DNA of 64,000 nucleotides, taken from Desulfurococcales archaeon (GTDB lineage Archaea > Thermoproteota > Thermoprotei_A > Sulfolobales > Desulfurococcaceae). The position numbers were made by a program, and so were the translations under genes. The stretch covers positions 384,001 through 448,000 of the forward strand of contig JALVYU010000026.1 of assembly GCA_027022365.1 (NCBI GenBank), read 5' to 3'. Every line of letters begins with the position of its first letter. The stretch's first letter is position 1. A model generated the notes under the pieces. It saw nothing but the letters and a program-made list of their open reading frames with translations, did no database searches and was not told the origin of the DNA. This document shows, piece by piece, positions 1 through 64,000 of the stretch.

Positions 1-1293
1 TTTGCCGACACCCTTGAATGGGACTTTTGTGCTGCATATATGAACCAGAACGATTATGGGGGCAGGTAATTTAACGAGGTATTGATCCCATGATATGTCT
101 TCCTTAACGACCGCTGTGCTTACATCACTTCCCTCATCGTAGAGCAACGGTATTTTGTTAGCGTATCTAAGGAGAGTTGGATACTTATCATTACTCAGAG
201 GGACCTTGCCGCCAAAAGCTATTCCTACCTCAACTATGAATGGGTGGCCCTGGTAAGCAGACGGCTTCCTCGTAACCGCTTCGACAAATTCAGGTTCATA
301 GATTCTCTTGAGCCCCGCTTTTATGACTTCTTCGCCTAGCGGGGACAATGCCTCTGATGTAGGAGCTCTAAATCTCTTATAGTTTTTCATAGCATTTACT
401 AGTTCAAGTAGTTGTCTGTCATTGAGGGATTTAGGGCTTAGATCAGGGCTTATACCAGCTATTTCGAGAAGTGATAATGCTGTGACACTGCCTATTCCTT
501 GAAAGCTCTTCATGAGCATTTCCTTGACTGTGGAGAACGAACCACTATCCCTTATTCTCTTCATGAGCTCGAGATCAACGCCATATGGATGGGGTTTAAC
601 CTCTTTCGGCGGTCGAGGAAGCTTATCAATTACGCGCTCATAATAGTATATCTCACCATCAGGGGTCATGAAAACAATATTTGCATAGGGCGTTACAACG
701 GCTGTTCGCAGTATGTAGTCTTTTATTCTCTGTTTGGCTCTGCTCCAATCACCTTCAAGCGTCATCGAAACTATTGTGCCGTGCCAATCCCTGTTTTTAC
801 GCCAACTACCGCGCTCAATGATTATAGGCTCGTTCTTATTGATATCTATCCTTAGCTTGAAGTAATAGATTCTCCTAAGATTAGGCTGACTAGTTATTAC
901 CTCGACAGGCCTACCCGTCGTCATCTGCCCATAAAGAATGGCTACCTTCGCACCTAAACCAAACATCCCACGTGTTTGTCTCAGAATGTATTTTGAGCTG
1001 AAAAGTACTCTACCAAATGCCTCGGGTACTACGTGTGGGGGAAGCCCTATACCGTTATCCTCAACCGTTACTCTATAGAATTCCCTATTCTCATCAGCTT
1101 TTTCGATAATGATCTTAATATTAGGTAGTATTCCATGGGAATCCGTTGCATCAAGAGCATTTTCCACAAACTCCCTTACAGCCTGATATAGTGCCCTAGC
1201 AGGATTAGAGAAGCCTGCTATCTCTCTATACTTGTAGAAGAACTCTGCAGGGCTGATAGCCCTGTAGCGTTCTGCCGGCGCGACAGCACTCAT
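1..1293 (-). CDS. top6B: DNA topoisomerase VI subunit B (3' end outside window)
   Basis: Not in the ORF track. Manual translation from ATG at 1293: MSAVAPAERYRAISPAEFFYKYREIAGFSNPARALYQAVREFVENALDATD, the Top6B N-terminus with the GHKL ExxxNxxDA motif. Confidence 0.95.
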   Translation of the reverse strand, partial: MSAVAPAERYRAISPAEFFYKYREIAGFSNPARALYQAVREFVENALDATDSHGILPNIKIIIEKADENREFYRVTVEDNGIGLPPHVVPEAFGRVLFSSKYILRQTRGMFGLGAKVAILYGQMTTGRPVEVITSQPNLRRIYYFKLRIDINKNEPIIIERGSWRKNRDWHGTIVSMTLEGDWSRAKQRIKDYILRTAVVTPYANIVFMTPDGEIYYYERVIDKLPRPPKEVKPHPYGVDLELMKRIRDSGSFSTVKEMLMKSFQGIGSVTALSLLEIAGISPDLSPKSLNDRQLLELVNAMKNYKRFRAPTSEALSPLGEEVIKAGLKRIYEPEFVEAVTRKPSAYQGHPFIVEVGIAFGGKVPLSNDKYPTLLRYANKIPLLYDEGSDVSTAVVKEDISWDQYLVKLPAPIIVLVHICSTKVPFKGVGK

Positions 1294-1359
1294 TACCCCC
1301 AACCCCTTTTACCCTAAAAAATATCCCCTTATAATTACTTTTAAGATACTGGTTCTATC

Positions 1360-1373
1360 AACAAATAGTTTCG
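1360..1373 (+). promoter_or_regulatory. Candidate DNA-damage-response element upstream of pilus operon
   Basis: AACAAATAGTTTCG, identical to the minus-strand 27514-27527 copy upstream of the TFB3-like gene; contains ANTTTC. Confidence 0.55.
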
Positions 1374-1456
1374 ATTGCCCCAGGCTCTTCCATCAGTATT
1401 TAACCATATAGCCCATTTTCTTACCATAAACACTTCTCTTCTATAACGGTGGGAAC

Positions 1457-1879
1457 ATGAAGGCTATATCCCCGCTCGTCGCAACAGCCATACTTCTCAT
1501 AATAACGATAGCCGGCGGGGTACTCCTATACAACTACATGATGAACACCCTATCAGCACCCCAAGAGTACGCCAATATCGCTGTAACCTCGGCCAAGATA
1601 TACCAAGTCAACACCACGACCGCGGTGCTAAACATACAAGTAGTCAACATGGGGACACGCACGGCAACAATAAATAGTATAACAATAATCCCGGGGAACT
1701 ACACATTCAGCCTCAGCAATACATTAGTAAAACCCGGTACATCGAAGAACATAAACATAGTCATCGATAACGCAACGGTTGTATCATCGCTTCTTACAGG
1801 CAACCACCTCGTCATAGTGAATTATAATAATGGAGTACAGACTAAGCCGGTCCAGATCGAAGAGGCGAGTACAACTTAA
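1457..1879 (+). CDS. Archaeal type IV pilin (class III signal peptide)
   Basis: MKA|ISPLVATAILLIITIAGG prepilin cleavage motif plus hydrophobic helix; many N-x-S/T sequons. Confidence 0.9.
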   Translation: MKAISPLVATAILLIITIAGGVLLYNYMMNTLSAPQEYANIAVTSAKIYQVNTTTAVLNIQVVNMGTRTATINSITIIPGNYTFSLSNTLVKPGTSKNINIVIDNATVVSSLLTGNHLVIVNYNNGVQTKPVQIEEASTT

Positions 1880-1911
1880 TAAGCAAGATTAATACGGGGT
1901 GTCTTAATCCA

Positions 1912-3447
1912 GTGAGATTTTTTAAATCAATAAACTCAATAAGACTCAATAGGATCTTTAAATCCTCGTTCTCCTCATTCGACATAGACAACGCTGTAGA
2001 GCTTATCAAACTAGTAGTGGAAGACACTAGACTAGCAGAAAAACACAGCCTTAACACAATAGAAGAATACACAATTGACGATATAATTACAGTTCGCATA
2101 ATAAAGAATAGGAACAAACTGGAATACGTGATAACCGAGCCCGCCCTAGAAGAAGATGTTATAGAAGCTATAGCTAGACTCTACTTAGAAAACCCACGTT
2201 GTAAAGATATAGCTTGTATTGAAGACACTATAAGAAGTCTTTCGGATCAATACATCGAGCGGATCTATACGGAAAAACCCCTCGAAGTTATCTATAATTA
2301 TTTCAAACTATCAAGCGGTTATGGCCCGCTATACCCGCTAACCCGTGACCCCCACATAGAGGAGATAGCGGCGAGTAGCGAAGACAGATACGTAAGCATA
2401 ATTCATAGGAAGTACAGCTGGTACGGCTGGATGTCCACAAACATAACAATAACGCAAAAACTCATGGATAGACTCGTTCTAAGCCTAGCAAGGATCATCG
2501 GACGTCACCTAAGCATAGCACAACCAATAGCCGAGGGATTAACGCCCGAAGGCCTTAGACTAGCACTCACATTTGGCCACGAAGTCTCACGTAAAGGCAG
2601 TAGCTTCGTCATTAGGAAAAAACCATCACAACCAATAACTATAACCAAGCTAATCGATCAAGAAGTCATATTAGCTGAGCTAGCAGCATATGCTTGGCTT
2701 GTACTGGAGCTCAAGGGTTCAATACTAATAGTAGGCGGTATGAGCACTGGTAAAACCACGTTACTCCAAGCATTACTAACACTCATTCCACCAACAAGGA
2801 GAGTTGTGACAATAGAGGATACTCCAGAAATAACCGGGACAACGGGTCTATGGGATCCACTCGTTGAAAGAGTAAGCACCATCGGAGACAAACTCAGTAT
2901 CAACATGTATGATCTACTAAAATTCAGCCTTAGACGGAGGGCAGACTACATAGTTGTAGGAGAAGTACGAGGGAGAGAGGCAAGACTCTTAGTGCAGGCA
3001 TCACGTTTAGGGCACGGCGTTCTCGCGACAATGCACGCAGACACGGCACAGTCAGTTATAGAAAGACTGACCGCACCACCCATATCTATACCAAAGAATC
3101 TACTGAGAAGTATTTGGTCCATATTCGTTATGGATGCAACCAACGGCCGTAGACATGTTAGAGAGATCTTTGAAATAGATCATAGGACCAGAGCACATAG
3201 AATCGCGGGGTTAAATGAAGATATCGAGCCATGTGTGAAGACAATAGCGGAAAACACTATACGGTTAAAAGAAATTCTGGATGAAGATACTATAATATCA
3301 GAGCTCGCGTCGAGGACAGCTTTCCTACAAATGCTTGTTAACAAAGGGGTTTTCGACATCTATTCCTTAGGCGAAAAACTCATTGAATACTATAGCTTGG
3401 AGGAGGAAGAATATGAAGGCCCGGGCATTTTTGAGGAAAATAATTAA
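1912..3447 (+). CDS. Type IV pilus / type II secretion assembly ATPase (VirB11/FlaI-like)
   Basis: Walker A GGMSTGKTT, TIEDTPE Asp box, YIVVGEVRG Walker B, GHGVLATMHA His box. Confidence 0.92.
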   Translation: MRFFKSINSIRLNRIFKSSFSSFDIDNAVELIKLVVEDTRLAEKHSLNTIEEYTIDDIITVRIIKNRNKLEYVITEPALEEDVIEAIARLYLENPRCKDIACIEDTIRSLSDQYIERIYTEKPLEVIYNYFKLSSGYGPLYPLTRDPHIEEIAASSEDRYVSIIHRKYSWYGWMSTNITITQKLMDRLVLSLARIIGRHLSIAQPIAEGLTPEGLRLALTFGHEVSRKGSSFVIRKKPSQPITITKLIDQEVILAELAAYAWLVLELKGSILIVGGMSTGKTTLLQALLTLIPPTRRVVTIEDTPEITGTTGLWDPLVERVSTIGDKLSINMYDLLKFSLRRRADYIVVGEVRGREARLLVQASRLGHGVLATMHADTAQSVIERLTAPPISIPKNLLRSIWSIFVMDATNGRRHVREIFEIDHRTRAHRIAGLNEDIEPCVKTIAENTIRLKEILDEDTIISELASRTAFLQMLVNKGVFDIYSLGEKLIEYYSLEEEEYEGPGIFEENN

Positions 3448-4927
3448 TCCAAAAGTACTCGTATCGATTATCATATTTTCACTTTTATTAGATATCCTAG
3501 CACTTACAACCCACTGCTACTACTTATTGCTCAGCGTATCAATACCTATAACTCCGCCTCTCATTATTATAGCCAAAAGACTATCATTCAAGAAAAAGCT
3601 TGAAGAAGAATTCCCCGATTTCCTTGCCCTAAACCTTACGATGGAAGCAAACGGGTTAAGACTAGATAATGTATTCGATGAAGCTCTGAAGCATAAATTG
3701 AAATTACCACCCGCTTACGAGATCATAGCAAGAATATACAGTCTTATCAAGACGTTAAATCCAGACCCATATACAGGGCTTAGATATCTAGCCAAACTAG
3801 TGCCTAGTGAGAGAATATCTAGGTTCTTCAGAGGCTACACAGAGATACTCGTGACTACGAATGATACTCTAACATATGTTGAATCGAAACTTGATGAAGA
3901 ACTGGCTAGTCTGGAGCAACGAATAAGCCATAGTCTATCAGGCCTCGACACGCTCTATGAGGGATTATTAATTATCTTAATGTCGATAATAACGTTCATG
4001 CTTATACCCGTAGCTTATGTCCCAAAAGAACTTATAGCATTCATTGTTTCAATTACAGGTATCTCGGCATATATGCTCTCTTCTTCACTTACATCTCGGA
4101 CTTACAGATACGAGACTCAAGTGTCCCAATTAATCTCACTAATACTATTAACAATAACACCATTCATAATGCTCAATATAGGGCTTAGGGGGATGATCAT
4201 ATATACGTTCCTTATAATTTTCTTAACACTTATATTCAGGAAGATCGAAAAATCATCGGAAGATATAGAGAACAATGTTATTAGTCTCCTTGACGACCTT
4301 TACAGCGAGGCTAAACAAGGCATACCCATTGACCACGCCTTAATGAAGAAAGAGAACCTGATACATCCACTCAAGAAAATTCGGGATCTCCTAAGACTGG
4401 GCATCCCTATACCATCTATACTTGAGAAGCTAAGAATGCCGCCTTTCTCAAAGAAATTATTGGGTCTAGCTTTTTCCCCTCTAGAGTATAGTAGGTATCA
4501 TGAAAAACATTTAGGATATACTTTAAAGATCATGGATTATATTGTGAGGCTCCGACGCATACTTTCTGAAAGGGGAAAGATGTATTTCTTCTATGCATTA
4601 ACGCTACCCATCATAACTATTGTGATGATCAAAGGTATGACCACTATACAATCTAGTCTAAACAGTATGTTTGATCCCGAGCTAGCAGTGGGGCTTACAT
4701 ACTCGATATCATTAATAGCAGGGATAATCGCTTCAAAAATATCTAGTGGTAAGAGCCTGTATAGCGTTCTAACCCCTTTATTATTAGTAGTAACACTAGC
4801 CTCATTTTATCTAGCAAACATGATCATCCCTAACAACAGCGCTATAACGCCACATCCTTTACATCAGCCTTTGACAACACCTATAGGCCTCATCTTCACT
4901 ACCAGCCTAGCAATACCAACACGATGA
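3413..4927 (+). CDS. TadC/FlaJ-like pilus membrane platform protein
   Basis: Multi-TM protein with a LEEEFPDFL T2SSF-like segment, directly after the ATPase; ATG at 3413 follows GGAGG. Confidence 0.75.
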   Translation: MKARAFLRKIINPKVLVSIIIFSLLLDILALTTHCYYLLLSVSIPITPPLIIIAKRLSFKKKLEEEFPDFLALNLTMEANGLRLDNVFDEALKHKLKLPPAYEIIARIYSLIKTLNPDPYTGLRYLAKLVPSERISRFFRGYTEILVTTNDTLTYVESKLDEELASLEQRISHSLSGLDTLYEGLLIILMSIITFMLIPVAYVPKELIAFIVSITGISAYMLSSSLTSRTYRYETQVSQLISLILLTITPFIMLNIGLRGMIIYTFLIIFLTLIFRKIEKSSEDIENNVISLLDDLYSEAKQGIPIDHALMKKENLIHPLKKIRDLLRLGIPIPSILEKLRMPPFSKKLLGLAFSPLEYSRYHEKHLGYTLKIMDYIVRLRRILSERGKMYFFYALTLPIITIVMIKGMTTIQSSLNSMFDPELAVGLTYSISLIAGIIASKISSGKSLYSVLTPLLLVVTLASFYLANMIIPNNSAITPHPLHQPLTTPIGLIFTTSLAIPTR

Positions 4928-6315
4928 GCAACCATGGCTACCCGGTCAACATCCTTATAGGCCCCAGGAGCTTCCTCGCTTATAACTCTCCTAGTAGCAG
5001 CTCTCAGTATTACACCCTTCCTAGCGAGCTCATCCACTACTCTTTCCGGCCTGTATGTTCTTATGGCTGCACCTCTGCTCATCCACCTGCCAGCACCATG
5101 TGGCGCGCTATGCCATGTCCTGGCACCCTTTGCTGTGCCGACGAGAATATAGCTAGCGGTACCCATTGAACCAGGTATTAGAACTGGTTGTCCAATACTC
5201 CTATATTTATCAGGTATTTCTGGGTGTCCCGGCGGGAATGCTCTTGTAGCGCCCTTCCTATGGACTACGACGTGGTATTCTTTACCTTCCACAACGTGTT
5301 TCTCGATCTTAGCGATGTTGTGAGCTACATCATAAATTAGCTTTAGACCAAGATCCTCGGGATCCTTATGGAATACTGCCTTGAAGCTCTCGCGAACCCA
5401 GTGCATGATCAGCTGCCGGTTGGTCCAAGCAAAGTTCGCTGCCGCTGCCATGGCTTTGAAGTAGTCCTGCGCCTCTGGGGACTTGAACGGTAGACTTGCA
5501 AGCTCCCTATCGGGGGGCCTGATACCGTATTTCCGCATAGCACGCTCCATTATGAGTAGATAATCGCTCGCAACCTGATGGCCTAGGCCACGGCTACCAG
5601 TATGTATCATTACTGTTACTTGTCCTTCATGCGTGATCCCCATGACCTTCGCCGTCTCCGGATCATATATTTTGTCTACAACCTGTACCTCGAGGAAATG
5701 ATTACCTGCACCAAGCGTTCCGAGCTGGTTGTGCCCCCTCTGTTTAGCCCTACGGCTAACCTTTGATGCATCCGCAGCTCTCCATGAACCGTGTTCCTCT
5801 ATGAATTCCATGTCTTCCTCCCATCCAAAGCCGTGCTCCACAGCCCATTCGACACCCCGGTTAAGCACTTCATCCAGCTCGGAGAAGCTCAGCCTTATCT
5901 TACCAGTGCTACCGACACCGCTTGGCACGTTTCGGAACAGTGTGTCAACCAGCTCCTTCAATCTCGGCCTTACATCTTTTTCATCAAGATCTGTCTTGAG
6001 AACCCTTACGCCACAGTTTATGTCGTAACCTACACCTCCAGGGCTGATAACACCCGTGTCTACGTCGAAGCCTGCAACCCCACCTATCGGGAACCCATAG
6101 CCCTGGTGGCCGTCCGGCATTACGTACATGGATATTTGTATCCCTGGCAGACACGCCACGTTCGCAGCCTGTACAAGCGTTAGATCACTACGCATTTTCT
6201 CAAGGAGATACTCATCCGCAAATATGATGGCTGGAACCCTCATACAGTGCTTAGTACCCTTCGGTATCATGTACTCATATTCGCCAATCTTTTCTAACCT
6301 CATATGATGACTCAT
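4864..6315 (-). CDS. rtcB: tRNA-splicing ligase RtcB
   Basis: MPDGHQGYGFPIGG, GYDINCGVR, GNHFLE, HRKGAT, HGAGR motifs. Confidence 0.97.
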   Translation of the reverse strand: MSHHMRLEKIGEYEYMIPKGTKHCMRVPAIIFADEYLLEKMRSDLTLVQAANVACLPGIQISMYVMPDGHQGYGFPIGGVAGFDVDTGVISPGGVGYDINCGVRVLKTDLDEKDVRPRLKELVDTLFRNVPSGVGSTGKIRLSFSELDEVLNRGVEWAVEHGFGWEEDMEFIEEHGSWRAADASKVSRRAKQRGHNQLGTLGAGNHFLEVQVVDKIYDPETAKVMGITHEGQVTVMIHTGSRGLGHQVASDYLLIMERAMRKYGIRPPDRELASLPFKSPEAQDYFKAMAAAANFAWTNRQLIMHWVRESFKAVFHKDPEDLGLKLIYDVAHNIAKIEKHVVEGKEYHVVVHRKGATRAFPPGHPEIPDKYRSIGQPVLIPGSMGTASYILVGTAKGARTWHSAPHGAGRWMSRGAAIRTYRPERVVDELARKGVILRAATRRVISEEAPGAYKDVDRVAMVAHRVGIARLVVKMRPIGVVKG

Positions 6316-6432
6316 CAGATCTCACCCGACCATTTATTAATTATCTATTGATCCAAAACAGCCAATAATTGTCCTAGAATATCTATTAGTGGACAGGCTA
6401 ATATAGGTATAAAGTACTCTGTTAATATTTGA

Positions 6433-7749
6433 TTATATCCTTGCTAGTTTCTCCACGATCTCCCTGACTACTTCATCACTAGCTACACGTGTCTGATGCC
6501 CGGTTCTAAGATCCTTTACTGTTACTACTTTTTCCTCAAACTCTTTCTTACCGATGATCAATGCTAGATCATAGCCGGCTTTAGACGCTGTGCTCAATGC
6601 TTTCTTGATCTTGCTATGATGGTATAATGTTGATTCAGCCCCTATGTCTTCAACGATCCTCTTAATCTTGAACGCATAGCCTACTAGATTGTGATCCAAG
6701 ACTATTATCAACACTCTAGGACGATATGGTGGTTTAACTCCTTTAATCGACAATGCTATCCTGTCAAGACCCAGTGCCAGGCCCGTAGAATATTCAAATG
6801 GCCCGCCGTACACAGTTGTTAATCCATCATATCTTCCACCGCCGCCTATACTGAGCTCTAAACCTCCTATAGCCTTGTACTCGAATATGAGGCCAGAATA
6901 ATATGCGAGGCCCCTGACGAGGTTGGGATTATATACTGCCTTGTATCCCATATCGCCGAGTATTTCGATGAACCTGGTTGTTCTATCCAGTTCTTCTTCT
7001 AGTTTTTCAAGATAATTACTCAGTACATCATTGTACTCATCAATATACTGCCTTACATCATCGAGGCTAAGCTCTATCAGTTTCTTCATGGCATCCGCTG
7101 CGTCGCTATTAACGTTTCTTAGCTCCTCTATGGCCTTGTCATTCATTCTTTTATCGATTAGATGGAGCACGTGGTCCTGTGTCTCCACAGGGATCCCGAA
7201 TCCTGACATGATGGATCTGTGTAACGATACGTTGCTTACCTCGTAGAAGTGCTCGAGCCCAATCTTGTCTAGAAACGATGAAGCCGTTAGCGCTGCCTCT
7301 AGATCACCCTCAACACCCCTAACACCTATAACTTCGAGGCCTGCCTGCCAGAACTCCCTGTATCGGCCATGCTGTGGTTCCTCATACCTGAAGCACTGGG
7401 CGACATAGTATAGCTTTACGGGTTTGGGAAGGCCTCTAAGGAGGCGAAGATATATCCGTACAATACTTGCTGTTATCTCCGGCCTCAGTGATAATAACCT
7501 GCCGGCCTTGTCTTCGAAGACGTACATAGAACGCTTTATTTCTTCACCGCTCTTCTTTTCAAACAATTTGAAATACTCGAGCGTAGGCGGTATAACTGGT
7601 TTGAACCCGTTTATCCTAGCATAGTTTTTGAACTCGTTGAAAAGATATTCTAGGATCTCGGCGTCCTCGCCAACTAGGTCCCGCATGCCACGAGGCGGTA
7701 GGAGAGAGAAATCCCCCACCATAATAGTCACCATTCCCGCCGGTCTCAA
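6433..7749 (-). CDS. hisS: Histidine--tRNA ligase (start probably ATG 7722)
   Basis: PRGMRD, LRPEITAS, FRYEEPQHGRYREFWQ, VRGLAYYSG, GGGRYDGL. Confidence 0.95.
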   Translation of the reverse strand: MRPAGMVTIMVGDFSLLPPRGMRDLVGEDAEILEYLFNEFKNYARINGFKPVIPPTLEYFKLFEKKSGEEIKRSMYVFEDKAGRLLSLRPEITASIVRIYLRLLRGLPKPVKLYYVAQCFRYEEPQHGRYREFWQAGLEVIGVRGVEGDLEAALTASSFLDKIGLEHFYEVSNVSLHRSIMSGFGIPVETQDHVLHLIDKRMNDKAIEELRNVNSDAADAMKKLIELSLDDVRQYIDEYNDVLSNYLEKLEEELDRTTRFIEILGDMGYKAVYNPNLVRGLAYYSGLIFEYKAIGGLELSIGGGGRYDGLTTVYGGPFEYSTGLALGLDRIALSIKGVKPPYRPRVLIIVLDHNLVGYAFKIKRIVEDIGAESTLYHHSKIKKALSTASKAGYDLALIIGKKEFEEKVVTVKDLRTGHQTRVASDEVVREIVEKLARI

Positions 7750-7811
7750 CGCTATAGGGTATGTATTTAGACAATGTCTTATCAGCCAGCCATATAACTG
7801 TTATCTTAACA

Positions 7812-8348
7812 TTATTTCTTGGGATCCATGCGTCCGACCTCATAGTATGTTATATCGCCCTGTAGGCTAACTACCGCTATGACGAGAGACAACGCGTTAT
7901 CCACCGCCTTCTCGATACTGGAAACTATTCCGTCAAGCGTGATCCTATGTCCTTCCTCAAGCACCTTGATCATCCTGAGCGCACCATGCTTATCCTTGAT
8001 CACAAACTCACCATCCTGTATGACCCTTATTCTCCGCCCCCGATCCCTTAGATCCTTGTAGACAAGGAGGCTTGGCCAAAAGAATTCTCGCAGACAATTA
8101 TAGGCTTTCTCCATGAATTCCTCGAGACCCGATATCTCTTCATCACATATGACTATTTTTGCGCGCTCACTGATCAGTAGGTATGCCGTCTCGATTATAC
8201 TCAGCTCTAAACCCTCCTTGGTTTCCCTGCCGAACCACTTATTGGATAGATCATAGTAGTTGTCCTTGATAAGCCCCTTGCAGGTATCTGTATCAAAGAT
8301 TATCCTATGTATTTTCGGCATATACTGCACCACGCAAGCACTGATCAA
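7812..8348 (-). CDS. endA: tRNA splicing endonuclease, probably the structural (non-catalytic) subunit
   Basis: LELSIIETAYL, VYKDLRDRG, C-terminal GDITYY; the catalytic GxKFG/His motifs are not evident. Confidence 0.75.
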   Translation of the reverse strand: MISACVVQYMPKIHRIIFDTDTCKGLIKDNYYDLSNKWFGRETKEGLELSIIETAYLLISERAKIVICDEEISGLEEFMEKAYNCLREFFWPSLLVYKDLRDRGRRIRVIQDGEFVIKDKHGALRMIKVLEEGHRITLDGIVSSIEKAVDNALSLVIAVVSLQGDITYYEVGRMDPKK

Positions 8349-8415
8349 CGTTACATCTTTTTCCCTAGAGTACCAGATATTACAACAATAATATATTATT
8401 GCAGGTGTACCGTCT

Positions 8416-9489
8416 ATGGATTACCCATATCCAATCAAGATCAGGGCCGTATGGTGGGAGGACAACCAGGTCTGCTGGATAGACACATCTAAACTACCAT
8501 TCGAGGAGAAAACCTACTGTACAGATGAGCCTAAGAGACTGGCCAGAGCCATTATCGCCATGGAGATAAGGGGTGCGCCAGCCATAGGTGTTGCTGCCGC
8601 TCTCGGCATAGCCGCCTACGCCATAAAAATAGCGTCTAGCAGTAGAGAGGAGTTCATCGATAGGATAGAGGATGCTATTAAAACACTGTGGAATACCAGG
8701 CCTACAGCTCATAATCTGTTCTGGGCGCTAACACGTATGCGCAACACACTGAGATCAGCAGCGGAGGAGGGACTGAACACCGGCGAGATAGCCGATAGGC
8801 TCCGCGAGGAAGCAATAAGAATAATGGACGAAGACATACGCGCCAATATACGTATGGGTGAATACGGGGCCGAGCTGGTCCCTGACAATGCAACAATCCT
8901 AACACACTGTAATGCTGGTGCATTAGCAACAGCTGCCTTCGGCACTGCCGAAGGAATAATGCGTGTCGCCTGGTACAAGGGCAAGAAGATTAAGGTAATA
9001 GCAACCGAGACCAGGCCCGTTCTCCAGGGCGCGAGGCTGACTGTATGGGAATTGATGAGGGAAGGAATACCCGTGACTCTCATAACCGATAACATGGCCG
9101 GGTACGTTATACGTAAGGGGCTCGTCGATCTAGTGATCGTTGGAGCGGATCGTATAACGAGGGAAGGCTATGTCATAAACAAGATAGGTACATACATGAT
9201 AGCGCTCGCCGCCAAGAGGAATAATGTGCCTTTCTACGTCGCGGCTCCAACGAGCACGATAGACTTGAACTCTTCAATCGACGATGTCGTAATAGAGGAA
9301 CGCGACCCTAATGAAGTCAAGAAGGTCCTAGGAAAGCCAATTACGTTAGAGGAGGCAAAAGCACTGAACTACGCCTTCGACATAACAGATCCTGATCTAG
9401 TAACAGCTATAATAACTGAGAGAGGAATAGTAAAACCGCCCTTCCCCGAGAACCTTAAACACGTTGTTGAGAGAAGGTTAAATATATAA
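8416..9489 (+). CDS. mtnA: Methylthioribose-1-phosphate isomerase (eIF2B-alpha-like)
   Basis: IRGAPAIG, TRPTAHNL, LTHCNAGALAT, ETRPVLQGARLT, NKIGTY. Confidence 0.9.
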   Translation: MDYPYPIKIRAVWWEDNQVCWIDTSKLPFEEKTYCTDEPKRLARAIIAMEIRGAPAIGVAAALGIAAYAIKIASSSREEFIDRIEDAIKTLWNTRPTAHNLFWALTRMRNTLRSAAEEGLNTGEIADRLREEAIRIMDEDIRANIRMGEYGAELVPDNATILTHCNAGALATAAFGTAEGIMRVAWYKGKKIKVIATETRPVLQGARLTVWELMREGIPVTLITDNMAGYVIRKGLVDLVIVGADRITREGYVINKIGTYMIALAAKRNNVPFYVAAPTSTIDLNSSIDDVVIEERDPNEVKKVLGKPITLEEAKALNYAFDITDPDLVTAIITERGIVKPPFPENLKHVVERRLNI

Positions 9490-9519
9490 TTTCTCTACCT
9501 CAACAATCTGAAATATGGT

Positions 9520-9629
9520 GGGCCCGTCGTCTAGCTTGGACTAGGATGCGGGGTTCGGGACCCGAGAGATCCCGCCGCTGGGACGGGCGAAACTCCCCGT
9601 GACCCGGGGTTCAAATCCCCGCGGGCCCA
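9520..9629 (+). tRNA. tRNA-Pro(CGG) with 34-nt intron at 37/38 (9560-9593)
   Basis: GGGCCCG acceptor stem, CGGGG-TTCGGG/T-CCCCG arm, GGTTCAAATCC T-arm; BHB central helix TTCG/CGAA. Confidence 0.92.
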
Positions 9630-9647
9630 CCTCTTATTCCTTTCTAG

Positions 9648-10136
9648 GTGCTGGAAATGGATATTAGGACGACCGTGAAGTATATTGCTGGCCTGAGCGC
9701 CGAGGAACTATCCAGTACTCCTGAGGTATCCTCGATCTCGGCGCTAAAAAGAATAGTCAAACCAGTACTGGCCGGATTCGGGGAAGGGCCTGCATGGTTC
9801 TATGTGTCTCCTAGAAGAGACCATGTAGTCGTCCCTCATTATTTCTGCACTTGCAAAGACTACACCATAAGGGTTATGACAAGAAGACATAGCCTCTCCT
9901 GCAAGCATGTCTTAGCACAACGATTATCGGAGATCACCGGGGTCTACAGGATAGTTGTATTAGATATTAACGAATACATTAGGATACTCACTGAGATACT
10001 CAGAATGGGTATAAGCCCTACGTTGAGAAGATTATTATATAAACAAAAAACTAGACATAAGGGATCAGGTAGGATAGGAGGGAAGAAGAATGGGTCGACG
10101 CAGGAAAAAATACAAGAAAGTGGTAAAGAAGATTAG
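9648..10136 (+). CDS. SWIM zinc-finger protein
   Basis: FCTCKDY...SCKHVLA matches the CxC-xn-CxH pattern. Confidence 0.75.
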   Translation: MLEMDIRTTVKYIAGLSAEELSSTPEVSSISALKRIVKPVLAGFGEGPAWFYVSPRRDHVVVPHYFCTCKDYTIRVMTRRHSLSCKHVLAQRLSEITGVYRIVVLDINEYIRILTEILRMGISPTLRRLLYKQKTRHKGSGRIGGKKNGSTQEKIQESGKED

Positions 10137-10395
10137 AAGGATACCAAAGATCTTCCAGTGCCCCAACTGTGGCTCTAGGACGCTCACGATAAGGTTCAGG
10201 AAATCCGAAGTAGAAGGGATGAAAAAAGCAGTGATCACTTGCGGGACCTGCGGCCTGTACTACGAGATGGATGTACCGGAGATACTTGAGCCCGTCGACG
10301 TGTATGGAAAGTTCATTGACCTCTTCGAAGAGGGAAGCATCGAACCCGAGTTCAGAAAGCCGGAGGAAGAGGAGATCAGCTCTGAAGGTACATAA
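10090..10395 (+). CDS. elf1: Transcription elongation factor Elf1
   Basis: MGRRRKK basic N-terminus, FQCPNCG...CGTCG, EPVDVYGKFID. Confidence 0.9.
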   Translation: MGRRRKKYKKVVKKIRRIPKIFQCPNCGSRTLTIRFRKSEVEGMKKAVITCGTCGLYYEMDVPEILEPVDVYGKFIDLFEEGSIEPEFRKPEEEEISSEGT

Positions 10396-11116
10396 GTACA
10401 TCATGGACAAGCTTTCTTCAGGAGAGAAACTACATTTTACGCTCATAGACCCGGACAAGCCCGGCGATCTAAGGAGAATCGCAGAGAAAATGATAGAAGC
10501 AGGGACAGACGCGTTCCTTATAGGTGGGAGCCTGGCTGTAACACCCGAGGAGGCTGGTAAGGTAGCTAAGACCCTACGTGGGATGGGTAAGCCCGTAATA
10601 GTATTTCCCGGCAATCTCAACTGCTTAACACCTGAGGCTGACGCGGTCCTCTACATGATGCTCATGAACAGCCTCGATCCCTACTACCTCGTGGAGGCAC
10701 AAGTATCAGCCGCACCAATAATTAAGAAGTACGGGCTAGAGGTCCTCCCTACAGCCTATATCGTTGTGTATGGGGATACGGCTGTAGCTCATGTTGGGAG
10801 AATACACCCTATACCTGCGGGGAAGCCGGAGATCATAGGCGCGTATGCTCTTGCGGCCGAGTTCATGGGTATGAAGTACGTCTATCTAGAAGCTGGGAGT
10901 GGGTCGGGCAGACCAGTACCGCCCAGCTTCCCCCGCACAGTAAAGAAATACACTAGTCTCATTGTGATCGTAGGTGGCGGTATCAAATCACCTCTTATAG
11001 CCCACGAAATTGTCAGGGCTGGCGCAGACATTATTGTGACAGGCACTATTGTCGAAGAAAATCCGGAGGCCGCGGCAGGCATCGTAGAGGCCGTTAAAAC
11101 CGCTATTCATCGCTAG
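10382..11116 (+). CDS. Geranylgeranylglyceryl phosphate synthase (start CTG 10382 or ATG 10403)
   Basis: LHFTLIDPDK, IGGSL, FPGN, YLEAGSG, VGGGI motifs. Confidence 0.92.
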   Translation: MKVHKYIMDKLSSGEKLHFTLIDPDKPGDLRRIAEKMIEAGTDAFLIGGSLAVTPEEAGKVAKTLRGMGKPVIVFPGNLNCLTPEADAVLYMMLMNSLDPYYLVEAQVSAAPIIKKYGLEVLPTAYIVVYGDTAVAHVGRIHPIPAGKPEIIGAYALAAEFMGMKYVYLEAGSGSGRPVPPSFPRTVKKYTSLIVIVGGGIKSPLIAHEIVRAGADIIVTGTIVEENPEAAAGIVEAVKTAIHR

Positions 11117-11363
11117 TCTTTCCACAATATTTCTTCTTGAAGGCTTCCTCGACGTCTATGTCCACGAGGTTGGCGACGCTTAGGAGCCAGGCAAATAGAT
11201 CTGCCAGTTCTTCCTCTAGGCTGCGTCGATCCATTTTTAGGAGAGCATCTGCTACTTCTCCAACTTCTTCAACGAGCCAAGTAAATGTTGCAAAAACCCC
11301 CCTGCTATTGTCTCGCTCATAATATCTCCTCCGTATAAGGTCTTGCGCTTCCCTGATCTCCAT
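11103..11363 (-). CDS. MazG-like nucleotide pyrophosphohydrolase
   Basis: WLVEEVGEVA...EEELADLFAWLLSVAN. Confidence 0.88.
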   Translation of the reverse strand: MEIREAQDLIRRRYYERDNSRGVFATFTWLVEEVGEVADALLKMDRRSLEEELADLFAWLLSVANLVDIDVEEAFKKKYCGKTSDE

Positions 11364-11459
11364 TCGTAGGCACCCCGCTAAAAAGTATCAATGGTGCCCG
11401 AATGAAATATATTGTGGGTTAGAATATATTGGTAGCAGGCAAGAAGCATCCCTATACAG

Positions 11460-11660
11460 GTGCCAGCCATGCCTAAAAGTAAAGCTAAGAGGAAGAGCAG
11501 GGGTAAGAGAGAAGCGCCAGGACCTTTCACAGCAGCAGGTCTCATTAGATTCTATGAGGAGGCCGATATAGGGATTAAGATGAAGCCACAGGTACTAATA
11601 ATAATGGCTATTGCTTTCACTGTTGCGGTCATAGTATTACAGAAGCTCGTAGGATTCTAA
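11460..11660 (+). CDS. secG: Preprotein translocase subunit Sec61beta/SecG
   Basis: AAGLIRFYEE followed by a C-terminal TM helix. Confidence 0.9.
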   Translation: MPAMPKSKAKRKSRGKREAPGPFTAAGLIRFYEEADIGIKMKPQVLIIMAIAFTVAVIVLQKLVGF

Positions 11661-11718
11661 AGCAATATACTGCACACTGGACTAGATGGGAAAAATATAG
11701 TGTAATTATGGATACGAT

Positions 11719-12624
11719 CTACATATGTCTCTTGATCCAGTCCCAGTACATTTCAGCGTACTTCTTTATCTCCTCGATCTTCTCAGGCGTCATCTTCTTG
11801 AATCTTCCCTGAAGCTTCAGATATTCTTCTACCGGCTTCCTCTTTGCCGGGTCCATGTAGGGCCTGCTCGGCCCCGATAAGTGAATCTTGCCATCATAGT
11901 ACTCGTAGAGTATCCATAATCCTGTCTCGACAGCCAGCTTCGCGATCTCTACTGTGTACTTCGGGTCGAACCTCCAGCCCGTAGGGCACGGCGCGTGCAG
12001 GTGTATGAACTTAAAGCCCCTGATCCTTCTAGCCTTCTGTAGTTTCGCGTAGAAGTCATGCGGGTATGCTATGCTTGCCGTCGCGACATATGGTACTCCA
12101 TGGGCTATCATTATCCTGGCCACATCTTTCTTGTGCTCAGTCTTACCTATGATAGGCGTAGTCGTCGTCCATGCGCCGAAAGGTGTTGAGCTGCTACGCT
12201 GTATACCGGTGTTCATGTATGCCTCGTTATCGTACATTATGTATATCATGTCGTGGTTTCTCTCGGCCGCTCCGGAGAGGCTCGCCATGCCTATGTCTGC
12301 CGTTCCACCGTCGCCCGCCCAAGCTATCACCTGTACATCGTTTACTCCACGCTTCTTGAGCGCCTCCGCTATGCCTGAAGCCACGGCAGCCGCTGAGGCG
12401 AAAGCCACGTGTACAACACTGGCTTTTATCGAGTTGCCCGGATAAGCTCCTACCACGACCGAGGAGCAGCATGCCGGTATTACCAGGATCATTTTATCCC
12501 TGAATACTGCCGCTAGTACTTTCCAGGCCATCGGTATCGGGCATCCTGGGCAGGCCGCGTCTCCTGGGAGCACTATGTCTCTCATACGATAGGGTAGTGG
12601 GGGTTTTGGACGGGTCTGGGCCAT
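11719..12624 (-). CDS. porB: 2-oxoacid (pyruvate/ketoisovalerate):ferredoxin oxidoreductase beta subunit
   Basis: ACPGC, GDGGTADIG TPP motif, DNEAYMNTGIQRS, PCPTGW. Confidence 0.92.
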   Translation of the reverse strand: MAQTRPKPPLPYRMRDIVLPGDAACPGCPIPMAWKVLAAVFRDKMILVIPACCSSVVVGAYPGNSIKASVVHVAFASAAAVASGIAEALKKRGVNDVQVIAWAGDGGTADIGMASLSGAAERNHDMIYIMYDNEAYMNTGIQRSSSTPFGAWTTTTPIIGKTEHKKDVARIMIAHGVPYVATASIAYPHDFYAKLQKARRIRGFKFIHLHAPCPTGWRFDPKYTVEIAKLAVETGLWILYEYYDGKIHLSGPSRPYMDPAKRKPVEEYLKLQGRFKKMTPEKIEEIKKYAEMYWDWIKRHM

Positions 12625-12630
12625 AGGGGA

Positions 12631-13809
12631 TCACCTCTTGTGGTACCATGTGAAAACAGGTGGTTGCTCGCCCTTCTCGACTATATCTACGAAGTTCTTG
12701 ACGAGCTTGTAGAAGTCTGTATGTGTCACGTTGACTCCTCCTATCCCCGCAACTATATTGGATATTACTGGTAGGTTCCTCGTGTACTGCGCCAGACCCG
12801 CTACTAAGTCGGTGTATATTTGTCCCCATGCACCAAAGCTTATTGCGCGGTCGAGCACTATTACTCCTTTGACGCCATTTATTATCTTCCAGAGATCCTC
12901 TATTGGGAACGGCCTCACAAACCTTATCCTGGCGACGCCTACAGGGTATCCCTCCTCGCGTAGTTTCTGGACCGCTTCTATCAGGTCTCCCGCCCACGCG
13001 CCCATCGCTATGGCTATATATTTAGCGTTGCTGCACCCAACACACTGTATTAGGCCCCCATACTTCCTGCCGGTGAGCTTGCCGTAGCTCTCATCAACTT
13101 CTTTTATAACCTGTTTCGCCTCCTCCATTGCTTTCTGTATATCCATGAACATCTCCTCCGTGTCCTCGGGCCAAGCGAGGTTCCCGATCGCTAGGGGCTC
13201 ACGACCGTCTATAACGTATCCCTGTCTTCTCGGGCCAAGCCAGTCGTCCAGCTCCTTCTGGTCGGGTAGCTCAACGGGCATTGTTGTGTGGCCTAGGATG
13301 AAGCCCTCAAGCCCGATCATTACCGGCAGATATACTCTCGGATCCTCGCTTATCTTGAACGCCTGCACTGTCAGGTCGAATACCTCCTGGTTGTCCATGC
13401 CGAAGCCCAGTATCCAGCCCGTATCTCTCTGGTCCATGAAGTCGCTGTGGTCCGGCCATATGTTCCAAGGAGTACCGATTGTCCTCGTAACTATTGCCAT
13501 GACAACTGGTACCCGGGCCCTGCTCGTCCAGTGCACCCATTCATGCATATATAGTAGTCCATGGCTACTCGTCGCCGTGAAGGCCCTAGCACCCGCCAGG
13601 GCTGCGCCGAAAGTGGCTGCAAGGGCTGAGTGCTCGCTCTCAACACGTATCATGACCGCGTCGAGCTCGCCTGACTCTATGAACTCTGCCAGTTTCTCAA
13701 CAATGCTTGTCTGGGGCGTTATCGGGTATGCCGCCACCACTTGTACACGTGCCATTTTAGCCGCGTATGCGACCGCGTAGTTACCCGTTATGGGTACAAC
13801 CTTGCCCAT
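12631..13809 (-). CDS. porA: 2-oxoacid:ferredoxin oxidoreductase alpha subunit
   Basis: AAYPITPQT, VESEHSA, TATSSHGL. Confidence 0.92.
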   Translation of the reverse strand: MGKVVPITGNYAVAYAAKMARVQVVAAYPITPQTSIVEKLAEFIESGELDAVMIRVESEHSALAATFGAALAGARAFTATSSHGLLYMHEWVHWTSRARVPVVMAIVTRTIGTPWNIWPDHSDFMDQRDTGWILGFGMDNQEVFDLTVQAFKISEDPRVYLPVMIGLEGFILGHTTMPVELPDQKELDDWLGPRRQGYVIDGREPLAIGNLAWPEDTEEMFMDIQKAMEEAKQVIKEVDESYGKLTGRKYGGLIQCVGCSNAKYIAIAMGAWAGDLIEAVQKLREEGYPVGVARIRFVRPFPIEDLWKIINGVKGVIVLDRAISFGAWGQIYTDLVAGLAQYTRNLPVISNIVAGIGGVNVTHTDFYKLVKNFVDIVEKGEQPPVFTWYHKR

Positions 13810-13825
13810 CCAGATCTCACCCCCT

Positions 13826-14110
13826 CTACTCCTCGGGAACCATTGTTATCGCGCCTGACGGACAAACGTTTGAACATACACCACATCCCTTACAGTAGTC
13901 GTAGTCTATGGTTGGCCCCGTCTCTGGCTCTACTCTTATCACGTCGACGGGGCAGTAGATCTCGCATAGCCAGCACTTGACGCACTTCTCCTTATCCACC
14001 ACCGGTTTCTCTGTTCTCCAGAAACCCGTCTTGCCGGCCACTCCCTTCTCGGGCCTTGAGAGAGGTACGCGGTACTTTATAGGCTCTATGATCAGGTCCT
14101 GCCCGGCCAT
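13826..14110 (-). CDS. porD: 2-oxoacid:ferredoxin oxidoreductase delta subunit (2x4Fe-4S)
   Basis: KTGFWR, CVKCWLCEIYCP, CKGCGVCSNVCP; ATG at 14110. Confidence 0.92.
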   Translation of the reverse strand: MAGQDLIIEPIKYRVPLSRPEKGVAGKTGFWRTEKPVVDKEKCVKCWLCEIYCPVDVIRVEPETGPTIDYDYCKGCGVCSNVCPSGAITMVPEE

Positions 14111-14111
14111 T

Positions 14112-14693
14112 CTAGCACACCTCCGCCTCACGTGTTTGCTTATATGCCTCTACGGCTGCCTCCGCGTTGGTTTCTCCTATTGGACCGTGGAAGTACTCCT
14201 TGATCGCCTCGGCGACGCTGTTTATGGAGACCAGGCCCGTGGCCCGTGCGAACGCGCCGAGCATCGATGTGTTCACCACGGGCCACCCCGCTATGACGAG
14301 CTTCTTCTCGAGCGCTATCCTGGTCGCATTGACTCTATAGAACTTCGCGGAGCCCTTCAGCGTGAAGGCTTTCTTCTCCAACACCATGTTGTCCGGCGCA
14401 TTAACAACCACTACCCCACGATCCCTTACCTCTATCCTCTTGGTCAACCCGAGCGAGACGAGCTTGGGATCCAGGACTACTAGTACGTCACAATCATAGA
14501 ACATGCCGTGCCTCAGTATGGGCTTATCGCTTATCCTGCTGAAAGCCATGACGGGGGCCCCTCTACGCTCAGCGCCGAAGAACGGGAATCCCTGGCCATA
14601 TAGGCCTTCCCTGAGCACGGCACTGACCAGTATATTGGCGGCAGTAACTCCTCCCTGACCACCCCTACCATAGAATATAATCTCCTTAAGCAA
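14112..14693 (-). CDS. porG: 2-oxoacid:ferredoxin oxidoreductase gamma subunit
   Basis: GRGGQGGVTA, FPFFGAERRGAPV, NTSMLGA; TTG start at 14693 likely. Confidence 0.92.
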   Translation of the reverse strand: MLKEIIFYGRGGQGGVTAANILVSAVLREGLYGQGFPFFGAERRGAPVMAFSRISDKPILRHGMFYDCDVLVVLDPKLVSLGLTKRIEVRDRGVVVVNAPDNMVLEKKAFTLKGSAKFYRVNATRIALEKKLVIAGWPVVNTSMLGAFARATGLVSINSVAEAIKEYFHGPIGETNAEAAVEAYKQTREAEVC

Positions 14694-14794
14694 GGCTCTC
14701 AACCACCAGAAACAAGGGGACATATCACGTGTCGTTTTCCTTGCTCAAGACAATATATCTGGGAAAAAGAATAAAAAGAATTGCATAACCCGGG

Positions 14795-15141
14795 GGCGCC
14801 GGGGAAGAGCTCGTAACCCGCATTCTGTTAACGGCTACATTCGACTAAGCGGCCCCCACAGGGGATCGCGTGGGCCTCATCCCCCCGGAGCCGCCGGGGG
14901 CCTTGCTCCCCACGGGACGGCCGTTTCAACGCAACCACCGCCGTACTCGACGGGTTGCCGCCGCCCCGTCGCCGGGACGGCCACGCCGCCTCATCGCCAT
15001 CCAAGCGGTGGACGTGCCGTTTCTGTGCCGTTGCCACGGGTCCTACCCGTGCCCCGTTTCGGGGCCGTGGCCCCACGGGGAGTGCGGAGTTTCCTCACCC
15101 CCTACGCGGGGGCGTGGGTAGCCCGGCCCTTCCCCGGCGCC
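14795..15141 (-). ncRNA. rnpB: RNase P RNA
   Basis: Minus strand has GAGGAAACTCC (CR-I), ACAGAAAC, TTGAAAC, GAGCAAG and AACAGAA...GGGTTA (CR-V), with terminal helix GGCGCCGGGGAAG/CTTCCCCGGCGCC; very GC-rich. Confidence 0.95.
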
Positions 15142-15189
15142 ATCGAATACTACTTATAGCAGACCCCCTTTAATTTCGTATAGACCCGT

Positions 15190-15690
15190 GTATTACTCTG
15201 TTGGAGCGGAAACAATAGAGTTGAACTCCCCAGTTAGCAAATCATACAACATATAAACATTACCCAGAACACCCAGACCCCACTCTTTCCAGTGGACAAG
15301 CAAATAGAACAGCGAGTTATAGAATAGAGATTAACATTATGCCTATAAATTATTATTTATTTAATATCCAAGATAATCACAGTATCATTATACAAACTAA
15401 ATATTAATTAGTTATATGTGATAAGAGTTCATAAATAAAATAACAAAATCAATTATAATTATGCCGATTAATCCTACTCTTTCCAGTCCTAGCTGATGCT
15501 TTCTCCAAAAGAAATATAGGGGTGACTGACGTTAGTATGTTTAGTTCGGTTCTTCCAGCCGAAACCATAGGGTATAACCGGGGAGTTACCAAGCCACACT
15601 TAACCCCGGTCAAATACTTATTAAGATGTCTGATGTAGTGTCGGGGCCTCATGGAGTGGAAACCATAGGGTATAACCGGGGGGTTACACA
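15190..15690. other. Candidate chromosomal replication origin (ORB-like boxes flanking an AT-rich DUE)
   Basis: ORB-like TCCACTGGAAAGAGTGGGGT (minus, 15277-15296) and TCCAGCCGAAACCATAGGGT (plus, 15554-15573), partial boxes near 15201, 15474 and 15652; AT-rich core about 15330-15470. Confidence 0.7.
15561..15687 (+). repeat. 29-bp direct repeat, 2 copies (15561-15589 and 15659-15687)
   Basis: GAAACCATAGGGTATAACCGGGG[A/G]GTTAC, one mismatch, 98-bp period. Confidence 0.9.
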
Positions 15691-15698
15691 TGCACAGA

Positions 15699-16217
15699 TC
15701 AACAGAGCACACGATCACCCCAGAAATCACGTATGATGCGCCGGAGCGCCTCGGGGTTCTCCGCCCTGCTATATTCCCTTAATAGTTCCTCGTTAAGAGT
15801 ATGGAACGTGTTCATCCACTTGTAGAGGCCGAGGAGCTTCCCGTAGAGATCATGGTAGCCCGTAATGTATAGTGCTGCGGCGACGGCCTCGATCGACGAT
15901 AACATGCAGGGCCTTGCATAGTTGATGGGGTTTCCGGGTAGGAGGGGCGGCAGTTTCCTGTGGAGCCCCTTGACATGTACTGTTCTGTGTCTTGCTAGTT
16001 TTTTCCAGCTGCAGTCGTATACTAGTAATCCGTGCTTCTCGATAACCCCCCGGTTCCACGGGCCAAGGTACTCGCCGCTGTAAGGGTCGAGGACCAGGGG
16101 CCATCCCTTGACCCTTCTCGGGTGGACACGGAATGCTAGGCCGTGTCTGACCATTTTCAAACTCGTGTTCTTCCTCGGATCATCCTCGGCCATGTAGACT
16201 ACCATTATTCTCGGCAA
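15699..16217 (-). CDS. tsr3: rRNA aminocarboxypropyltransferase Tsr3 (DUF367)
   Basis: DDPRKNTSLKM, DCSW, RKLPPLLPGNPINY, LSSIEAVAAALYI. Confidence 0.9.
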   Translation of the reverse strand: MPRIMVVYMAEDDPRKNTSLKMVRHGLAFRVHPRRVKGWPLVLDPYSGEYLGPWNRGVIEKHGLLVYDCSWKKLARHRTVHVKGLHRKLPPLLPGNPINYARPCMLSSIEAVAAALYITGYHDLYGKLLGLYKWMNTFHTLNEELLREYSRAENPEALRRIIRDFWGDRVLC

Positions 16218-16260
16218 GCCGCGTCGCCAAACTATATATTCCGCAGAACCCAGTATATTC

Positions 16261-16530
16261 TTGGGGATAATAATGGCTAAGGCCGCAGCAATAGTCCTGA
16301 TCCAGACCGAGATCGGGGCCGAATCAAGGGTTATGGAGAAGCTCTACGAGATACCCGAGGTAACCGAGGTATACATCGTCTATGGAATATACGATGTAGT
16401 AGCCAAGGTAGAGGCCGAGAGCCTAGAGAGAATAAGAGAGGTTATAACGAGCAAGATAAGGAAGTTCCCAGAGATAAGGACGACCAGCACAATGGTCGTC
16501 GTTGAGGGTAAGCTCAAGAAGCAGGAGTAA
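16261..16530 (+). CDS. Stand-alone Lrp/AsnC ligand-binding (RAM) domain protein
   Basis: VYIVYGIYDVVAKVEA...IRTTSTMVV; no HTH domain. Confidence 0.85.
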   Translation: MGIIMAKAAAIVLIQTEIGAESRVMEKLYEIPEVTEVYIVYGIYDVVAKVEAESLERIREVITSKIRKFPEIRTTSTMVVVEGKLKKQE

Positions 16531-16652
16531 GACTAACCTCCTAGGCTTTACTAAACCGTTTTTCTCCCCCAGCAAATGAATTCCTGCACAGTCAATCCTA
16601 TCCAGAAAAAGAATAGACCATGCATGTCTCGGGAGGACCAGGTAGGATGAGG

Positions 16653-16764
<112 letters not shown>

Positions 16765-16821
16765 ATCTCCATGTTCTTTAATAGAGTCCCTCAGCAGCCT
16801 TATATCCTTTATCTCGTCGTT

Positions 16822-18030
16822 TCACCTGGTTATCTGGTATTTCCTGACCTCCTCGTACAGCTTCTTCCCCGGCCCCTCCTCGAAATACTGTCTTATCGGC
16901 GCTATCAGCTGGTCTAGGGCATCTGCTAGTGCGTTCTTGAGGTCTAGTGGATGTATTTTACCTGTATCATAGTCTTTGACTAGGTCGTCGTAGCTGGTAT
17001 AGGTCTCCTCGCCCTCCCTTGTCTTGACCGTGAACGAGTCCCGTGTCCTGAACACTATCTCCTTAACATATACTAGGACGGGGTTCTCAATGGTTAGACT
17101 GTATTCCTCCGTCCTACCATTAACTGTCCTGATAACCCTATGCTCTACGATGCTTTTCGGCGGGCAATACGCCTTCCTGATCTTTCTAAATATCTTCTTA
17201 CGGCTATCATGGATGAGAATCGTTGTCTCGGGCTTAGACTTGCTCATCTTACTCGCTATGATGAAGTCCTTCCACGGATCATCGTCAAACCCGGGCAGAG
17301 TCGTTGGCGGAGGCGTCAGGGATGGGAGGAGCCTATGGTGGACGGCGACGGGCTTTCCGTTTACCCCGTAGTCCTCGTAGCCGAGGAGCTTATACATCTT
17401 GTATCTCCGGCCGGCGAGCTCTATAGATTTACCCGCCACGTCCCTGGCCAACATGTTCACTTTCCGCTGATCAATCCCGAGCTGGGGAACATCCACTGGT
17501 AGGTGGAAGATGTCGGCTGCCTGCATTGAGGGATAGAAGAAAATAGCTGTCTCCTTCTCCTCCGCCGCTATCCTTCCAGCTATGGTTAATGCACGCTTGG
17601 TTCTACGGAGGCTGTGGGCCTTAGCTATCAGTATTACTTTCCTCCAGTACTCGGGGTCCGAGAAGAAGTCCATATGCCATACAATCTCTATCTTGTCGAA
17701 AGGTACTCCGAGGACCTCGCACGACCTCCTCCAGACCTCGCGGAAATACTCCCCAGCCCTCCTGATCCTCTCTAGGTCGCCTCCCAGCTTATTGTTTATC
17801 CATGCATAATCGTCGGCCAGCAGGTACTTCATCCTAAAGCCTGCTTTGAGAAGATAGCCAGTAAGTATTGTGCGGTAGATGGCGATAGGGATGTGTGCCA
17901 GGCCGGATGGCTCGAAGCCGTCGTAGGCCCATGGATGCTCCTTTGTCTCAAGAAGAATCCTCAAGTCCTTCTCGGTCACGATCTCTCTGGCGAACTCCTT
18001 GATATAGGATAGCCGTGTCTCAACATCCAA
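16822..18030 (-). CDS. tyrS: Tyrosine--tRNA ligase
   Basis: AYDGFEPSGLAH, YPSMQAADIF, LGIDQRK, KMSKS, IHPLDLK. Confidence 0.92.
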   Translation of the reverse strand: MDVETRLSYIKEFAREIVTEKDLRILLETKEHPWAYDGFEPSGLAHIPIAIYRTILTGYLLKAGFRMKYLLADDYAWINNKLGGDLERIRRAGEYFREVWRRSCEVLGVPFDKIEIVWHMDFFSDPEYWRKVILIAKAHSLRRTKRALTIAGRIAAEEKETAIFFYPSMQAADIFHLPVDVPQLGIDQRKVNMLARDVAGKSIELAGRRYKMYKLLGYEDYGVNGKPVAVHHRLLPSLTPPPTTLPGFDDDPWKDFIIASKMSKSKPETTILIHDSRKKIFRKIRKAYCPPKSIVEHRVIRTVNGRTEEYSLTIENPVLVYVKEIVFRTRDSFTVKTREGEETYTSYDDLVKDYDTGKIHPLDLKNALADALDQLIAPIRQYFEEGPGKKLYEEVRKYQITR

Positions 18031-18139
18031 TACGTATACACCCCGTAGACTATAGTATGGAGATTGTCTTGAACCAAAGATATCGTTATCGCCCTAAGGA
18101 TGGATTGTCGGAGAGGATTATCTTGGAGCCTGATAGAGG

Positions 18140-18328
18140 CTAGACGATCCTTACACGGTTGACCTTCTTGTTCTGCCAACTATACCTCCTGATCCTCTTG
18201 CTTCTCCCAAAACCACATGCAGCACAGTAGCCCTTAGCGACGTTGAACGCGTGTCTACCGCACCGCCTACATCTTATGTGTGTCTTGCTCCTCCCGTGCT
18301 TACCCATTGAAGGCGTTCCTTTACCCAT
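18140..18328 (-). CDS. rpl37e: 50S ribosomal protein L37e
   Basis: [15 protein letters not shown]...CAACGFGRS. Confidence 0.96.
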
Positions 18329-18362
18329 ACATGATCACCCCGGCTGGGCTTCTCGGCCATGA

Positions 18363-18596
<234 letters not shown>

Positions 18597-18742
18597 TCAT
18601 CTCCGTCTAGTGCTTGTTCCCTCCATTCAATCATAACGTCTATGCCTAGGAGTATTGGGTAATGTATCCAAGTATATAAGTACTATGGATCACATGTGTA
18701 TGTGACAAGTAATAAGTCTCCCTCCACAATATTATCTCGAAG

Positions 18743-18800
18743 GATATGTGGAGGGGATCCCTGGCTGATCTTATGATGAGCTTTCGGTCGCCCCGAAGGT
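18743..18800 (+). ncRNA. Candidate box C/D sRNA (degenerate C box)
   Basis: ATGTGGA - 12 nt - CTGA - ATGATGA - 13 nt - CCGA. Confidence 0.45.
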
Positions 18801-18808
18801 GATCCGTA

Positions 18809-19288
18809 TTGCCTAGGCGGTGGGTGTTATCCAAGAAGGAGAGGAAACAGCTCGTCAAGGAATTGTCCAGTCTTTATCCGGGCCTGGAGCTCGACCCGTC
18901 CTCGAAGATCGAGTACTACCAGTCCAGAGAACTACCCCTAATCATAATAGTTGATGATGTCCCAGCATTCTTCAAGTACGAGGATAAATGGGTACCACAT
19001 CTGAAATACCTGCTCAGTAAAGGATACGAGTGGATCCCACGGATCGTTGTGGATATGGGGGCCGTCAAGCCCCTGGGCCGAGGAGCAGACGTTATGGCCC
19101 CAGGCATAAGGAGAGTTGTCGGGGAGTTCCGGGCAGGCGATCCCGTAGCGGTCGTGGATGAAAAGTATGGAAAACCATTCGTTGTAGGAATAGCTCTTGT
19201 AGACTCAGTCAGAATCCCCGGTATGAAGAGGGGGAGGGTTGTTAGGAATATCCATCGTGTCGGTGATAGGATTTGGCGTTTACTCTAG
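18809..19288 (+). CDS. PUA-domain RNA-binding protein (DUF1947 + PUA)
   Basis: VVDMGAVKPLGRGADVMAPGI, HRVGDRIW. Confidence 0.88.
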   Translation: MPRRWVLSKKERKQLVKELSSLYPGLELDPSSKIEYYQSRELPLIIIVDDVPAFFKYEDKWVPHLKYLLSKGYEWIPRIVVDMGAVKPLGRGADVMAPGIRRVVGEFRAGDPVAVVDEKYGKPFVVGIALVDSVRIPGMKRGRVVRNIHRVGDRIWRLL

Positions 19289-19417
19289 CTCTGTGTTAAC
19301 CGGGGGGTTACACGGGATCGCATCCTCTGGAACAGACATGATATTTTTATAAAGACTACAACACCGTAGATATGCCTAGCATAGACAAAACAAGATAAGC
19401 AGAGGTGAACGCCTAGA

Positions 19418-20212
19418 ATGCCTTTCAATGAGGGCGACTTCATAGTACTCGAGTACACGATCAGGGTAAAGGAGACGGGCAACATAGTTGATACAACGAA
19501 TGAGGAGCTCGCTAAGAAAGAAGGTGTTTACGAGTCGGGCAGGCTGTACGGGCCGACCCTAATAGTTCTCGGTAAGGGCTGGCTCAACAAGTATGTTGAG
19601 GAGAAGATCAAGGAGCTCGACGTGGGTGGAGAGGCCGAGATAGAGGTTCCACCCGAAAAAGCGTTTGGTGAAAGGGATCCCGGCAAAGTAAGGGTGTTTA
19701 GTATAAGAGAGTTTAGGAAGCGGGGATACAGGGTCCGGGTTGGAGACGTTGTAGAGGTTGGCGGCGAGAAAGGCATTGTAAAAAGCATAACTGGCGGCAG
19801 AGTGATCATTGACTTCAACCACCCACTAGCGGGTAAGACCCTCATCTACAAGGTCAAGATAGTTAGGAAGCTTGAGGGAACAGAGGAGAAGATCAAGGGC
19901 CTTGCGAGGAGGTATCTGCAGATACCGGAGGAAGAGCTCAAGATAGAGTATGATCCTGAGGAGAAGAAGGTCGTCATAGAGATCCCGACGAAATACATGG
20001 CTAGAAGAGATATACAGTACGCCAAGATACTCCTGGTCACAGACATTTACGATATGCTGAAAGACGAGGTAGATAAGGTAGTGTTCCAGGAAGTATTCAC
20101 GAGGCGGAAGGAAGAGAAGGTGGGGAAACAAGAAGAAGCCGAGAAGAGGGAAGCCGAGGAGAAGACGGGAGAAGCACCTAAGGAAGAAGAAGCTGCAGAG
20201 GAGAAGGCTTAG
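19418..20212 (+). CDS. Long-type FKBP peptidyl-prolyl isomerase (SlyD-like)
   Basis: VPPEKAFGERD, DFNHPLAGKTL. Confidence 0.92.
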   Translation: MPFNEGDFIVLEYTIRVKETGNIVDTTNEELAKKEGVYESGRLYGPTLIVLGKGWLNKYVEEKIKELDVGGEAEIEVPPEKAFGERDPGKVRVFSIREFRKRGYRVRVGDVVEVGGEKGIVKSITGGRVIIDFNHPLAGKTLIYKVKIVRKLEGTEEKIKGLARRYLQIPEEELKIEYDPEEKKVVIEIPTKYMARRDIQYAKILLVTDIYDMLKDEVDKVVFQEVFTRRKEEKVGKQEEAEKREAEEKTGEAPKEEEAAEEKA

Positions 20213-20238
20213 CCCGAGCTGTAACAGCTCAACTTATG

Positions 20239-21333
20239 TTACTCTATAACACCTGTTTCTTTAGCAAGTCTCCAGGCCGCTTCCGGGGTAAGGCCGTTCT
20301 CGCCCAGTATCGTGTATCTCTCCGGCCTAATACGGTGCGCTATGGTTAGAGCCTTAACAATGATCTCAGCCGGTATACCCAGTTCTCTCGCAGTTACGGG
20401 TAATCCGATCCTTTTCATTACGGATCTGACCTTCTTCCACCGCTTATCGCCGTAGAGGTATAGCATCATAATCGTCCCAACTCCTACCTGTTCTCCATGT
20501 AGTGCCTTCCCTGGAGCAAGTATGTCCAGGGCGTGGCTAAACAAGTGCTCAGAACCGCTTGCAGGCCTGCTTGAACCAGCTATGCACATCGCTACACCAC
20601 TGCTTATCAGTGCCTCGACAAGGATTCTGATACCGTCCGGGTTACCGCTCCCGATGAGCTCGTGGTATCTCAGCACATGTTTCGCCGATAGGAGTGCTAG
20701 CTGCGCGGCGTACTCGCCATAGTATTCTCCTTTAAGCCTATGCGCTAACTGCCAGTCCTTAACAGCTGTGAGTTTCCCTATGAGGTCTCCTACACCGCTG
20801 AGATTTAGTCTTCTAGGAGCTCTTGATATGATCGATATGTCGGCGAGGATCAGTGTGGGTGTGACGGCCGGCATACTGGTCGGCTTATCCCTGCCCTTAA
20901 GACTTGCGAAAGGAGATGTTATCCCGTCGTGGCTGGCGGCCGTTGGAACACTTACCAGTAACCCGTTATTCCTGGATGCAGAATACTTGGCTATATCTAT
21001 GGATTTGCCTCCGCCGATACCTAGGTATATGGTTATACCTTGCTCCCTCGTCTCGGCAGCTACTTTCTCAGCGACGGATATATGGGGGGATTCAACAATC
21101 CATGTGCCCACCTTTAAGCCGGAAGCCTTAAGACGCTCCTCTATTTTACGGGATATTTTTTCATATACGTGGGGCCCTGTTATCAGGGCGATGCGGTCAT
21201 CTGTTGAAACATTTATTTCCTCGAGATAACGCGTTATGTTCGATGCAATATTGTTTCCCACAACAACGAGTTTCGGTAAGATGATCTTATGTTGTTTGGC
21301 GCTGTTCACTTCTAATACACCATTTACATACAA
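20239..21333 (-). CDS. egsA: Glycerol-1-phosphate dehydrogenase
   Basis: GGGKSIDIAK, PTAASHDGITSP, SRPASGSEHLFSH, LHGEQVG. Confidence 0.95.
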   Translation of the reverse strand: MYVNGVLEVNSAKQHKIILPKLVVVGNNIASNITRYLEEINVSTDDRIALITGPHVYEKISRKIEERLKASGLKVGTWIVESPHISVAEKVAAETREQGITIYLGIGGGKSIDIAKYSASRNNGLLVSVPTAASHDGITSPFASLKGRDKPTSMPAVTPTLILADISIISRAPRRLNLSGVGDLIGKLTAVKDWQLAHRLKGEYYGEYAAQLALLSAKHVLRYHELIGSGNPDGIRILVEALISSGVAMCIAGSSRPASGSEHLFSHALDILAPGKALHGEQVGVGTIMMLYLYGDKRWKKVRSVMKRIGLPVTARELGIPAEIIVKALTIAHRIRPERYTILGENGLTPEAAWRLAKETGVIE

Positions 21334-21412
21334 TTTATCGGTGGCTACAAGTGTATTTATAAATAAGCATAATTAGATAGTTTGTGCATGGCATTATCTC
21401 TGGTAGCGGTGG

Positions 21413-22042
21413 GTGTTAATGACTAGTAAGACCGCGTCTAAGACGACGACCGTTGGGCTCGTGGTAAGAGATTATGTTGTCCTAGCAGCTGATAAGCGTG
21501 CCACAGCGGGCACTATGGTCGCACATAATAGGGTTATGAAGATACAAAAGATAGATGATCATGCAGCGATGACTATCTCAGGCCTAGTCGCTGATGCTCA
21601 GTACATTGTTGAGCAGGCCAGATATATATCGCGCAAATACAGCCTCGACATGGGGAAACCCATAAGTATTAGAGGGCTTGCCTCGCAGATCTCCATTATA
21701 TTACAGGCGTACCTTAGGATGAATCCGTTCATAGTCCAGCTTATCATAGGCGGATATGATGTGGCGCCTCACATATATTATGTAGACTTATTCGGTAGCC
21801 TTAGTGAAGAAAAATATATAGCTACGGGCTCGGGTTCGCCGGTTGCATATGGCGTTCTAGAGTCGGGCTATCGAGAAGATCTAAGTCTCGAGGAAGCGAA
21901 AGATCTGGCGTACAGAGCTGTCAGGGCTGCTACTGAGAGGGATAGCTATAGTGGTGAAGGCGTGGACATAGTTGTGATCGGTAAGGACTTGTATGAGGAG
22001 GAAACAAGGCTTTTCCGGAAAAAGGTAGTGAGTCTCTTATAG
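21413..22042 (+). CDS. psmB: Proteasome beta subunit
   Basis: TTTVGL, AADKRAT, ATGSGS, ERDSYSG. Confidence 0.93.
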   Translation: MLMTSKTASKTTTVGLVVRDYVVLAADKRATAGTMVAHNRVMKIQKIDDHAAMTISGLVADAQYIVEQARYISRKYSLDMGKPISIRGLASQISIILQAYLRMNPFIVQLIIGGYDVAPHIYYVDLFGSLSEEKYIATGSGSPVAYGVLESGYREDLSLEEAKDLAYRAVRAATERDSYSGEGVDIVVIGKDLYEEETRLFRKKVVSLL

Positions 22043-22209
22043 GCTAATACGTTCTCCGAGGCCTAGAATATAATAAGGTATATTAAGTAAACAATCATAA
22101 CTCACATATTGATAATAATCGGGCACACTATGTGCTCGTGTTTCTAGTTAGTTAAACATACTGATGTTCTAGCTAATCAACTCGATCAACGATATAATGG
22201 TGTTGGAGT

Positions 22210-24165
22210 GTGAAAAGACTGATAATAGATCGAGGGAGAACAACACTACTCCGCCAGATCCTCGCGGAATTACCGCCCGATATAGGGCTGACAAACATCG
22301 AGTTCGAGGGACCGGAGATAGTCCTTTATGTTAAGAATAGGAAGGCTATTGCCAACAAACTAGATCTGGTCAAGAACATCGCTAAGAAGGTCAGGAAGAG
22401 GGTAGTGATACGAGTACACCCAGACGCCAGGCTTCCACCGCAAGAGGCTAAGGAGAAAATACTAGAGCTTGTTCCTAAGGATGCCGGAATCGATCCTAAC
22501 AGTATAGTGTTTGATAAAACCCTGGGGGAGGTATGGATCAAGGCCGAGAAGCCCGGAATGGTTATAGGTAAGGGGGCGGTGCTCCATCATCTAATTCTAG
22601 CGGAGACGGGTTGGCGCCCCGAAGTATTCAGAGCGTCACCGCTGGAGTCGAAAACACTTAACGTCATCATGACGAACCTGTTAAAGCAGAGTGATTATAG
22701 GCTGAGGTTCCTCAGGTACATAGGCGAGAGAATACATCGAGACGTGATCTTTAAGAACAATTATGTCAGGATAACAGCGCTAGGAGGGTTCATGGAGGTC
22801 GGGAGATCAGCCATCCTCGTCGAGACTAGGGAGAGCAGAGTCCTCCTAGATCTTGGCGTAAATGTCGGCGCAGGATCAGATCCTAACAGGGCTTATCCAT
22901 ACATAGACATAAGCCAGATAAGAATATCGGAGCTCGACGCCGTAGTAGTTACTCATGCTCATCTAGACCACTGCGGCTTGGCACCGCTCCTATTCAAATA
23001 CGGCTATCGAGGCCCCGTATATGTTACTAAGCCCACGAGAGAGCTCATGGCAATCATGATCAAGGATTATATAGAGGTAACGCAGCGCGAGGGAAAATAC
23101 CTGCCCTACGGCGAGAAAGAGCTCATGACGATGATACTTCACACGATACCGCTGGGATATAATGAAGTGACTGATGTAGCTCCCGATATAAAGGTTACAA
23201 TGTATAATGCCGGCCATATCCTCGGATCAGCCATTGTCCACCTACACATAGGGAGCGGGCTCCACAACATAGTCTACACAGGCGACTTCAAGTACGCTAA
23301 CACCAGGCTCCTCGAGAGAGCCAACGACAAGTTCCCCCGTGTGGAGACCCTAATAATGGAGTCAACATACGGTGCTACAAGGCAACAGAATAGGCGTGAG
23401 GCGGAACAAGAACTAATCAGTATTATCAAGAGAACTATCGAGAGGCAGGGCATAGTCCTTATACCTGTTTTCGCCGTTGGTAGGGGCCAGGAGATAATGC
23501 TTGTATTAAGCGACGCCATACAGCGCGGGCTACTGCCCAGAGTTGACGTGTTTATCGAGGGCCTAGTAAACGAGGTTACAGCGATACATACACAGTACCC
23601 CGAATACCTGAACCGCAATCTGAAAGACATGATATACCGTGGCGAGAACCCCTTTGTGGCTGATTACTTCCACATCATAGAGGGGCATAAGGCTAGGCCT
23701 GATATCGTGGAGACAAGGCCATCCATAATAATTGCTACCAGTGGTATGCTGACCGGCGGGCCAGCAGTGGAGTACCTAAGACTAATAGCAAGCGATCCAA
23801 GGAACTCCCTCGTCTTCGTTGGCTACCAGGCGGAGGGAACATTGGGGAGGAGGATCAAGGATGGTCTCCGGGAGCTCCAAATGGTGATTGATAACAAGGT
23901 AGAGATCGTTAGGATAAACCTCGAAGTATACAGTGTCGAGGGCTTCTCAGGGCATAGCGACCAGAGCGAACTACTGAGGTATGTCCGCAACATCGCGCCG
24001 AGACCCCGCAACATCGTGCTAAATCACGGCGAGCCCACAGCCATTATGACGCTTGCAAGGCTTGTGTCACGCCTCGTATCTAATCCTAGAAGTGGCTATG
24101 TTGGTTCGACACAAGTGTTCACACCGAATATTCTCGACTCTATACACTTGACTGCGCGGAGGTGA
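22210..24165 (+). CDS. fttA: Beta-CASP ribonuclease aCPSF1 / termination factor FttA
   Basis: N-terminal KH domains, THAHLDH, AGHILGS, YTGDF, GFSGHSD. Confidence 0.93.
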   Translation: MKRLIIDRGRTTLLRQILAELPPDIGLTNIEFEGPEIVLYVKNRKAIANKLDLVKNIAKKVRKRVVIRVHPDARLPPQEAKEKILELVPKDAGIDPNSIVFDKTLGEVWIKAEKPGMVIGKGAVLHHLILAETGWRPEVFRASPLESKTLNVIMTNLLKQSDYRLRFLRYIGERIHRDVIFKNNYVRITALGGFMEVGRSAILVETRESRVLLDLGVNVGAGSDPNRAYPYIDISQIRISELDAVVVTHAHLDHCGLAPLLFKYGYRGPVYVTKPTRELMAIMIKDYIEVTQREGKYLPYGEKELMTMILHTIPLGYNEVTDVAPDIKVTMYNAGHILGSAIVHLHIGSGLHNIVYTGDFKYANTRLLERANDKFPRVETLIMESTYGATRQQNRREAEQELISIIKRTIERQGIVLIPVFAVGRGQEIMLVLSDAIQRGLLPRVDVFIEGLVNEVTAIHTQYPEYLNRNLKDMIYRGENPFVADYFHIIEGHKARPDIVETRPSIIIATSGMLTGGPAVEYLRLIASDPRNSLVFVGYQAEGTLGRRIKDGLRELQMVIDNKVEIVRINLEVYSVEGFSGHSDQSELLRYVRNIAPRPRNIVLNHGEPTAIMTLARLVSRLVSNPRSGYVGSTQVFTPNILDSIHLTARR

Positions 24166-24174
24166 AGATACACG

Positions 24175-24696
24175 ATGGTAAGAAGAGTGTTATTTCCCGG
24201 GAGATTCCAGCCGTTCCATAACGGGCATTTAAAGATCGTTAAATATCTCGCCGATAAATTTGATGAAGTCGTCATAGCTATCGGGAGCGCGCAGGAGGGA
24301 TTTACTTGTAGGAATCCGTTTACGGCTAGTGAGAGAATAGAGATGATCGATGAAACGTTAAGGGCCTCCGGTATGTCTAGAGACGAGTATCTCTTGATCC
24401 CGGTACCTGATATACATAAACCCATGGCATGGACTACATATGTACTAGGTATGATTCCGAGAGTAGAAGCTGTAGCAACTGGGAACCCTCATGTAGAGTT
24501 TCTTTATAGATGGCTCGGCATCGATGTCGTAAAGATCGAGCTATACAATCCACATCTCTACAGCGGCACTGTTATACGTAGGCTCATGATGGTTAGTGAT
24601 ACGTGGCGTGAAAGAGTACCCAAACCTGTTGCGAGATATATTGATAACATAGATGGCGTAGAGCGTGTTAAGAGGGTGTGCAGAAATACTTGTTGA
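24175..24696 (+). CDS. nadM: Nicotinamide-nucleotide adenylyltransferase
   Basis: GRFQPFHNGH, GSAQ, NPFTASER, SGTVIR. Confidence 0.92.
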   Translation: MVRRVLFPGRFQPFHNGHLKIVKYLADKFDEVVIAIGSAQEGFTCRNPFTASERIEMIDETLRASGMSRDEYLLIPVPDIHKPMAWTTYVLGMIPRVEAVATGNPHVEFLYRWLGIDVVKIELYNPHLYSGTVIRRLMMVSDTWRERVPKPVARYIDNIDGVERVKRVCRNTC

Positions 24697-25756
24697 GATC
24701 GATGGGAGTATAGGCGAGGGCGGGGGGCAGATACTGAGGTACAGCATAGCTCTCTCAGCCGTTCTCCAGATCCCGGTGAGGATATACAATATAAGGGCCA
24801 AGAGGAGAAACCCTGGTTTAAGGCCCCAGCACTTAACAGCCGTTAGGGCTCTTGCAAAAATAACTGATGCTGTTGTACGTGGGGATAGAGTTGGTAGTAT
24901 GGAAATAGTCTTTGAGCCTAGGACGAGAAAATCAGGTATTTTCGAGTTTAATATAGGGACTGCTGGTAGCGTAACGCTGGTCCTTCAAGCACTTCTGCCA
25001 GTTCTTCTCTTCGTCGATCATACTTCGAGAGTAACTATAATTGGTGGCACAGATGTTCCTTGGAGCCCCCCGATAGACTATATGATCTTTGTCTTCAAGC
25101 ATAATCTGCAGTTATTTGGCGCAAAAATTGAGGTGAAGCTACTAAGGCGGGGCCATTACCCGAGGGGCGGTGGCAGAGTAGTTGTTGAAGTAGAGCCTGT
25201 GAAGGATTACTTGAAGCCGATCAATATTGTGAAGCATAACGGCATAGTAGCGATACGTGGCAGAAGCCACGCCGTGAGACTGCCTAAACATGTGGCTGAG
25301 AGGCAGGCACGTGCAGCCTCTGCTATTATAGCTGAAAAGCTCGGCCTAGAGCCGCTTATCGATATAGAGTACTATGAGAAGGGAAGGGATCCTCATCTAG
25401 GTCCTGGCAGTGGGATAGTGGTTTACGCCGAGACAAGAACGGGTACTAGGCTCGGAGCTGATAGTCTTGGAGAGAAAGGCAAGCCTGCCGAGAAGGTGGG
25501 CCGTGAGGCCGCGTTGAAGCTTGTAGAAGACATAGGTACAGGTATGGGTTTTGACAGGCATATGGCGGACATGCTCATTCCCTACATGTTTCTCGCAAGG
25601 GGATCCAGTGTTGCAGGTGTTGCTAGGCTCACTAGTCACGCACTGACAGCGATCAGGATCACGAAGATGTTTCTAAGGGATGCGGCTGTAGAGGTGGATG
25701 GCGAAGAGGGTGAGCCAGGCATTATCAGGATAGATGGGATCGGATTTTCTCGATAA
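24665..25756 (+). CDS. rtcA: RNA 3'-terminal phosphate cyclase
   Basis: GEGGGQILR, PGLRPQH, RRGHYPRGGG, DRHMADML. Confidence 0.95.
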   Translation: MLRGCAEILVEIDGSIGEGGGQILRYSIALSAVLQIPVRIYNIRAKRRNPGLRPQHLTAVRALAKITDAVVRGDRVGSMEIVFEPRTRKSGIFEFNIGTAGSVTLVLQALLPVLLFVDHTSRVTIIGGTDVPWSPPIDYMIFVFKHNLQLFGAKIEVKLLRRGHYPRGGGRVVVEVEPVKDYLKPINIVKHNGIVAIRGRSHAVRLPKHVAERQARAASAIIAEKLGLEPLIDIEYYEKGRDPHLGPGSGIVVYAETRTGTRLGADSLGEKGKPAEKVGREAALKLVEDIGTGMGFDRHMADMLIPYMFLARGSSVAGVARLTSHALTAIRITKMFLRDAAVEVDGEEGEPGIIRIDGIGFSR

Positions 25757-26786
25757 GTTTATTCTCGAGTATCTCAAGCAGTTTGCCGAGACCATACCCC
25801 TTGTCAGCCGAGATAAGCAGTGGTTCACGCCCTGTTGTATCCGCTATTTTCTTCCTTGATTCCTCCAGGATATCCTCTGGCGTTATATCGATCTTGTTTA
25901 TTGCTACTATGATGTCGTCCGAACCGATAATGTTTATGACATCCCTGTACACGGCTAGTTGTTCATCGAGACTATAGTAGGTATTAGGATTCGTGTCGAA
26001 CAAGTAGAGTAGGATATCTGACAGGTGTTTGAGCGCTAGAACCGCTTTCATTTCTATCTCGTTTCTTTTGTCGAGGGGTCTATCGAGTAGGCCGGGCGTA
26101 TCTATGAGTGTTATTTTACCGTAAGGCTTCACCTCTATATGTCCTGCGATTATTGTCTTCGTCGTAAAGGGATAGGGGCTTATCTCGGGCTCAGCCCTCG
26201 TGAGCTTCTTGAGCAGTGTTGATTTTCCTACTTGGGGCATTCCAACAATTATAACTACTAGATCGCCCGTGACATCTGGCATCCCCGAGATCTCTTTTAT
26301 GGCTTCTTTGACGGCCTCTAGTAGTGCTCGGTCTCTCTTGAGCAGCGATAGCATTCTCCCTAATCCTCCTCTAAAGGCTCTCTTCGCCTCGCCTCCTGTT
26401 AGGCTGGATTTTATCCCTGTCCTTGTATCACGGTATATTCTGTTGAGGATCCTCCTCTTAGCCCTGTATCTGCCCAGCAGATCTGCTGGGCTTCTACCCG
26501 TTTTTATTATGAATAACTCTTTGTAGAAATCATGCATCTTATCTACGGCTTCGAGGGCCTTCACGATTTTCTCCATGTTTGAGTCTAGGACAGTATATGC
26601 TGTCCCTAGTTTTGCGAGTAGTGTGTTCTTGAATTGGAGCAACGTGTTCTTACCAGTACTTCGTGGGGGTGGCGGGATAGGCGTTGACCGCATACGGTTG
26701 TCTACGCGTCTGTATATGTCCTCATATAATGGTATCCAGTATTTCTTGAGCTTGTCGGGGGTTATTGTTTGTTCATTGTTTTTCAT
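25725..26786 (-). CDS. NOG1/OBG-family GTPase
   Basis: GMPQVGKST, YPFTT, DTPGLLDRP, NKID. Confidence 0.9.
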   Translation of the reverse strand: MKNNEQTITPDKLKKYWIPLYEDIYRRVDNRMRSTPIPPPPRSTGKNTLLQFKNTLLAKLGTAYTVLDSNMEKIVKALEAVDKMHDFYKELFIIKTGRSPADLLGRYRAKRRILNRIYRDTRTGIKSSLTGGEAKRAFRGGLGRMLSLLKRDRALLEAVKEAIKEISGMPDVTGDLVVIIVGMPQVGKSTLLKKLTRAEPEISPYPFTTKTIIAGHIEVKPYGKITLIDTPGLLDRPLDKRNEIEMKAVLALKHLSDILLYLFDTNPNTYYSLDEQLAVYRDVINIIGSDDIIVAINKIDITPEDILEESRKKIADTTGREPLLISADKGYGLGKLLEILENKLIEKIRSHLS

Positions 26787-26825
26787 GGTTCATCTCTGTT
26801 TATGTTGTTTTCTCTAAACATGATG

Positions 26826-27434
26826 TTATGGCGGGTTAATATTTGCTGGTTTTATCCTCTCATGTATTTTCTTGGCGAGTCTTAGGAGGCGCTTATAGCT
26901 TGTGGGGCTTATATTGAATATCTCGGTAACTCTGTGCTCGAGGGGAGGTCTTCTCTTCTTATCTAGGAATGAGAGTATATATGCTAGTGCATACTTGCTT
27001 CTCTCGGTTCTAGCGAGGGCTGCAGGGTAGACTCTCTCTATTAGCTCTATATAGTGTTGTAGCTCACGGCGAATTCCTAGCTCCTCGATGTTTTTCTCGG
27101 CATTGATAGTAGCGTCCGACTTTATTGTTTTCACGAGCTTCCCGCTGTGGAGATATTTATCGTAGTCTATATGTAGCCATGGTCTGCCTGTGACGTATTT
27201 TTGCGCTGTATTATACCTCCTTATATGTATATAGTATTGCCTGTGTTGTCTCCTGTGTTTGGGATTTTCGAGCTTCTTTGCCTGGCATTGATATATGGTG
27301 TCCTCCCTCCTGTACGGCGGGCTATAATCATATATTGTATCAATAACTGTTCCGCAGGAACTACAGGTTATTTCTCCCTTCTCGTAGTCCCAGATCAGAA
27401 TGCCTCCGCATATGGGGCACGTGTTTTCTCTCAT
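26826..27434 (-). CDS. Truncated TFB-like zinc-ribbon protein (TFB3-like)
   Basis: CPICGG-LIWDYEKGEITCSSCGTVID TFIIB Zn ribbon; 202 aa, lacking the two full cyclin repeats. Confidence 0.65.
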   Translation of the reverse strand: MRENTCPICGGILIWDYEKGEITCSSCGTVIDTIYDYSPPYRREDTIYQCQAKKLENPKHRRQHRQYYIHIRRYNTAQKYVTGRPWLHIDYDKYLHSGKLVKTIKSDATINAEKNIEELGIRRELQHYIELIERVYPAALARTERSKYALAYILSFLDKKRRPPLEHRVTEIFNISPTSYKRLLRLAKKIHERIKPANINPP

Positions 27435-27513
27435 CTACTGACACCGTTACATTGGTAGGGCTTCTCTGTTATTTCTCGAGAACAGTGTATGGTAGCGCGC
27501 TCTGAGGGTGTAA

Positions 27514-27527
27514 CGAAACTATTTGTT
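27514..27527 (-). promoter_or_regulatory. Candidate DNA-damage-response element upstream of TFB3-like gene
   Basis: Minus strand AACAAATAGTTTCG, identical to 1360-1373. Confidence 0.55.
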
Positions 27528-27701
27528 TATCTTTGCGCGAAGAATAATTAGGCCGTTCTAGAATACCTGAGTATGACGCCCCCCTGACACCCCTTCATCG
27601 AGGGCTAAGGGGATGAGGGCGGGGCCTCTGTTCCCCGGGCCAACCTATTTAAGCCAATAACTTCTTACTAGTTTCACGGATAATTCAATGGGGAAAGAAC
27701 A

Positions 27702-28292
27702 ATGAATGGTGTAGGAACCGTTCTCGGTATCAGAGCCAGGGATGGTATCGTATTAGCTGGTGAAAAGAGATTAACCTATGACGGCTTTGTGCTCAGTAAG
27801 AACGTGAGAAAAGTGCATCCAATAACGGATCATATAGGTATAGGAGTCGTAGGGCTTATGGGTGATGCGCAGGTATTATTAAAGATGCTGCGGTTCGAGG
27901 CTAAGAGTTATGAGCTTCAGCACAATAGGAAGATACGTGTTAGATCGATGGCGAAAGTGGCATCTATAATACTTTACTCATACAAGCTAATGCCCATGAT
28001 GACTGAAACAATAATTGCAGGAGTTGATGATAAAGGCCCGCAGCTTTTCGTCCTAGATCCTGTGGGTAGCTATATAGAAGACAAGTACGCGGCGCTCGGC
28101 TCGGGCGGGCCCTTAGCACTAGGTATTCTGGAGAAAGAATATAAGGATGAAATCAGCGTTGATGATGCATCTCATCTAGCAGTAAGTGCTATTGAGGCCG
28201 CGTTGAAAAGAGACGCTGTCTCGGGCGATGGTATAGACCTATTGATCATAACGAGGGACGGCTATGAGCTGAAAGAATACTTGTTCAAATAA
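27702..28292 (+). CDS. psmB: Proteasome beta subunit paralog (lacks the canonical N-terminal Thr)
   Basis: GIRARDGIVLAGEKR, ALGSGG, KRDAVSGDGID. Confidence 0.88.
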   Translation: MNGVGTVLGIRARDGIVLAGEKRLTYDGFVLSKNVRKVHPITDHIGIGVVGLMGDAQVLLKMLRFEAKSYELQHNRKIRVRSMAKVASIILYSYKLMPMMTETIIAGVDDKGPQLFVLDPVGSYIEDKYAALGSGGPLALGILEKEYKDEISVDDASHLAVSAIEAALKRDAVSGDGIDLLIITRDGYELKEYLFK

Positions 28293-28314
28293 CCCGGGAG
28301 TTAGGGCTTGTGGT

Positions 28315-28977
28315 TTGCCCAAATACTTTGACTATAAGAGGGCCGTAAAGATACAGAGGATCCTTGCCGAGAAAGTCTTTAAAAGCCTGGAGAACCCCTC
28401 CTTATTGGATCCTGATAATGTCAGGTATGTTGTAGGTGTTGATGCTGCTTATTCTAAAGGGTTAATGTACGGCGTCGCAGTTCTTATAGACTATTGTTCT
28501 GGGGAGCTAATACGATATAGTGTTGTTAAGAAGAAACCACCTATTCCATATGTTCCGGGCCTACTAGCTTTCAGAGAAGCACCAGCATACATATCCGCTG
28601 TAAGGAAACTAGGTATTCTACCAGATATTATTGTTGTGGATGGTCACGGCGTCTCTCATCCTAGGGGGCTCGGTATAGCCAGTCATATCGGATTGGTACT
28701 AGACGTACCCAGTATAGGTGTTGCTAAGAAGAAGCTATACGGCGAAGTAAGGGAGGAAAACGGCGAGGTATTCCTCTATGCGCATGGACTGAGGGCTGCC
28801 AAGATCGTTAGTCATCGTGGGCAAACACTGTACATAAGCATGGGGTACAAGATAAGCCTAGATGATGCATGGCGGATCATACAAAGAATGCTTACACCTA
28901 GATACAAGCTACCCATACCAACAGCGCTGGCCGACAGAATATCTAAGGAAATCGCACACCGCCGTAGGGGGCACTGA
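28315..28977 (+). CDS. nfi: Endonuclease V
   Basis: GVDAAY, PYVPGLLAFRE, VDGHGVSHPRGLGIASH, GVAKK. Confidence 0.93.
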   Translation: MPKYFDYKRAVKIQRILAEKVFKSLENPSLLDPDNVRYVVGVDAAYSKGLMYGVAVLIDYCSGELIRYSVVKKKPPIPYVPGLLAFREAPAYISAVRKLGILPDIIVVDGHGVSHPRGLGIASHIGLVLDVPSIGVAKKKLYGEVREENGEVFLYAHGLRAAKIVSHRGQTLYISMGYKISLDDAWRIIQRMLTPRYKLPIPTALADRISKEIAHRRRGH

Positions 28978-29018
28978 TAACCATTATATAGGCGTGTAAA
29001 AATCCACAAAAACTAGGT

Positions 29019-29113
29019 GGGCCCGTAGCCTAGCCTGGATAGGGCGCTGGCCTGCGGCCTAGGAGTAAGGGGTGGATAGCCAGAGGTCCCGGGTTCAAAT
29101 CCCGGCGGGCCCG
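29019..29113 (+). tRNA. tRNA-Arg(GCG) with 20-nt intron at 37/38 (29058-29077)
   Basis: GGGCCCG acceptor stem, CTGGC-CTGCGG/A-GCCAG arm, GGTTCAAATCC. Confidence 0.92.
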
Positions 29114-29116
29114 CTA

Positions 29117-29172
29117 CACTCAGTGCTCCGCCATTCTCATCATCTTCAGCCCCAAAGATCCTCATCACAGCC
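29117..29172 (-). ncRNA. Box C/D sRNA
   Basis: Minus strand: GTGATGA-ggatctttgggg-CTGA-ag-ATGATGA-gaatggcggagca-CTGA. Confidence 0.85.
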
Positions 29173-29218
29173 GCGCAACAATATTATCCTGCCTAGCCAG
29201 ATATTATCGATGTACCGC

Positions 29219-29275
29219 GGGGATGATGACAACCTCCGACACTGAAAACGTGTTGAGGCCCTGCGATACTGACTC
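29219..29275 (+). ncRNA. Box C/D sRNA
   Basis: ATGATGA-caacctccgaca-CTGA-aaac-GTGTTGA-ggccctgcgata-CTGA. Confidence 0.85.
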
Positions 29276-29291
29276 GTAGTGGGAACCCAGG

Positions 29292-29804
29292 CTAAGTCGA
29301 AGTACATTCTCTTAGTAACTTGTATGTTTTAACCACTCGGCTCGCCAGCTTATATGGTATACTGAGAGTATCAACTAGATCCTTAGGCGTGAATTCTGCT
29401 CCTCCAGCATTAGTAGTCAGCTCGTCTAGTTTCTTGATCAGTTTTTCTGGCACAGTATAGGATGTTATCTTTGTTCTCCTCACGGCTATAACGAAATACG
29501 TGGCGCCAAGCTTCAGCACATATACTCGTCCCTGTTTACATAGCAGGAGCTTCAGCTCGTCCACGACAGGCCTGTATTCCTGGCTTATGACATATTTCTC
29601 GCCTGATTTCTCGAGCACGCCGTATTTTTGGAGCCACCATAATGCCCTCTTTATAATCGGTGTTCTGACGCCGAGTAGTTCTCTTAGTTCGCCGATACTT
29701 GTTCCTCCCAGACTATGTATCTCAGCTATAAATGGAGTTAGCCACGGCCTCCTAGTTATTAGAACCAGTATTGTTTCCCGCTTAGTGGGTTCTCTTTTAA
29801 GCAT
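29292..29804 (-). CDS. Hypothetical protein, probable winged-HTH
   Basis: SIGELRELLGVRTPIIKRALWWLQKYGVL HTH-like pattern. Confidence 0.6.
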   Translation of the reverse strand: MLKREPTKRETILVLITRRPWLTPFIAEIHSLGGTSIGELRELLGVRTPIIKRALWWLQKYGVLEKSGEKYVISQEYRPVVDELKLLLCKQGRVYVLKLGATYFVIAVRRTKITSYTVPEKLIKKLDELTTNAGGAEFTPKDLVDTLSIPYKLASRVVKTYKLLRECTST

Positions 29805-29869
29805 TATTATCTACCCGGTATACCTTAATATTTAAGGCATAATAACTATGCTTTTAAACAAAGAGTAGC

Positions 29870-31153
29870 TTGGGTGCTAGAACAATGAGCACGGGTGATT
29901 ATAAGGTTAAGGATATGGGGCTGGCGGAAGCCGGTAAACTGAAAATTTACTGGGCAGAGAAACATATGCCTGTCCTAATGCTTCTCAGGAAGAAGTATAT
30001 GGACGAGAAACCATTCAAAGGATTAAGAATATCTGCCGTCCTACACGTAACTAAAGAAACCGCCGTCCTAATGAAAGCGATCAAGGATGCTGGAGCAGAG
30101 GACGTCGTGCTAGCAGCGAGCAACCCGTTATCCACACAGGACGACGTGGCAGCGGCACTAGTAGAGTACGGCATAAGAGTATATGCGTGGAGAGGACAGT
30201 CAAGCGAGGAGTATTACTGGTGTATTAGGAAAGCAGCTGAGAACGAGCCCGATATAATATTGGATGATGGCGGAGATTTTCATGCACTTATACATAAGGA
30301 GTATCCCAAACTAGCATCAAAAATGATCGGCGGTACCGAGGAGACTACAACGGGTGTGATAAGGCTAAGAGCCCTTGAGCGCGATGGACTGCTCAAGTAC
30401 CCGGTCATAGCTGTAAACAATGCTTATACAAAACACTTGTTCGACAACAGGTACGGTACCGGGCAGAGCACATTCGACGGTATACTTAGGGCTACTAACA
30501 TACTGGTCGCTGGTAAAGTAGTTGTGGTAGCTGGTTATGGATGGGTAGGCAGAGGAATAGCCATGAGGGCACGTGGACTAGGAGCTAGAAGGGTTATAGT
30601 TACAGAGGTGGATCCTATTAGGGCTCTTGAAGCAGTCTTCGATGGATTCGAGGTAATGCCTATGATCGAGGCTGCCAGGGTTGGAGACATATTTATCACA
30701 GCAACGGGAGACAAAGCCGTGATCAGGCGGGAACACCTCGAGGTTATGAAGGACGGTGCAATACTCGCTAATGCTGGGCACTTCAACGTAGAGATATGGA
30801 TACCTGATCTCGAAGCCCTGGCCGTATCCAAGAGGGTTATCCGCCCCAACGTTACGGAGTACATACTACGTGATGGTAGATCGTTATACCTATTGGCTGA
30901 AGGAAGACTCGTAAATCTCGTTGCCGCTGAGGGTCATCCAAGCGAGGTCATGGATATGAGTTTCGCGAACCAGTTCCTAGCAGTCAAATATCTGAACGAT
31001 AATAGGGGCAGGCTGCCGCCAAGAGTCCTGAATCCGCCGAGAGAGCTCGACGAGAGGATAGCGAGGCTCAAGCTCGAATCAATGGGTATAGAGATCGATA
31101 GATTGACAGCGGAGCAAGAACGGTACCTAAAGTCTTGGCAGCTCGGAACATAA
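29870..31153 (+). CDS. ahcY: Adenosylhomocysteinase
   Basis: [43 protein letters not shown]. Confidence 0.97.
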
Positions 31154-31222
31154 TTGTTTTTATCATGTTTATCGTTAAAGCTATATATCCCCCTAGCTAG
31201 AATCAAGATAAAATGGGCCTGG

Positions 31223-31296
31223 GGGCCCGTAGCTCAGCCAGGTAGAGCGCCGGGCTCATAACCCGGTGGTCGGGGGTTCGAATCCCCCCGGGCCCA
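31223..31296 (+). tRNA. tRNA with CAT anticodon, probably tRNA-Ile2 (agmatidine); no intron
   Basis: GGGCCCG Ile-type acceptor stem, CCGGG-CTCATAA-CCCGG arm; lacks the A1:U72 pair of initiators. Confidence 0.85.
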
Positions 31297-31371
31297 CCTT
31301 TTAATTCCATAATAAATTAATAGAATTTAGGTTTCTCTGGATATGAATAGATCGGAGCAGTAGGATAGAGG

Positions 31372-32379
31372 TTATGTATTGTTTCTTTGTGAAAACTTGT
31401 ACATGATATATTTAAATGCTGCATCAGCTGCTTTAGCTCCTTCTGCTGCAGCTATTATTATTTGTTCGAATCTATACTTGCAGGGACCCCCAGCGGCATC
31501 GCCAGCGACGTATATTCCCGGTAGATTGGTGCTTTGATCAGGGTTTACCTTGGCGTATCCGTTCTCGTCGGTTTCTATGCCAACTGATCTGAAGAATTCC
31601 GTCGGGGGAACTAATCCTATCTCTATGAATACTCCATCTACTTTGAGTATCTTCTCGTTTCCGGTCTTCTTGTTCTTAATCCTTATGCCTTCGACTCTTT
31701 CTTTTCCTAGTATTTCGGTTACAACATAGTTCTTGAGAATAGTGATTTTTGGATTATTTTCTGCTTTGCTTACATATACTTTGAACGCCCTGAACTCGTC
31801 TCTCCTGTGTATAAGGTATACTTTACTAGCGATCTCGGCAAGGTATAATGCTCCTGTTACTGCTGAGTTACCTCCTCCTATTACAGCGACGACTTTATCC
31901 TTAAATAATGGGCCGTCACACGTGGTACAATATGAAACTCCTCTCCCTACTAGTTTATCTTCTCCTGGAACACCGAGTTTCCGCTTCTTACTCCCTATAG
32001 CGATAATCACAGCTTTGCCCACATACTCCTTGCCCGATAAGGTTCTCACGATCCATTTATCATCTTTCGGTACGACTTCTACTGCTTTCTCAACTATTAT
32101 TGGCACGTCATACTTCTTGACATGGTTCACAAATTTTTTCACTAATTCATTTCCCGGCATGTCAGGTAATCCTGGATAGTCGTCGACTAGTGGTGCTTCC
32201 GACATATATCCACCGATGAGCTCCGTTATCACTATAGAGCTTAGATTATACCTAGCGGAATATAGTGCCGCTGTGAGGCCCGCCGGGCCTCCACCTATTA
32301 TAACTATGTCGTATTCTTTCTTCTCTTGACCAGAATCTATTGACAAGCCTGAAAGGCTAAAGCGTAGGCTCATTTTCAC
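31372..32379 (-). CDS. trxB: Thioredoxin reductase
   Basis: GGGPAGLTAA, GVSYCTTCDG, GGGNSA, HRRDEFRA. Confidence 0.93.
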   Translation of the reverse strand: MKMSLRFSLSGLSIDSGQEKKEYDIVIIGGGPAGLTAALYSARYNLSSIVITELIGGYMSEAPLVDDYPGLPDMPGNELVKKFVNHVKKYDVPIIVEKAVEVVPKDDKWIVRTLSGKEYVGKAVIIAIGSKKRKLGVPGEDKLVGRGVSYCTTCDGPLFKDKVVAVIGGGNSAVTGALYLAEIASKVYLIHRRDEFRAFKVYVSKAENNPKITILKNYVVTEILGKERVEGIRIKNKKTGNEKILKVDGVFIEIGLVPPTEFFRSVGIETDENGYAKVNPDQSTNLPGIYVAGDAAGGPCKYRFEQIIIAAAEGAKAADAAFKYIMYKFSQRNNT

Positions 32380-32505
32380 ATCGCCTTCTTACATGGATTC
32401 GTATAGGGGTTTATTTTTCTGTCTCAAATGCCTAATTATTTAAATGTAAATACAATCAAATAACGTAATACTAAATAATATGAGTTTTTAACAAAACATC
32501 TACTA

Positions 32506-33468
32506 GTGAAGAACATGGAATACGTTGATCTCGGTAATACCGGGCTACAAATATCTAGGATCGGGCTTGGAACATGGCAGTTCAGTGAAACATGGGGAGT
32601 AACAGACTATAAAATTGCAAAAGATATTGTAGAGAAAGCAGTTGAGATGGGCATTAATCTATACGACACAGCAATGGTTTACGGTAATGGGCTAAGCGAA
32701 GAATTCCTGGGAAAAGCGCTCCGGGAAATTGGTGTTAAACGCGACGAGGTAGTGATCGCCACCAAAATACCTGGGGATTACCTTAATCCGGGGGATGTAT
32801 TCAGGGCAGTAGAGAGATCGCTCAAAAGGCTTCAGACAACTTATATAAATATATTACAACTACACTGGCCGCCATGCTGGCATAATTTTCCCACTTGCAA
32901 ATATATGAGAGCGCTTGAGCGACTCGTAAAGCTGGGCCTTATAAACCACATTGGTGTCAGTAATTATCCGATAGCACTCGTGGATGAGGTAAGAAGTTGT
33001 CTCTCAACAATAGATATTGTCAGCATGCAGTACAGATATAATATCATTGAGAGACAGGCAGAGGAAGAACCTATCCCGTACGCCGAAGAGAACGATCTTG
33101 TATTCTTGGCGTGGAGTCCACTCACTAAAGGAGCTGTAACTGGTAAATACACGTTAGAAAACCTCCCAGTATTCAACGATGTACGCAGAACTGATCCCAT
33201 ATTCCATCCCGAAAACTTTCAGAAAATAAAGCCATTGGTGGACAAACTTACTGAACTCGCGGAAAAATATGGTAGAACACCAGCTCAGATAGCACTTAAT
33301 TGGATCATCATGTATAGTGACTCTATAATCCCTATACCAGGTGCCAAGAAACCAGAACAAGTCGTGCAAAATGCTGAAAGCGTGGGGTGGCGGATGAGCA
33401 TACATGACTGGCTAGAGCTTGAGAAGTTGTCTAGAAATATTATGATAGAATACTCTGTATATTACTAG
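32506..33468 (+). CDS. Aldo/keto reductase
   Basis: IGLGTWQ, DTAMVYG, IATK, LHWP, GVSN, IPIPGAK. Confidence 0.92.
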   Translation: MKNMEYVDLGNTGLQISRIGLGTWQFSETWGVTDYKIAKDIVEKAVEMGINLYDTAMVYGNGLSEEFLGKALREIGVKRDEVVIATKIPGDYLNPGDVFRAVERSLKRLQTTYINILQLHWPPCWHNFPTCKYMRALERLVKLGLINHIGVSNYPIALVDEVRSCLSTIDIVSMQYRYNIIERQAEEEPIPYAEENDLVFLAWSPLTKGAVTGKYTLENLPVFNDVRRTDPIFHPENFQKIKPLVDKLTELAEKYGRTPAQIALNWIIMYSDSIIPIPGAKKPEQVVQNAESVGWRMSIHDWLELEKLSRNIMIEYSVYY

Positions 33469-33505
33469 GCGAAATACTGGCTGGTCAAGCTACGTATTTA
33501 ATGTT

Positions 33506-33940
33506 TTAATGTATTAGCTCTTTTTTAATAACCATTAAGGCTGAGACTAGGGCAGGGCTTGGCAGATTATTTGGTATTCCAGCCAATCTAATCGGTTCGA
33601 CGGTTAGGAGTTCCTTCTTGCTTGGCTCCTGATCCCCTCCATTAATTATAATACATGATCCTTCCTCGATATCCTCGATTTTCTTCTCGGAACCCCGGTC
33701 CGTGATAAAGTATCTCTTGCTAATGCCCAGCGTGGTTTCTAGATCCTCGATCTCCGGGACTAGAATAAGGGGTTTACCAAGTCTATAGGATATCCTGAAA
33801 GCCTCAGGTACACCGATCTGTGAGGCGGCGCCATAGGGCCTTATAATTATTGGGATCACATCGTTGAAAGCATACACTGTCTTGACAAAGTCCACGACTC
33901 TTTGAACACTCGATGGTGCATACAATGCTATATATAGCAT
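33506..33940 (-). CDS. DUF2122/COG4080-like protein (putative SPOUT fold)
   Basis: APSSVQRVVDFVK, GAASQIGVPEA family-like motifs. Confidence 0.65.
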   Translation of the reverse strand: MLYIALYAPSSVQRVVDFVKTVYAFNDVIPIIIRPYGAASQIGVPEAFRISYRLGKPLILVPEIEDLETTLGISKRYFITDRGSEKKIEDIEEGSCIIINGGDQEPSKKELLTVEPIRLAGIPNNLPSPALVSALMVIKKELIH

Positions 33941-34914
33941 TAGATATCACCCTCGTTAAGTAGTCTGGCAACGTATTCCGCTATAGCTCTTGAAAGGGGG
34001 ACGGGGACAGCCTCACCCACTTGATTATATTGTTCGTCTCTCCCTCCATAAAATACGAATTGGTCTGGAAAACCCATTAAACGTGCTTGTTCTCTCACCG
34101 TTAGAAGCCTATTCTCATAGGGATGGATGAACCGGGAACATCCAAGCACTGTCGGGGCGGGTTTTGAGGGATCTAGACGTATTAGATTCGGTAACCTGCG
34201 TCTTGCCCCTTCATAATAGATGAGGGCCTCTCCATATCTCAGTCTCGATACGCGTTTGAGCTTCCTTAAGGGTAAAGGAGGCGGGGGCTCATGGTTTGGG
34301 AGAAGCATGCCTGGTTTGGGCATGTTGGAAAGCGCTTCTCCTACTGTTACTAATCTCTTATGCTTCTTAGGAGTGATCTTAATATTTGATATGAACACTC
34401 TAATTCTATGGCTAGGGGTCCCATAATCTTCTGCTCTCAGCACATTAAAGTAGATCTTATCATATCCTGCTCTTCTGAATTCTCTCATTAGCGCGTACTT
34501 GAGGCCGTTATCCATTATTGCCGGAACGTTTTCCATGATAAATACTCGGGGCTTGAGAATCCCAATTACTCTTATAAAATGTAGTGTCAATTGACCCTGC
34601 GGGTCTTTATAAAGCCTATTAATAGGGTCTTTCTGTCTGCGAGGGTTTGCGCCCGTATATGGCTCACAAGGGGGTGAACCGATAACCAGGTCTATTTCTT
34701 CGCTACCTAGAAGCTCATAAAGAATGGAGCTACTTATCTTCTTTATATCTTCCATTACCACAAGTGTTTGAGGAAAGTTTGCCGAAAAACTCAGGGCTGC
34801 GGGCCGGAAATTATCGATTGCTAGCAAACACTTAAATCTGCCTTGCTGATGAAATCCTTCGGAGAATCCTCCTGCTCCAGAAAATAAATCTACATATTTA
34901 TACACGTTCCCCAA
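33940..34914 (-). CDS. Orphan C5-cytosine methyltransferase (Dcm family)
   Basis: DLFSGAGG (I), GSPPCEPY (IV), MENV (VI), RLLTVREQARLMGFPD (IX), QVGEAVP (X). Confidence 0.9.
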   Translation of the reverse strand: MGNVYKYVDLFSGAGGFSEGFHQQGRFKCLLAIDNFRPAALSFSANFPQTLVVMEDIKKISSSILYELLGSEEIDLVIGSPPCEPYTGANPRRQKDPINRLYKDPQGQLTLHFIRVIGILKPRVFIMENVPAIMDNGLKYALMREFRRAGYDKIYFNVLRAEDYGTPSHRIRVFISNIKITPKKHKRLVTVGEALSNMPKPGMLLPNHEPPPPLPLRKLKRVSRLRYGEALIYYEGARRRLPNLIRLDPSKPAPTVLGCSRFIHPYENRLLTVREQARLMGFPDQFVFYGGRDEQYNQVGEAVPVPLSRAIAEYVARLLNEGDI

Positions 34915-34916
34915 AA

Positions 34917-35465
34917 CTAGATCGCACCCAGGAAAGCCAGATCAGCTTCGATTTCTTTTATCTTCTTCCTTAAGACCTTAATTGATTCTGAGGGATCATA
35001 TTCGTCTAGCGGTGCACCGTCTATTGGACATATGTAATCGTAGTCCATCGCCTCATCTAATGAGTATCTTCTACCACAGACCGGGCACTCGTAGAGAATA
35101 GTGTTCTCTTCATATTCTAGTCTTGTCTTGAGTTTATCTAATGTCTTCTTCAATCTGCTTATGAGTACTCCTTCTAGCTGTTCTCGATTAAGGATCCAGC
35201 CGTGAATAGTTCTATCATCTAGTTTAACCTTCCTGTACGAAATAATTGCTTCTTCGGCCAGCTTTTGGAGAATTCTGCGAGCCTCATTAGATTTTATGCC
35301 GAGTTCTTTACCCAGAGTTTCTTCGGCGACAACACCCCTGCTTCTAATAATATGTGTAATTACTTTTCTAGCATTAGGCCCGTACATCCTAGTTATTAGT
35401 TCTACTATGGCATCCTCGATGATTTTCTCACGATCTCTAATTCTTCCTTGTTTCTTTTTCGCCAA
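34917..35465 (-). CDS. tfe: Transcription factor E alpha
   Basis: wHTH ([22 protein letters not shown]) plus CPVCG...CPIDGAPL Zn ribbon. Confidence 0.9.
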
Positions 35466-35991
35466 CGTTGATCACCTTTTTACCATGAGCACAGGGCTCT
35501 ATGATAACTTTAGCGTTTGGAAATGATAAATGTAGTTCACGGCCCTCGAACAGTCTGTCCAGAAACACAGCTAAGGCGGCAACCTCGGAGTGAGGCTGAT
35601 GTCCGATAGCGACATTATAGTCGGCAATATCGTAGAAATATCTAGGCACTTTCTCTGCACCCACGACGATTAATAAGTCCCTATTAGTATTTCTTATCTT
35701 GTCTATCACATCGTCGATGTGAAGCCCATACATTGTCAGATGAACAATAATTCCATTTTCTCGTTTCCATTTCTCCATATACCTCCTATGGTCAACGCCC
35801 ATCTCTACGTGGAGCTTACCGCCCCATCTCTCTTCCACCTTCCTAATAGTCTCCATTATTTTCTTGTCAACTACGTCTGTAAGGATAAACCCATTAGCGC
35901 CGAAAGCCCTGGCGACCAGTGCCACATGTGTTGTTATTCTTTTATCTCGCCCCGGTCTATGCCCGTATCTCAACACATATATTCTCCGCAT
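35437..35991 (-). CDS. trm56: tRNA (cytidine56)-2'-O-methyltransferase
   Basis: [38 protein letters not shown]. Confidence 0.95.
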
Positions 35992-37048
35992 TTAGATCAC
36001 CACTTGAAATATCGTTGATAAGCCTCTTGAGCAATTCTATATTATAGCCCGTTCTAGCAGAGATCATTATGGGTATTTCGGAAGGCTCTAATAGCTTATC
36101 GAGTTTTCTGAGTATTCCCGTCAAGTCTTGCAGATCTATAAGGTCGATTTTATTCAATGCGATAATTACTGGTTTTCCGTGAATACCTAGGCCGAGTAAA
36201 ATCTTTCTCGTCTCTCTAAGCTCTTTTAAAGTTTCATCAATCCCCTTAGAAATATCAATTACATTAACTATTATATCGGAGTAAACTATTTCTTCCAGTG
36301 TTGCATAGAATGCATCAATGATCTCGGGAGGAAGATCTCTGATAAACCCGACAGTATCTATAACAATGAATTTCTTCCCATTGAAAAAGAAGGAGCCAGT
36401 CTTAGGATTGAGTGTTGTAAACGGCTCGGGTCCTACTGGTTTATTATAGCCTGTTAATGTATTGAATAGTGTGGTTTTACCTGAGCACGTATATCCTACT
36501 ATAGAGACGTGAGGCAAGCCATATTTGATCCTCTTTTTCCTTCTTATCTCTCTCGTCTTACTCAATTTACGTAGTTCTCTCCTTATCCGTGCTTCACGCT
36601 CTTTCGCCATTTTATAGTATTTTTCATAGCCATAACGTCCCGAGCCGAGGAATCCGTGAAGTTCGCCTAGTTTTGCTCTTCTAATAGCTTCTTTGATAAT
36701 TGGCAACCTATGCTTTAATCTTGCTAATTCTATCTGCATCTTTGCTTCTTTGCTCCCAGCATGTAACGCAAATATTTCGAGGATTAGGTCGATCCGATCA
36801 ACGGGTTCTTTCCCGGTTGTCCGTAGTAGATTGATCTTTTGAACGGGTCTAAGTCTGTCTAAAACTATGATCTCAGACTCAGTATTTTTGATGTATTCAA
36901 GCCTATTCATGGGAATATAGTACTTTGGATTAGGTCTACGCACATATATTATGTCTTCGATTTCAGTATAAACCGTTCTTACCAGGGCGAGTTCTTCCTC
37001 GAGGTGACCCCTGTATTTATGCGGTATGAAAACCAGTGCTGTGTTCAT
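35957..37048 (-). CDS. hflX: GTPase HflX
   Basis: [42 protein letters not shown]. Confidence 0.93.
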
Positions 37049-37053
37049 TGGAA

Positions 37054-37581
37054 CTACTTCCCTTCTTTCCTAATCTTTATCAAGTCACCTATGGTGAAGT
37101 AGTCGTCCCCCTTCCTACTCTTATAGTCAAATTCAACCTCGTCTGCAATAGGCTCTAATAGAGTTATTCCCAGTACTTTTTCGAGTCTTCTAGCAAGCTC
37201 GATGCTTGGTTTTAGGCGTCCAGCCTCAATTCTCTTTATCACATTCTCTTTTTCTCTAACTTTTTGCGCCAGTACTTTCTGGGTCCATCCAAGTCTTTGT
37301 CTAGCCCTTCTTATTCTCTCGGCATAGTCTTCTATAATCTCGTAATCGTCCTCAAGTATTCTTCTAGGTATTCTCCTCGGCGGCCTGGGCTTTACGGGTC
37401 TGGGCTTCCGAGTTGCTAATGATGGGGTAGTAAATGTTCTTTGGGTGGGAACGCCTCTTTTCTTCATTAGCCTGTTATAGCATTGCGGACAAACAGTCAT
37501 TACTACTCCTTCAACCATAACAGTTCTACATAGTCGTTCATCTGGGATCTCTCTGCCGCACAACTCGCAGTAGCAGGGCAT
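37054..37581 (-). CDS. mbf1: Multiprotein bridging factor aMBF1
   Basis: CELCG...CPQC Zn ribbon plus HTH (IRRARQRLGWTQKVLA), TIGD tail. Confidence 0.92.
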   Translation of the reverse strand: MPCYCELCGREIPDERLCRTVMVEGVVMTVCPQCYNRLMKKRGVPTQRTFTTPSLATRKPRPVKPRPPRRIPRRILEDDYEIIEDYAERIRRARQRLGWTQKVLAQKVREKENVIKRIEAGRLKPSIELARRLEKVLGITLLEPIADEVEFDYKSRKGDDYFTIGDLIKIRKEGK

Positions 37582-37653
37582 TTTCTCATCCTCAGATAGT
37601 GATATTAGATACTATGGTTTTTAGGGGTAGATATAACCATTAGTACTTAGGGG

Positions 37654-38871
37654 TTGATGCTTATGAGCACTAATGAGCCTAAGGACACGTTAACAGGTAA
37701 GATGAGCACTGATGACTATATTAGGTTCTTGGAGTCGAAGCTGAGATGGTTGGAAGTCGAGAAGGAGAGACTGAAAATGCAGATAAAGTATTATCAGACC
37801 GAGATTGAGAAACTATTATCTCCCCCACTCGTAGAGGCAATAGTGATCGATGTACTCGATGATGGAAGAGCTATTGTTAAAAGCACTACTGGGCCAAACC
37901 TGATTGTGAGTATCAGCGAGAAGATAGATAAGGAGAAGCTTCATCCGGGGATGCATGTCGCGTTAAACCAGAGGGGTTCAACGATCGTTGAAATACTTCC
38001 GGATTACGAAGACCCATACGTTAAATCGATGGAAGTGATCGAAAGACCGGAGGTTTCATTCAGTGATATAGGAGGTCTTAAGAGCCAGATCCAAGAGCTT
38101 AGAGAAGTTGTAGAACTACCCTTGAAGAACCCGGACTTATTTAGAGAAGTCGGTATTGAGCCTCCGAAGGGAGTACTCCTCTATGGCCCACCGGGATGCG
38201 GAAAAACGCTTCTAGCGAAAGCTGTAGCTCATGAGGCTGGTGCAACGTTTATCAGTATTGTTGGGAGCGAGCTTGTTCAGAAATTCATAGGTGAAGGTGC
38301 AAGAATAGTAAGAGAAGTCTTTAGACTAGCCAGGAAGAAAGCCCCTGCAATAGTATTTATTGACGAAATAGATGCTATAGCTGCAAGAAGACTTGATATC
38401 GGAACCAGTGGTGAGAGAGAAGTCCAGAGAACCCTTATGCAGCTACTTGCAGAAATAGATGGGTTTAAGTCTCTCGATAATGTTAAGATAATAGCAGCTA
38501 CTAATAGAATAGACATACTTGACCCGGCTATTCTGAGGCCTGGAAGATTTGACCGGCTAATCGAGGTTCCACTACCCGACCTAAATGCCAGGTACGAGAT
38601 ATTCAAAGTACATACACGTAGGATGAAGCTCAAAGGCGTGGATCTGTACGAATTAGCTCGCCGCACTGAAGGAGCTACGGGAGCCGAGATCAAGGCTATA
38701 GTTACCGAGGCCGGATATAATGCTATACGTGATGGACGCAAATACGTTACTATGACTGATTTCATTAGGGCTGTCGACAAGGTTATGTCGAAGAAACACA
38801 TACGTGATAATAATATGAAGTATCTGGACAACGAGCGTGAGAAAAGAAGATTCTCACCGATATTCCAGTAG
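37654..38871 (+). CDS. pan: Proteasome-activating nucleotidase
   Basis: Coiled coil, [34 protein letters not shown]. Confidence 0.95.
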
Positions 38872-38885
38872 AACGGTGTTGGTTT

Positions 38886-39371
38886 TTGCTAGTTCGTCCT
38901 CCAACTCTTTCTGAACTGAGAGAGCTAAGAACAATAGCTAAACTACAGTTTAGAGGGATACCTGATGCTTTTATTCCTGAAGATATACGTCTCGTATTGA
39001 GTCCATCTACGCATAAAATAAGATATCTTATTCTTGATGGTAAACATTATTTGTCGGTGAGAGCTAGTGATTATAGATTCGTACTTCATATTCCTGCGGG
39101 GCTAACATTACATAAATTGTTGCCTCAGCCATTCTGTAGAGTTTATGTTAGCCATAAATATGCTGGTTTCATAGCTGATGGGGGAAACGTGTTTACCAAG
39201 CATGTTGTATGGGCGGATCCAGATATAAGACCCGGCGATGAAGTTGTTGTGATAGATTATGATACAGGAGAAGTTATTGGTGTAGGGAAAGCCTCTAAGC
39301 CCGGATGGGAAATGATATATTATGGATGGGGCGAGGGAGTTAGGATTAGGGAGGGAATAAACGAGGTATAA
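38886..39371 (+). CDS. Stand-alone PUA-domain protein (TGT C-terminal-like)
   Basis: GNVFTKHVVWADPDIRPGDEVVV...GVRIREG. Confidence 0.8.
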   Translation: MLVRPPTLSELRELRTIAKLQFRGIPDAFIPEDIRLVLSPSTHKIRYLILDGKHYLSVRASDYRFVLHIPAGLTLHKLLPQPFCRVYVSHKYAGFIADGGNVFTKHVVWADPDIRPGDEVVVIDYDTGEVIGVGKASKPGWEMIYYGWGEGVRIREGINEV

Positions 39372-39375
39372 AATC

Positions 39376-40125
39376 TTGGTTGCAAGGATAAAGGCCTTTA
39401 TGCTTAAGGGATTTGATCCATCAGAACTCAAAGGCTCGATCTTCGTGACGGGTTATCAGGGCTTTGGAATGGTCGGATATCTAGCTAGTAGACACATAGC
39501 TATGGAACTGAGTCTTCAACGCGTAGGCTTTATAAAAACACAGCACATGCCCGAAGCAACATTCTATAAAAAAGGATATGGGCTCACCTATCCTTTCGAA
39601 CTGTATTATGGTGTTGTAAATAATAAGAAACTACTGGTACTCGTTAACCACGGTACACCCCATGTACGTGAAAGAACAAGATACGCCGAATATCTGGGCT
39701 CTTGGCTTAAAAGTGTAGGTGTTAGCGAAGCCATACTTATAGGCGGTTTGGACCCTGCTGTAAGGGAGAAAGAAGATGAGAAATACCGGTGGATCCCGAT
39801 AGGAGATTGTAAGAGACAGCTGGATGCACCATTGCTCGAAGAAAAACACGTTATAGGACCTCTTGCTCTAACAATGTTGTTCCTAGAAGCCAACGATATT
39901 CCAGGCGTGGCTATATTTGCTTATACGGAGCTGTACCGCCCGGATCCTAGGGCTACTGCTGTTGCTGTCGATATTATCTCAGATATACTGGGGGTTAAGA
40001 TAAAGACTGATCGCCTCCTGGAAGAAGCTAAGGTTATAGAGAGGATCGAGGAGAAGAAAAAAGAGATGCTCAAGGCTCTTGAAGGCGAGGTTGAGACCGA
40101 ACGAGAACATCCAATGTATGTCTAG
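39376..40125 (+). CDS. Proteasome assembly chaperone (PAC2 family)
   Basis: TGYQGFGMVGYL, IGGLD, GPLA, PDPRATA; in operon with pan. Confidence 0.85.
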   Translation: MVARIKAFMLKGFDPSELKGSIFVTGYQGFGMVGYLASRHIAMELSLQRVGFIKTQHMPEATFYKKGYGLTYPFELYYGVVNNKKLLVLVNHGTPHVRERTRYAEYLGSWLKSVGVSEAILIGGLDPAVREKEDEKYRWIPIGDCKRQLDAPLLEEKHVIGPLALTMLFLEANDIPGVAIFAYTELYRPDPRATAVAVDIISDILGVKIKTDRLLEEAKVIERIEEKKKEMLKALEGEVETEREHPMYV

Positions 40126-41653
40126 CGCATTTAATACCGTGCCCTAAAAGCATATCACATACTGTTTCTGATAGGCTTTCGGACCAGGAATCCCCAACAT
40201 AATATATTATTACCTCAACTATACTCTTTCCAACCTCCTCGAGTCTTATTATTGTATCAGCAATCTCATTTGAGCTTTCGATAATGGTATAACGGTCGAT
40301 GTTGTCATTGTATTCATGCTGGAAGAACGGGTAAGTGTTGGAAAGACTTGGTGAAAATACGCCTAGGAATGGATGATAAAATAGGCATTTTTCATCGGGA
40401 ATTATTTCTTTAACTAACTCGATGATGTTGCTATAAGGTTTCCTAATAGCTGGTACTAAGTAAATGGTATTTCCAAGATTTAGCTTAGACAAGACGAAGT
40501 CGTATACGTTCTTTTTAATTACTCTGAGTCTTGGATGATATAAGCTATCGTAGTCGTTCATCATTATAGCGAAGGTATTAGGTTTTGTGAGAGGATTATA
40601 TTTTTCGAGTAGCCTAACGTATTTCTTAACTATATTAAACGCTGATCTAAGCGATGGGTGAGCTTTGCTCTTATATTCGAGATACTCCCATAACCTACCT
40701 TCCTTTATATGTTCCTTGATTTTCCTGAGCTCCTCCATGAGGACGTATAGATTATGGGTCGCTAATAATTTGATCTGCTCTTTTCTCTTTAGACTCTTTA
40801 GCTCTGCCAGTGTATATCTGGAACATACTGGGCAATTGCATGGAAGATAGGTTAGCTCGTCTAACCGTCTTGTCCCTGTCTCAGTCATGTAGCGGCCGTC
40901 TCGAGCGTATAGAATATAGCTCGCACTATCAAAAAGATCTGCACCCAAGGCTACTAGAAAAGGTAGAATCATCGGGTGCCCGACACCGAATACGTGGAGT
41001 GGTTTCTGAGGGGGCAAATGTAATCTTGCTAGTGCGACAAGCTCTACTATGTCCGCATAATCATATCTTTCGAGAAGTACTGTAGGAGAACCTAGTGCGT
41101 GGATGTGGTAGGGATACTTCCATGCGCGTAGGCTGGAGTAGAGCACGAGATCCCTATATGGTGCCCCTTGAATAGGGAGAACCCATAATTGATCAGTATC
41201 CATTATTAGAGGTAAGGCTTCTGTTGCTCTATCAAAAGTCTCAAAGACAGCTCTACGTGCTTCTTCCCATGACATTTTAGTTCCTGTTGGTACATCAAGT
41301 ATAACGCCGATGTCAACGCCGATCTGTTTCTCATACTCGATTATTGTCTTATTATCTATTTCAATGTCTCCATAAACCAGTACTTGGTATCCCCCAGAAT
41401 CGGTCATAATTACTTTGTTCCATTTTAGCGTGTCGTGTATGTTCTTGGGTCTTCCTCTATTTCTTCTGTAGAAGAGGTATGCATTTGTAATGAAGGCGTT
41501 AAAACCCATTTTCTCGATTACATATAAGGGCACATCTTGTCGAGTAGGATCAACTACGGGAAAAAGGTAGGGTGTTTCCATTGTTCCGTTTTTTGTTTTT
41601 AGCTTTGCTATCCTTCCAGCTAGATCATATTCTTTTGGGTCATAGTATTCCAA
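40070..41653 (-). CDS. tgtA: Archaeosine tRNA-guanine(15) transglycosylase
   Basis: MTDSGGYQ, LDVPT, HVFGVGHP, DLFDSASY, CNCPVC, HNL. Confidence 0.93.
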   Translation of the reverse strand: MEYYDPKEYDLAGRIAKLKTKNGTMETPYLFPVVDPTRQDVPLYVIEKMGFNAFITNAYLFYRRNRGRPKNIHDTLKWNKVIMTDSGGYQVLVYGDIEIDNKTIIEYEKQIGVDIGVILDVPTGTKMSWEEARRAVFETFDRATEALPLIMDTDQLWVLPIQGAPYRDLVLYSSLRAWKYPYHIHALGSPTVLLERYDYADIVELVALARLHLPPQKPLHVFGVGHPMILPFLVALGADLFDSASYILYARDGRYMTETGTRRLDELTYLPCNCPVCSRYTLAELKSLKRKEQIKLLATHNLYVLMEELRKIKEHIKEGRLWEYLEYKSKAHPSLRSAFNIVKKYVRLLEKYNPLTKPNTFAIMMNDYDSLYHPRLRVIKKNVYDFVLSKLNLGNTIYLVPAIRKPYSNIIELVKEIIPDEKCLFYHPFLGVFSPSLSNTYPFFQHEYNDNIDRYTIIESSNEIADTIIRLEEVGKSIVEVIIYYVGDSWSESLSETVCDMLLGHGIKCARHTLDVLVRSQPRLQEP

Positions 41654-41654
41654 A

Positions 41655-42107
41655 TTACTTTCCCTTTAGAACCTTCTTTCTTTCCTCCATATATTTCTGG
41701 AAGAACTCATAGATTGTCTGTGCTAATGGGCCTGTGCCTTCCACGCCTTTCTCTGTCACCTTGTAGCGGCTCTGGATAATCACAGCTCTAGCTTCAGGTA
41801 TTATCTTGATTAAATGCTCAGGTATACGCATGTTTCTCATGATGAACTCCTTAAAGTCTTCGGGCTCGAATAATGGTATTTCTGTTGTCAGTATCTCCGA
41901 GACTCTTTCTCCCTTGATAAATACTTTAGGATACGTATTACCATTGTTATCAACAGCGTTTTCCAACAATAGGTTCAGACTCGGATGATCGAAACCAACT
42001 AGTTTTCCCTCGTAATATCGTCCATCAGCAAGAATAACCTTGATCTTCTTGTCAACTAGGCCGGCGAGCTCAGCCGCTAATCGTCTGGAAGCATCGATTA
42101 TGCCCAT
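41655..42107 (-). CDS. Sm-like archaeal protein with C-terminal domain (SmAP3)
   Basis: YEGKLVGFDHPSLNLLLENA Sm motif plus an extra C-terminal domain. Confidence 0.85.
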   Translation of the reverse strand: MGIIDASRRLAAELAGLVDKKIKVILADGRYYEGKLVGFDHPSLNLLLENAVDNNGNTYPKVFIKGERVSEILTTEIPLFEPEDFKEFIMRNMRIPEHLIKIIPEARAVIIQSRYKVTEKGVEGTGPLAQTIYEFFQKYMEERKKVLKGK

Positions 42108-42196
42108 ATCGTATCACCTTTAGGGAAAACTAATATCCGAGTAGGGATATATTGAAATTGCGCTTATAATGATATGCCCTACTCGGGGGTTACAAG

Positions 42197-42547
42197 ATGC
42201 CAATATACAAGTGTAGGATTGATAGTATTGAGCCGCTCAGGTTGCCCGATGTTTATAGGGCTAAGCTTAGCTGTGATAATGTATCAATGGAAGTAGAGCT
42301 TCATGAAAAGATAATGAAGTTAAAACAAGGGACGGATGTTGAGGTATATATTGATAAGAGTAAGGATAAGTGTCTGCAACATGATTTCTGTGGCCGAGCA
42401 CATGTAGTTTCGATCAATAAATTCGAAGACTATTATCGTGTGGTATTATCTATTGCGGGGCTTCTTGTTGTTATCAAGCTTCGTGAACAGCCTAGGGCAC
42501 CGTTTAAAGTTATGAATGAAGTATATGTTGGTATTAGATATGTTTAA
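42197..42547 (+). CDS. rpo8: RNA polymerase subunit Rpo8 (RpoG)
   Basis: OB-fold-like, DFCGRAHVV, LSIAGLLV, VYVGI; size and context fit crenarchaeal Rpo8. Confidence 0.8.
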   Translation: MPIYKCRIDSIEPLRLPDVYRAKLSCDNVSMEVELHEKIMKLKQGTDVEVYIDKSKDKCLQHDFCGRAHVVSINKFEDYYRVVLSIAGLLVVIKLREQPRAPFKVMNEVYVGIRYV

Positions 42548-42656
42548 GTTATGATATAATACCTTTCTTAGCAAAAATACTCCATTCTTGATCATGTATT
42601 TAAGCATATGTAAGATAATCTTCCTAAATAAGGGAGCCAATTATAGAGGGGCGATA

Positions 42657-42992
42657 TTGAAACGTGAGACTACGATATTGGTCGAACTGCTTAGGTACTA
42701 TGATTCCACCGATGACAAGGTATTCGAAGAGCTTCTCGAGCTACAGCGGTATATAGCTCTCCGGACAGCCAAAAACAAGGATTTAGAATACTATATTATA
42801 TCTTATAGTAAGAACAAGGGGAAAGATAAGGGCGTTGTAATAGTAATTCGAGGAATACCTGAAATGACATATAGAGAATCAGAACTACTTGTAGACTATA
42901 TCAAGAGCAGATTCACCACGATCACTTGTAACCGCCTAAATCGTGGCAAGACAGTAAAGCTAGAACTTCCTGTGCCGCAAAATTTTTTCTAA
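42657..42992 (+). CDS. Hypothetical protein; probable N-terminal part of a frameshift fusion with the downstream ATPase
   Basis: TTG start after GGGGCG; ends ...PVPQNFF* on A AAT TTT TTC TAA. Confidence 0.65.
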   Translation: MKRETTILVELLRYYDSTDDKVFEELLELQRYIALRTAKNKDLEYYIISYSKNKGKDKGVVIVIRGIPEMTYRESELLVDYIKSRFTTITCNRLNRGKTVKLELPVPQNFF

Positions 42993-43033
42993 GGCTCTTT
43001 AGGAGAAGATATGATCAAATAAAAGGATTTGTT

Positions 43034-44107
43034 GTGGTCAATTTTATGCAGGCGAGTATTAGATATCCTGTACAACTTATTGGTAGAAGTATTGAGAACC
43101 GCATGGGGAATAATGGAATAGTTCTAGGGAAGGCCCTCGGCTGTAAGCAGGAGCCACTTATTGTAATGCCAGTTAGTGTGCTGTATAGACATATTCTCGT
43201 GGTGGGGGCAACTGGTTCTGGCAAGACTAGGACAACGGCATTCATTATTAACTCATTACAACACGCCTATCCAGACAAGTATAGGGTGATAATCCTAGAT
43301 TGGCATGGTGAGTACAGTTCTCTTTTGAAAAAATATATTTATATAAATCCTTATAATGCCCCCATCAATATCGTTGATACTAAAACATTATCATGGATAG
43401 AAACATTATATGATGTACTGGGGCTAACAGATCCTCAAGCGTATGTTCTCCAGAAAATAATCGAGAAATCGAATATTGCTCCAAGTATTGATATCAAGAA
43501 ACTATATAGGCTAATCGAAGAAATGAATACCGAGAATGCTAAATGGATGAAAGAAGTAAAATACGCATTACTAAGAAGACTCGCCCCACTGGCCTACGGT
43601 GATAATTATAAACTCTTTACAGGGACCAAAGACTTTCTCGAGCTGTTCAAAAATAGGACTACCTATGTTATAGATCTAAGTATGATACGGGAGACAAGGA
43701 TTAAGAGAATATACGCTACATTCATTATTCGTTATGTTTTCGACTATGCTTTAAGGAATAGTATGCGCGACACTGTACTTGTGATCGAAGAAGCACATAA
43801 TCTTATGAAGAAGAGTGATTCTCTAGAAATAATTACACGTATGTTATCAGAGATACGTAAGTTTGGTGTTGGTGTTATAATAGTTTCTCAGTCCCCCAGC
43901 GGACTTAGTGATGATATTATGAAGAACACTGCTTCCAAGATAATTCACTCAATAAAATCCTCCGTAGACTTAGAAACTATATCTAGATCGCTCGTATTGG
44001 ATAAAGAACTCATTAGCATAATTCCTTATCTCGAACCGGGAGAAGCAGTCGCGGCACTACCTAATTATAAAAAGCCATTATTGGTTAAAATAGGGGGGTT
44101 TACCTGA
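43034..44107 (+). CDS. HerA/VirB4-like P-loop ATPase (DUF87), possibly CedD-like
   Basis: RHILVVGATGSGKT, ILDWHGEY, VIEEAHN, SEIRKFGVGVIIVSQSP; frame is open upstream to 42932. Confidence 0.88.
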   Translation: MVNFMQASIRYPVQLIGRSIENRMGNNGIVLGKALGCKQEPLIVMPVSVLYRHILVVGATGSGKTRTTAFIINSLQHAYPDKYRVIILDWHGEYSSLLKKYIYINPYNAPINIVDTKTLSWIETLYDVLGLTDPQAYVLQKIIEKSNIAPSIDIKKLYRLIEEMNTENAKWMKEVKYALLRRLAPLAYGDNYKLFTGTKDFLELFKNRTTYVIDLSMIRETRIKRIYATFIIRYVFDYALRNSMRDTVLVIEEAHNLMKKSDSLEIITRMLSEIRKFGVGVIIVSQSPSGLSDDIMKNTASKIIHSIKSSVDLETISRSLVLDKELISIIPYLEPGEAVAALPNYKKPLLVKIGGFT

Positions 44108-44122
44108 AAAACTTTGAAGAAC

Positions 44123-45766
44123 TTACTCTTCTTCCTCTTCACCGCTCTTTCCAGTCTCTTCGGGTTTTTCGACCTTACTTGCTGCTATAATGTCATCGAT
44201 TCTTAGAATTATTGTTGCGGCCTCTGTTCCTGCCTTTAGCGCGTTAGCTTTTATGCTTACTGGCTCAATTACGCCTAGCTCCATCATATTGGCAAGATCT
44301 CCTGTGAATACATTGACACCCGTCCACTTACCCTCTGGTGTCTCGTGGGCTGCCCTCAGCTTCATTATTATTTCTACTGGGTCTAGTCCAGCGTTCTCTG
44401 ATAGTGCCATGACTAGTCCTTCTAGTGCCTTTGCAAAAGCCTCGATTGCCAGCTGCTCCTTGCCTCCGACAGTCTTTGCAAATTTTCTGAGATGCTTTGC
44501 TAGCTCGGTCTCAACGGCTCCTCCGCCTGCAACGATCTTCCCGTCCTTGATAGCATCTGCAACAGCTGCCAGAGCATCTCGTAGGCTTCTCTCAGCCTCA
44601 TCAACCAGTCTCTCGAGTCCTCCACGTATCACTATGCTTACCGCCTTGGGGTTCTTGCATCCCTCAATGAACACCATTTTGTCTTCTCCAACTTTTCTCT
44701 CTTCAACAAGCTTTGCTTCGCCGAGATCCTCGGGTCTTAGGTCGTCGATGTTGCTTACTATTCTTCCTCCTGTTGCTCTTTCTAGTTTTTCCATGTCGCT
44801 TCTCTTTACTCTTCTTACTGCTAGTATTCCTTTCTTGGCGAGGAAGTGCTGGGCAACCTCATCAATACCCTTCTGACAAATCACAACATTAGCACCAGTC
44901 GAAGCAATCTTCTCAACCATCTTCTTGAGGATCTCTTCCTCCTGCTCCAGGAATGCTTTTAGCTGTGAAGGGTCGGTTATTCTGATCTCTGCATCGATCT
45001 CGGGCTTTTCTATCTCTAGTGGTGCATCAATTAATGCTATCTTGGCGTTTTCAACTTTTCTAGGCATACCCGGATGGACTACTTCTTTGTCAAGAACTAC
45101 ACCGTATACTAGCATCGAGTCAACTAAGCTACCGCCATACTTCTTTATGATCTGTACGTTGTCTAGGTCGATGTAGTATTTGTTACCTCTTTTCTCAACG
45201 ATCTGTTTGACGGCCTTGACGGCTAGTTCGGCGAAGTATTCTCTTGCATCGTGCACAGCTTTACTTGTGAGGCTAGTCTTAGCGATCTTCTTGAGGGTTT
45301 CCTCATCGTTTATGTCTATGGGCTCCGCGATCTCGTAGAGATACTTGAGTGCCTCATCAAGTGCCTTTCTATAACCGCTGACTATGACTGTTGGATGTAT
45401 GTTCTTATCTAGAAGCTCCTCGGCATGTCTCAATAGTTCGCCAGCAAATATTACAGCAGTCTTAGTTCCATCACCAACTTCTTCGTCCTGACCCTTTGCA
45501 ATCTGTACTAGCATTTTGGCTGCTGGATGCTGAACCTCCATTTTATCGAGAATTGTTGCGCCGTCATTGGTTATTGTTACATCTCCTAGGGCATCTACAA
45601 GCATTTTATCCATTCCTTTCGGGCCGTAAGTTGTTCTTAGGGTTTCTGAAATGGCTCTTACAGCCATTATGTTTGTTCTTAGGGCCTCTCTTCCTACGGT
45701 TCTCTTAGTGCCTTCCTTGAGTATTAGTACAGGTATTCCCATAGGCTCGACTACCATTGTGATCAC
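44123..45766 (-). CDS. thsB: Thermosome (group II chaperonin) subunit, beta-like
   Basis: [30 protein letters not shown]. Confidence 0.93.
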
Positions 45767-45911
45767 CTAAGCTTGTAATGGTTATGTATTACCTCTTTTG
45801 CCATTATACCACATAAATGTGCTTCTATATAAAGTTAACTCTCGCAGGAGAACAATAATTTTAAAACCACATATATCATTCAAAATCAACAGTGCCTAAG
45901 TGGTGATAGGA

Positions 45912-46124
45912 ATGGGTAAAGTAAGAACGAAAATGATCAAAAGAACCGCTAGAGAGCTACTTGAGAAGTATCCTGACGTATTCACAAATGATTTTGAGCA
46001 CAACAAGAAAGTAGTTAGTCAGCTCGTTATAACAGGATCAAAACGTGTGAGAAATCAGATAGCGGGTTACATAACGCACCTAGTGAATATAAGGCTTAAG
46101 CGTGAAGCACGTACAATTTCTTAA
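45912..46124 (+). CDS. rps17e: 30S ribosomal protein S17e
   Basis: MGKVRTKMIKR, FTNDFEHNKK, RNQIAGYIT. Confidence 0.96.
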   Translation: MGKVRTKMIKRTARELLEKYPDVFTNDFEHNKKVVSQLVITGSKRVRNQIAGYITHLVNIRLKREARTIS

Positions 46125-46147
46125 CATATCTTAGCAATCAAGGTTAG

Positions 46148-46675
46148 TTGAAATTGGATAAAATTAAAGCATCTAATGATACATCACATCTTTCAATCAA
46201 TATCGAGATTCAAGGAAGCAGAATCCTAATTAACTACTTGGGTAAAGAGATCAAGGCATACATTTATGTATGTAATGGAACAAGAAAGACTATCGATGAA
46301 GAACTAAAGGAACTAGATATCTCCCCATATCATCCCATAGCTATTATACCTTTTACTATGATAAATTCCATTTGGCAAATAATATTTGGTATAATCAGTT
46401 ACGAAATTATATACACATATCGGAAAAACCTATATAATAAAATTAAAAACAAGGGGCTACTCCTATCTATGCTGATAACGGGCGAGCGACAGCTAAGTGA
46501 TATTATCAATAGACTAAGAGAGGAGTATGCCCGCTCTAACTCAAGATACTTTGTGGTTTCTCTTCAAGACCCCGTAATCCTGCCTGATAAATGTAGTGAA
46601 GATGTTCAGCTCAATACATCTATTGAGCCGATGCATCTTGTAAAAAACGTAAATAATTATCTGAGATTAGTATGA
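46148..46675 (+). CDS. Hypothetical protein, possibly divergent KEOPS Cgi121
   Basis: KIKNKGLLLSMLITGERQLSDII resembles the Cgi121 LLYLSGxRQIxxAI motif. Confidence 0.45.
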   Translation: MKLDKIKASNDTSHLSINIEIQGSRILINYLGKEIKAYIYVCNGTRKTIDEELKELDISPYHPIAIIPFTMINSIWQIIFGIISYEIIYTYRKNLYNKIKNKGLLLSMLITGERQLSDIINRLREEYARSNSRYFVVSLQDPVILPDKCSEDVQLNTSIEPMHLVKNVNNYLRLV

Positions 46676-46689
46676 GGGCCCGGTAAAAA

Positions 46690-46782
46690 TTACCATTCTT
46701 CCTCTTCTTCCCACCACTCTTCTTCCTCTTCCCATTCTTCCTCTTCTTCTTCCCACCATTCCTCCTCGAGGTATACCACCAT
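46690..46782 (-). CDS. 30-aa acidic Glu/Trp microprotein
   Basis: MVVYLEEEWWEEEEEEWEEEEEWWEEEEEW*; GGGGGA 6 nt before ATG; mixed GAA/GAG codons; T5 after the stop. Confidence 0.65.
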   Translation of the reverse strand: MVVYLEEEWWEEEEEEWEEEEEWWEEEEEW

Positions 46783-46963
46783 AAATTATCCCCCGTGTAT
46801 CTGTTGGCCCATAATGGAATTGGCTCCTAAATGATATTAAAACGTATGGTTGTATCAAAAAGGCCGCCTACTATATATAGTAAGGTTCTTGTTGATAGGC
46901 AATTTTTAATAACCCATATGTTACAATCCATATGCGTAACTCTTGGTAAAAGATTAACAGTTA

Positions 46964-47260
46964 ATGGGGACAGATATGGTCAGATTTTGTCCCAGATGTG
47001 GTGGACCAATGGTTCCCGTCAAGAAAGACAAGCAAGTATATCTTAGATGTCTCAGATGCGGCTACACGATCAGGGCCGATAAAAAAGCTGCGGAATCCTA
47101 TAGAATGAAGTACCAGGTTGAGGAAGATAAGAGAGTTATAACTTCAAAAGCCACGGAAGCTAAACGCCTTGCCCTTTCCCCAGAAGAGAGAGAAATTCTT
47201 AGGGAATACTACGAAGTATTTCTTGAAACGTTTCAGGAAGAGGAAGGCGGTGAGGATTAA
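46964..47260 (+). CDS. RpoM/TFS-like N-terminal zinc-ribbon protein
   Basis: MVRFCPRCGGPMVP...CLRCGY; no second Zn ribbon; acidic tail. Confidence 0.75.
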   Translation: MGTDMVRFCPRCGGPMVPVKKDKQVYLRCLRCGYTIRADKKAAESYRMKYQVEEDKRVITSKATEAKRLALSPEEREILREYYEVFLETFQEEEGGED

Positions 47261-47270
47261 AAGAGATATG

Positions 47271-47338
47271 TTATCAGTACCTCACCCGAAGTCATCATTA
47301 GCCGTTAAGGCCTCTGTGCCGTCACCAATCATCATTTA
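47271..47338 (-). ncRNA. Box C/D sRNA
   Basis: Minus strand: ATGATGA-ttggtgacggca-CAGA-spacer-ATGATGA-cttcgggtgaggta-CTGA. Confidence 0.8.
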
Positions 47339-47460
47339 GTCCGGCATAAATTACTCTACTAAAATATCCTTTAATAACTAGATTCTCGGTTTTTCTTGAA
47401 TTGAATGGATTGAACTAAGTAAACTACTCTAGGCTTTGCCTGAACATTACATATAGCGGG

Positions 47461-49293
47461 TTGATATCAATGACAAGGATAGCTGTGGTCGACAGAGAAT
47501 ACTGTAAACCTAATAAGTGTGGCTTAGAATGCATACGCTTCTGCCCAGTAAACAAGAGTCGCCGAGGAACTGCGATTGAATTATCCAACGATGGGCGCCA
47601 TGTAATAATACATGAAGATACATGTATAGGGTGCGGGATATGCGTTAGAAAATGCCCGTTCAAAGCGATAAGCATAGTCAATCTACCGGATGAGCTCGAG
47701 AAAAACGTTATCCATAGGTATGGCGAAAACATGTTCAAACTCTATAATCTCCCAATGATCCGGCCCGGTAAGATAATGGGCATAATAGGGCGGAATGGAA
47801 GTGGTAAAACGACCAGTGTGAAAATTCTGTCTGGATTATTAAAGCCGAACCTTGGGAGATACGATGATCCCCCCGAATGGGACGAGATAATTAAGGCCTT
47901 CAGAGGTACTGAGATACAGAACTATTTGAAGAAACTAGCCAATGGCGAGATCAAAGCAGTTGTTAAAATACAGTATGTCGAGCTCGCAAAACGTATGCTG
48001 AAGGGCCGTGTCGGCGAATTATTGAAGAAGGCTGATGAAAGAGGACTATATAGGGAAATCGTTGAAGCATTAGGACTTAAGCACTTGTCCGATAGAAAGA
48101 TAACCAATCTTAGTGGCGGTGAGTTGCAGAAGTTCTTAGTTGCTGCTGTACTGTTGAAAGACGCCGACTCATACTTCTTTGACGAGCCATGCAGCTATCT
48201 AGACATCAGAGAACGAATGCGTGTTGCTAGAGCTATTAGAGAATTCATCGATGTAAGTAAGAAGTATGTTGCAGTAATAGAGCACGACCTAATGATCCTC
48301 GATTACATTAGCGATCAAATATCGGTCATCTTTGGCGAGCCAGGAGTCTACGGCATTGTTTCTAAGCCCTACGGTACCAGGGCAGGTATTAATAATTACC
48401 TTGAGGGCTATCTGCCGGCGGAGAACATGAGGATTCGGAGAGAACCAATAATATTCAAGATAACTGTATCCCAACAACAACAGAGTACAGAAGAGTATCC
48501 TATTGTTAAATGGACAGATATGATGAAAAAGTATGAGAGTTCAGGTTTCATTCTACGTGTTGAGGGCGGAGAAATATATCCCGGTGAAGTATTAGGTGTG
48601 CTGGGTCCTAACGGAATAGGTAAAACAACATTTGTAAAAATACTAGCCGGGATACTCAGGCCCGATGAAGGGGATGTCATTATATCTGTCGAAAAGATAA
48701 GCGTTAAGCCTCAAGAACTTTCACCAAAGATTTTCCCCGAGGAAACAGTTGCGGCTAATCTTCGTAGAGCGTCACCAGAGGCGGTGAACCCAGCGTCTTG
48801 GATCTACGCCGAACTAGTAAGAAAACTCGGCCTTAACAAAATGATGGAGAGACGAGTTGATGAGCTCAGTGGTGGTGAGCTACAAAAATTAGCTGTTGCG
48901 GTCGCATTGGCGACGCCTGCAGATTTATATTTACTTGATGAACCATCGGCTTATCTCGATATTGAGGAAAGACTGGCTATTGCTAAAGTGATCCGGAGAA
49001 TCATTGAGGAGAAAAGGAAAACAGCGCTCGTAGTAGAGCATGATCTGATGTTGCAAAACTTTGTGGCAAATAGAATTATGGTCTTCAAAGGTATACCTGG
49101 GAAAGAAGGATACACGACATCACCGCTGGATATTAGCGCGGGATTCAATGAACTCTTGAAAGAGCTGGATGTTACGGTAAGAAGGGATCCGCAGACCGGC
49201 AGACCTAGAGTAAATAAACCGGGCTCTTATCTCGACAGGTACCAGAAAAGTATTGGACAATACTACCTCCCCGAGATTGTGTCGGAGAAATAA
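47461..49293 (+). CDS. Ribosome recycling ATPase ABCE1/RLI
   Basis: N-terminal Fe-S cysteines and two ABC domains (GRNGSGKT, GPNGIGKT, LSGGELQ twice). Confidence 0.95.
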   Translation: MISMTRIAVVDREYCKPNKCGLECIRFCPVNKSRRGTAIELSNDGRHVIIHEDTCIGCGICVRKCPFKAISIVNLPDELEKNVIHRYGENMFKLYNLPMIRPGKIMGIIGRNGSGKTTSVKILSGLLKPNLGRYDDPPEWDEIIKAFRGTEIQNYLKKLANGEIKAVVKIQYVELAKRMLKGRVGELLKKADERGLYREIVEALGLKHLSDRKITNLSGGELQKFLVAAVLLKDADSYFFDEPCSYLDIRERMRVARAIREFIDVSKKYVAVIEHDLMILDYISDQISVIFGEPGVYGIVSKPYGTRAGINNYLEGYLPAENMRIRREPIIFKITVSQQQQSTEEYPIVKWTDMMKKYESSGFILRVEGGEIYPGEVLGVLGPNGIGKTTFVKILAGILRPDEGDVIISVEKISVKPQELSPKIFPEETVAANLRRASPEAVNPASWIYAELVRKLGLNKMMERRVDELSGGELQKLAVAVALATPADLYLLDEPSAYLDIEERLAIAKVIRRIIEEKRKTALVVEHDLMLQNFVANRIMVFKGIPGKEGYTTSPLDISAGFNELLKELDVTVRRDPQTGRPRVNKPGSYLDRYQKSIGQYYLPEIVSEK

Positions 49294-49422
49294 TATTATC
49301 AATTTTGTTTTAATCAATATATTAAACTCATATATGTAATTTATTGCTGGGATACAAAGCTAGATTTAAAACCATCATTTTAATATAATATATATGGCAC
49401 AATTGTAATCGTTGAAAAATGG

Positions 49423-50580
49423 GTGATTGTAATGGCTGAGAAGATAACTCTTTCCGTGATAAAAGCAGATGTAGGGAGCCTAGCCGGGCATCACATGCCG
49501 CATCCTGACCAATTAGCAGCTGCGACAAAGGTTCTTGCTGAGGCGAAACAGAAAGGATTGATCATTGATTTCTATGTGACACACGTAGGTGACGACATAC
49601 AGCTCATAATGACGCATAGAAAGGGTGTAGATAGCCCAGAAATACATGAACTAGCTTGGAACGCTTTCCAGGCTGCTGCAAAGGTCGCACGAGAACTAAA
49701 ACTATATGCAGCTGGGCAGGATCTACTAAGCGATGCTTTCTCCGGGAATGTTAGGGGATTAGGTCCCGGAGTAGCCGAGATCGAGATGGAGGAGCGTAAA
49801 GCCGAGACCGTGATAACGTTTCACGCTGACAAGACAGAGCCTGGAGCGTTTAACCTTCCCATATTCAGGATATTCGCAGATCCGTTCAACACTGCAGGAC
49901 TGGTAATAGATCCCAGGATGCATGAAGGCTTCATCTTCGAGGTATATGATGTATTCGAAGGCAGGAGCGTCAAGCTCAAGAGCCCCGAAGAGATGTACGA
50001 CATTCTCGCATTAATTGGTACGCCAAGCCGCTATGTAATCAGACGTGTGTATAGAAAGGACGGCCTACAGGCAGCAGTTGTGAGCGTTGAAAGGCTCAAT
50101 CTCATCGCGGGCAAATACGTTGGTAAAGATGACCCGGTGGCCATTGTACGTGCACAGCACGGCCTACCAGCAGTCGGTGAAGTGCTTGAGGCATTTAGCT
50201 TCCCGCATCTAGTGGCTGGCTGGATGCGTGGAAGTCATCATGGCCCAATAATACCGGTGCCGCTAAAGTATGCTAGAGTAACAAGGTTCGATGGACCACC
50301 AAGAATAATTGCGCTGGGCTGGAACATTTGTAAGGGCAGGCTGATCGGCCCAGCAGACTTGTTCGACGATGTTGCATTCGATGAAACCAGGAGGCTAGGA
50401 AACCTGATAGCAGAATACATGAGGAGACATGGCCCATTCATGCCGCACAGACTAGGGCCTGAAGAGATGGAGTATACAACACTGCCTCAAGTACTTGAGA
50501 AGCTTAAAGACAGGTTCGTAAAGACGGAAGAAGTACATGTGATAAAGAAGCATAGTGAGCTGTTGAGCGGGAGTCAGTAA
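49423..50580 (+). CDS. fbp: Bifunctional fructose-1,6-bisphosphate aldolase/phosphatase
   Basis: IKADVGS, HVGDD, GQDLLSDAFSGN, DKTEPGAFN, YVGKDDP. Confidence 0.96.
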   Translation: MIVMAEKITLSVIKADVGSLAGHHMPHPDQLAAATKVLAEAKQKGLIIDFYVTHVGDDIQLIMTHRKGVDSPEIHELAWNAFQAAAKVARELKLYAAGQDLLSDAFSGNVRGLGPGVAEIEMEERKAETVITFHADKTEPGAFNLPIFRIFADPFNTAGLVIDPRMHEGFIFEVYDVFEGRSVKLKSPEEMYDILALIGTPSRYVIRRVYRKDGLQAAVVSVERLNLIAGKYVGKDDPVAIVRAQHGLPAVGEVLEAFSFPHLVAGWMRGSHHGPIIPVPLKYARVTRFDGPPRIIALGWNICKGRLIGPADLFDDVAFDETRRLGNLIAEYMRRHGPFMPHRLGPEEMEYTTLPQVLEKLKDRFVKTEEVHVIKKHSELLSGSQ

Positions 50581-50656
50581 ATAATCTAAAATTCTAGTTT
50601 TTTATTTGACTTTGTGTTAATGTAAAACAATATTTTATAACTTCCAAGGTGACAAA

Positions 50657-51352
50657 ATGCCCCGCCCAATAATTGCCGTTAACTTCAAGGCATATTATCC
50701 CTATAGCTTCGGTGAGCATGCACTTAGGATAGCCCGGGATGCAGTCAAGATTGTTGATGAGTATGATGTAGACGTTATACTTGCCCCTCCTTTCACCGAA
50801 ATATACAGGATACTAGAGATTGTACGGGGAAGCAGAGTAAAGGTCTATGCGCAACACGCTGACCCTGTGGAGCCCGGCGCTAGAACAGGCTTCATACCCG
50901 TAGAAGCAGTAAAAGAGATCGGTGCTAATGGCTTAATACTGAATCATAGCGAGCACAGGTTAAAGCTGGCGGACATTAATTGGTTGATCAAGAAAGCAAG
51001 GAAATTGTCTCTCGAGCAAATAGTCTGTGCAGACGTGCCTGAAACAGCGGCAGCAGTATCGGTTCTCAATCCCGACATCGTGGCTGTCGAGCCTCCTGAG
51101 CTCATAGGGACAGGTATCCCTGTTAGTAAGGCTAAGCCTGAAGTGATAACGAGAAGCGTTGAACTCGTTAAGAAACATAACCCGGACATAGTACTGCTAA
51201 CAGGTGCTGGTATAAGCAAAGGTGAAGACGTTTATGCCGCAATTAGACTAGGAACACTAGGCGTTCTCGTCGCTTCAGCCATAGTAAAAGCAAAGGATCC
51301 CTACACAGTTATGAAGGATATGGCGGAGAATGCATTGAAAGCATTAAAGTAA
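50657..51352 (+). CDS. tpiA: Triosephosphate isomerase
   Basis: VNFKAY, LNHSE, AVEPPELIGTG, GVLVAS. Confidence 0.95.
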   Translation: MPRPIIAVNFKAYYPYSFGEHALRIARDAVKIVDEYDVDVILAPPFTEIYRILEIVRGSRVKVYAQHADPVEPGARTGFIPVEAVKEIGANGLILNHSEHRLKLADINWLIKKARKLSLEQIVCADVPETAAAVSVLNPDIVAVEPPELIGTGIPVSKAKPEVITRSVELVKKHNPDIVLLTGAGISKGEDVYAAIRLGTLGVLVASAIVKAKDPYTVMKDMAENALKALK

Positions 51353-51394
51353 ATTTTAATTTTTCCCGTAACACTAAATCCTTTCCTAGAGTCT

Positions 51395-51498
51395 GCCGCC
51401 GTAGCTCAGCCGGTAGAGCGCCGGCCTCGTAACGGGTTCCTAAAAAGCTCCGAGGTCGAGATAGCCGGTGGTCGCGGGTTCAAATCCCGCCGGCGGCT
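51395..51498 (+). tRNA. tRNA-Thr(CGT) with 31-nt intron at 37/38 (51432-51462)
   Basis: GCCGCCG acceptor stem, CCGGC-CTCGTA/A-GCCGG arm, BHB central helix CTCG/CGAG. Confidence 0.92.
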
Positions 51499-51508
51499 TT
51501 ACTCTTAT

Positions 51509-52930
51509 CTATATAACTTGCCTGATCTTTATGGAATGTATCTCTGTTTCTTTCCTCCCGTAAGCCTCTGCTATAATGTCTCCGTATTCGATTTCTCCTA
51601 TTTGTTTCAGCATGTTATAGAGTAGCTGAACTCCCTTGTCATAGTCTATCCGCTTGTCTTCCTTCACCACTCTAATCCTATATGGCCTGATACCGTATCT
51701 AATCGTTAATTCCTCCGAGATCTTATGATCTGCCGAGCCGGCATATACATCCACTTGTGGACGGTATCTAGAAATGAGCGAGGGTATTGTTCCCGTTTTT
51801 GTATAGACCAGTATCTTTGCATTGATATGTTCGGCTAGTAAGGTTAGTCCAAGTGCATATTTTTCGCGCAGTGTGCTGGCAGAATCGGATCTTATCGACT
51901 CTATACTTGTCTTGTTGATATTTGCTTCAGCTATACGCACTATTCTTTTCAACCATCTAATAGTTTCTATCGGATATTTGCCTGTAGCGGTCTCGTTTGT
52001 TAGGAGCAATGCGTCTATGAGATCCATTACTGCATTCATAACGTCAACTACTTCGCTCCTACTTGGCCTAGGGTAGTTGACCATTGTTTCTAGGAGTTGT
52101 GTGGCTACAATGCTGGGTTTACCGTATTTTAGTGATAAATGGGCGATCCTTTTCTGCAGGAACGGTAGTTCTTCGAGAGAATAGTGCATGCCTAGGTCTC
52201 CACGAGCTATAATGACAGCGTCTGAAGCCTCTATAATGCTTCTGAGATTATTAACAGCGGATCTGGTCTCGATCTTAGCGACCAGTTTAAGGGGATCCCT
52301 GGTGAGCCTACCAACAAGATCTCTTACGACTTCCACGTCTTTTGACGTCCTAACATAGCTTAGGGCTAGGAATGTTATGTCTTTATTCACACTATACTTC
52401 ACATATTGTACATCGCGTTCGGTCAACGAGGGTAGATTGATTTCTTTTCCGTGTATGACAAGTGTTTTATGTGGTAGAAGGACGCCGTCGTTTAAAGCTG
52501 TTGCTACTGCTTGGTTTTCCGATACATCCTCTACTCTAAGCATTATTTTCCCGTCATCAAGTAGTACGAGATCACCGATCTCGAGTGTTTCGAAAACCTT
52601 CTTTATAGGTATTGGAATAGTTTTTTCTTCCGAGGCGGAATTTCCTAGGACTAGGAGTATTTTGTCCTTGGTATGTATTTCCTGAGGTTTTATGTCTCCT
52701 ATTCTTATTTGGGGGCCTGGGAGATCACCCATTATTGATACTACGGTGTCCAGCTCGGCAGAAGCGTCGCGGATATAATTGATCCATTCGTCCCAGATCT
52801 TTGGTTCTCCATGAGAGTAATTTATTCTGAAACAGCTGACGCCCTCCGATATCAGTCTCTTTATTATTTCGTAGCTATTTGTCGCTGGGCCCACTGTCGC
52901 GATTATCTTAACACGTGTCGGTGAAGCCAA
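51509..52930 (-). CDS. pyk: Pyruvate kinase
   Basis: KIIATVGPA, RINYSHG, AKIET, IARGDLG, ATQLLETM; TTG at 52930 after GGTGA. Confidence 0.93.
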   Translation of the reverse strand: MASPTRVKIIATVGPATNSYEIIKRLISEGVSCFRINYSHGEPKIWDEWINYIRDASAELDTVVSIMGDLPGPQIRIGDIKPQEIHTKDKILLVLGNSASEEKTIPIPIKKVFETLEIGDLVLLDDGKIMLRVEDVSENQAVATALNDGVLLPHKTLVIHGKEINLPSLTERDVQYVKYSVNKDITFLALSYVRTSKDVEVVRDLVGRLTRDPLKLVAKIETRSAVNNLRSIIEASDAVIIARGDLGMHYSLEELPFLQKRIAHLSLKYGKPSIVATQLLETMVNYPRPSRSEVVDVMNAVMDLIDALLLTNETATGKYPIETIRWLKRIVRIAEANINKTSIESIRSDSASTLREKYALGLTLLAEHINAKILVYTKTGTIPSLISRYRPQVDVYAGSADHKISEELTIRYGIRPYRIRVVKEDKRIDYDKGVQLLYNMLKQIGEIEYGDIIAEAYGRKETEIHSIKIRQVI

Positions 52931-52934
52931 AAGA

Positions 52935-53192
52935 TCACCTCTGTGATTCCTTATATTCCTTAACAGCTTCTTCTTTTGATATCTCTTTTGCACTAGTTAT
53001 CATAACGTAGCCTACATACATTATGAAACCCGAAACTCCAAATATCGCTATTAGTACAGCCGCTCTTATGAGGAGGTCAGAAAATCTGATGCCGCCGACA
53101 TACATGTCTGGAGCGATAACTAGGCCGATAAAATATACGAGAGCAAGCGTAAACCCGAGAATAATAAGTGCTATCCCTAGGGAACGGCTCAT
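52935..53192 (-). CDS. Small membrane protein (2 TM)
   Basis: Two hydrophobic helices and a charged tail; in operon with pyk. Confidence 0.7.
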   Translation of the reverse strand: MSRSLGIALIILGFTLALVYFIGLVIAPDMYVGGIRFSDLLIRAAVLIAIFGVSGFIMYVGYVMITSAKEISKEEAVKEYKESQR

Positions 53193-53215
53193 CTTCGATC
53201 AGACCCTAATAACCA

Positions 53216-53527
53216 CTAGATTAAGCCTATTACTTCTCTTACTTTTTTGCCTGGTAGTATACCTAGTTCTTTAGCCTTAGTGGTAGAGGCCTTAATCTGT
53301 GCATCCAGCAAGTCCTCCACAGTCTTAACACCCGAAACCGTTGCGGCGATAAGACCTAGTTTCTCGCACACATCGATATTTAGATACCCGCACATAATGA
53401 AGCCTTTTTCTCCTCTTAGTAGAACCAGGTTAGGCGCGTTTGGAAGCTCTATCTCTATGCCCGTCAGACTGTGATCATTGATATTAAAGTTCTTAATTCT
53501 TATTGATGTATAGGGTAGATTATCCAT
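53216..53527 (-). CDS. YunC/DUF1805 family protein
   Basis: KGFIMCGYLNI, AATVSGVKTVEDLL. Confidence 0.85.
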   Translation of the reverse strand: MDNLPYTSIRIKNFNINDHSLTGIEIELPNAPNLVLLRGEKGFIMCGYLNIDVCEKLGLIAATVSGVKTVEDLLDAQIKASTTKAKELGILPGKKVREVIGLI

Positions 53528-53645
53528 ACAATCACCATTTCATATTTTTGCTTAAATACAGTATTAGAATCTTAACTGTAACTAAAAAGCTAACTACGCT
53601 ATCGATATTTTGATTTATGGCATTAAGGAGTGGAGGAGTTAATGG

Positions 53646-53770
53646 CGGCCCGATCCCAGCTTGGGGCGGCTGCGAGGCCTCGCGGACCTCACGGCCCACC
53701 CCAACGTGGCCGGCTTAACTTCCGGGTTCGATATGAGTCCGGGTGTTGCCCGGCCACTATGGCCGGGTCG
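53646..53770 (-). rRNA. rrf: 5S rRNA (unlinked from 16S/23S)
   Basis: Minus strand: CGACCCGGCCATAGTGGCCGGGCAACACCCGGACTCATATCGAACCCGGAAGTTAAGCC... Confidence 0.95.
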
Positions 53771-53804
53771 GACCGCCGATAACCTAGATTAGAGTGGCTA
53801 GCTT

Positions 53805-54077
53805 TTAAGTTTTTCTTTCTTCGAGTTTTACCGAGTAAATAGCTTTTATCACTAATTCTCCGCCGCACTTGGGGCATTTCCCTTTGACGAGGGATATAAA
53901 GTCTCCTGGTTCGTAGTCTCTTTCTGCTTCGTAGCCGCACTTCTTACATACAATTATTTCTTTTGGGATATACTTGGCTTGTTTGGGTTTGCGCCTATAC
54001 TCCATGTATAATTGTATGACTAGTATTGCGAGAGCGACAAGTGTTAGTATGAGCATTGTGTTCTGGTCGAATATCAT
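53805..54077 (-). CDS. Membrane-anchored zinc-ribbon protein
   Basis: N-terminal TM helix, CKKCG...CPKCGG. Confidence 0.75.
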   Translation of the reverse strand: MIFDQNTMLILTLVALAILVIQLYMEYRRKPKQAKYIPKEIIVCKKCGYEAERDYEPGDFISLVKGKCPKCGGELVIKAIYSVKLEERKT

Positions 54078-55168
54078 CCCGGTACACCTAATGTGTTCCC
54101 TATTCCGGCCACTATTATTGTGGATTTGGGCTTGGTAGACTCTATTATTATTCTACGCACATATTCGAGGGCTTTTTCGCCTGCATCATATATTTCTTTT
54201 TTCATAGTATGTATTGCTTCGCCTAAATCCATCTTAATTACTAGTGCTTTAAGAGGAATACCGTACTTTGTCGTTGCTCTCTCTATGGCTATCTTTTCGG
54301 GTCCCGGATCACCTATTGCGGCTCCAATGCCCTCGGCTATTTCGCCCGTTTCTTCTCCCTCAAGCTTTAATGCAGCATCAATTGTTATGACGAGGTCGAC
54401 TCCGCCTTTGAGTTCCTCTACTAGGTCATAAAGAACATGGCCTGGCCTCCCGACATTGCTTCCTGGCCCTTCTGCCTTGATAACATATATTCTGCGATCA
54501 TCGAGCCATAGCTCCGTTATACTTGTATCCTCTACTACTTTCTTTGAGATCACCTTTCCTAGCTCGATCAGTCTATAGGCTACGAGAGGCCCTACGCTGT
54601 CACCTATTGGCGTGCCAGTTAGGAATGCATCTAGGGATTTATGATATGTTTCGACGATCCTCATTATTTGGGGCATAGCCATTTCTAATTGCATTAAAAG
54701 TATCCAGTTGTTCTCTTTCTCTCCAGATAATAAGTAGTGGCGGACAATTTTGTATATCTGGTTAATAACTCCAACTATAGATAATCCGGTCTCAACAAGG
54801 CTCCGTTCGTACTTTGTGGATGTAGGTATAGCTCGTTCAACCATTTTCCTGAAGCTTTTATCTCCCGTTATGATCAGGTGTTCTAGGCGTTTTATTATAT
54901 CAGTGGGCTCTATGTCCACTGGCTGTATTATAAAAAAGTCCATGGCACGCTTGATGAGTAGATCAGGAGATTTTACTCCCAGGTTTTTGAGTTGTCTCTC
55001 CACACGTGCCCGGTCTTGTTCTAGGTATGATTTTATGACTGACAACTTGTTCCTTATATCATAGCTCCATAGACGCATCTGGATCTTTTGGTTGGCCCCG
55101 GTGAATATCAGTATAAACAATATTATCCATATGAGCTGTGTTGCCAGCGAGACCCAGTCGGTCGCCAA
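54074..55168 (-). CDS. DUF1512 family protein
   Basis: PIGDSVGPL, IDAALKLEGE, GAAIGDPGPEK, GIGNT. Confidence 0.8.
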   Translation of the reverse strand: MATDWVSLATQLIWIILFILIFTGANQKIQMRLWSYDIRNKLSVIKSYLEQDRARVERQLKNLGVKSPDLLIKRAMDFFIIQPVDIEPTDIIKRLEHLIITGDKSFRKMVERAIPTSTKYERSLVETGLSIVGVINQIYKIVRHYLLSGEKENNWILLMQLEMAMPQIMRIVETYHKSLDAFLTGTPIGDSVGPLVAYRLIELGKVISKKVVEDTSITELWLDDRRIYVIKAEGPGSNVGRPGHVLYDLVEELKGGVDLVITIDAALKLEGEETGEIAEGIGAAIGDPGPEKIAIERATTKYGIPLKALVIKMDLGEAIHTMKKEIYDAGEKALEYVRRIIIESTKPKSTIIVAGIGNTLGVPG

Positions 55169-55246
55169 TAACTATTACACCTTAACACTCTGTCTCTCCT
55201 AGGGTGTAATGTACTCGTATCTTAATATTTTTAATCCAAACACGCC

Positions 55247-56152
55247 TTATAGAGTTGTAACGATAATTTCATCATCATTAACAACTATTGTATGTTCGAA
55301 CTGGGCAACTATTCCTCCTCCCCTCTCAATCAGTATGGGGTAAGACAAGATCACACCGTGGCGTTCAAGCATCTTAATAGTATTTCTTAAGCCATTAATA
55401 CTCGAAAACATGTCCTTGTACCATCGCTCACAGAACGGTAGAGTGCGTCTTTCACTCCATATTTTCTCGAACAATTTTCGCTCGTACATGGTTAGCCTAC
55501 CTCGTTTCTTTTTAATTGAGTATATGGTCTTCGTTTTCCCCTCCTTTACTAGTCCAACACCGTTGGTTGCGAAAGGCTCTATAGCATATACACCGTCCTC
55601 AAGCCTCCATCTGCTGAATATGTCGTTAAAGTTAGGTATGCTTTTGCCGCTATGTATAACGTATCGGTCGATACTATGGCCTGTCAGATTTCTTACTGGT
55701 TTATAGCCGTAGCTTTCTATAGTTGTCTCAATAATGTATCCAATCTCCTTGGCTTTTATCCCGGGTTTAAGAATAGATAGTGCAGCTTCTAGTGCTTTTC
55801 TTGTAGCCTCAAGGAGAGGCTCATAAACTGGATTGAATGTCACGGTTGTTGCGGTGTCAGCGATGTAACCATCGATATGTACTCCTATATCTATCTTTAT
55901 GACGGCGTTATCGGGGACTATAGTTTCATCATTAATGACTGGTGTATAATGTGCAGCGATTTCGTTAATACTTAGATTTGTCGGGAAAGCAGGTTCACCG
56001 CCTAGCTCCCTTATCCTGTTCTCAATATGCTCTGCGAGATCAATGAGTTTCATCCCAGGTTTTACCATCTTCGCAGCTTCTTCACGAACGATCTTTGCTA
56101 TTCTTCCAGCTCTGACCAGCTTGTCTATAGCTTCGTCGTCTAGTTTACCCAA
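55247..56152 (-). CDS. map: Type II methionine aminopeptidase
   Basis: AAHYTP, DIGVHIDGYIADTA, NLTGH, AIEPFAT, AQFEHT. Confidence 0.96.
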   Translation of the reverse strand: MGKLDDEAIDKLVRAGRIAKIVREEAAKMVKPGMKLIDLAEHIENRIRELGGEPAFPTNLSINEIAAHYTPVINDETIVPDNAVIKIDIGVHIDGYIADTATTVTFNPVYEPLLEATRKALEAALSILKPGIKAKEIGYIIETTIESYGYKPVRNLTGHSIDRYVIHSGKSIPNFNDIFSRWRLEDGVYAIEPFATNGVGLVKEGKTKTIYSIKKKRGRLTMYERKLFEKIWSERRTLPFCERWYKDMFSSINGLRNTIKMLERHGVILSYPILIERGGGIVAQFEHTIVVNDDEIIVTTL

Positions 56153-56266
56153 TAGTTTTCACCAATATAGTAGAGCTTACCGAAGAATATTATGTTTCTT
56201 GTTTAAAGATTTATTTCGGGTATAGTCACTAAAAGAATAAACGGAATAAATGCGCAGTTCTAAGGG

Positions 56267-56962
56267 GTGATAATCATGGCCATAATAAAGTATCTGGGCC
56301 ACTCAGCATTCGAGGTAGTATTGACAGGTCTTGACGGCAAGGAGAAAACAATATTGATCGATCCATGGCTAGAAAACCCGCTTAGCCCGGTTAAAGTAGA
56401 TGATTATAAGAAAAAGCCTATTGACTACATATTTGTCACACATGATCATGGTGACCACATAGGAAATGCTATTGAAATAGCCAAAGCCACAGGCGCCAAG
56501 ATAGTCGGCGTATTTGAGGTAGCCCTTTATGCAAATGAGCAAGGAGTAGATGCTGTGGACGGAAATATTGGCGGAAAACTAAAGATTCCGGATCTAGAAG
56601 TGGTTATGACACCAGCCCTGCATAGTAGCCAGCGCGGCGTCCCCGTAGGATTTGTGATCAGAGGAAAAGACATAAGCATATATCATGCAGGCGATACCGG
56701 TCTTTTCGCTGAAATGAGCCTTATAGGCGAGCTATACTCTCCCGATATAGCAATGCTCCCGATAGGTGGGCACTATACTATGGGCGTGAAGGAGGCTGTA
56801 AAAGCAGTACATATGATAAGACCGAGAATAGCAATACCCATGCACTATAATACATTCCCACCTATAAAAACCGATCCTGAGAAGTTCAAAGAACTAGTTG
56901 AAAATACCACTACGACGAAGGTCGTAATACTAAAACCTGGAGAAACACTTACCTATCCATAA
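56267..56962 (+). CDS. Metallo-beta-lactamase-fold hydrolase (UPF0173)
   Basis: THDHGDH, YHAGDT, PIGGHYTM, IPMHY. Confidence 0.9.
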   Translation: MIIMAIIKYLGHSAFEVVLTGLDGKEKTILIDPWLENPLSPVKVDDYKKKPIDYIFVTHDHGDHIGNAIEIAKATGAKIVGVFEVALYANEQGVDAVDGNIGGKLKIPDLEVVMTPALHSSQRGVPVGFVIRGKDISIYHAGDTGLFAEMSLIGELYSPDIAMLPIGGHYTMGVKEAVKAVHMIRPRIAIPMHYNTFPPIKTDPEKFKELVENTTTTKVVILKPGETLTYP

Positions 56963-57036
56963 CATGTTATCTTGTTTATTTAATCAATGATAATATTTTT
57001 ATATGAAACAATATAAGAATTGAATATTCTCAGTTA

Positions 57037-57146
57037 GCGGCCCGGGGAGACAGCCCCACCCCCACTATTAAGAGCCCGTGTGAGCAGAGCCGTACGGCTT
57101 CGATGATCACGGGTGTTAGTGGTGGGGGACAGCCCTAAAGGGCCGC
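57037..57146 (+). ncRNA. Candidate box H/ACA guide RNA
   Basis: Hairpin with lower stem CCCCACC/GGTGGGG, internal pocket, upper stem CCCGTG/CACGGG with TGA..GATGA K-turn, and ACA at 57129, 15 nt from the upper stem; closed by GCGGCCC/GGGCCGC. Confidence 0.7.
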
Positions 57147-57336
57147 AGAATTATCGATCTATAGGTTCATGGTTTATCGGATAAATAATCATAGATCTAG
57201 ATATTGATTATATTTAATGGTGTAAACAATGATTTAATACCGTAAATGTATAATCTGAACTCTAAAATAGCTATTTACACAGCAGAATAAGCGGGCGTAT
57301 CACGCTCATCACATTACCTAAACAACTAGGAAAAGG

Positions 57337-58644
57337 GTGATGATATTGACCAAGTACTTGATAAAAGCAAAAGTCGAAGTTAACGGCGCAGTGGAAAAAC
57401 ATGATATCATAGGGGCGATATTCGGTCAAACCGAAGGCTTGCTTGGCGAACAGTTCGATTTGAGAGCACTGCAGGACAAGGGGAGAATCGGGAGGATCCA
57501 GGTAAACACACGCACATATAATGGCAAGACCGTCGGCGAGATAATAATACCGAGCAATCTTGATCGGATAGAGACAGCACTAATAGCCGCAATGATAGAA
57601 AGTGTTGAGAGAGTAGGTCCCTACAATGCAAAAATACAAGTAGTCGACATTATCGATGTCAGGATGGAGAAGATTAAACGAATAGTTGAACGCGCTAAGG
57701 AAATATTGAGAATGTGGTCACGTACTAAATCGCCAGACCTCAAAGAGATACTGCTTGAAATACAACAGGCAATGAAGACACCCGAGCCCATAAAATATGG
57801 TCCAGAAGGACTACCAGCGGGACCGGATGTTGAACGAAGCGATACAATAATACTCGTAGAAGGACGTGCCGATGTAATTAACCTACTCAGATACGGTATA
57901 ACCAATACAATCGCTCTGGGCGGTGCAAGAAAAGTTCCAGAAACAATATCTAGTCTTGCTAAGAAGAAAAAGGTGATAGCCTTCCTGGACGGAGATCATG
58001 GCGGCGACTTAATACTAAAAGAAATACTGCGAAGCATAAAGGTAGATAAAATAGCAAGAGCTCCTCCTGGAAAGGAGGTTGAAGAGCTGACCGGGAGAGA
58101 AATCAAAGAAGCACTATCAAAGGCTATTCCTACCAAGAAGTACCTCGAGGATCTTATGGCAGCTGGAAGTAAAGAAGCACAATATCTCCTACAAGTACAA
58201 GAACGCCTAAGCAGACAAGCAGCCCCCCAGCCTCTTAAGAAACATGCTCCGAAGCCCCAGTTAGTTGAAGAGACAGTCAAGGAAAAAGAGGAAAAACCCA
58301 TTGAAAAAGAAAAGACCGAAACAAGACAGGTTGTCGAAGAAGTTATCAGTATACCAAAGAACATTAGATCAGACATTAAGTCGCTTCTAGGGACACTCGA
58401 GGCAATACTTTATACTGAAGACTGGAAACCAATCAAAAGAATACCTGTTAGAGACCTAGTCAACGTTCTCGACGAGCTAGACGAAGGCGCTGTTTATGCT
58501 GTAATATTTGATGGTATCGTTACACAGAGACTTGTTGAAAAAGCAGGTGCTAAAAAAGTTAAACTATTGATAGGTGCTAAAATAGGAAAGATTAATGAAA
58601 AACCTCAAGATGTAATAATTCTTACATTTAATGATCTATTATAA
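57337..58644 (+). CDS. dnaG: Archaeal DnaG (exosome-associated TOPRIM protein)
   Basis: DIIGAIFGQTEGL, VEGRADV, FLDGDHGG, GKEVEEL. Confidence 0.93.
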   Translation: MMILTKYLIKAKVEVNGAVEKHDIIGAIFGQTEGLLGEQFDLRALQDKGRIGRIQVNTRTYNGKTVGEIIIPSNLDRIETALIAAMIESVERVGPYNAKIQVVDIIDVRMEKIKRIVERAKEILRMWSRTKSPDLKEILLEIQQAMKTPEPIKYGPEGLPAGPDVERSDTIILVEGRADVINLLRYGITNTIALGGARKVPETISSLAKKKKVIAFLDGDHGGDLILKEILRSIKVDKIARAPPGKEVEELTGREIKEALSKAIPTKKYLEDLMAAGSKEAQYLLQVQERLSRQAAPQPLKKHAPKPQLVEETVKEKEEKPIEKEKTETRQVVEEVISIPKNIRSDIKSLLGTLEAILYTEDWKPIKRIPVRDLVNVLDELDEGAVYAVIFDGIVTQRLVEKAGAKKVKLLIGAKIGKINEKPQDVIILTFNDLL

Positions 58645-58651
58645 CACAATA

Positions 58652-61060
58652 CTATTTTTTACTGCCGAAAAAATCGAACAGGCTTTTTTGCCCGGCTGTC
58701 CGGGCAGCCATTTTTAGTTGCGTTTCAGAAACGCCGAAATAGCCTAGAATTCTCATTGCTGCAGGAATTATCTGGTGATCAATATAATACTCTGTATCAA
58801 CGACCTTGGGATCCTTGACTAGGATATATGGCTCTGCCCGACTCGAGATCTTACCACTACCCTTAGCTATGATATATCCTACTTTATCACCTGTTGAGAG
58901 CTTTAAACCTAGTCTCATCAGCTTTTTCGCGGCAACAACATGTGGTGCGTCAACGCTATATTCTTCAAGCCTCTTAGAAAGTGTTTTCCAGATTATGAGT
59001 TTGTTGAGAGGTACTTTACCCTGCTTAAGATCCGCTATTACTTTTCTCACATACTCTATTGCTTTCTCGGTACTTCTCTCCTTCAACAATATCTCTGTGA
59101 TCTTTTCCTGTACCTCCTTTGCGATCTCTGCCCAATCACCTCTAACGGCTTCAAAGCCAACAATGTCTATTCTTCCGTCGCTCAATAAGCCCGCATATCT
59201 TTTCTTTGCCTCAGTGAAGAATATGCGTTTATAGATCTTGTCGATCTTAATGTCTAGGCCGAGCTCATCCCTGATTCTCCTTATTAGTTCTTCGATTTTC
59301 TCCTTGTCATATGTAACAAATAGCGAATCGGTATCTCCATATATTACCTTAAGGCCAAGTGATTCAGCAATTTTAATGGCGTAACGTATGGTCTGGCGCC
59401 CCCACGCCGTCACGGCTTCTGCGCATTCCCTACAATACCATCTTGCGCCGACCCAGCCCATATAGCCATAAGTAGCATTAGCGAGAATCTTAACTGCTTT
59501 CTGTCTTTCATTCAATAATCTGTATTCATAGCTATCCGGGGGATACTTCTTCATTTCCTCCTTAATGGATTTCCTAAGCTCCAGAAGCGTTAACAGTACT
59601 TTCTTAAAGAACCCTTCAGGTTCCTTTCTGAAACAGTGACCTACTTCTGGTGCTACATAATGTTTTTCAGGATTGCATGCTTCGTCTCTAACTATGGTGT
59701 CCGGACCAACGTTATATTTTATCATAATACTGGGATACATGCTCGAGAAGTCGAGCACCGCGATGTTCTCATGTACTCCTTTTACCGGCTTAAGAACCAC
59801 CGCACCGCGATAAGACTCGTATGGTCTCTCGATCCTATTGGGTACTAGCTCATTATATCTATATGCCTCCCTCATTAGATACCATTCTAGCCTAAATCCG
59901 ACACTGGCTGCTCCGACCTGGTCCAGGGGTAATCCCGTTAAATTCGCTAGTTGCATGCCAAACGGAACGAATTTCTCCATTAAGCCAAAAGTCGCCTCGA
60001 CATCTTCTCTGTTGTATCTAAGGAGAAGAGGTCTGAGTTTCGGATCATCCCAGTACTTCGGCATATCTAAGTAATCTATTAGTATTCTCTCACTTTTCTT
60101 CATAACACCTAGATAGTCGGCAACATTTTCCAAAGACTTAATCTTTACCTCAGGTATTTCTTCAGCATAATCATACAGATCAACGTTTAAACGGCCGGGA
60201 ACGGATATATGTCCATATGTACTCGTCCTAGGAACTACACCTACTCGTCTTGACACATCTAGGCGTAAACCTATCTTCTTAGTTCTCTCGATCAGATATG
60301 GCCAATCGAAGCCATTACTATTATAACCAACGATTATGTCGGGATCATATGTTTTAATATAGTTAATAAAACCATTTATAGCCACACGATCATCTTTATC
60401 ATTGGCTAGAAACTGTTTGAAACCATTATCAGTATCCTTAACACCTATTATTATCACAGGATCTTTTTCGGGTTTAGGACTACCGCTTTTTGTATAAACC
60501 TCTATATCAAATGCCGCATACCTTAGATCTTTAGGCGGTGTTGTATCGTTTAGCGGCTCTATATTCCCGACTATTTCATATTCTTCGTCAACACGGTACC
60601 CCGGCTTCTTAGGGATCTTCCTTACTTCGGCTTTGTGCCACCCGCAAGGTCGGAGATCATGATCGATTATATATCTCATGCTGAACCTTATGTCTGCTTC
60701 AACAACATCCCTAATTCCCTTTATCTTCCTAATTTTTTCTCTATATCTTCTAACACTCTCCGGGATCATAGTGGTTATTTTGAGAGCCTGCACAGGCTTT
60801 CCGAAATATTTCTTTTCTGTGAAGGAGATATCTATTATCGGTGAACGTGGATCTGATAAGGATTTTATTTCTCGAATAATTCGTCCTACATCCGTGCCCT
60901 CCTCGAGGATAGCATAAAAGTACGGTCTGAACCTCTTATCTCGCAACAGAATTCTTTTTCCATCCCGAGTTACACCCCATATGATTATGTGGGGCTCCGC
61001 ACCGACAACCTCGTAGGTATTATCAAGGAAATAGAACTCTATAATCATGTAAACACCCAT
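58652..61060 (-). CDS. polB: Family B DNA polymerase (PolB3-type)
   Basis: FDIEV exo I, YNSNGFD, DFSSMYPS, KILANATYGY, YGDTDS; C-terminal QKSLFDFF PIP box. Confidence 0.95.
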   Translation of the reverse strand: MGVYMIIEFYFLDNTYEVVGAEPHIIIWGVTRDGKRILLRDKRFRPYFYAILEEGTDVGRIIREIKSLSDPRSPIIDISFTEKKYFGKPVQALKITTMIPESVRRYREKIRKIKGIRDVVEADIRFSMRYIIDHDLRPCGWHKAEVRKIPKKPGYRVDEEYEIVGNIEPLNDTTPPKDLRYAAFDIEVYTKSGSPKPEKDPVIIIGVKDTDNGFKQFLANDKDDRVAINGFINYIKTYDPDIIVGYNSNGFDWPYLIERTKKIGLRLDVSRRVGVVPRTSTYGHISVPGRLNVDLYDYAEEIPEVKIKSLENVADYLGVMKKSERILIDYLDMPKYWDDPKLRPLLLRYNREDVEATFGLMEKFVPFGMQLANLTGLPLDQVGAASVGFRLEWYLMREAYRYNELVPNRIERPYESYRGAVVLKPVKGVHENIAVLDFSSMYPSIMIKYNVGPDTIVRDEACNPEKHYVAPEVGHCFRKEPEGFFKKVLLTLLELRKSIKEEMKKYPPDSYEYRLLNERQKAVKILANATYGYMGWVGARWYCRECAEAVTAWGRQTIRYAIKIAESLGLKVIYGDTDSLFVTYDKEKIEELIRRIRDELGLDIKIDKIYKRIFFTEAKKRYAGLLSDGRIDIVGFEAVRGDWAEIAKEVQEKITEILLKERSTEKAIEYVRKVIADLKQGKVPLNKLIIWKTLSKRLEEYSVDAPHVVAAKKLMRLGLKLSTGDKVGYIIAKGSGKISSRAEPYILVKDPKVVDTEYYIDHQIIPAAMRILGYFGVSETQLKMAARTAGQKSLFDFFGSKK

Positions 61061-61106
61061 AATTCATCTATATTAATAGAGTTAGATAACTATTAATTCC
61101 TCTTGA

Positions 61107-62171
61107 GTGAGGGCTTTGAAGATATTAGAGAAGGATCTAAGGAAAGGTATAGTCAAGCTAATACCCGAGGATCAGGATGATATATGGCTACTCTATAATG
61201 TAATAACGCCGGGTGATCATGTTACAGCACAGACTACCAGAGACGTAAAAGTCGAGGGGGGCAACAGTCGACGTATACCAATGACTCTGACTATAAGGGT
61301 AAAGGCGCTAGAGTTCCAGCCTTTTACCGATAGACTAAGAATACGTGGAATAGTGGTTGAAGGCCCAGAAAGGTTCGGTGTTAAGGGGCATTACCATACA
61401 ATAAATGTTGAGCCAGGAAAACCTATAGTAATTTATAAGGAACGCTGGCCCGCACATATATTGAAAAGACTTGAGAAAGCCCTAGAGAGGAGGCCTAGGA
61501 TATTTCTAGTAGCCATTGACTATGATGATGTCGCCATAGCTCTCATGTCTGAGCAAGGCATTAAGACTTTATATGAGGAGGCATTGAGACTTCCCGGTAA
61601 GAACGAGCCAGTTGATTTCGACAAGATACTTGACAGGTTCTTAGATAGAATCGGTAAGATCATTGCAGAATATGTCTCTAGATACGGTGCTCGCTCCGTC
61701 ATAATAGGTAGCCCAAGCATGCTAAGACAGAGATTGTCATCAATTATCAAAGAAAAAATTGGAAACACAATAGTAATCAGCGATAATGTATCTATGGGTG
61801 GTATGCCTGGCATTAGGGAACTAATGCATAGAGATAGTGTTAAGAAAGCGTTGAAAGAAGCCAGTCTTATGAGGGCACAAGAGGCCTTGGCTGAATTTAG
61901 AAAGTTATTAATGACTAATGATAAAATGATCGCCTATGGGATCGATGATGTTGAACGTGCCGTCATGTTAAACGCCATCGACAAAATAGTTGTTTCGGAG
62001 GAGCTATTACGGACATACAATGAACATGAGCGGAGACGTATAGATAAAATCCTAGAAGAAGCATATAGGAGGAGGGCTGAAATAATCGTTGTTCCAAGGG
62101 AATCACCTATCTACTACGAGCTTGAAGGCCTTGGAGGTATTATTGCAATATTGAGATTTCCGATTAGCTAG
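61107..62171 (+). CDS. pelA: mRNA surveillance protein Pelota
   Basis: DDIWLLYN, RLRIRG, GHYHTINV, GLGGIIAILRF. Confidence 0.94.
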   Translation: MRALKILEKDLRKGIVKLIPEDQDDIWLLYNVITPGDHVTAQTTRDVKVEGGNSRRIPMTLTIRVKALEFQPFTDRLRIRGIVVEGPERFGVKGHYHTINVEPGKPIVIYKERWPAHILKRLEKALERRPRIFLVAIDYDDVAIALMSEQGIKTLYEEALRLPGKNEPVDFDKILDRFLDRIGKIIAEYVSRYGARSVIIGSPSMLRQRLSSIIKEKIGNTIVISDNVSMGGMPGIRELMHRDSVKKALKEASLMRAQEALAEFRKLLMTNDKMIAYGIDDVERAVMLNAIDKIVVSEELLRTYNEHERRRIDKILEEAYRRRAEIIVVPRESPIYYELEGLGGIIAILRFPIS

Positions 62172-62173
62172 TT

Positions 62174-62899
62174 TTAGAACAAACCGCTCCCATAGAGTTT
62201 TCTACGAACATGTGGATACTGTTTGGCTATCTTGTTAAGCGCCTCTTCGAAGCTCTCGTCTTTACCCAGATAATATTTTATGAAGACACCGGTTCTACCT
62301 ATCTTGTCTCTCCTACTAAGCACGTAAACACGTTCTAGCACAGTCTCGACACTTATACCTATTTTTTTGGCAACAACATTCTCATTACCTATGACAGGTG
62401 ATTCTCGATGCCCCCTATTAGTAGGCTCAATAAACACCAGTCTTTTATCTACGCCAGGGACTCTCTTGTTCTCGATAAGACCCTTAAGATCTAGGAGTCC
62501 GCCGAAAATATAGAACTCGTACTCTCTAGGGCTTAGTTTAGCTAATGGAAAGCTGATCATGATCCTGTCGTTGGGGTCTAGCGCAATATAAGCTTTAGGC
62601 GTGCTAGATGGGGTTGCTACCACTATGTATCTGTTCACAGGTTGTAGCCCCATAGATTCTATTGCTAATTCTACCTTGTAGCTAGGTAGAGTATATGGTA
62701 TGAATATATCAATGTCACTTTTGCTATGCACATCGCCCCTTGCAAGACTACCATGAACTATGGCGTTAATTCCATACCGGGCGAGGCCCCTAAGAATATC
62801 GATTGCTTCCCTTCTCAGCGTAGCTAGTATCTCCCACCGCTTGTCGTCGTAGATTACTTCGATATATTCTGGTGTTTTCTTTATTTTTGTTCGAGGCAA
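62174..62899 (-). CDS. Nucleotidyltransferase-domain protein (COG2413-like)
   Basis: HGSLARGDVHSKSDIDI, RVPGVDKRL, RRDKIGRTG. Confidence 0.85.
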   Translation of the reverse strand: MPRTKIKKTPEYIEVIYDDKRWEILATLRREAIDILRGLARYGINAIVHGSLARGDVHSKSDIDIFIPYTLPSYKVELAIESMGLQPVNRYIVVATPSSTPKAYIALDPNDRIMISFPLAKLSPREYEFYIFGGLLDLKGLIENKRVPGVDKRLVFIEPTNRGHRESPVIGNENVVAKKIGISVETVLERVYVLSRRDKIGRTGVFIKYYLGKDESFEEALNKIAKQYPHVRRKLYGSGLF

Positions 62900-62972
62900 T
62901 TCTTTTTCCCATCTATTAATTAATGTGCTTCCTGCTTAGTAGATTTGATAGGTAGGTATTTGGGTGCGTGGT

Positions 62973-64000
62973 ATGTATATTGGTAGTATCTATGACTTCG
63001 TGTTGTCTCTCATTAGTTTTTGGGCTTTATTGAATATTATCTATATTTCTAGGAAGGAATGGTTTGTTTCGAGAGGAATAAAACTATACTATGGGGTTGT
63101 GCTTATTTATAAGAAGCCATATGATGTTAAGCCATCACCCCTTATCAGTAAGGTATCATACGTGTCCATACCACTAGCATTGATCGGTATATACATGTTT
63201 TACTCAGCAATGATAATGTCACTAATCTCCAAACTGGGCGTGCTAAAGACAGGGGTTACGGTACAGCTATTGATACCGGGAATAAACATTACAGGGATTT
63301 TTCTCCTATACTTCGCAATCGCGGTTGTTATAGCGGCGGCAGCCCACGAGTTCGCCCACGCCTATGTCGCCAGAAGTCATAACATTCCCGTTAAGGGACT
63401 AGGATTTGCCATAATATTATTTGTACCGATAGCATTTACCGAGATAGACGAAGAAAGTTTTCCTAGGGCTTCGAAAAAAGCACGGATACTCACCTTGTCG
63501 GCGGGACCTGCAAGCAATATAGCATTGGCACTGTTCTTCATGGTTTTACTTATCCCTCTGGTCTCATCTTATGGTTACATTATAACTAATGTTGTAGAGA
63601 ACAGCCTCGCCGAACATATAGGATTGAAGCCTGGATACATTATCCTAAAAGTCAATGGGACCCAGGCAACACTCCAGGCTTTACACTCATATTTGGGTCT
63701 TAATAAAACAGTACGTCTTATATTGACAGTATATATTCCACAAAACAATAGTCTAGTTAACATATCATTCCTAAAACCAGCATCTACGCATCTACTTGGT
63801 GTGTATCTTCAAGCTTCTCCAGGCCTATGGCTTATCAAATCAGTGGGCATTAATATGGCTGAGTTCATAGTTGGGCTAGCACAATGGATATATTTGGTTA
63901 ACATGAGCTTGGGAATAATCAATATCGCGCCATTATTCATTACCGATGGAGGTAGAATAGTGTACGAGATAATAGGCAGCAAAACAGTTTCACACATTAT
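62973..64000 (+). CDS. Site-2 (M50) intramembrane metalloprotease with PDZ-like insert (runs off window)
   Basis: Not in the ORF track. Manual translation from ATG 62973 gives AAHEFAH (HExxH), AGPASN and NIAPLFITDGGR. Confidence 0.88.
   Translation, partial: MYIGSIYDFVLSLISFWALLNIIYISRKEWFVSRGIKLYYGVVLIYKKPYDVKPSPLISKVSYVSIPLALIGIYMFYSAMIMSLISKLGVLKTGVTVQLLIPGINITGIFLLYFAIAVVIAAAAHEFAHAYVARSHNIPVKGLGFAIILFVPIAFTEIDEESFPRASKKARILTLSAGPASNIALALFFMVLLIPLVSSYGYIITNVVENSLAEHIGLKPGYIILKVNGTQATLQALHSYLGLNKTVRLILTVYIPQNNSLVNISFLKPASTHLLGVYLQASPGLWLIKSVGINMAEFIVGLAQWIYLVNMSLGIINIAPLFITDGGRIVYEIIGSKTVSHI

Follow-up and report, generated by a model that had tools for sequence, protein, structure and literature searches.

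A DDRE-like promoter element precedes a non-Ups type IV pilus operon and a TFB3 gene in a Desulfurococcales archaeon

In Saccharolobus/Sulfolobus, induction of ups, ced, tfb3, and dpo2 requires a promoter element to which the Orc1/Cdc6 paralogue Orc1-2 binds (Le et al. 2017, PMC5817253; Sun et al. 2018, PMC6061795). Here, the same 14 bases stand upstream of a type IV pilus operon and of a TFB3-like gene in a 64-kb stretch (hereafter the window) of an uncultured Desulfurococcales archaeon. Does this shared sequence mark a DNA damage regulon, and is the pilus within it Ups? The features of the two loci are as follows.

1364..1383, + strand: DDRE-like site of the pilin operon, core AATAGTTTCG at 1364-1373; 15.1 bits with the family matrix
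1397..1403, + strand: TATA-box-like TATTTAA, 24 nt after the AGTTTC hexamer; putative core promoter
1457..1879, + strand: pilin gene, 140 aa, putative major pilin; N-terminus MKA/ISPLVATAILLIITIAGG in the ORF, class-III-signal-like
1912..3447, + strand: type IV pilus assembly ATPase (T2SSE/FlaI superfamily), 511 aa; Pfam T2SSE 96.8 bits
3383..4927, + strand: polytopic membrane platform protein (FlaJ/TadC/UpsF-like), 514 aa; from profile comparison with UpsF
26826..27434, - strand: TFB3 orthologue, a truncated TFB of 202 aa with Zn ribbon and without cyclin-fold core
27485..27490, - strand: ATACAC box, putative weak TATA, sitting where pilin promoters have their TATA box
27504..27523, - strand: DDRE-like site of the TFB3-like gene, core AATAGTTTCG at 27523-27514; 23.2 bits, second-best match in the genome

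The promoter element and the genes it precedes

Exact search of the window placed AACAAATAGTTTCG at 1360-1373 (+) and 27514-27527 (-) with 0 mismatches, oriented alike relative to the two genes and leaving 84 nt to the ATG of the pilin gene (1457) and 80 nt to that of the TFB3-like gene (27434), as the sequence-only reading had described. These are also the only two exact copies in the genome (2 exact, 2 at ≤1 mismatch, and 19 at ≤2 mismatches in 1,742,253 bases, both strands). At ≤2 mismatches the window holds 3 matches against 0.42 expected, and 1 of 100 shuffles gave 3. Taken alone, a 14-mer common to two intergenic regions is weak evidence, and we regard its conservation as the decisive evidence.

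Comparison across the family upheld the 14-mer in part. Its first four bases (AACA) vary, reading AACG before tfb3 in same-genus relatives, and the conserved unit is made up of its last 10 bases, the core AATAGTTTCG, plus about 10 bases downstream with consensus ccnaaCCCtC, at 1364-1383 (+) and 27523-27504 (-). In the family, the core is followed by about five variable bases and CCCtC, just upstream of the putative core promoter; the consensus from 33 promoters is AATAGTTTCGccnaaCCCtC, and the window sites read AATAGTTTCGATTGCCCCAG and AATAGTTTCGTTACACCCTC. Core and C-rich stretch are kept at about -90 from the start codons of both pilin and tfb3 in about 20 genera, with the reservation that all conservation counts come from related genomes and not from independent samples.

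For tfb3, 22 of 23 family loci have the core at ≤2 mismatches between -72 and -121 relative to the ATG, recognisable variants lie at -89 to -97 in seven loci of other families, and the short TFB of five Sulfolobaceae-like genomes has ANTTTC-like cores at -78 to -88. Several genera (L007, L008, L010, L011, L014, L021) also share CATACA(C/G) about 30 nt after the core. For the pilin, the site lies at -91 to -101 from the ATG, with a core at ≤2 mismatches, in 16 of the 20 family loci in which the pilin start could be placed. With a matrix built from tfb3 promoters alone, the best match of the whole ~4.5-kb pilin locus fell at -85 to -105 in 15 of 20. The window pilin site scores only about 8 bits with this tfb3-only matrix because its 3' half, ATTGCCCCAG, is atypical; with its C-rich half shifted, it is also the weakest of the set under the joint matrix. 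An A/T-rich box (TATATAG, TTTATAA, ATATATAA, TATTTAA, etc.) follows the 10-bp core by 22-26 nt in the orthologous promoters.

The core is identical to the first 10 bases of the published Orc1-2 element AATAGTTTCRGWDTACTCWS, the MEME consensus of 21 NQO-induced promoters in S. islandicus (Sun et al. 2018, PMC6061795). That paper reports that Orc1-2 footprints this element and that mutation of ANTTTC abolishes induction of upsA, upsE, tfb3, and cedA1. Both window sites and the family consensus carry the ANTTTC hexamer of AATAGTTTCRGWDTACTCWS. Beyond the identical core (AATAGTTTCR), the Sulfolobales DDRE and the element described here have a similar 3' half (A-C-x-C), a non-palindromic orientation, and a position upstream of the TATA box, which holds for the TATA-like box in every promoter set compared. 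They differ in distance from the ATG, ~88-104 nt here versus 23-55, because the genes in this family have leaders with GGTG. In S. acidocaldarius, ANTTTC occupies -44 to -39 relative to the transcription start and is immediately followed by BRE/TATA, whereas in the pilin and tfb3 promoters here the element is ~10-15 nt farther from the TATA-like box (hexamer-to-box gap ~24 nt, and ~16 nt in ced-type promoters). A chance match without function is practically untenable: A/T-rich short words do recur among intergenic regions and the initial four bases are not kept, but a chance origin is refuted by a core that has the sequence of a characterised element and stands at a fixed distance before pilin and tfb3 in ~20 genera with diverged flanks. 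The shared motif is probably the local form of the crenarchaeal DNA-damage-responsive element (DDRE), as had been proposed for the 14-mer from its ANTTTC.

The gene on the minus strand encodes a truncated TFB of the TFB3 type. It matches the Pfam TFIIB Zn ribbon PF08271 (38 bits, cut-off 29), lacks the other TFIIB domains, including the cyclin-fold/HTH core, and lies within the length range of about 170-210 aa. In five of five Sulfolobaceae-like genomes, a profile of 26 TFB3 orthologues had its best match in a short ORF (168-212 aa, E 5e-16 to 3e-12), against 2e-6 or worse for ~300-aa TFBs, with coverage up to position 180 of 201; by this ranking of short ORFs, the protein is orthologous to Sulfolobaceae TFB3.

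A type IV pilus distinct from Ups

The operon has the makeup of an archaeal type IV pilus locus, with a class III signal pilin, a T2SSE ATPase, and a polytopic platform protein encoded in that order; there is no fourth or fifth gene, and RtcB converges at the 3' end. The pilin N-terminus was called from the ORF, with the NCBIfam archaellin/pilin N-terminal domain scoring 16.5 bits, below its cut-off of 20. A pilin gene lies directly upstream of the ATPase gene in every family locus with enough flank, and 21 of the 24 other family genomes have an ATPase orthologue (E <1e-100). The platform protein has no Pfam or NCBIfam match; a profile of 15 family orthologues aligned with a profile of UpsF (five proteins whose genes follow UpsE in Sulfolobaceae-like genomes) over 396 columns, with hhalign probability 84.7% and E 6.7e-6.

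According to recent papers, including Feng et al. 2018 (PMC6101594), no ups genes occur beyond the Sulfolobales. If the operon were a true but divergent Ups, orthologous to upsEFA, then Ups would not be restricted to Sulfolobaceae. The platform alignment fits such a reading, as does a weak full-length match of the pilin to the UpsA model (E 3e-9), and the same element precedes both kinds of operon: as a positive control, 10 of 12 Sulfolobaceae-like loci have a match of the family matrix shortly before true upsA. However, the UpsA match scores 37.1 bits against a cut-off of 130, and matches of this sub-cut-off kind are generic, occurring in 133 of the 151 genomes of the order; the best one in this genome is elsewhere, at C31:72062. 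Above-cut-off UpsA is found in 13 of the 151, only in family f13.

The ATPases also speak against orthology. In the phylogenetic comparison that had been suggested, a quick tree of 56 ATPases with UpsE labelled by its position next to upsA, the window ATPase belongs to a clade specific to the family, and UpsE, BasE, FlaI, and a Sulfolobaceae-like group of 560-600 aa lie elsewhere. UpsE groups with BasE, and a branch of 95% support separates both from the window clade. An AU test, on a group named after seeing the tree, rejects a joint clade of the window ATPases and UpsE (p 0.011). Gene order differs as well: ups reads upsX-upsE-upsF-upsA-upsB with an unlinked upsC, and the operon here runs pilin-ATPase-platform, with one pilin and without upsX. 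On UpsA score, UpsE orthology, and operon order, membership in the Ups system was rejected, and a divergent Ups is very improbable. The two systems are alike in having an operon for ATPase, platform, and pilin behind the same element, and in a further parallel to UpsC, an unlinked, element-preceded pilin locus with a very large pilin. Because the ATPase is not UpsE, "functional analogue" of ups, the wording of the sequence-only reading, seems the right one, as against orthologue.

How far this places such a pilus outside the Sulfolobales depends on the taxonomy. The relatives are MAGs that carry the NCBI name "Desulfurococcales archaeon," under which the claim stands; in the genome collection used here, this family and the one bearing UpsA belong to a single order.

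Other genes behind the element and a candidate regulator

At ≥15 bits, the matrix has 18 matches in the genome, eight of them in the co-oriented -40 to -130 promoter zone, which makes up 4.8% of positions; two of the eight belong to the training set. Thirty column-permuted matrices gave a mean of 7.1 matches, 0.4 of them in the promoter zone (maximum 2). Of the 18 matrix matches, 10 fall outside promoter zones, and therefore the matrix alone is not specific. Two strong matches flank an AT-rich stretch beside the Orc1-1-type gene.

The further sites precede an operon of cedA1-cedA-cedB-like genes, an operon with a family-B polymerase, a regulator of the aCcr1 family (61.2 bits, cut-off 60), and a second, unlinked pilin pair. 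In the ced operon, CedA1 scores 120 bits (cut-off 100) and the CedA-like protein 128 bits, and a CedB-like ATPase follows cedA; in all 18 family loci whose flank is long enough, the best match lies at -324 to -382 from cedA (≥13 bits in 15). The polymerase is encoded at the end of its operon, whose site is at -59 to -71 with ≥15 bits in 11 of 14 loci; its model score is 252 bits against a cut-off of 516, and the Dpo2 assignment is made from this sub-cut-off match only. A site precedes the second pilin pair in 11 of 11 loci from seven genera. One gene of this pair is very large and pilin-like; in the literature on Ups, UpsC is a large, unlinked, UV-induced pilin needed for aggregation. The element thus stands before the genes known from the damage response, and before the same targets as the Sulfolobales DDRE (tfb3, ced, family-B polymerase, and a pilus), and its conservation upstream of tfb3, ced, and pilus genes in relatives bears out the search that had been proposed.

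Among pilus loci, a match of ≥13 bits is present in 20 of the 22 loci of window ATPase orthologues, which are partly training data; none was found at 14 paralogous pilus-ATPase loci within the family or at eight non-Ups pilus loci from the Sulfolobaceae-like family. The genome has four pilus-type ATPase loci, and only the one in the window has the element.

The HerA/VirB4-like ATPase at 43 kb had been put forward as a further component.

43034..44107, + strand: CedD-like HerA/VirB4-type ATPase, short form, 357 aa; NCBIfam CedD E 1e-86
43879..43898, + strand: DDRE-like match in the 3' part of the CedD-like gene, in coding sequence; 15.6 bits, AATAGTTTCTCAGTCCCCCA

Its homology to CedD agrees with that suggestion; an upstream element in this genus does not appear. 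There is no matrix match of ≥8 bits between 42100 and 43034, and the best upstream match is <2 bits in all five loci of the window genus; CedD loci of three other family genera have matches of 12-16.5 bits ~390-485 nt upstream. The protein scores 291.7 bits against a cut-off of 600, with only profile positions 200-525 of 527 matched, and was rejected as a full-length CedD equivalog with TM and N-terminal domain. Family CedD orthologues are mostly 359-407 aa, and those of other families 513-554 aa. The match at 43879..43898 is not close to any gene start in its orientation.

An Orc1-2-type protein is encoded on contig C7 of genome G000, at about 62.3-63.6 kb. This protein, the second of the Orc1/Cdc6 paralogues, has PDB matches to 1fnn (1e-60) and to ORC2 of A. 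pernix, 1w5s (3e-45), the latter called an Orc1-2 homologue (PMC12490963). It has RRHT (RRxT, in the winged-helix helix) at 361-364 and RGR (RxR, in the wing) at 389-391, and the spacing of 27 equals that of R353R354/T356 and R381R383 in S. islandicus Orc1-2; in the Orc1-1-type paralogue, the first motif reads RRVS and the spacing is 21. S. islandicus orc1-2 carries the element in its own promoter, whereas none was found in the 1.5 kb upstream of the gene here (best 5.8 bits).

A proposed damage circuit and the role of the pilus

The best reading, which we consider probable, is a conserved DNA damage regulon that took in a non-Ups type IV pilus. As far as it can reach, sequence comparison supports the pilus and DNA-exchange regulon that the sequence-only reading had drawn from two genes, and would extend it to six units: tfb3, the pilus operon, the unlinked pilin pair, the cedA1-cedA-cedB-like operon, the family-B polymerase operon, and the aCcr1-family regulator. 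Upon DNA damage, the Orc1-2-type protein would bind the element and activate weak promoters; induced TFB3 would reinforce transcription of pilus and ced genes; the pilus would then aggregate cells, and the Ced apparatus would import DNA for recombinational repair. Co-occurrence of TFB3 and Ced was already on record outside the Sulfolobales: Feng et al. 2018 (PMC6101594) reported it for 13 genera and proposed that Crenarchaeota share the circuit. The truncated TFB and ced genes co-occur here too; that work dealt in gene co-occurrence, with ups limited to Sulfolobales, and the present comparison shows the shared cis-element and assigns a pilus to the circuit.

The binding site could be real and conserved, for an Orc1-2-type or another factor, while in this lineage something else than DNA damage triggers the regulon: the stage of the cell cycle, the phase of growth, contact with a surface, or a different stress. 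The targets include a cell-cycle regulator of the aCcr1 family, the TATA spacing is unlike that in Sulfolobus, and the strong matches by the Orc1-1-type gene raise the prospect that Orc1-family proteins in other roles read similar sequences. We nevertheless judge this improbable, as the targets (tfb3, ced, family-B polymerase, pili) repeat the S. islandicus Orc1-2/NQO regulon gene for gene behind an identical core.

A stronger alternative, though still an unlikely one, is that the operon is damage-regulated and makes an ordinary adhesion or biofilm pilus, not one that aggregates cells for Ced-mediated DNA exchange. An ATPase outside the UpsE clade, a single pilin, and the lack of an upsX-like gene are compatible with this, and A. 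pernix, reported to have no Ups, forms Ced pili (Beltran et al. 2023, PMC9905601). The distribution of pilus and ced genes bears on it both ways. They are imperfectly co-distributed: in two fragmented assemblies, G006 has the pilus and no cedA match, and G007 has ced and tfb3 and no match for the pilus orthologue. Yet they are jointly missing elsewhere, with no match for tfb3, pilus ATPase orthologue, cedA, cedD, or polymerase-operon gene in G017 (99% complete), and pilus orthologue, cedA, and cedD not found in G021 (97% complete). The restriction of the element to one of the four pilus-type ATPase loci, its absence from the family's paralogue loci, and the very large, UpsC-like pilin under the same element also argue against an ordinary adhesion pilus. 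A. pernix is likewise a Desulfurococcales-type organism with Ced; its CedA1 filament is a conjugation-like pilus and not of type IV, whereas the operon described here encodes a type IV pilus of its own, which would work together with Ced.

Returning to a damage regulon with a non-Ups pilus, we tentatively suggest, at somewhat less than even odds, that damage-induced, pilus-mediated mating is ancestral to Sulfolobales/Desulfurococcales through one Orc1-2/DDRE circuit. The pilus would have been swapped by non-orthologous displacement, with Ups in Sulfolobaceae and, in this family, a type IV pilus unrelated to it together with a giant pilin encoded at an unlinked locus. If true, this would explain how Ced-bearing crenarchaea that are said to lack Ups bring cells together, and the circuit would operate in deep-sea vent organisms never exposed to UV. 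In this vent-dwelling archaeon, the pilus may bring cells together for DNA exchange.

The promoter element and its conservation

One identical 14-bp element, AACAAATAGTTTCG, had been reported from the sequence alone before a pilin gene and a TFB3-like gene, and the coordinates bear this out. Both copies have the same orientation relative to their genes, and they end 84 nt before the pilin ATG (140 aa, at 1457) and 80 nt before the TFB-like ATG (at 27434).

1360-1373, + strand: 14-mer before the pilin gene
27514-27527, - strand: 14-mer before the TFB-like gene
26826-27434, - strand: TFB-like gene, 202 aa, TFIIB Zn ribbon only

A search of the genome (G000, 1.74 Mb in 44 contigs, with the window at C26:384001-448000) yielded exactly these two copies and none with a single mismatch. 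Since a 14-mer shared between two intergenic stretches proves little by itself, its conservation was tested across the genome's own family (f1). The 14-bp unit proved only partly right: a 10-bp core, AATAGTTTCG, is kept across the family, but the first four bases are not conserved and the real unit reaches about 10 bases further downstream. The consensus of 33 promoters (51 instances minus 11 near-duplicates or misplaced sites and seven from outside the family) is AATAGTTTCGccnaaCCCtC.

Of the 24 other family genomes, 23 encode a full-length orthologue of the TFB-like gene; elsewhere in the order, other families have weaker ones. We excluded one genome (G013) from the tfb3 promoter set because its sole match (2.6e-5) is a Zn-ribbon match in a ~300-aa ORF. 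With up to two mismatches, the core lies at -72 to -121 from the start codon in 22/23 tfb3 loci of the family, the window's included, while the sequence around it has diverged; seven loci of other families have recognisable core variants at -89 to -97. Orthologues of the pilus ATPase (E below 1e-100) were found in 21/24 family genomes, with a pilin gene directly 5' wherever the contig extends far enough, and the core (again up to two mismatches) lies at -91 to -101 from the pilin ATG in 16 of 20 pilin loci, followed after 22-26 nt by a clean A/T-rich box. The conservation before orthologues on which the sequence-only reading depended was therefore found at both genes. As a cross-check without circularity, a second matrix was built from 19 tfb3 promoters alone; its best match within the whole ~4.5-kb pilin locus falls at -85 to -105, with at least 10 bits, in 15/20 loci. 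With this matrix the window's own pilin site scores only ~8 bits, because its C-rich half is shifted, and sister species score 18-20 bits. Two pilin sites (loci L047 and L048) were misplaced by a simple best-match search, and the matrix places them at -60 and -90.

The element had also been likened to the ANTTTC-type damage element of Sulfolobales, and this comparison holds. In Sulfolobus islandicus, the consensus of 21 NQO-induced promoters is AATAGTTTCRGWDTACTCWS, which includes ANTTTC; Sun et al. (2018, PMC6061795) report Orc1-2 footprints on it and loss of upsA, upsE, tfb3, and cedA1 induction when it is mutated. Its 10-bp core is the same as that of the family promoters, and our family matrix (20 nt, from pilin and tfb3 promoters) finds a match just upstream of true upsA in 10/12 loci of the Sulfolobaceae-like, UpsA-bearing family (f13). 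At the level of sequence, these promoters carry a conserved cis-element with a core identical to the Orc1-2 site, at a fixed position upstream of TATA-like boxes.

The pilus operon and its relation to Ups

The pilus operon comprises three genes:

1457-1879: pilin-like gene, 140 aa, N-terminus MKA/ISPLVATAILLIITIAGG
1912-3447: T2SSE/FlaI-superfamily ATPase (Pfam, 96.8 bits)
3383-4927, + strand: polytopic membrane (platform) protein, 514 aa, UpsF-like by profile alignment

The platform protein has no Pfam or NCBIfam match; when 15 of its orthologues were compared, profile to profile, with five UpsF proteins, the two aligned over 396 columns (84.7% probability, E 6.7e-6). In the ORF list and translation, its gene and a convergent RtcB-like ORF (-) share 64 nt at their 3' ends (4864-4927), so the operon ends there.

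Is this pilus simply Ups? The pilin does have a weak full-length UpsA match, but we dropped this as a sign of Ups membership since such matches occur in 133/151 genomes; UpsA scores above the NCBIfam cut-off in only 13 of the 151, all of them in f13. Ups is generally described as Sulfolobales-specific, and papers from 2018-2025 confine ups to Sulfolobales, describe other crenarchaea as lacking it, and leave open how other Ced-bearing crenarchaea aggregate (PMC6101594, PMC9905601, PMC11823120, PMC11868833). In a quick IQ-TREE phylogeny of 56 ATPases (seven rows dropped, three as partial ORFs and four as near-duplicates within the genus), the window ATPase belongs to a 16-row clade of the family (support 99), which with two sequences from family f2 and one from f8 makes 19 rows (support 97). 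Five UpsE, labelled by position beside upsA, cluster with BasE (support 99) and are separated from the window clade by a branch with support 95. Joining UpsE to these 19 rows as one clade was rejected by an AU test (delta lnL 58.4, p 0.011); this grouping had been named after the tree was seen. The gene order and content of the operon also differ from those of Ups. Together with the UpsA distribution and the ATPase phylogeny, this indicates that the pilus is not Ups.

The genome holds four pilus-type ATPase loci, and only the window operon has an element match. The same comparison was made across families.

Pilus-type ATPase loci with an element match of at least 13 bits
Orthologues of the window ATPase: 20/22 (the two misses lack upstream flank; many of the 20 are training data)
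Paralogous pilus-ATPase loci of the family: 0/14
Nearest relatives outside the family: 0/3
Remaining loci of other families: 1/11
Non-Ups pilus loci of f13: 0/8

The predicted regulon and its candidate regulators

Scanning the genome with the 20-nt matrix gave 204 matches of at least 9 bits. We defined a promoter zone at -40 to -130, co-oriented with the gene (4.8% of positions), and used 30 column-permuted matrices as the control. At 15 bits or more there were 18 matches, eight in the zone (permuted mean 7.1 matches, 0.4 in the zone, maximum 2 in the zone), and at 17 bits or more there were 12, six in the zone (permuted mean 2.5, 0.03 in the zone, maximum 1); training sites account for two of the real in-zone matches. 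The following loci carry the element:

C3:25567, 25.8 bits: polymerase operon (216 aa, 85 aa, 649-aa family-B polymerase)
C26:351622, 23.0 bits: ced operon, with cedA1 (120 bits, cut-off 100), cedA-like (128 bits), and then a 564-aa CedB-like ATPase
C26:584302-584571 (L063), 21.7 bits, element 87 nt upstream: aCcr1-family ribbon-helix-helix regulator, 60 aa (61.2 bits, cut-off 60)
C26:460850 (L064), 20.5 bits: 91-aa winged-helix protein, candidate regulon member
C26:377489 (L066), 17.6 bits: 144-aa protein of no known family, candidate regulon member
C26:315521-317873 (L067/L172), element at C26:317854, 17.2 bits: second pilin pair, 117 and 649 aa

Several of these sites recur in the family. 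The best match lies at -324 to -382 from cedA in 18/18 family loci with enough flank (at least 13 bits in 15; 2/11 in other families), the polymerase-operon element at -59 to -71 with at least 15 bits in 11/14 loci, and the second-pilin-pair element in 11/11 loci of seven genera. The search for further sites that the sequence-only reading proposed thus added the conserved ced operon, but a matrix scan upstream of the Orc1-2-type gene found none there. The CedA2 model had no match in the genome. NQO induces a single polymerase in S. islandicus, the family-B enzyme Dpo2, and this induction is Orc1-2-dependent (Sun et al., PMC6061795); the 649-aa polymerase is assigned to family B, which does not establish identity with Dpo2. 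Pfam and NCBIfam returned nothing for the 216-aa and 85-aa genes or for the second pilin pair, both of whose proteins have pilin-type N-termini (MKG/LSQ..., MKA/LGT...). This second locus may correspond to UpsC, a large pilin encoded apart from the ups operon, and the element before the aCcr1-family gene hints at a link between this circuit and the control of cell division. Downstream of the 144-aa gene lies a 614-aa gene with an N-terminus that resembles, by eye, a threonyl-tRNA-synthetase type. A pair of strong inverted matrix matches at C26:524878-525030 (L065; 18.9 and 18.3 bits) encloses an A/T-rich stretch that lies ~2 kb away from the Orc1-1-type gene (C26:526948-528024); this region resembles a replication origin whose ORB-like boxes are similar to the damage element.

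A HerA/VirB4-like ATPase at 43 kb had been put forward as a further component. The gene (43034-44107) is CedD-like (E 1e-86, below cut-off, with the first ~200 profile positions unmatched), but in the window's genus it has no upstream element (best below 2 bits, 5/5 loci), and we do not count it as a regulon member there. Three other genera of the family have matches of 12-16.5 bits at ~390-485 nt upstream, and one f12 genome has a 17.6-bit match at -61. The protein is a short form (357 aa; its family orthologues are mostly 359-407 aa long, those of other families 513-554 aa). It is preceded by a 134-aa ORF (region 42588-44107) that has no Pfam or NCBIfam match and may represent the N-terminal part that the short form lacks.

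We identify the TFB-like protein as a TFB3 orthologue by profile comparison. In 5/5 f13 genomes, the top match to a profile of 26 TFB-like sequences is a short ORF (168-212 aa, E 5e-16 to 3e-12) with an ANTTTC-like core at -78 to -88, whereas the ~300-aa TFBs of f13 match at 2e-6 or worse. In five genera (L013, L014, L018, L021, L022), the first or both Zn-ribbon Cys pairs are replaced (e.g., ...YSYCRGALVWDY...ICTLTGEVVD), so these orthologues probably bind no zinc; the upstream element is kept. The TFB3-like and CedD-like genes sit side by side in three genomes from other families (G030:C10:1370-3525, G040:C1:104856-107021, G036:C5:36254-39503), and in G030 and G040 the two are co-oriented with the element before tfb3.

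There are two Orc1/Cdc6 genes in the genome. The first is Orc1-1-type (2qby_A, 2e-127), with RRVS and a spacing of 21. The second (contig C7, about 62.3-63.6 kb) has 1fnn and Aeropyrum pernix ORC2 (1w5s) as best matches, and carries RRHT at 361-364 and RGR at 389-391. Its spacing of 27 is shared with S. islandicus Orc1-2, for which R353R354, T356, and R381R383 are the residues given (PMC12490963).

Some family genomes lack parts of this gene set. In G017 (99% complete), tfb3, the pilus ATPase orthologue, cedA, the CedD-like gene, and the 216-aa gene all gave no match, and the set appears to be absent as a whole. G021 (97%) keeps a TFB3-like gene but has neither the pilus orthologue nor cedA nor the CedD-like gene; in two fragmented assemblies, only the pilus orthologue (G007) or only cedA (G006) is missing. 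This co-loss is suggestive and does not amount to a test.

A probable damage-responsive circuit and its pilus

Among named relatives, "Desulfurococcales archaeon" MAGs are the closest. The sequencing runs listed for the window DNA were 17 of DNA type and none of RNA, and those holding most of it come from three studies, two labelled hydrothermal vent metagenome. The genome combines the gene set behind the element with an Orc1-2-type protein, a TFB3 orthologue, and a non-Ups pilus. The regulon prediction is well supported, and we consider it likely that the pilus is DDRE-controlled within a conserved damage regulon; we are less confident of its role in aggregation and DNA exchange. In this scheme, the Orc1-2-type protein would bind the element, DNA damage would activate the element promoters, and TFB3 would reinforce activation as in Sulfolobus (PMC6101594). 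The pilus would then aggregate cells, helped by the 649-aa pilin in a role like that of UpsC (for UpsC, PMC11823120, PMC11868833), and Ced would import DNA.

That TFB3 and Ced occur together in further crenarchaea is already known (PMC6101594), and Sun et al. found it "very tempting" to ask whether Orc1-2 outside Sulfolobales controls damage-induced expression (PMC6061795). In the main texts that our literature search covered, neither the element nor a pilus linked to DNA damage is described outside Sulfolobales. The locus offers a defined cis-element with a target promoter set conserved over ~20 genera, a named regulator candidate, and, as a candidate aggregation device, a specific pilus operon with a second pilin locus. 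It also indicates that one circuit has recruited two different pilus lineages.

Follow-up and report, generated by a model that had tools for sequence, protein, structure and literature searches.

Genes that yield two products by programmed -1 ribosomal frameshifting (PRF), such as IS3-family orfA/orfAB, the phage tail chaperone G/GT, retroviral gag-pol, and dnaX, carry an X_XXY_YYZ slippery site, and from a single mRNA they make a short 0-frame product in abundance, together with a trans-frame fusion at a lower level. For the archaea, a 2021 review (PMC8211752) names one reported case of -1 PRF only, the alpha-L-fucosidase gene fucA1 of Saccharolobus solfataricus P2, which shifts at A_AAA_AAT. 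According to the same review, the fucA1 frameshift is limited to two S. solfataricus strains, the gene being full length in other Sulfolobales. GeneTack has also predicted a -1 frameshift in the magnesium chelatase of Methanocaldococcus and Methanococcus, and that report (PMC3711429) describes a poly-A site and a cluster of 23 genes from six genera, mostly bacterial. The gene considered here belongs with cedD. In characterised CedD (PMC11868833), one polypeptide chain combines an N-terminal and an ATPase domain with a transmembrane segment. CedD homologues without the transmembrane segment are reported in a second study, whose Table S1 gives one locus tag per Desulfurococcales species (PMC11823120).

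Organization of the locus and identity of cedD

The window, a 64,000-nt stretch from a Desulfurococcales archaeon, carries on its plus strand a small ORF (ORF1, 42657..42992; 111 aa) with a TTG start and a TAA stop, 5 nt downstream of a GAGGGG (42646..42651, plus strand) that presumably acts as a Shine-Dalgarno motif. The upstream neighbor is rpoG, encoding RNA polymerase subunit G (42197..42547, plus strand; Pfam PF16992, 5.8e-20), and the ORF list places a convergent thermosome subunit gene downstream (44123..45766, minus strand). In the -1 frame relative to ORF1, a TAA (42929..42931, plus strand) sets the upstream limit of any possible shift window and is followed by 391 open codons, from 42932 to the TGA at 44105-44107, in agreement with the initial annotation, which had this frame open from 42932 into the ATPase. 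The ORF1 and ATPase frames overlap by 58 nt (42932 to the stop at 42990).

The -1 frame encodes the C-terminal HerA/FtsK-type ATPase domain of CedD (43046..44107, plus strand, from a genus-conserved ATG to the TGA), which matched Pfam DUF87 (1.1e-22) and the NCBIfam CedD model NF053655 (1e-86), the latter over model positions 200-525 of 527 only and at 291.7 bits, under the equivalog cut-off of 600. Its Walker A motif, GATGSGKT (43205..43228, plus strand), contains residues G54, T56, G57, G59, and K60, all invariant in 17 orthologues. This ORF was the top CedD match within its own genome and, in the tree, clustered with Sulfolobaceae proteins of CedD length; a CedB-like match elsewhere on the contig was weak (57.6 bits vs a cut-off of 700). 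The initial annotation had mentioned a ced component beside the thermosome gene in Sulfolobus, and the identification as CedD bears this out: 62 of 78 related loci have a thermosome homologue adjoining cedD, and Sulfolobaceae are among them. At 38 of the 78 loci, rpoG lies upstream.

No Pfam or NCBIfam family matched ORF1, and the N-terminal domain is not detected by NF053655. An HMM built from nine fused CedD homologues did match it (HMM positions 31-129, E=1.9e-8), and the small ORFs of 18 of 20 split loci likewise matched the N-terminal domain of the fused homologues. The start position of ORF1 is kept within the genus, as TTG in three close relatives and as ATG in another (L012). AlphaFold2 predicted a compact beta-alpha-beta-beta-alpha-beta domain (pLDDT 84.6) followed by a low-confidence tail beginning at about residue 95. 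Foldseek comparison of this model with the PDB returned generic ferredoxin-like matches only, the best at E=2.8e-3, with the VirB4 N-terminal domain not among them. A search for a transmembrane segment found no hydrophobic stretch in ORF1, which is modelled as a soluble alpha/beta domain; this segment is a variable CedD feature, because orthologues without it are described in PMC11823120. The CedD N-terminal domain thus precedes the ATPase here too, though in the 0 frame as ORF1. Comparison with homologues shows that, as read from their sequences, ORF1 and the ATPase ORF make up one predicted gene, cedD, for a HerA/FtsK-family ATPase that belongs to Ced, the DNA-import system of crenarchaea. 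Current annotation does not connect the two ORFs: one is called a hypothetical protein and the other a truncated ATPase, gene callers giving the small ORF as a separate protein of 107-133 aa.

ORF1 ends with the 0-frame codons CAA (42978), AAT (42981), TTT (42984), TTC (42987), and TAA (42990), and therefore two slippery heptamers, A_AAT_TTT (42980..42986, plus strand) and T_TTT_TTC (42983..42989, plus strand), are both in the correct phase, the second being adjoined by the 0-frame TAA (42990..42992, plus strand) immediately 3' of the slippery site. These are the tandem heptamers that the initial annotation had noticed just ahead of the ORF1 stop. A slip at either would give an identical product of 483 aa, counted from the coordinates, close to the fusion of about 480 aa first estimated. 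Between the slip site and the ATPase domain lies a 19-codon linker (42989..43045, plus strand; LRLFRRRYDQ...) that is coding in the -1 frame only and has no conserved start codon. A GGAG nearby falls within AGG AGA AGA, Arg codons of the -1 frame, and, as was pointed out at the outset, it precedes just a three-codon ORF, opened by the ATG at 43011.

Conservation across the Desulfurococcaceae

Among 63 Desulfurococcaceae genomes, cedD was present in 47, with the -1 arrangement in 40, a need for a +1 shift in three, and a fused gene in four. The -1 arrangement spans at least 18 genus groups, with Thermogladius, Staphylothermus, and Thermosphaera among the cultured genera, and outside the genus the ATPase is 34-46% identical to that of the window. 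In the tree, the -1 forms comprised a 21-row clade (SH-aLRT 95) and the window's own five-row clade (SH-aLRT 100). The initial annotation had proposed that orthologous loci be aligned for a conserved frame offset and slippery site; the -1 offset occurred in 40 of the 47 genomes with the gene, and all 40 -1 loci had a perfect X_XXY_YYZ heptamer, in phase, at the same Phe-Phe site (28 of 28 in the first set, followed by 12 further loci), although the genomes are related and locus counts are not independent events. Elsewhere in these genes, in-phase perfect heptamers occurred at 41 of 12,797 codon positions (0.32%), and by chance 0.89 of the first 28 loci would be expected to have one in the shift window, against the 28 observed.

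At the junction, the T-run was T5 in eight -1 loci and T6 in 32. A_AAT_TTT was found in 21 of the 40 loci, including all eight with T5, T_TTT_TTC or T_TTT_TTA in 32 of 32 loci with T6, and a compensatory G_GGT_TTT in one locus. The stop codon follows immediately 3' of the heptamer in 28 of 40 loci, and in two of the -1 loci (L013 and L018) the stretch between both stops is exactly the 7-nt heptamer. The slip-site Phe codon is TTT in 40 of 40 loci vs 217 TTT and 213 TTC elsewhere in these ORFs.

From the region of the 0-frame stop to the ATG at 43046, the linker is of equal length in all five species of the genus and open throughout, and among four close species its variable columns number 3, 2, and 6 at -1-frame codon positions 1, 2, and 3, respectively. 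The linker aligns with the FF..RR...YP linker of fused homologues, which read TTT TTT CGN AGA at the site, and YP lies 21 residues beyond FF in all four fused homologues, as it does in at least 31 of the 40 -1 loci. Comparison thus shows a pattern of coding constraint on the linker in the -1 frame, as judged from its substitutions. When a natural fused homologue was modelled with AlphaFold2, the sole long stretch of low confidence was 109-126, which contains FFRR (residues 115-118); the conserved Phe-Phe for which the slip site codes belongs to what is modelled as a flexible or disordered linker between the two domains. In-frame fused homologues, which the initial annotation had suggested looking for, were found, and they are collinear with the slipped product.

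A pseudogene, or a homopolymer assembly error, with one nucleotide of the T-run missing and the gene simply disrupted, is extremely improbable. Homopolymers are indel hotspots and many of the genomes were assembled from metagenomes, but the offset recurs in 40 genomes, including complete single-contig chromosomes (e.g., Thermogladius NZ_CP196893.1 and NZ_CP151274.1), and at 34-46% identity both halves remain open and the Walker motifs invariant. Contigs from four runs of four studies cross the T6 run with zero gaps; these were assembled contigs (Logan) as opposed to raw reads, and one of the four runs may be the source of the window itself. No indel thus appeared at the run that the initial annotation had wanted verified as a possible homopolymer error, and these contigs together with the complete genomes led us to reject assembly error. 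An mRNA intron was also considered and is unnecessary for a 1-nt offset.

Initiation, proposed slippage, and the route to the ATPase frame

Two in-frame start codons precede the ATPase domain in the window, a GTG at 43034 and an ATG at 43046. The initial annotation took the GTG as the ATPase start; the codon is present, yet it is not conserved in the three closest relatives, whereas the ATG is kept in five of five species of the genus. Given this conservation, a separately started ATPase of 353 aa is possible in the genus, additional to frameshifting. No Shine-Dalgarno-like motif was seen ahead of ATG 43046, and the stretch before it varies among relatives. Of the 40 -1 loci, 21 lack any ATG, GTG, or TTG from the -1-frame stop up to the conserved YP motif, and 19 have some such codon ahead of it. 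In nine of these 19 a start codon overlaps the 0-frame stop (six ATGA and three TTGA), an overlap that would permit termination-reinitiation. Comparison of the loci thus shows the ATPase in many of them to be without any recognizable start codon of its own.

These patterns bear on whether cedD has undergone true fission, with separate N-terminal and ATPase proteins, the latter started at ATG 43046 or by termination-reinitiation, and no frameshift. The conserved ATG of the five species, the six ATGA and three TTGA overlaps, the fact that gene callers treat the small ORF as a hypothetical protein in its own right (107-133 aa), and two loci of another family (L034 and L037) that are split without a slippery site would all fit such a history. 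We nevertheless regard it as unlikely. Fission does not provide a start for the 21 loci without ATG, GTG, or TTG ahead of YP, nor, in the window, a Shine-Dalgarno-like motif before ATG 43046 in a stretch that is itself variable. It also runs counter to an open linker of constant length that changes mostly at -1-frame third positions and aligns with the fused-protein linker, and it leaves the retained heptamer and TTT codons unexplained.

The initial annotation had suggested a probable -1 programmed frameshift joining the small ORF to the ATPase, and the comparative evidence supports it. Since the arrangement is kept across the whole family, the complete CedD protein most likely depends on a ribosomal slip that is programmed; more specifically, we consider it probable that full-length CedD arises by a programmed -1 ribosomal frameshift at the tandem heptamers, the short product being released at TAA 42990. 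Translation would start at TTG 42657 and proceed in the 0 frame, and most ribosomes would stop at TAA 42990, yielding the 111-aa N-terminal-domain protein. A fraction would slip one base back on A_AAT_TTT or T_TTT_TTC (42980-42989), with the adjacent stop in, or about to enter, the A-site, and would then read the -1 frame via the 19-codon linker into the ATPase, giving the 483-aa full-length CedD. An AAU codon in the P-site has precedent, because the Rous sarcoma virus gag-pol slip site is A_AAU_UUA. The adjacent stop codon would be the likely stimulator. No conserved hairpin was found in the 70 nt after the T-run of 25 loci folded at 80 C, where 18 of 25 gave 0 kcal/mol and the mean z-score was -0.3, and an Rfam scan of 42400-43400 returned no match at E<=1. 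It is a reasonable inference that recoding would set the ratio of short to long product.

The U-run itself raises programmed transcriptional slippage, whereby the polymerase would add one U in the U5-U6 run and so create a subpopulation of in-frame cedD mRNA that is read by the ribosome in the normal way. A T5 or T6 run does lie at the junction of every split locus, related lineages have -1 and +1 offsets at the same run, either of which polymerase slippage could compensate, and no downstream RNA structure was found. Efficient transcriptional slippage is known from homopolymer runs of usually 8-9 or more, and the runs here fall below this, at T5 (eight loci) or T6 (32 loci). Polymerase slippage has no requirement for a phase-specific heptamer, yet one is present in 40 of 40 loci. 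The triplet preceding the run is AAA in eight of eight T5 loci, whereas a matching triplet occurs in only 14 of 32 T6 loci, the pattern expected if selection keeps a complete tRNA re-pairing site. A stop right after the heptamer, as in 28 of 40 loci, is also a ribosomal feature. Transcriptional slippage is hence quite improbable. The shift is presumably ribosomal, and the short product may have its own function.

A wider reading of the same junction can be offered tentatively. The U-run of the linker Phe-Phe may be an ancient recoding switch that has persisted through the Desulfurococcaceae radiation while moving among -1, in-frame, and +1 states, the -1 state being A_AAU_UUU or U_UUU_UUC plus a stop and the +1 state UUU_UUU_CGR, with what is probably a rare Arg codon in the A-site. 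These archaea would then perform both shifts on one gene, and the 111-aa domain would be a separate, stoichiometrically tuned Ced subunit, not a by-product. This is conceivable, if somewhat doubtful.

Comparison with known recoding systems

If cedD is indeed recoded as proposed, classical tandem slippage would be a lasting, family-wide means of gene expression for archaeal ribosomes, and the gene would offer a phylogenetically rich system for studying which signals function at 80-95 C, a range in which RNA structure is weak. It would also predict two CedD isoforms in these lineages, the free N-terminal domain and the full-length protein. A programmed ribosomal slip, as the comparative data suggest for cedD, is almost unknown in archaea. 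Among the matches listed, we found no paper describing a cedD frameshift in the literature on CedD and on archaeal, Thermoproteota, or Desulfurococc frameshifting, or under the orthologue tags Smar_0908, Tagg_1287, TCELL_0285, and Shell_1558 and their neighbors. The texts of PMC11868833 and PMC11823120 contain neither "frameshift" nor "pseudogene" and no relevant "split", and the supplements of PMC11868833 may list these genes. HerA, DUF87, Staphylothermus, and Thermosphaera are not named in the text of PMC3711429, the supplements of which may likewise list them.

Like characterised CedD (Saci_0667 and SiRe_1715), the protein described here has an ATPase domain, a homologous N-terminal domain, and a thermosome gene as neighbor, and unlike it, it lacks a transmembrane segment and has its two domains encoded in separate frames. 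The X_XXY_YYZ logic is that of the bacterial and viral two-product -1 PRF genes, from which cedD differs by having no detected hairpin or pseudoknot and by its host, a hyperthermophilic archaeon. As with the magnesium chelatase gene, the frameshift of cedD is predicted from comparison, is conserved, and affects an archaeal cellular gene with fused relatives, though the site there is poly-A and here A_AAT_TTT / T_TTT_TTC. Another parallel is with fucA1, as presented in the review cited above. In both cases a cellular archaeal gene has its N-terminal part in a 0-frame ORF and its C-terminal part in a -1-frame ORF; the two ORFs overlap briefly, the overlap includes a slippery heptamer in phase, and fused homologues occur elsewhere. 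Unlike fucA1, cedD belongs to another protein family, has A_AAT_TTT or T_TTT_TTC as its heptamer, usually with the stop adjoining the site, and, whereas the fucA1 shift is found in two strains, retains its predicted shift throughout a family, in 40 of the 47 genomes that have the gene.

Identity of the two ORFs

The initial annotation proposed that a -1 programmed frameshift fuses a small ORF to a HerA/VirB4-like ATPase. The downstream ORF, in the -1 frame, encodes a HerA/FtsK-type ATPase (Pfam DUF87, 1.1e-22) and matched the NCBIfam CedD model NF053655 (E=1e-86, 291.7 bits, cut-off 600) at model positions 200-525 of 527, hence the first ~200 model positions are missing from it. Within the 1.74-Mb genome it outscored every other CedD match (290.5 bits; runner-up 86 bits). 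The crenarchaeal Ced system for DNA import has CedD as its second ATPase, and both S. acidocaldarius and Sa. islandicus require it to import DNA; its ATPase domain is joined by an N-terminal domain and by a transmembrane segment, the last of which some orthologues lack (PMC11868833, PMC11823120). The upstream ORF1 (42657-42992, +; 111 aa) had no Pfam or NCBIfam match, and the small ORF appears in protein databases as stand-alone hypothetical proteins (10 matches, 107-133 aa) that carry no Pfam domain. An HMM of the N-terminal domain built from 9 naturally fused homologues matched ORF1 (E=1.9e-8) and, at HMM positions ~26-136, the upstream small ORFs of 18 of the 20 split loci, identifying ORF1 as the CedD N-terminal domain.

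In agreement with the CedD identity, 62 of the 78 related loci have a convergent thermosome gene, among them loci from Acidianus, Metallosphaera, Stygiolobus and Saccharolobus, bearing out the Sulfolobus neighbourhood pointed to initially, and rpoG lay upstream of cedD in 38 of 78. The order rpoG (42197-42547), cedD (42657-44107), convergent thermosome (44123-45766) is widely conserved across the order. Beyond rpoG, a 150-aa Sm-like protein with Lsm and Lsm C-terminal domains (PF01423, PF14894) is encoded at 41655-42107 (-), abutted by a 527-aa ORF on the same strand (40070-41653). Outside the window lies the genome's best CedB-like ORF (G000:C26:348087-349685, -; 564 codons open), which matched the CedB model only weakly (57.6 bits, cut-off 700).

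The ORF1 structural model was a compact beta-alpha-beta-beta-alpha-beta domain (pLDDT 84.6, pTM 0.75) whose confidence falls from about residue 95. The same domain occupied residues 9-100 in the model of the fused homologue L023 (486 aa, pLDDT 85.7), followed by the ATPase from about residue 131. FFRR, at residues 115-118 of L023, falls inside the sole long low-confidence stretch (109-126), which places the predicted slip site in a flexible inter-domain linker, so that termination in the 0 frame would release a complete N-terminal domain.

The junction in the window and across Desulfurococcaceae

ORF1 starts with a TTG (42657, +) preceded by GAGGGG (42646-42651, +) and ends with the codons CAA AAT TTT TTC TAA (42978-42992, +). 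Both tandem heptamers noticed initially are present, A_AAT_TTT at 42980-42986 (+) and T_TTT_TTC at 42983-42989 (+), each in a phase suited to tandem -1 slippage, and the second has the 0-frame stop directly 3'. The -1 frame, closed upstream by a TAA (42929-42931, +), was confirmed to run open into the ATPase for 391 codons up to the TGA at 44105-44107 (+). Counted from the coordinates, a slip at either heptamer gives an identical 483-aa product. The initial observation at this junction is confirmed, and the comparisons below support its reading as a -1 frameshift.

A pseudogene or an assembly error in the T6 run is extremely improbable and is excluded in practice. Four public runs, drawn from four studies, gave contigs that crossed 42980-42992 with no letters missing or inserted, these being assemblies, not raw reads, in which rare variants would not appear; the window may derive from one of these runs (depth 173), and another represents a diverged relative with 10 differences. 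The same split arrangement occurred in complete single-contig genomes.

Among the relatives in Desulfurococcaceae, which include Thermogladius (two complete chromosomes), Thermosphaera and Staphylothermus, cedD was present in 47 of 63 genomes (E<=1e-40); the window's own genus is represented solely by hydrothermal-vent MAGs. Every junction was read: 40 were -1, in keeping with the frame offset expected of orthologues, three were +1, and four were fused in frame (500-513 codons open). The 40 include two genomes in which the gene is divided over contig ends with the junction intact. One complete genome carries a single in-frame TGA inside the ATPase match (G059:C1:1200307-1201332). No cedD match at E<=1e-40 was found in genus groups g13 (0/4 genomes) and g17 (0/3), of which five of the seven genomes are 97-100% complete and the others 91% and 88%. 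This absence would fit the report that Desulfurococcus has VirB4 instead of CedB and CedD (PMC11868833).

Homologues outside the family were almost all fused, and fused forms made up 52 of the 86 rows in the tree set. In a quick IQ-TREE of the ATPase domain with SH-aLRT support only, the -1 forms made up a 21-row clade (SH-aLRT 95) and the window's 5-row clade (SH-aLRT 100), while the four fused and three +1 family forms made up one 7-row clade (SH-aLRT 99). All three meet in an unresolved fork, and the -1 state may have arisen just once. The window's ATPase shares 34-46% identity with those of other -1 genera, indicating that the arrangement is old.

Slippery heptamers and candidate mechanisms

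The conserved slippery site anticipated by the initial annotation was borne out, with a perfect in-phase X_XXY_YYZ heptamer within the possible shift window of all 40 -1 loci; 0.89 of the first 28 loci would be expected by chance, given 41 heptamers in 12,797 codon positions elsewhere in the same genes. The T-run was T5 in eight loci and T6 in 32. All eight T5 loci carried A_AAT_TTT, the sole complete heptamer possible at T5, whereas a matching triplet preceded the run in just 14 of the 32 T6 loci, where T_TTT_TTC or T_TTT_TTA already supplies a full heptamer. A compensatory G_GGT_TTT was present in one locus. The slip-site Phe codon was TTT in 40/40 (Phe elsewhere in the same ORFs, 217 TTT to 213 TTC). 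A 0-frame stop directly followed a heptamer in 28 of 40, and in L013 and L018 the interval from the -1-frame stop to the 0-frame stop is exactly the heptamer's 7 nt.

Heptamer statistics, the covariation of T5 with AAA and the adjacent stop implicate the ribosome, which would probably slip -1 at the heptamer, helped by the adjacent 0-frame stop, yielding the 111-aa N-terminal-domain protein as major and the 483-aa CedD as minor product. Counting against ribosomal frameshifting, no conserved downstream RNA structure was found and Rfam returned nothing. Transcriptional slippage would fit both the homopolymer run and the occurrence of -1 alongside +1 forms, but the T-runs are short and the phase-specific features would be left unaccounted for; we regard it as distinctly unlikely.

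From the slip-site FF to the conserved YP motif the spacing was 21 residues at no fewer than 31 of the 40 -1 loci and at all four fused homologues, and both forms share the pattern FF, one or no residue, RR, a hydrophobic stretch and YP.Q. The linker is 19 codons in 5/5 species of the window's genus, and among four close species its variable columns fell 3, 2 and 6 at -1-frame codon positions 1, 2 and 3. The nearby GGAG is part of AGG AGA AGA, Arg codons in this frame. On these comparisons, the stretch 3' of the 0-frame stop is coding. Between the -1-frame stop and YP, 21 of 40 -1 loci (17/28 and 4/12) have no ATG, GTG or TTG, suggesting that the ATPase frame usually cannot start by itself. 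True fission, with independent initiation or reinitiation at the ATPase, may apply in the window's genus, where an ATG at 43046 is conserved in 5/5 species, and in nine -1 loci with ATGA or TTGA at the stop, but does not work for the 21 loci lacking any start and leaves the conserved heptamer unexplained, and is unlikely overall. In those nine, the 0-frame TGA overlaps an ATG (L027, L130-L134) or TTG (L016, L047, L123) of the ATPase frame directly after FF, a classic termination-reinitiation layout, and frameshifting may evolve into true fission through such a state.

Other junction forms and known systems

The +1 loci L019/L049 (G007), L025/L051 (G022) and L050/L138 (G041), together with L029/L068 of another family, have the ATPase frame offset by +1 from the N-terminal ORF, at the Phe-Phe site shared with the -1 forms. 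Their 0 frame reads TTT TTT CGA or CGG (CTT in L029), with a stop within 1-4 codons. These could use +1 frameshifting in which a probably rare Arg codon occupies the A-site or, alternatively, independent ATPase starts, possible starts being a Met 9-15 codons after FF in two and an upstream TTG in one. The fused family forms L021, L023, L052 and L053 keep the T6 run and CGN Arg codon at the slip-site position (TTT TTT CGN AGA), and single-base steps seem to have taken the slip site from one state to another. L034 (G026) and L037 (G038), which belong to a different family of the order and occupy long branches, show a -1 split that lacks a slippery heptamer, and their upstream ORFs were unrecognised by the N-terminal-domain HMM; they may represent true fission or a decayed gene.

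A term search of the CedD papers PMC11868833 and PMC11823120 found neither 'frameshift' nor 'pseudogene', and no relevant use of 'split'; in Table S1 of the latter, the entries for Staphylothermus, Thermogladius and Thermosphaera carry single locus tags. Full-text literature searches returned no description of a cedD frameshift. A review that describes fucA1 of S. solfataricus as the sole -1 programmed frameshift reported from archaea also mentions predicted cases in haloviruses and in magnesium chelatase (PMC8211752). The frameshift mechanism proposed here is of a known kind; what is new is the gene, the depth of conservation and the occurrence in archaea, of high interest to the fields of recoding and archaeal DNA exchange.
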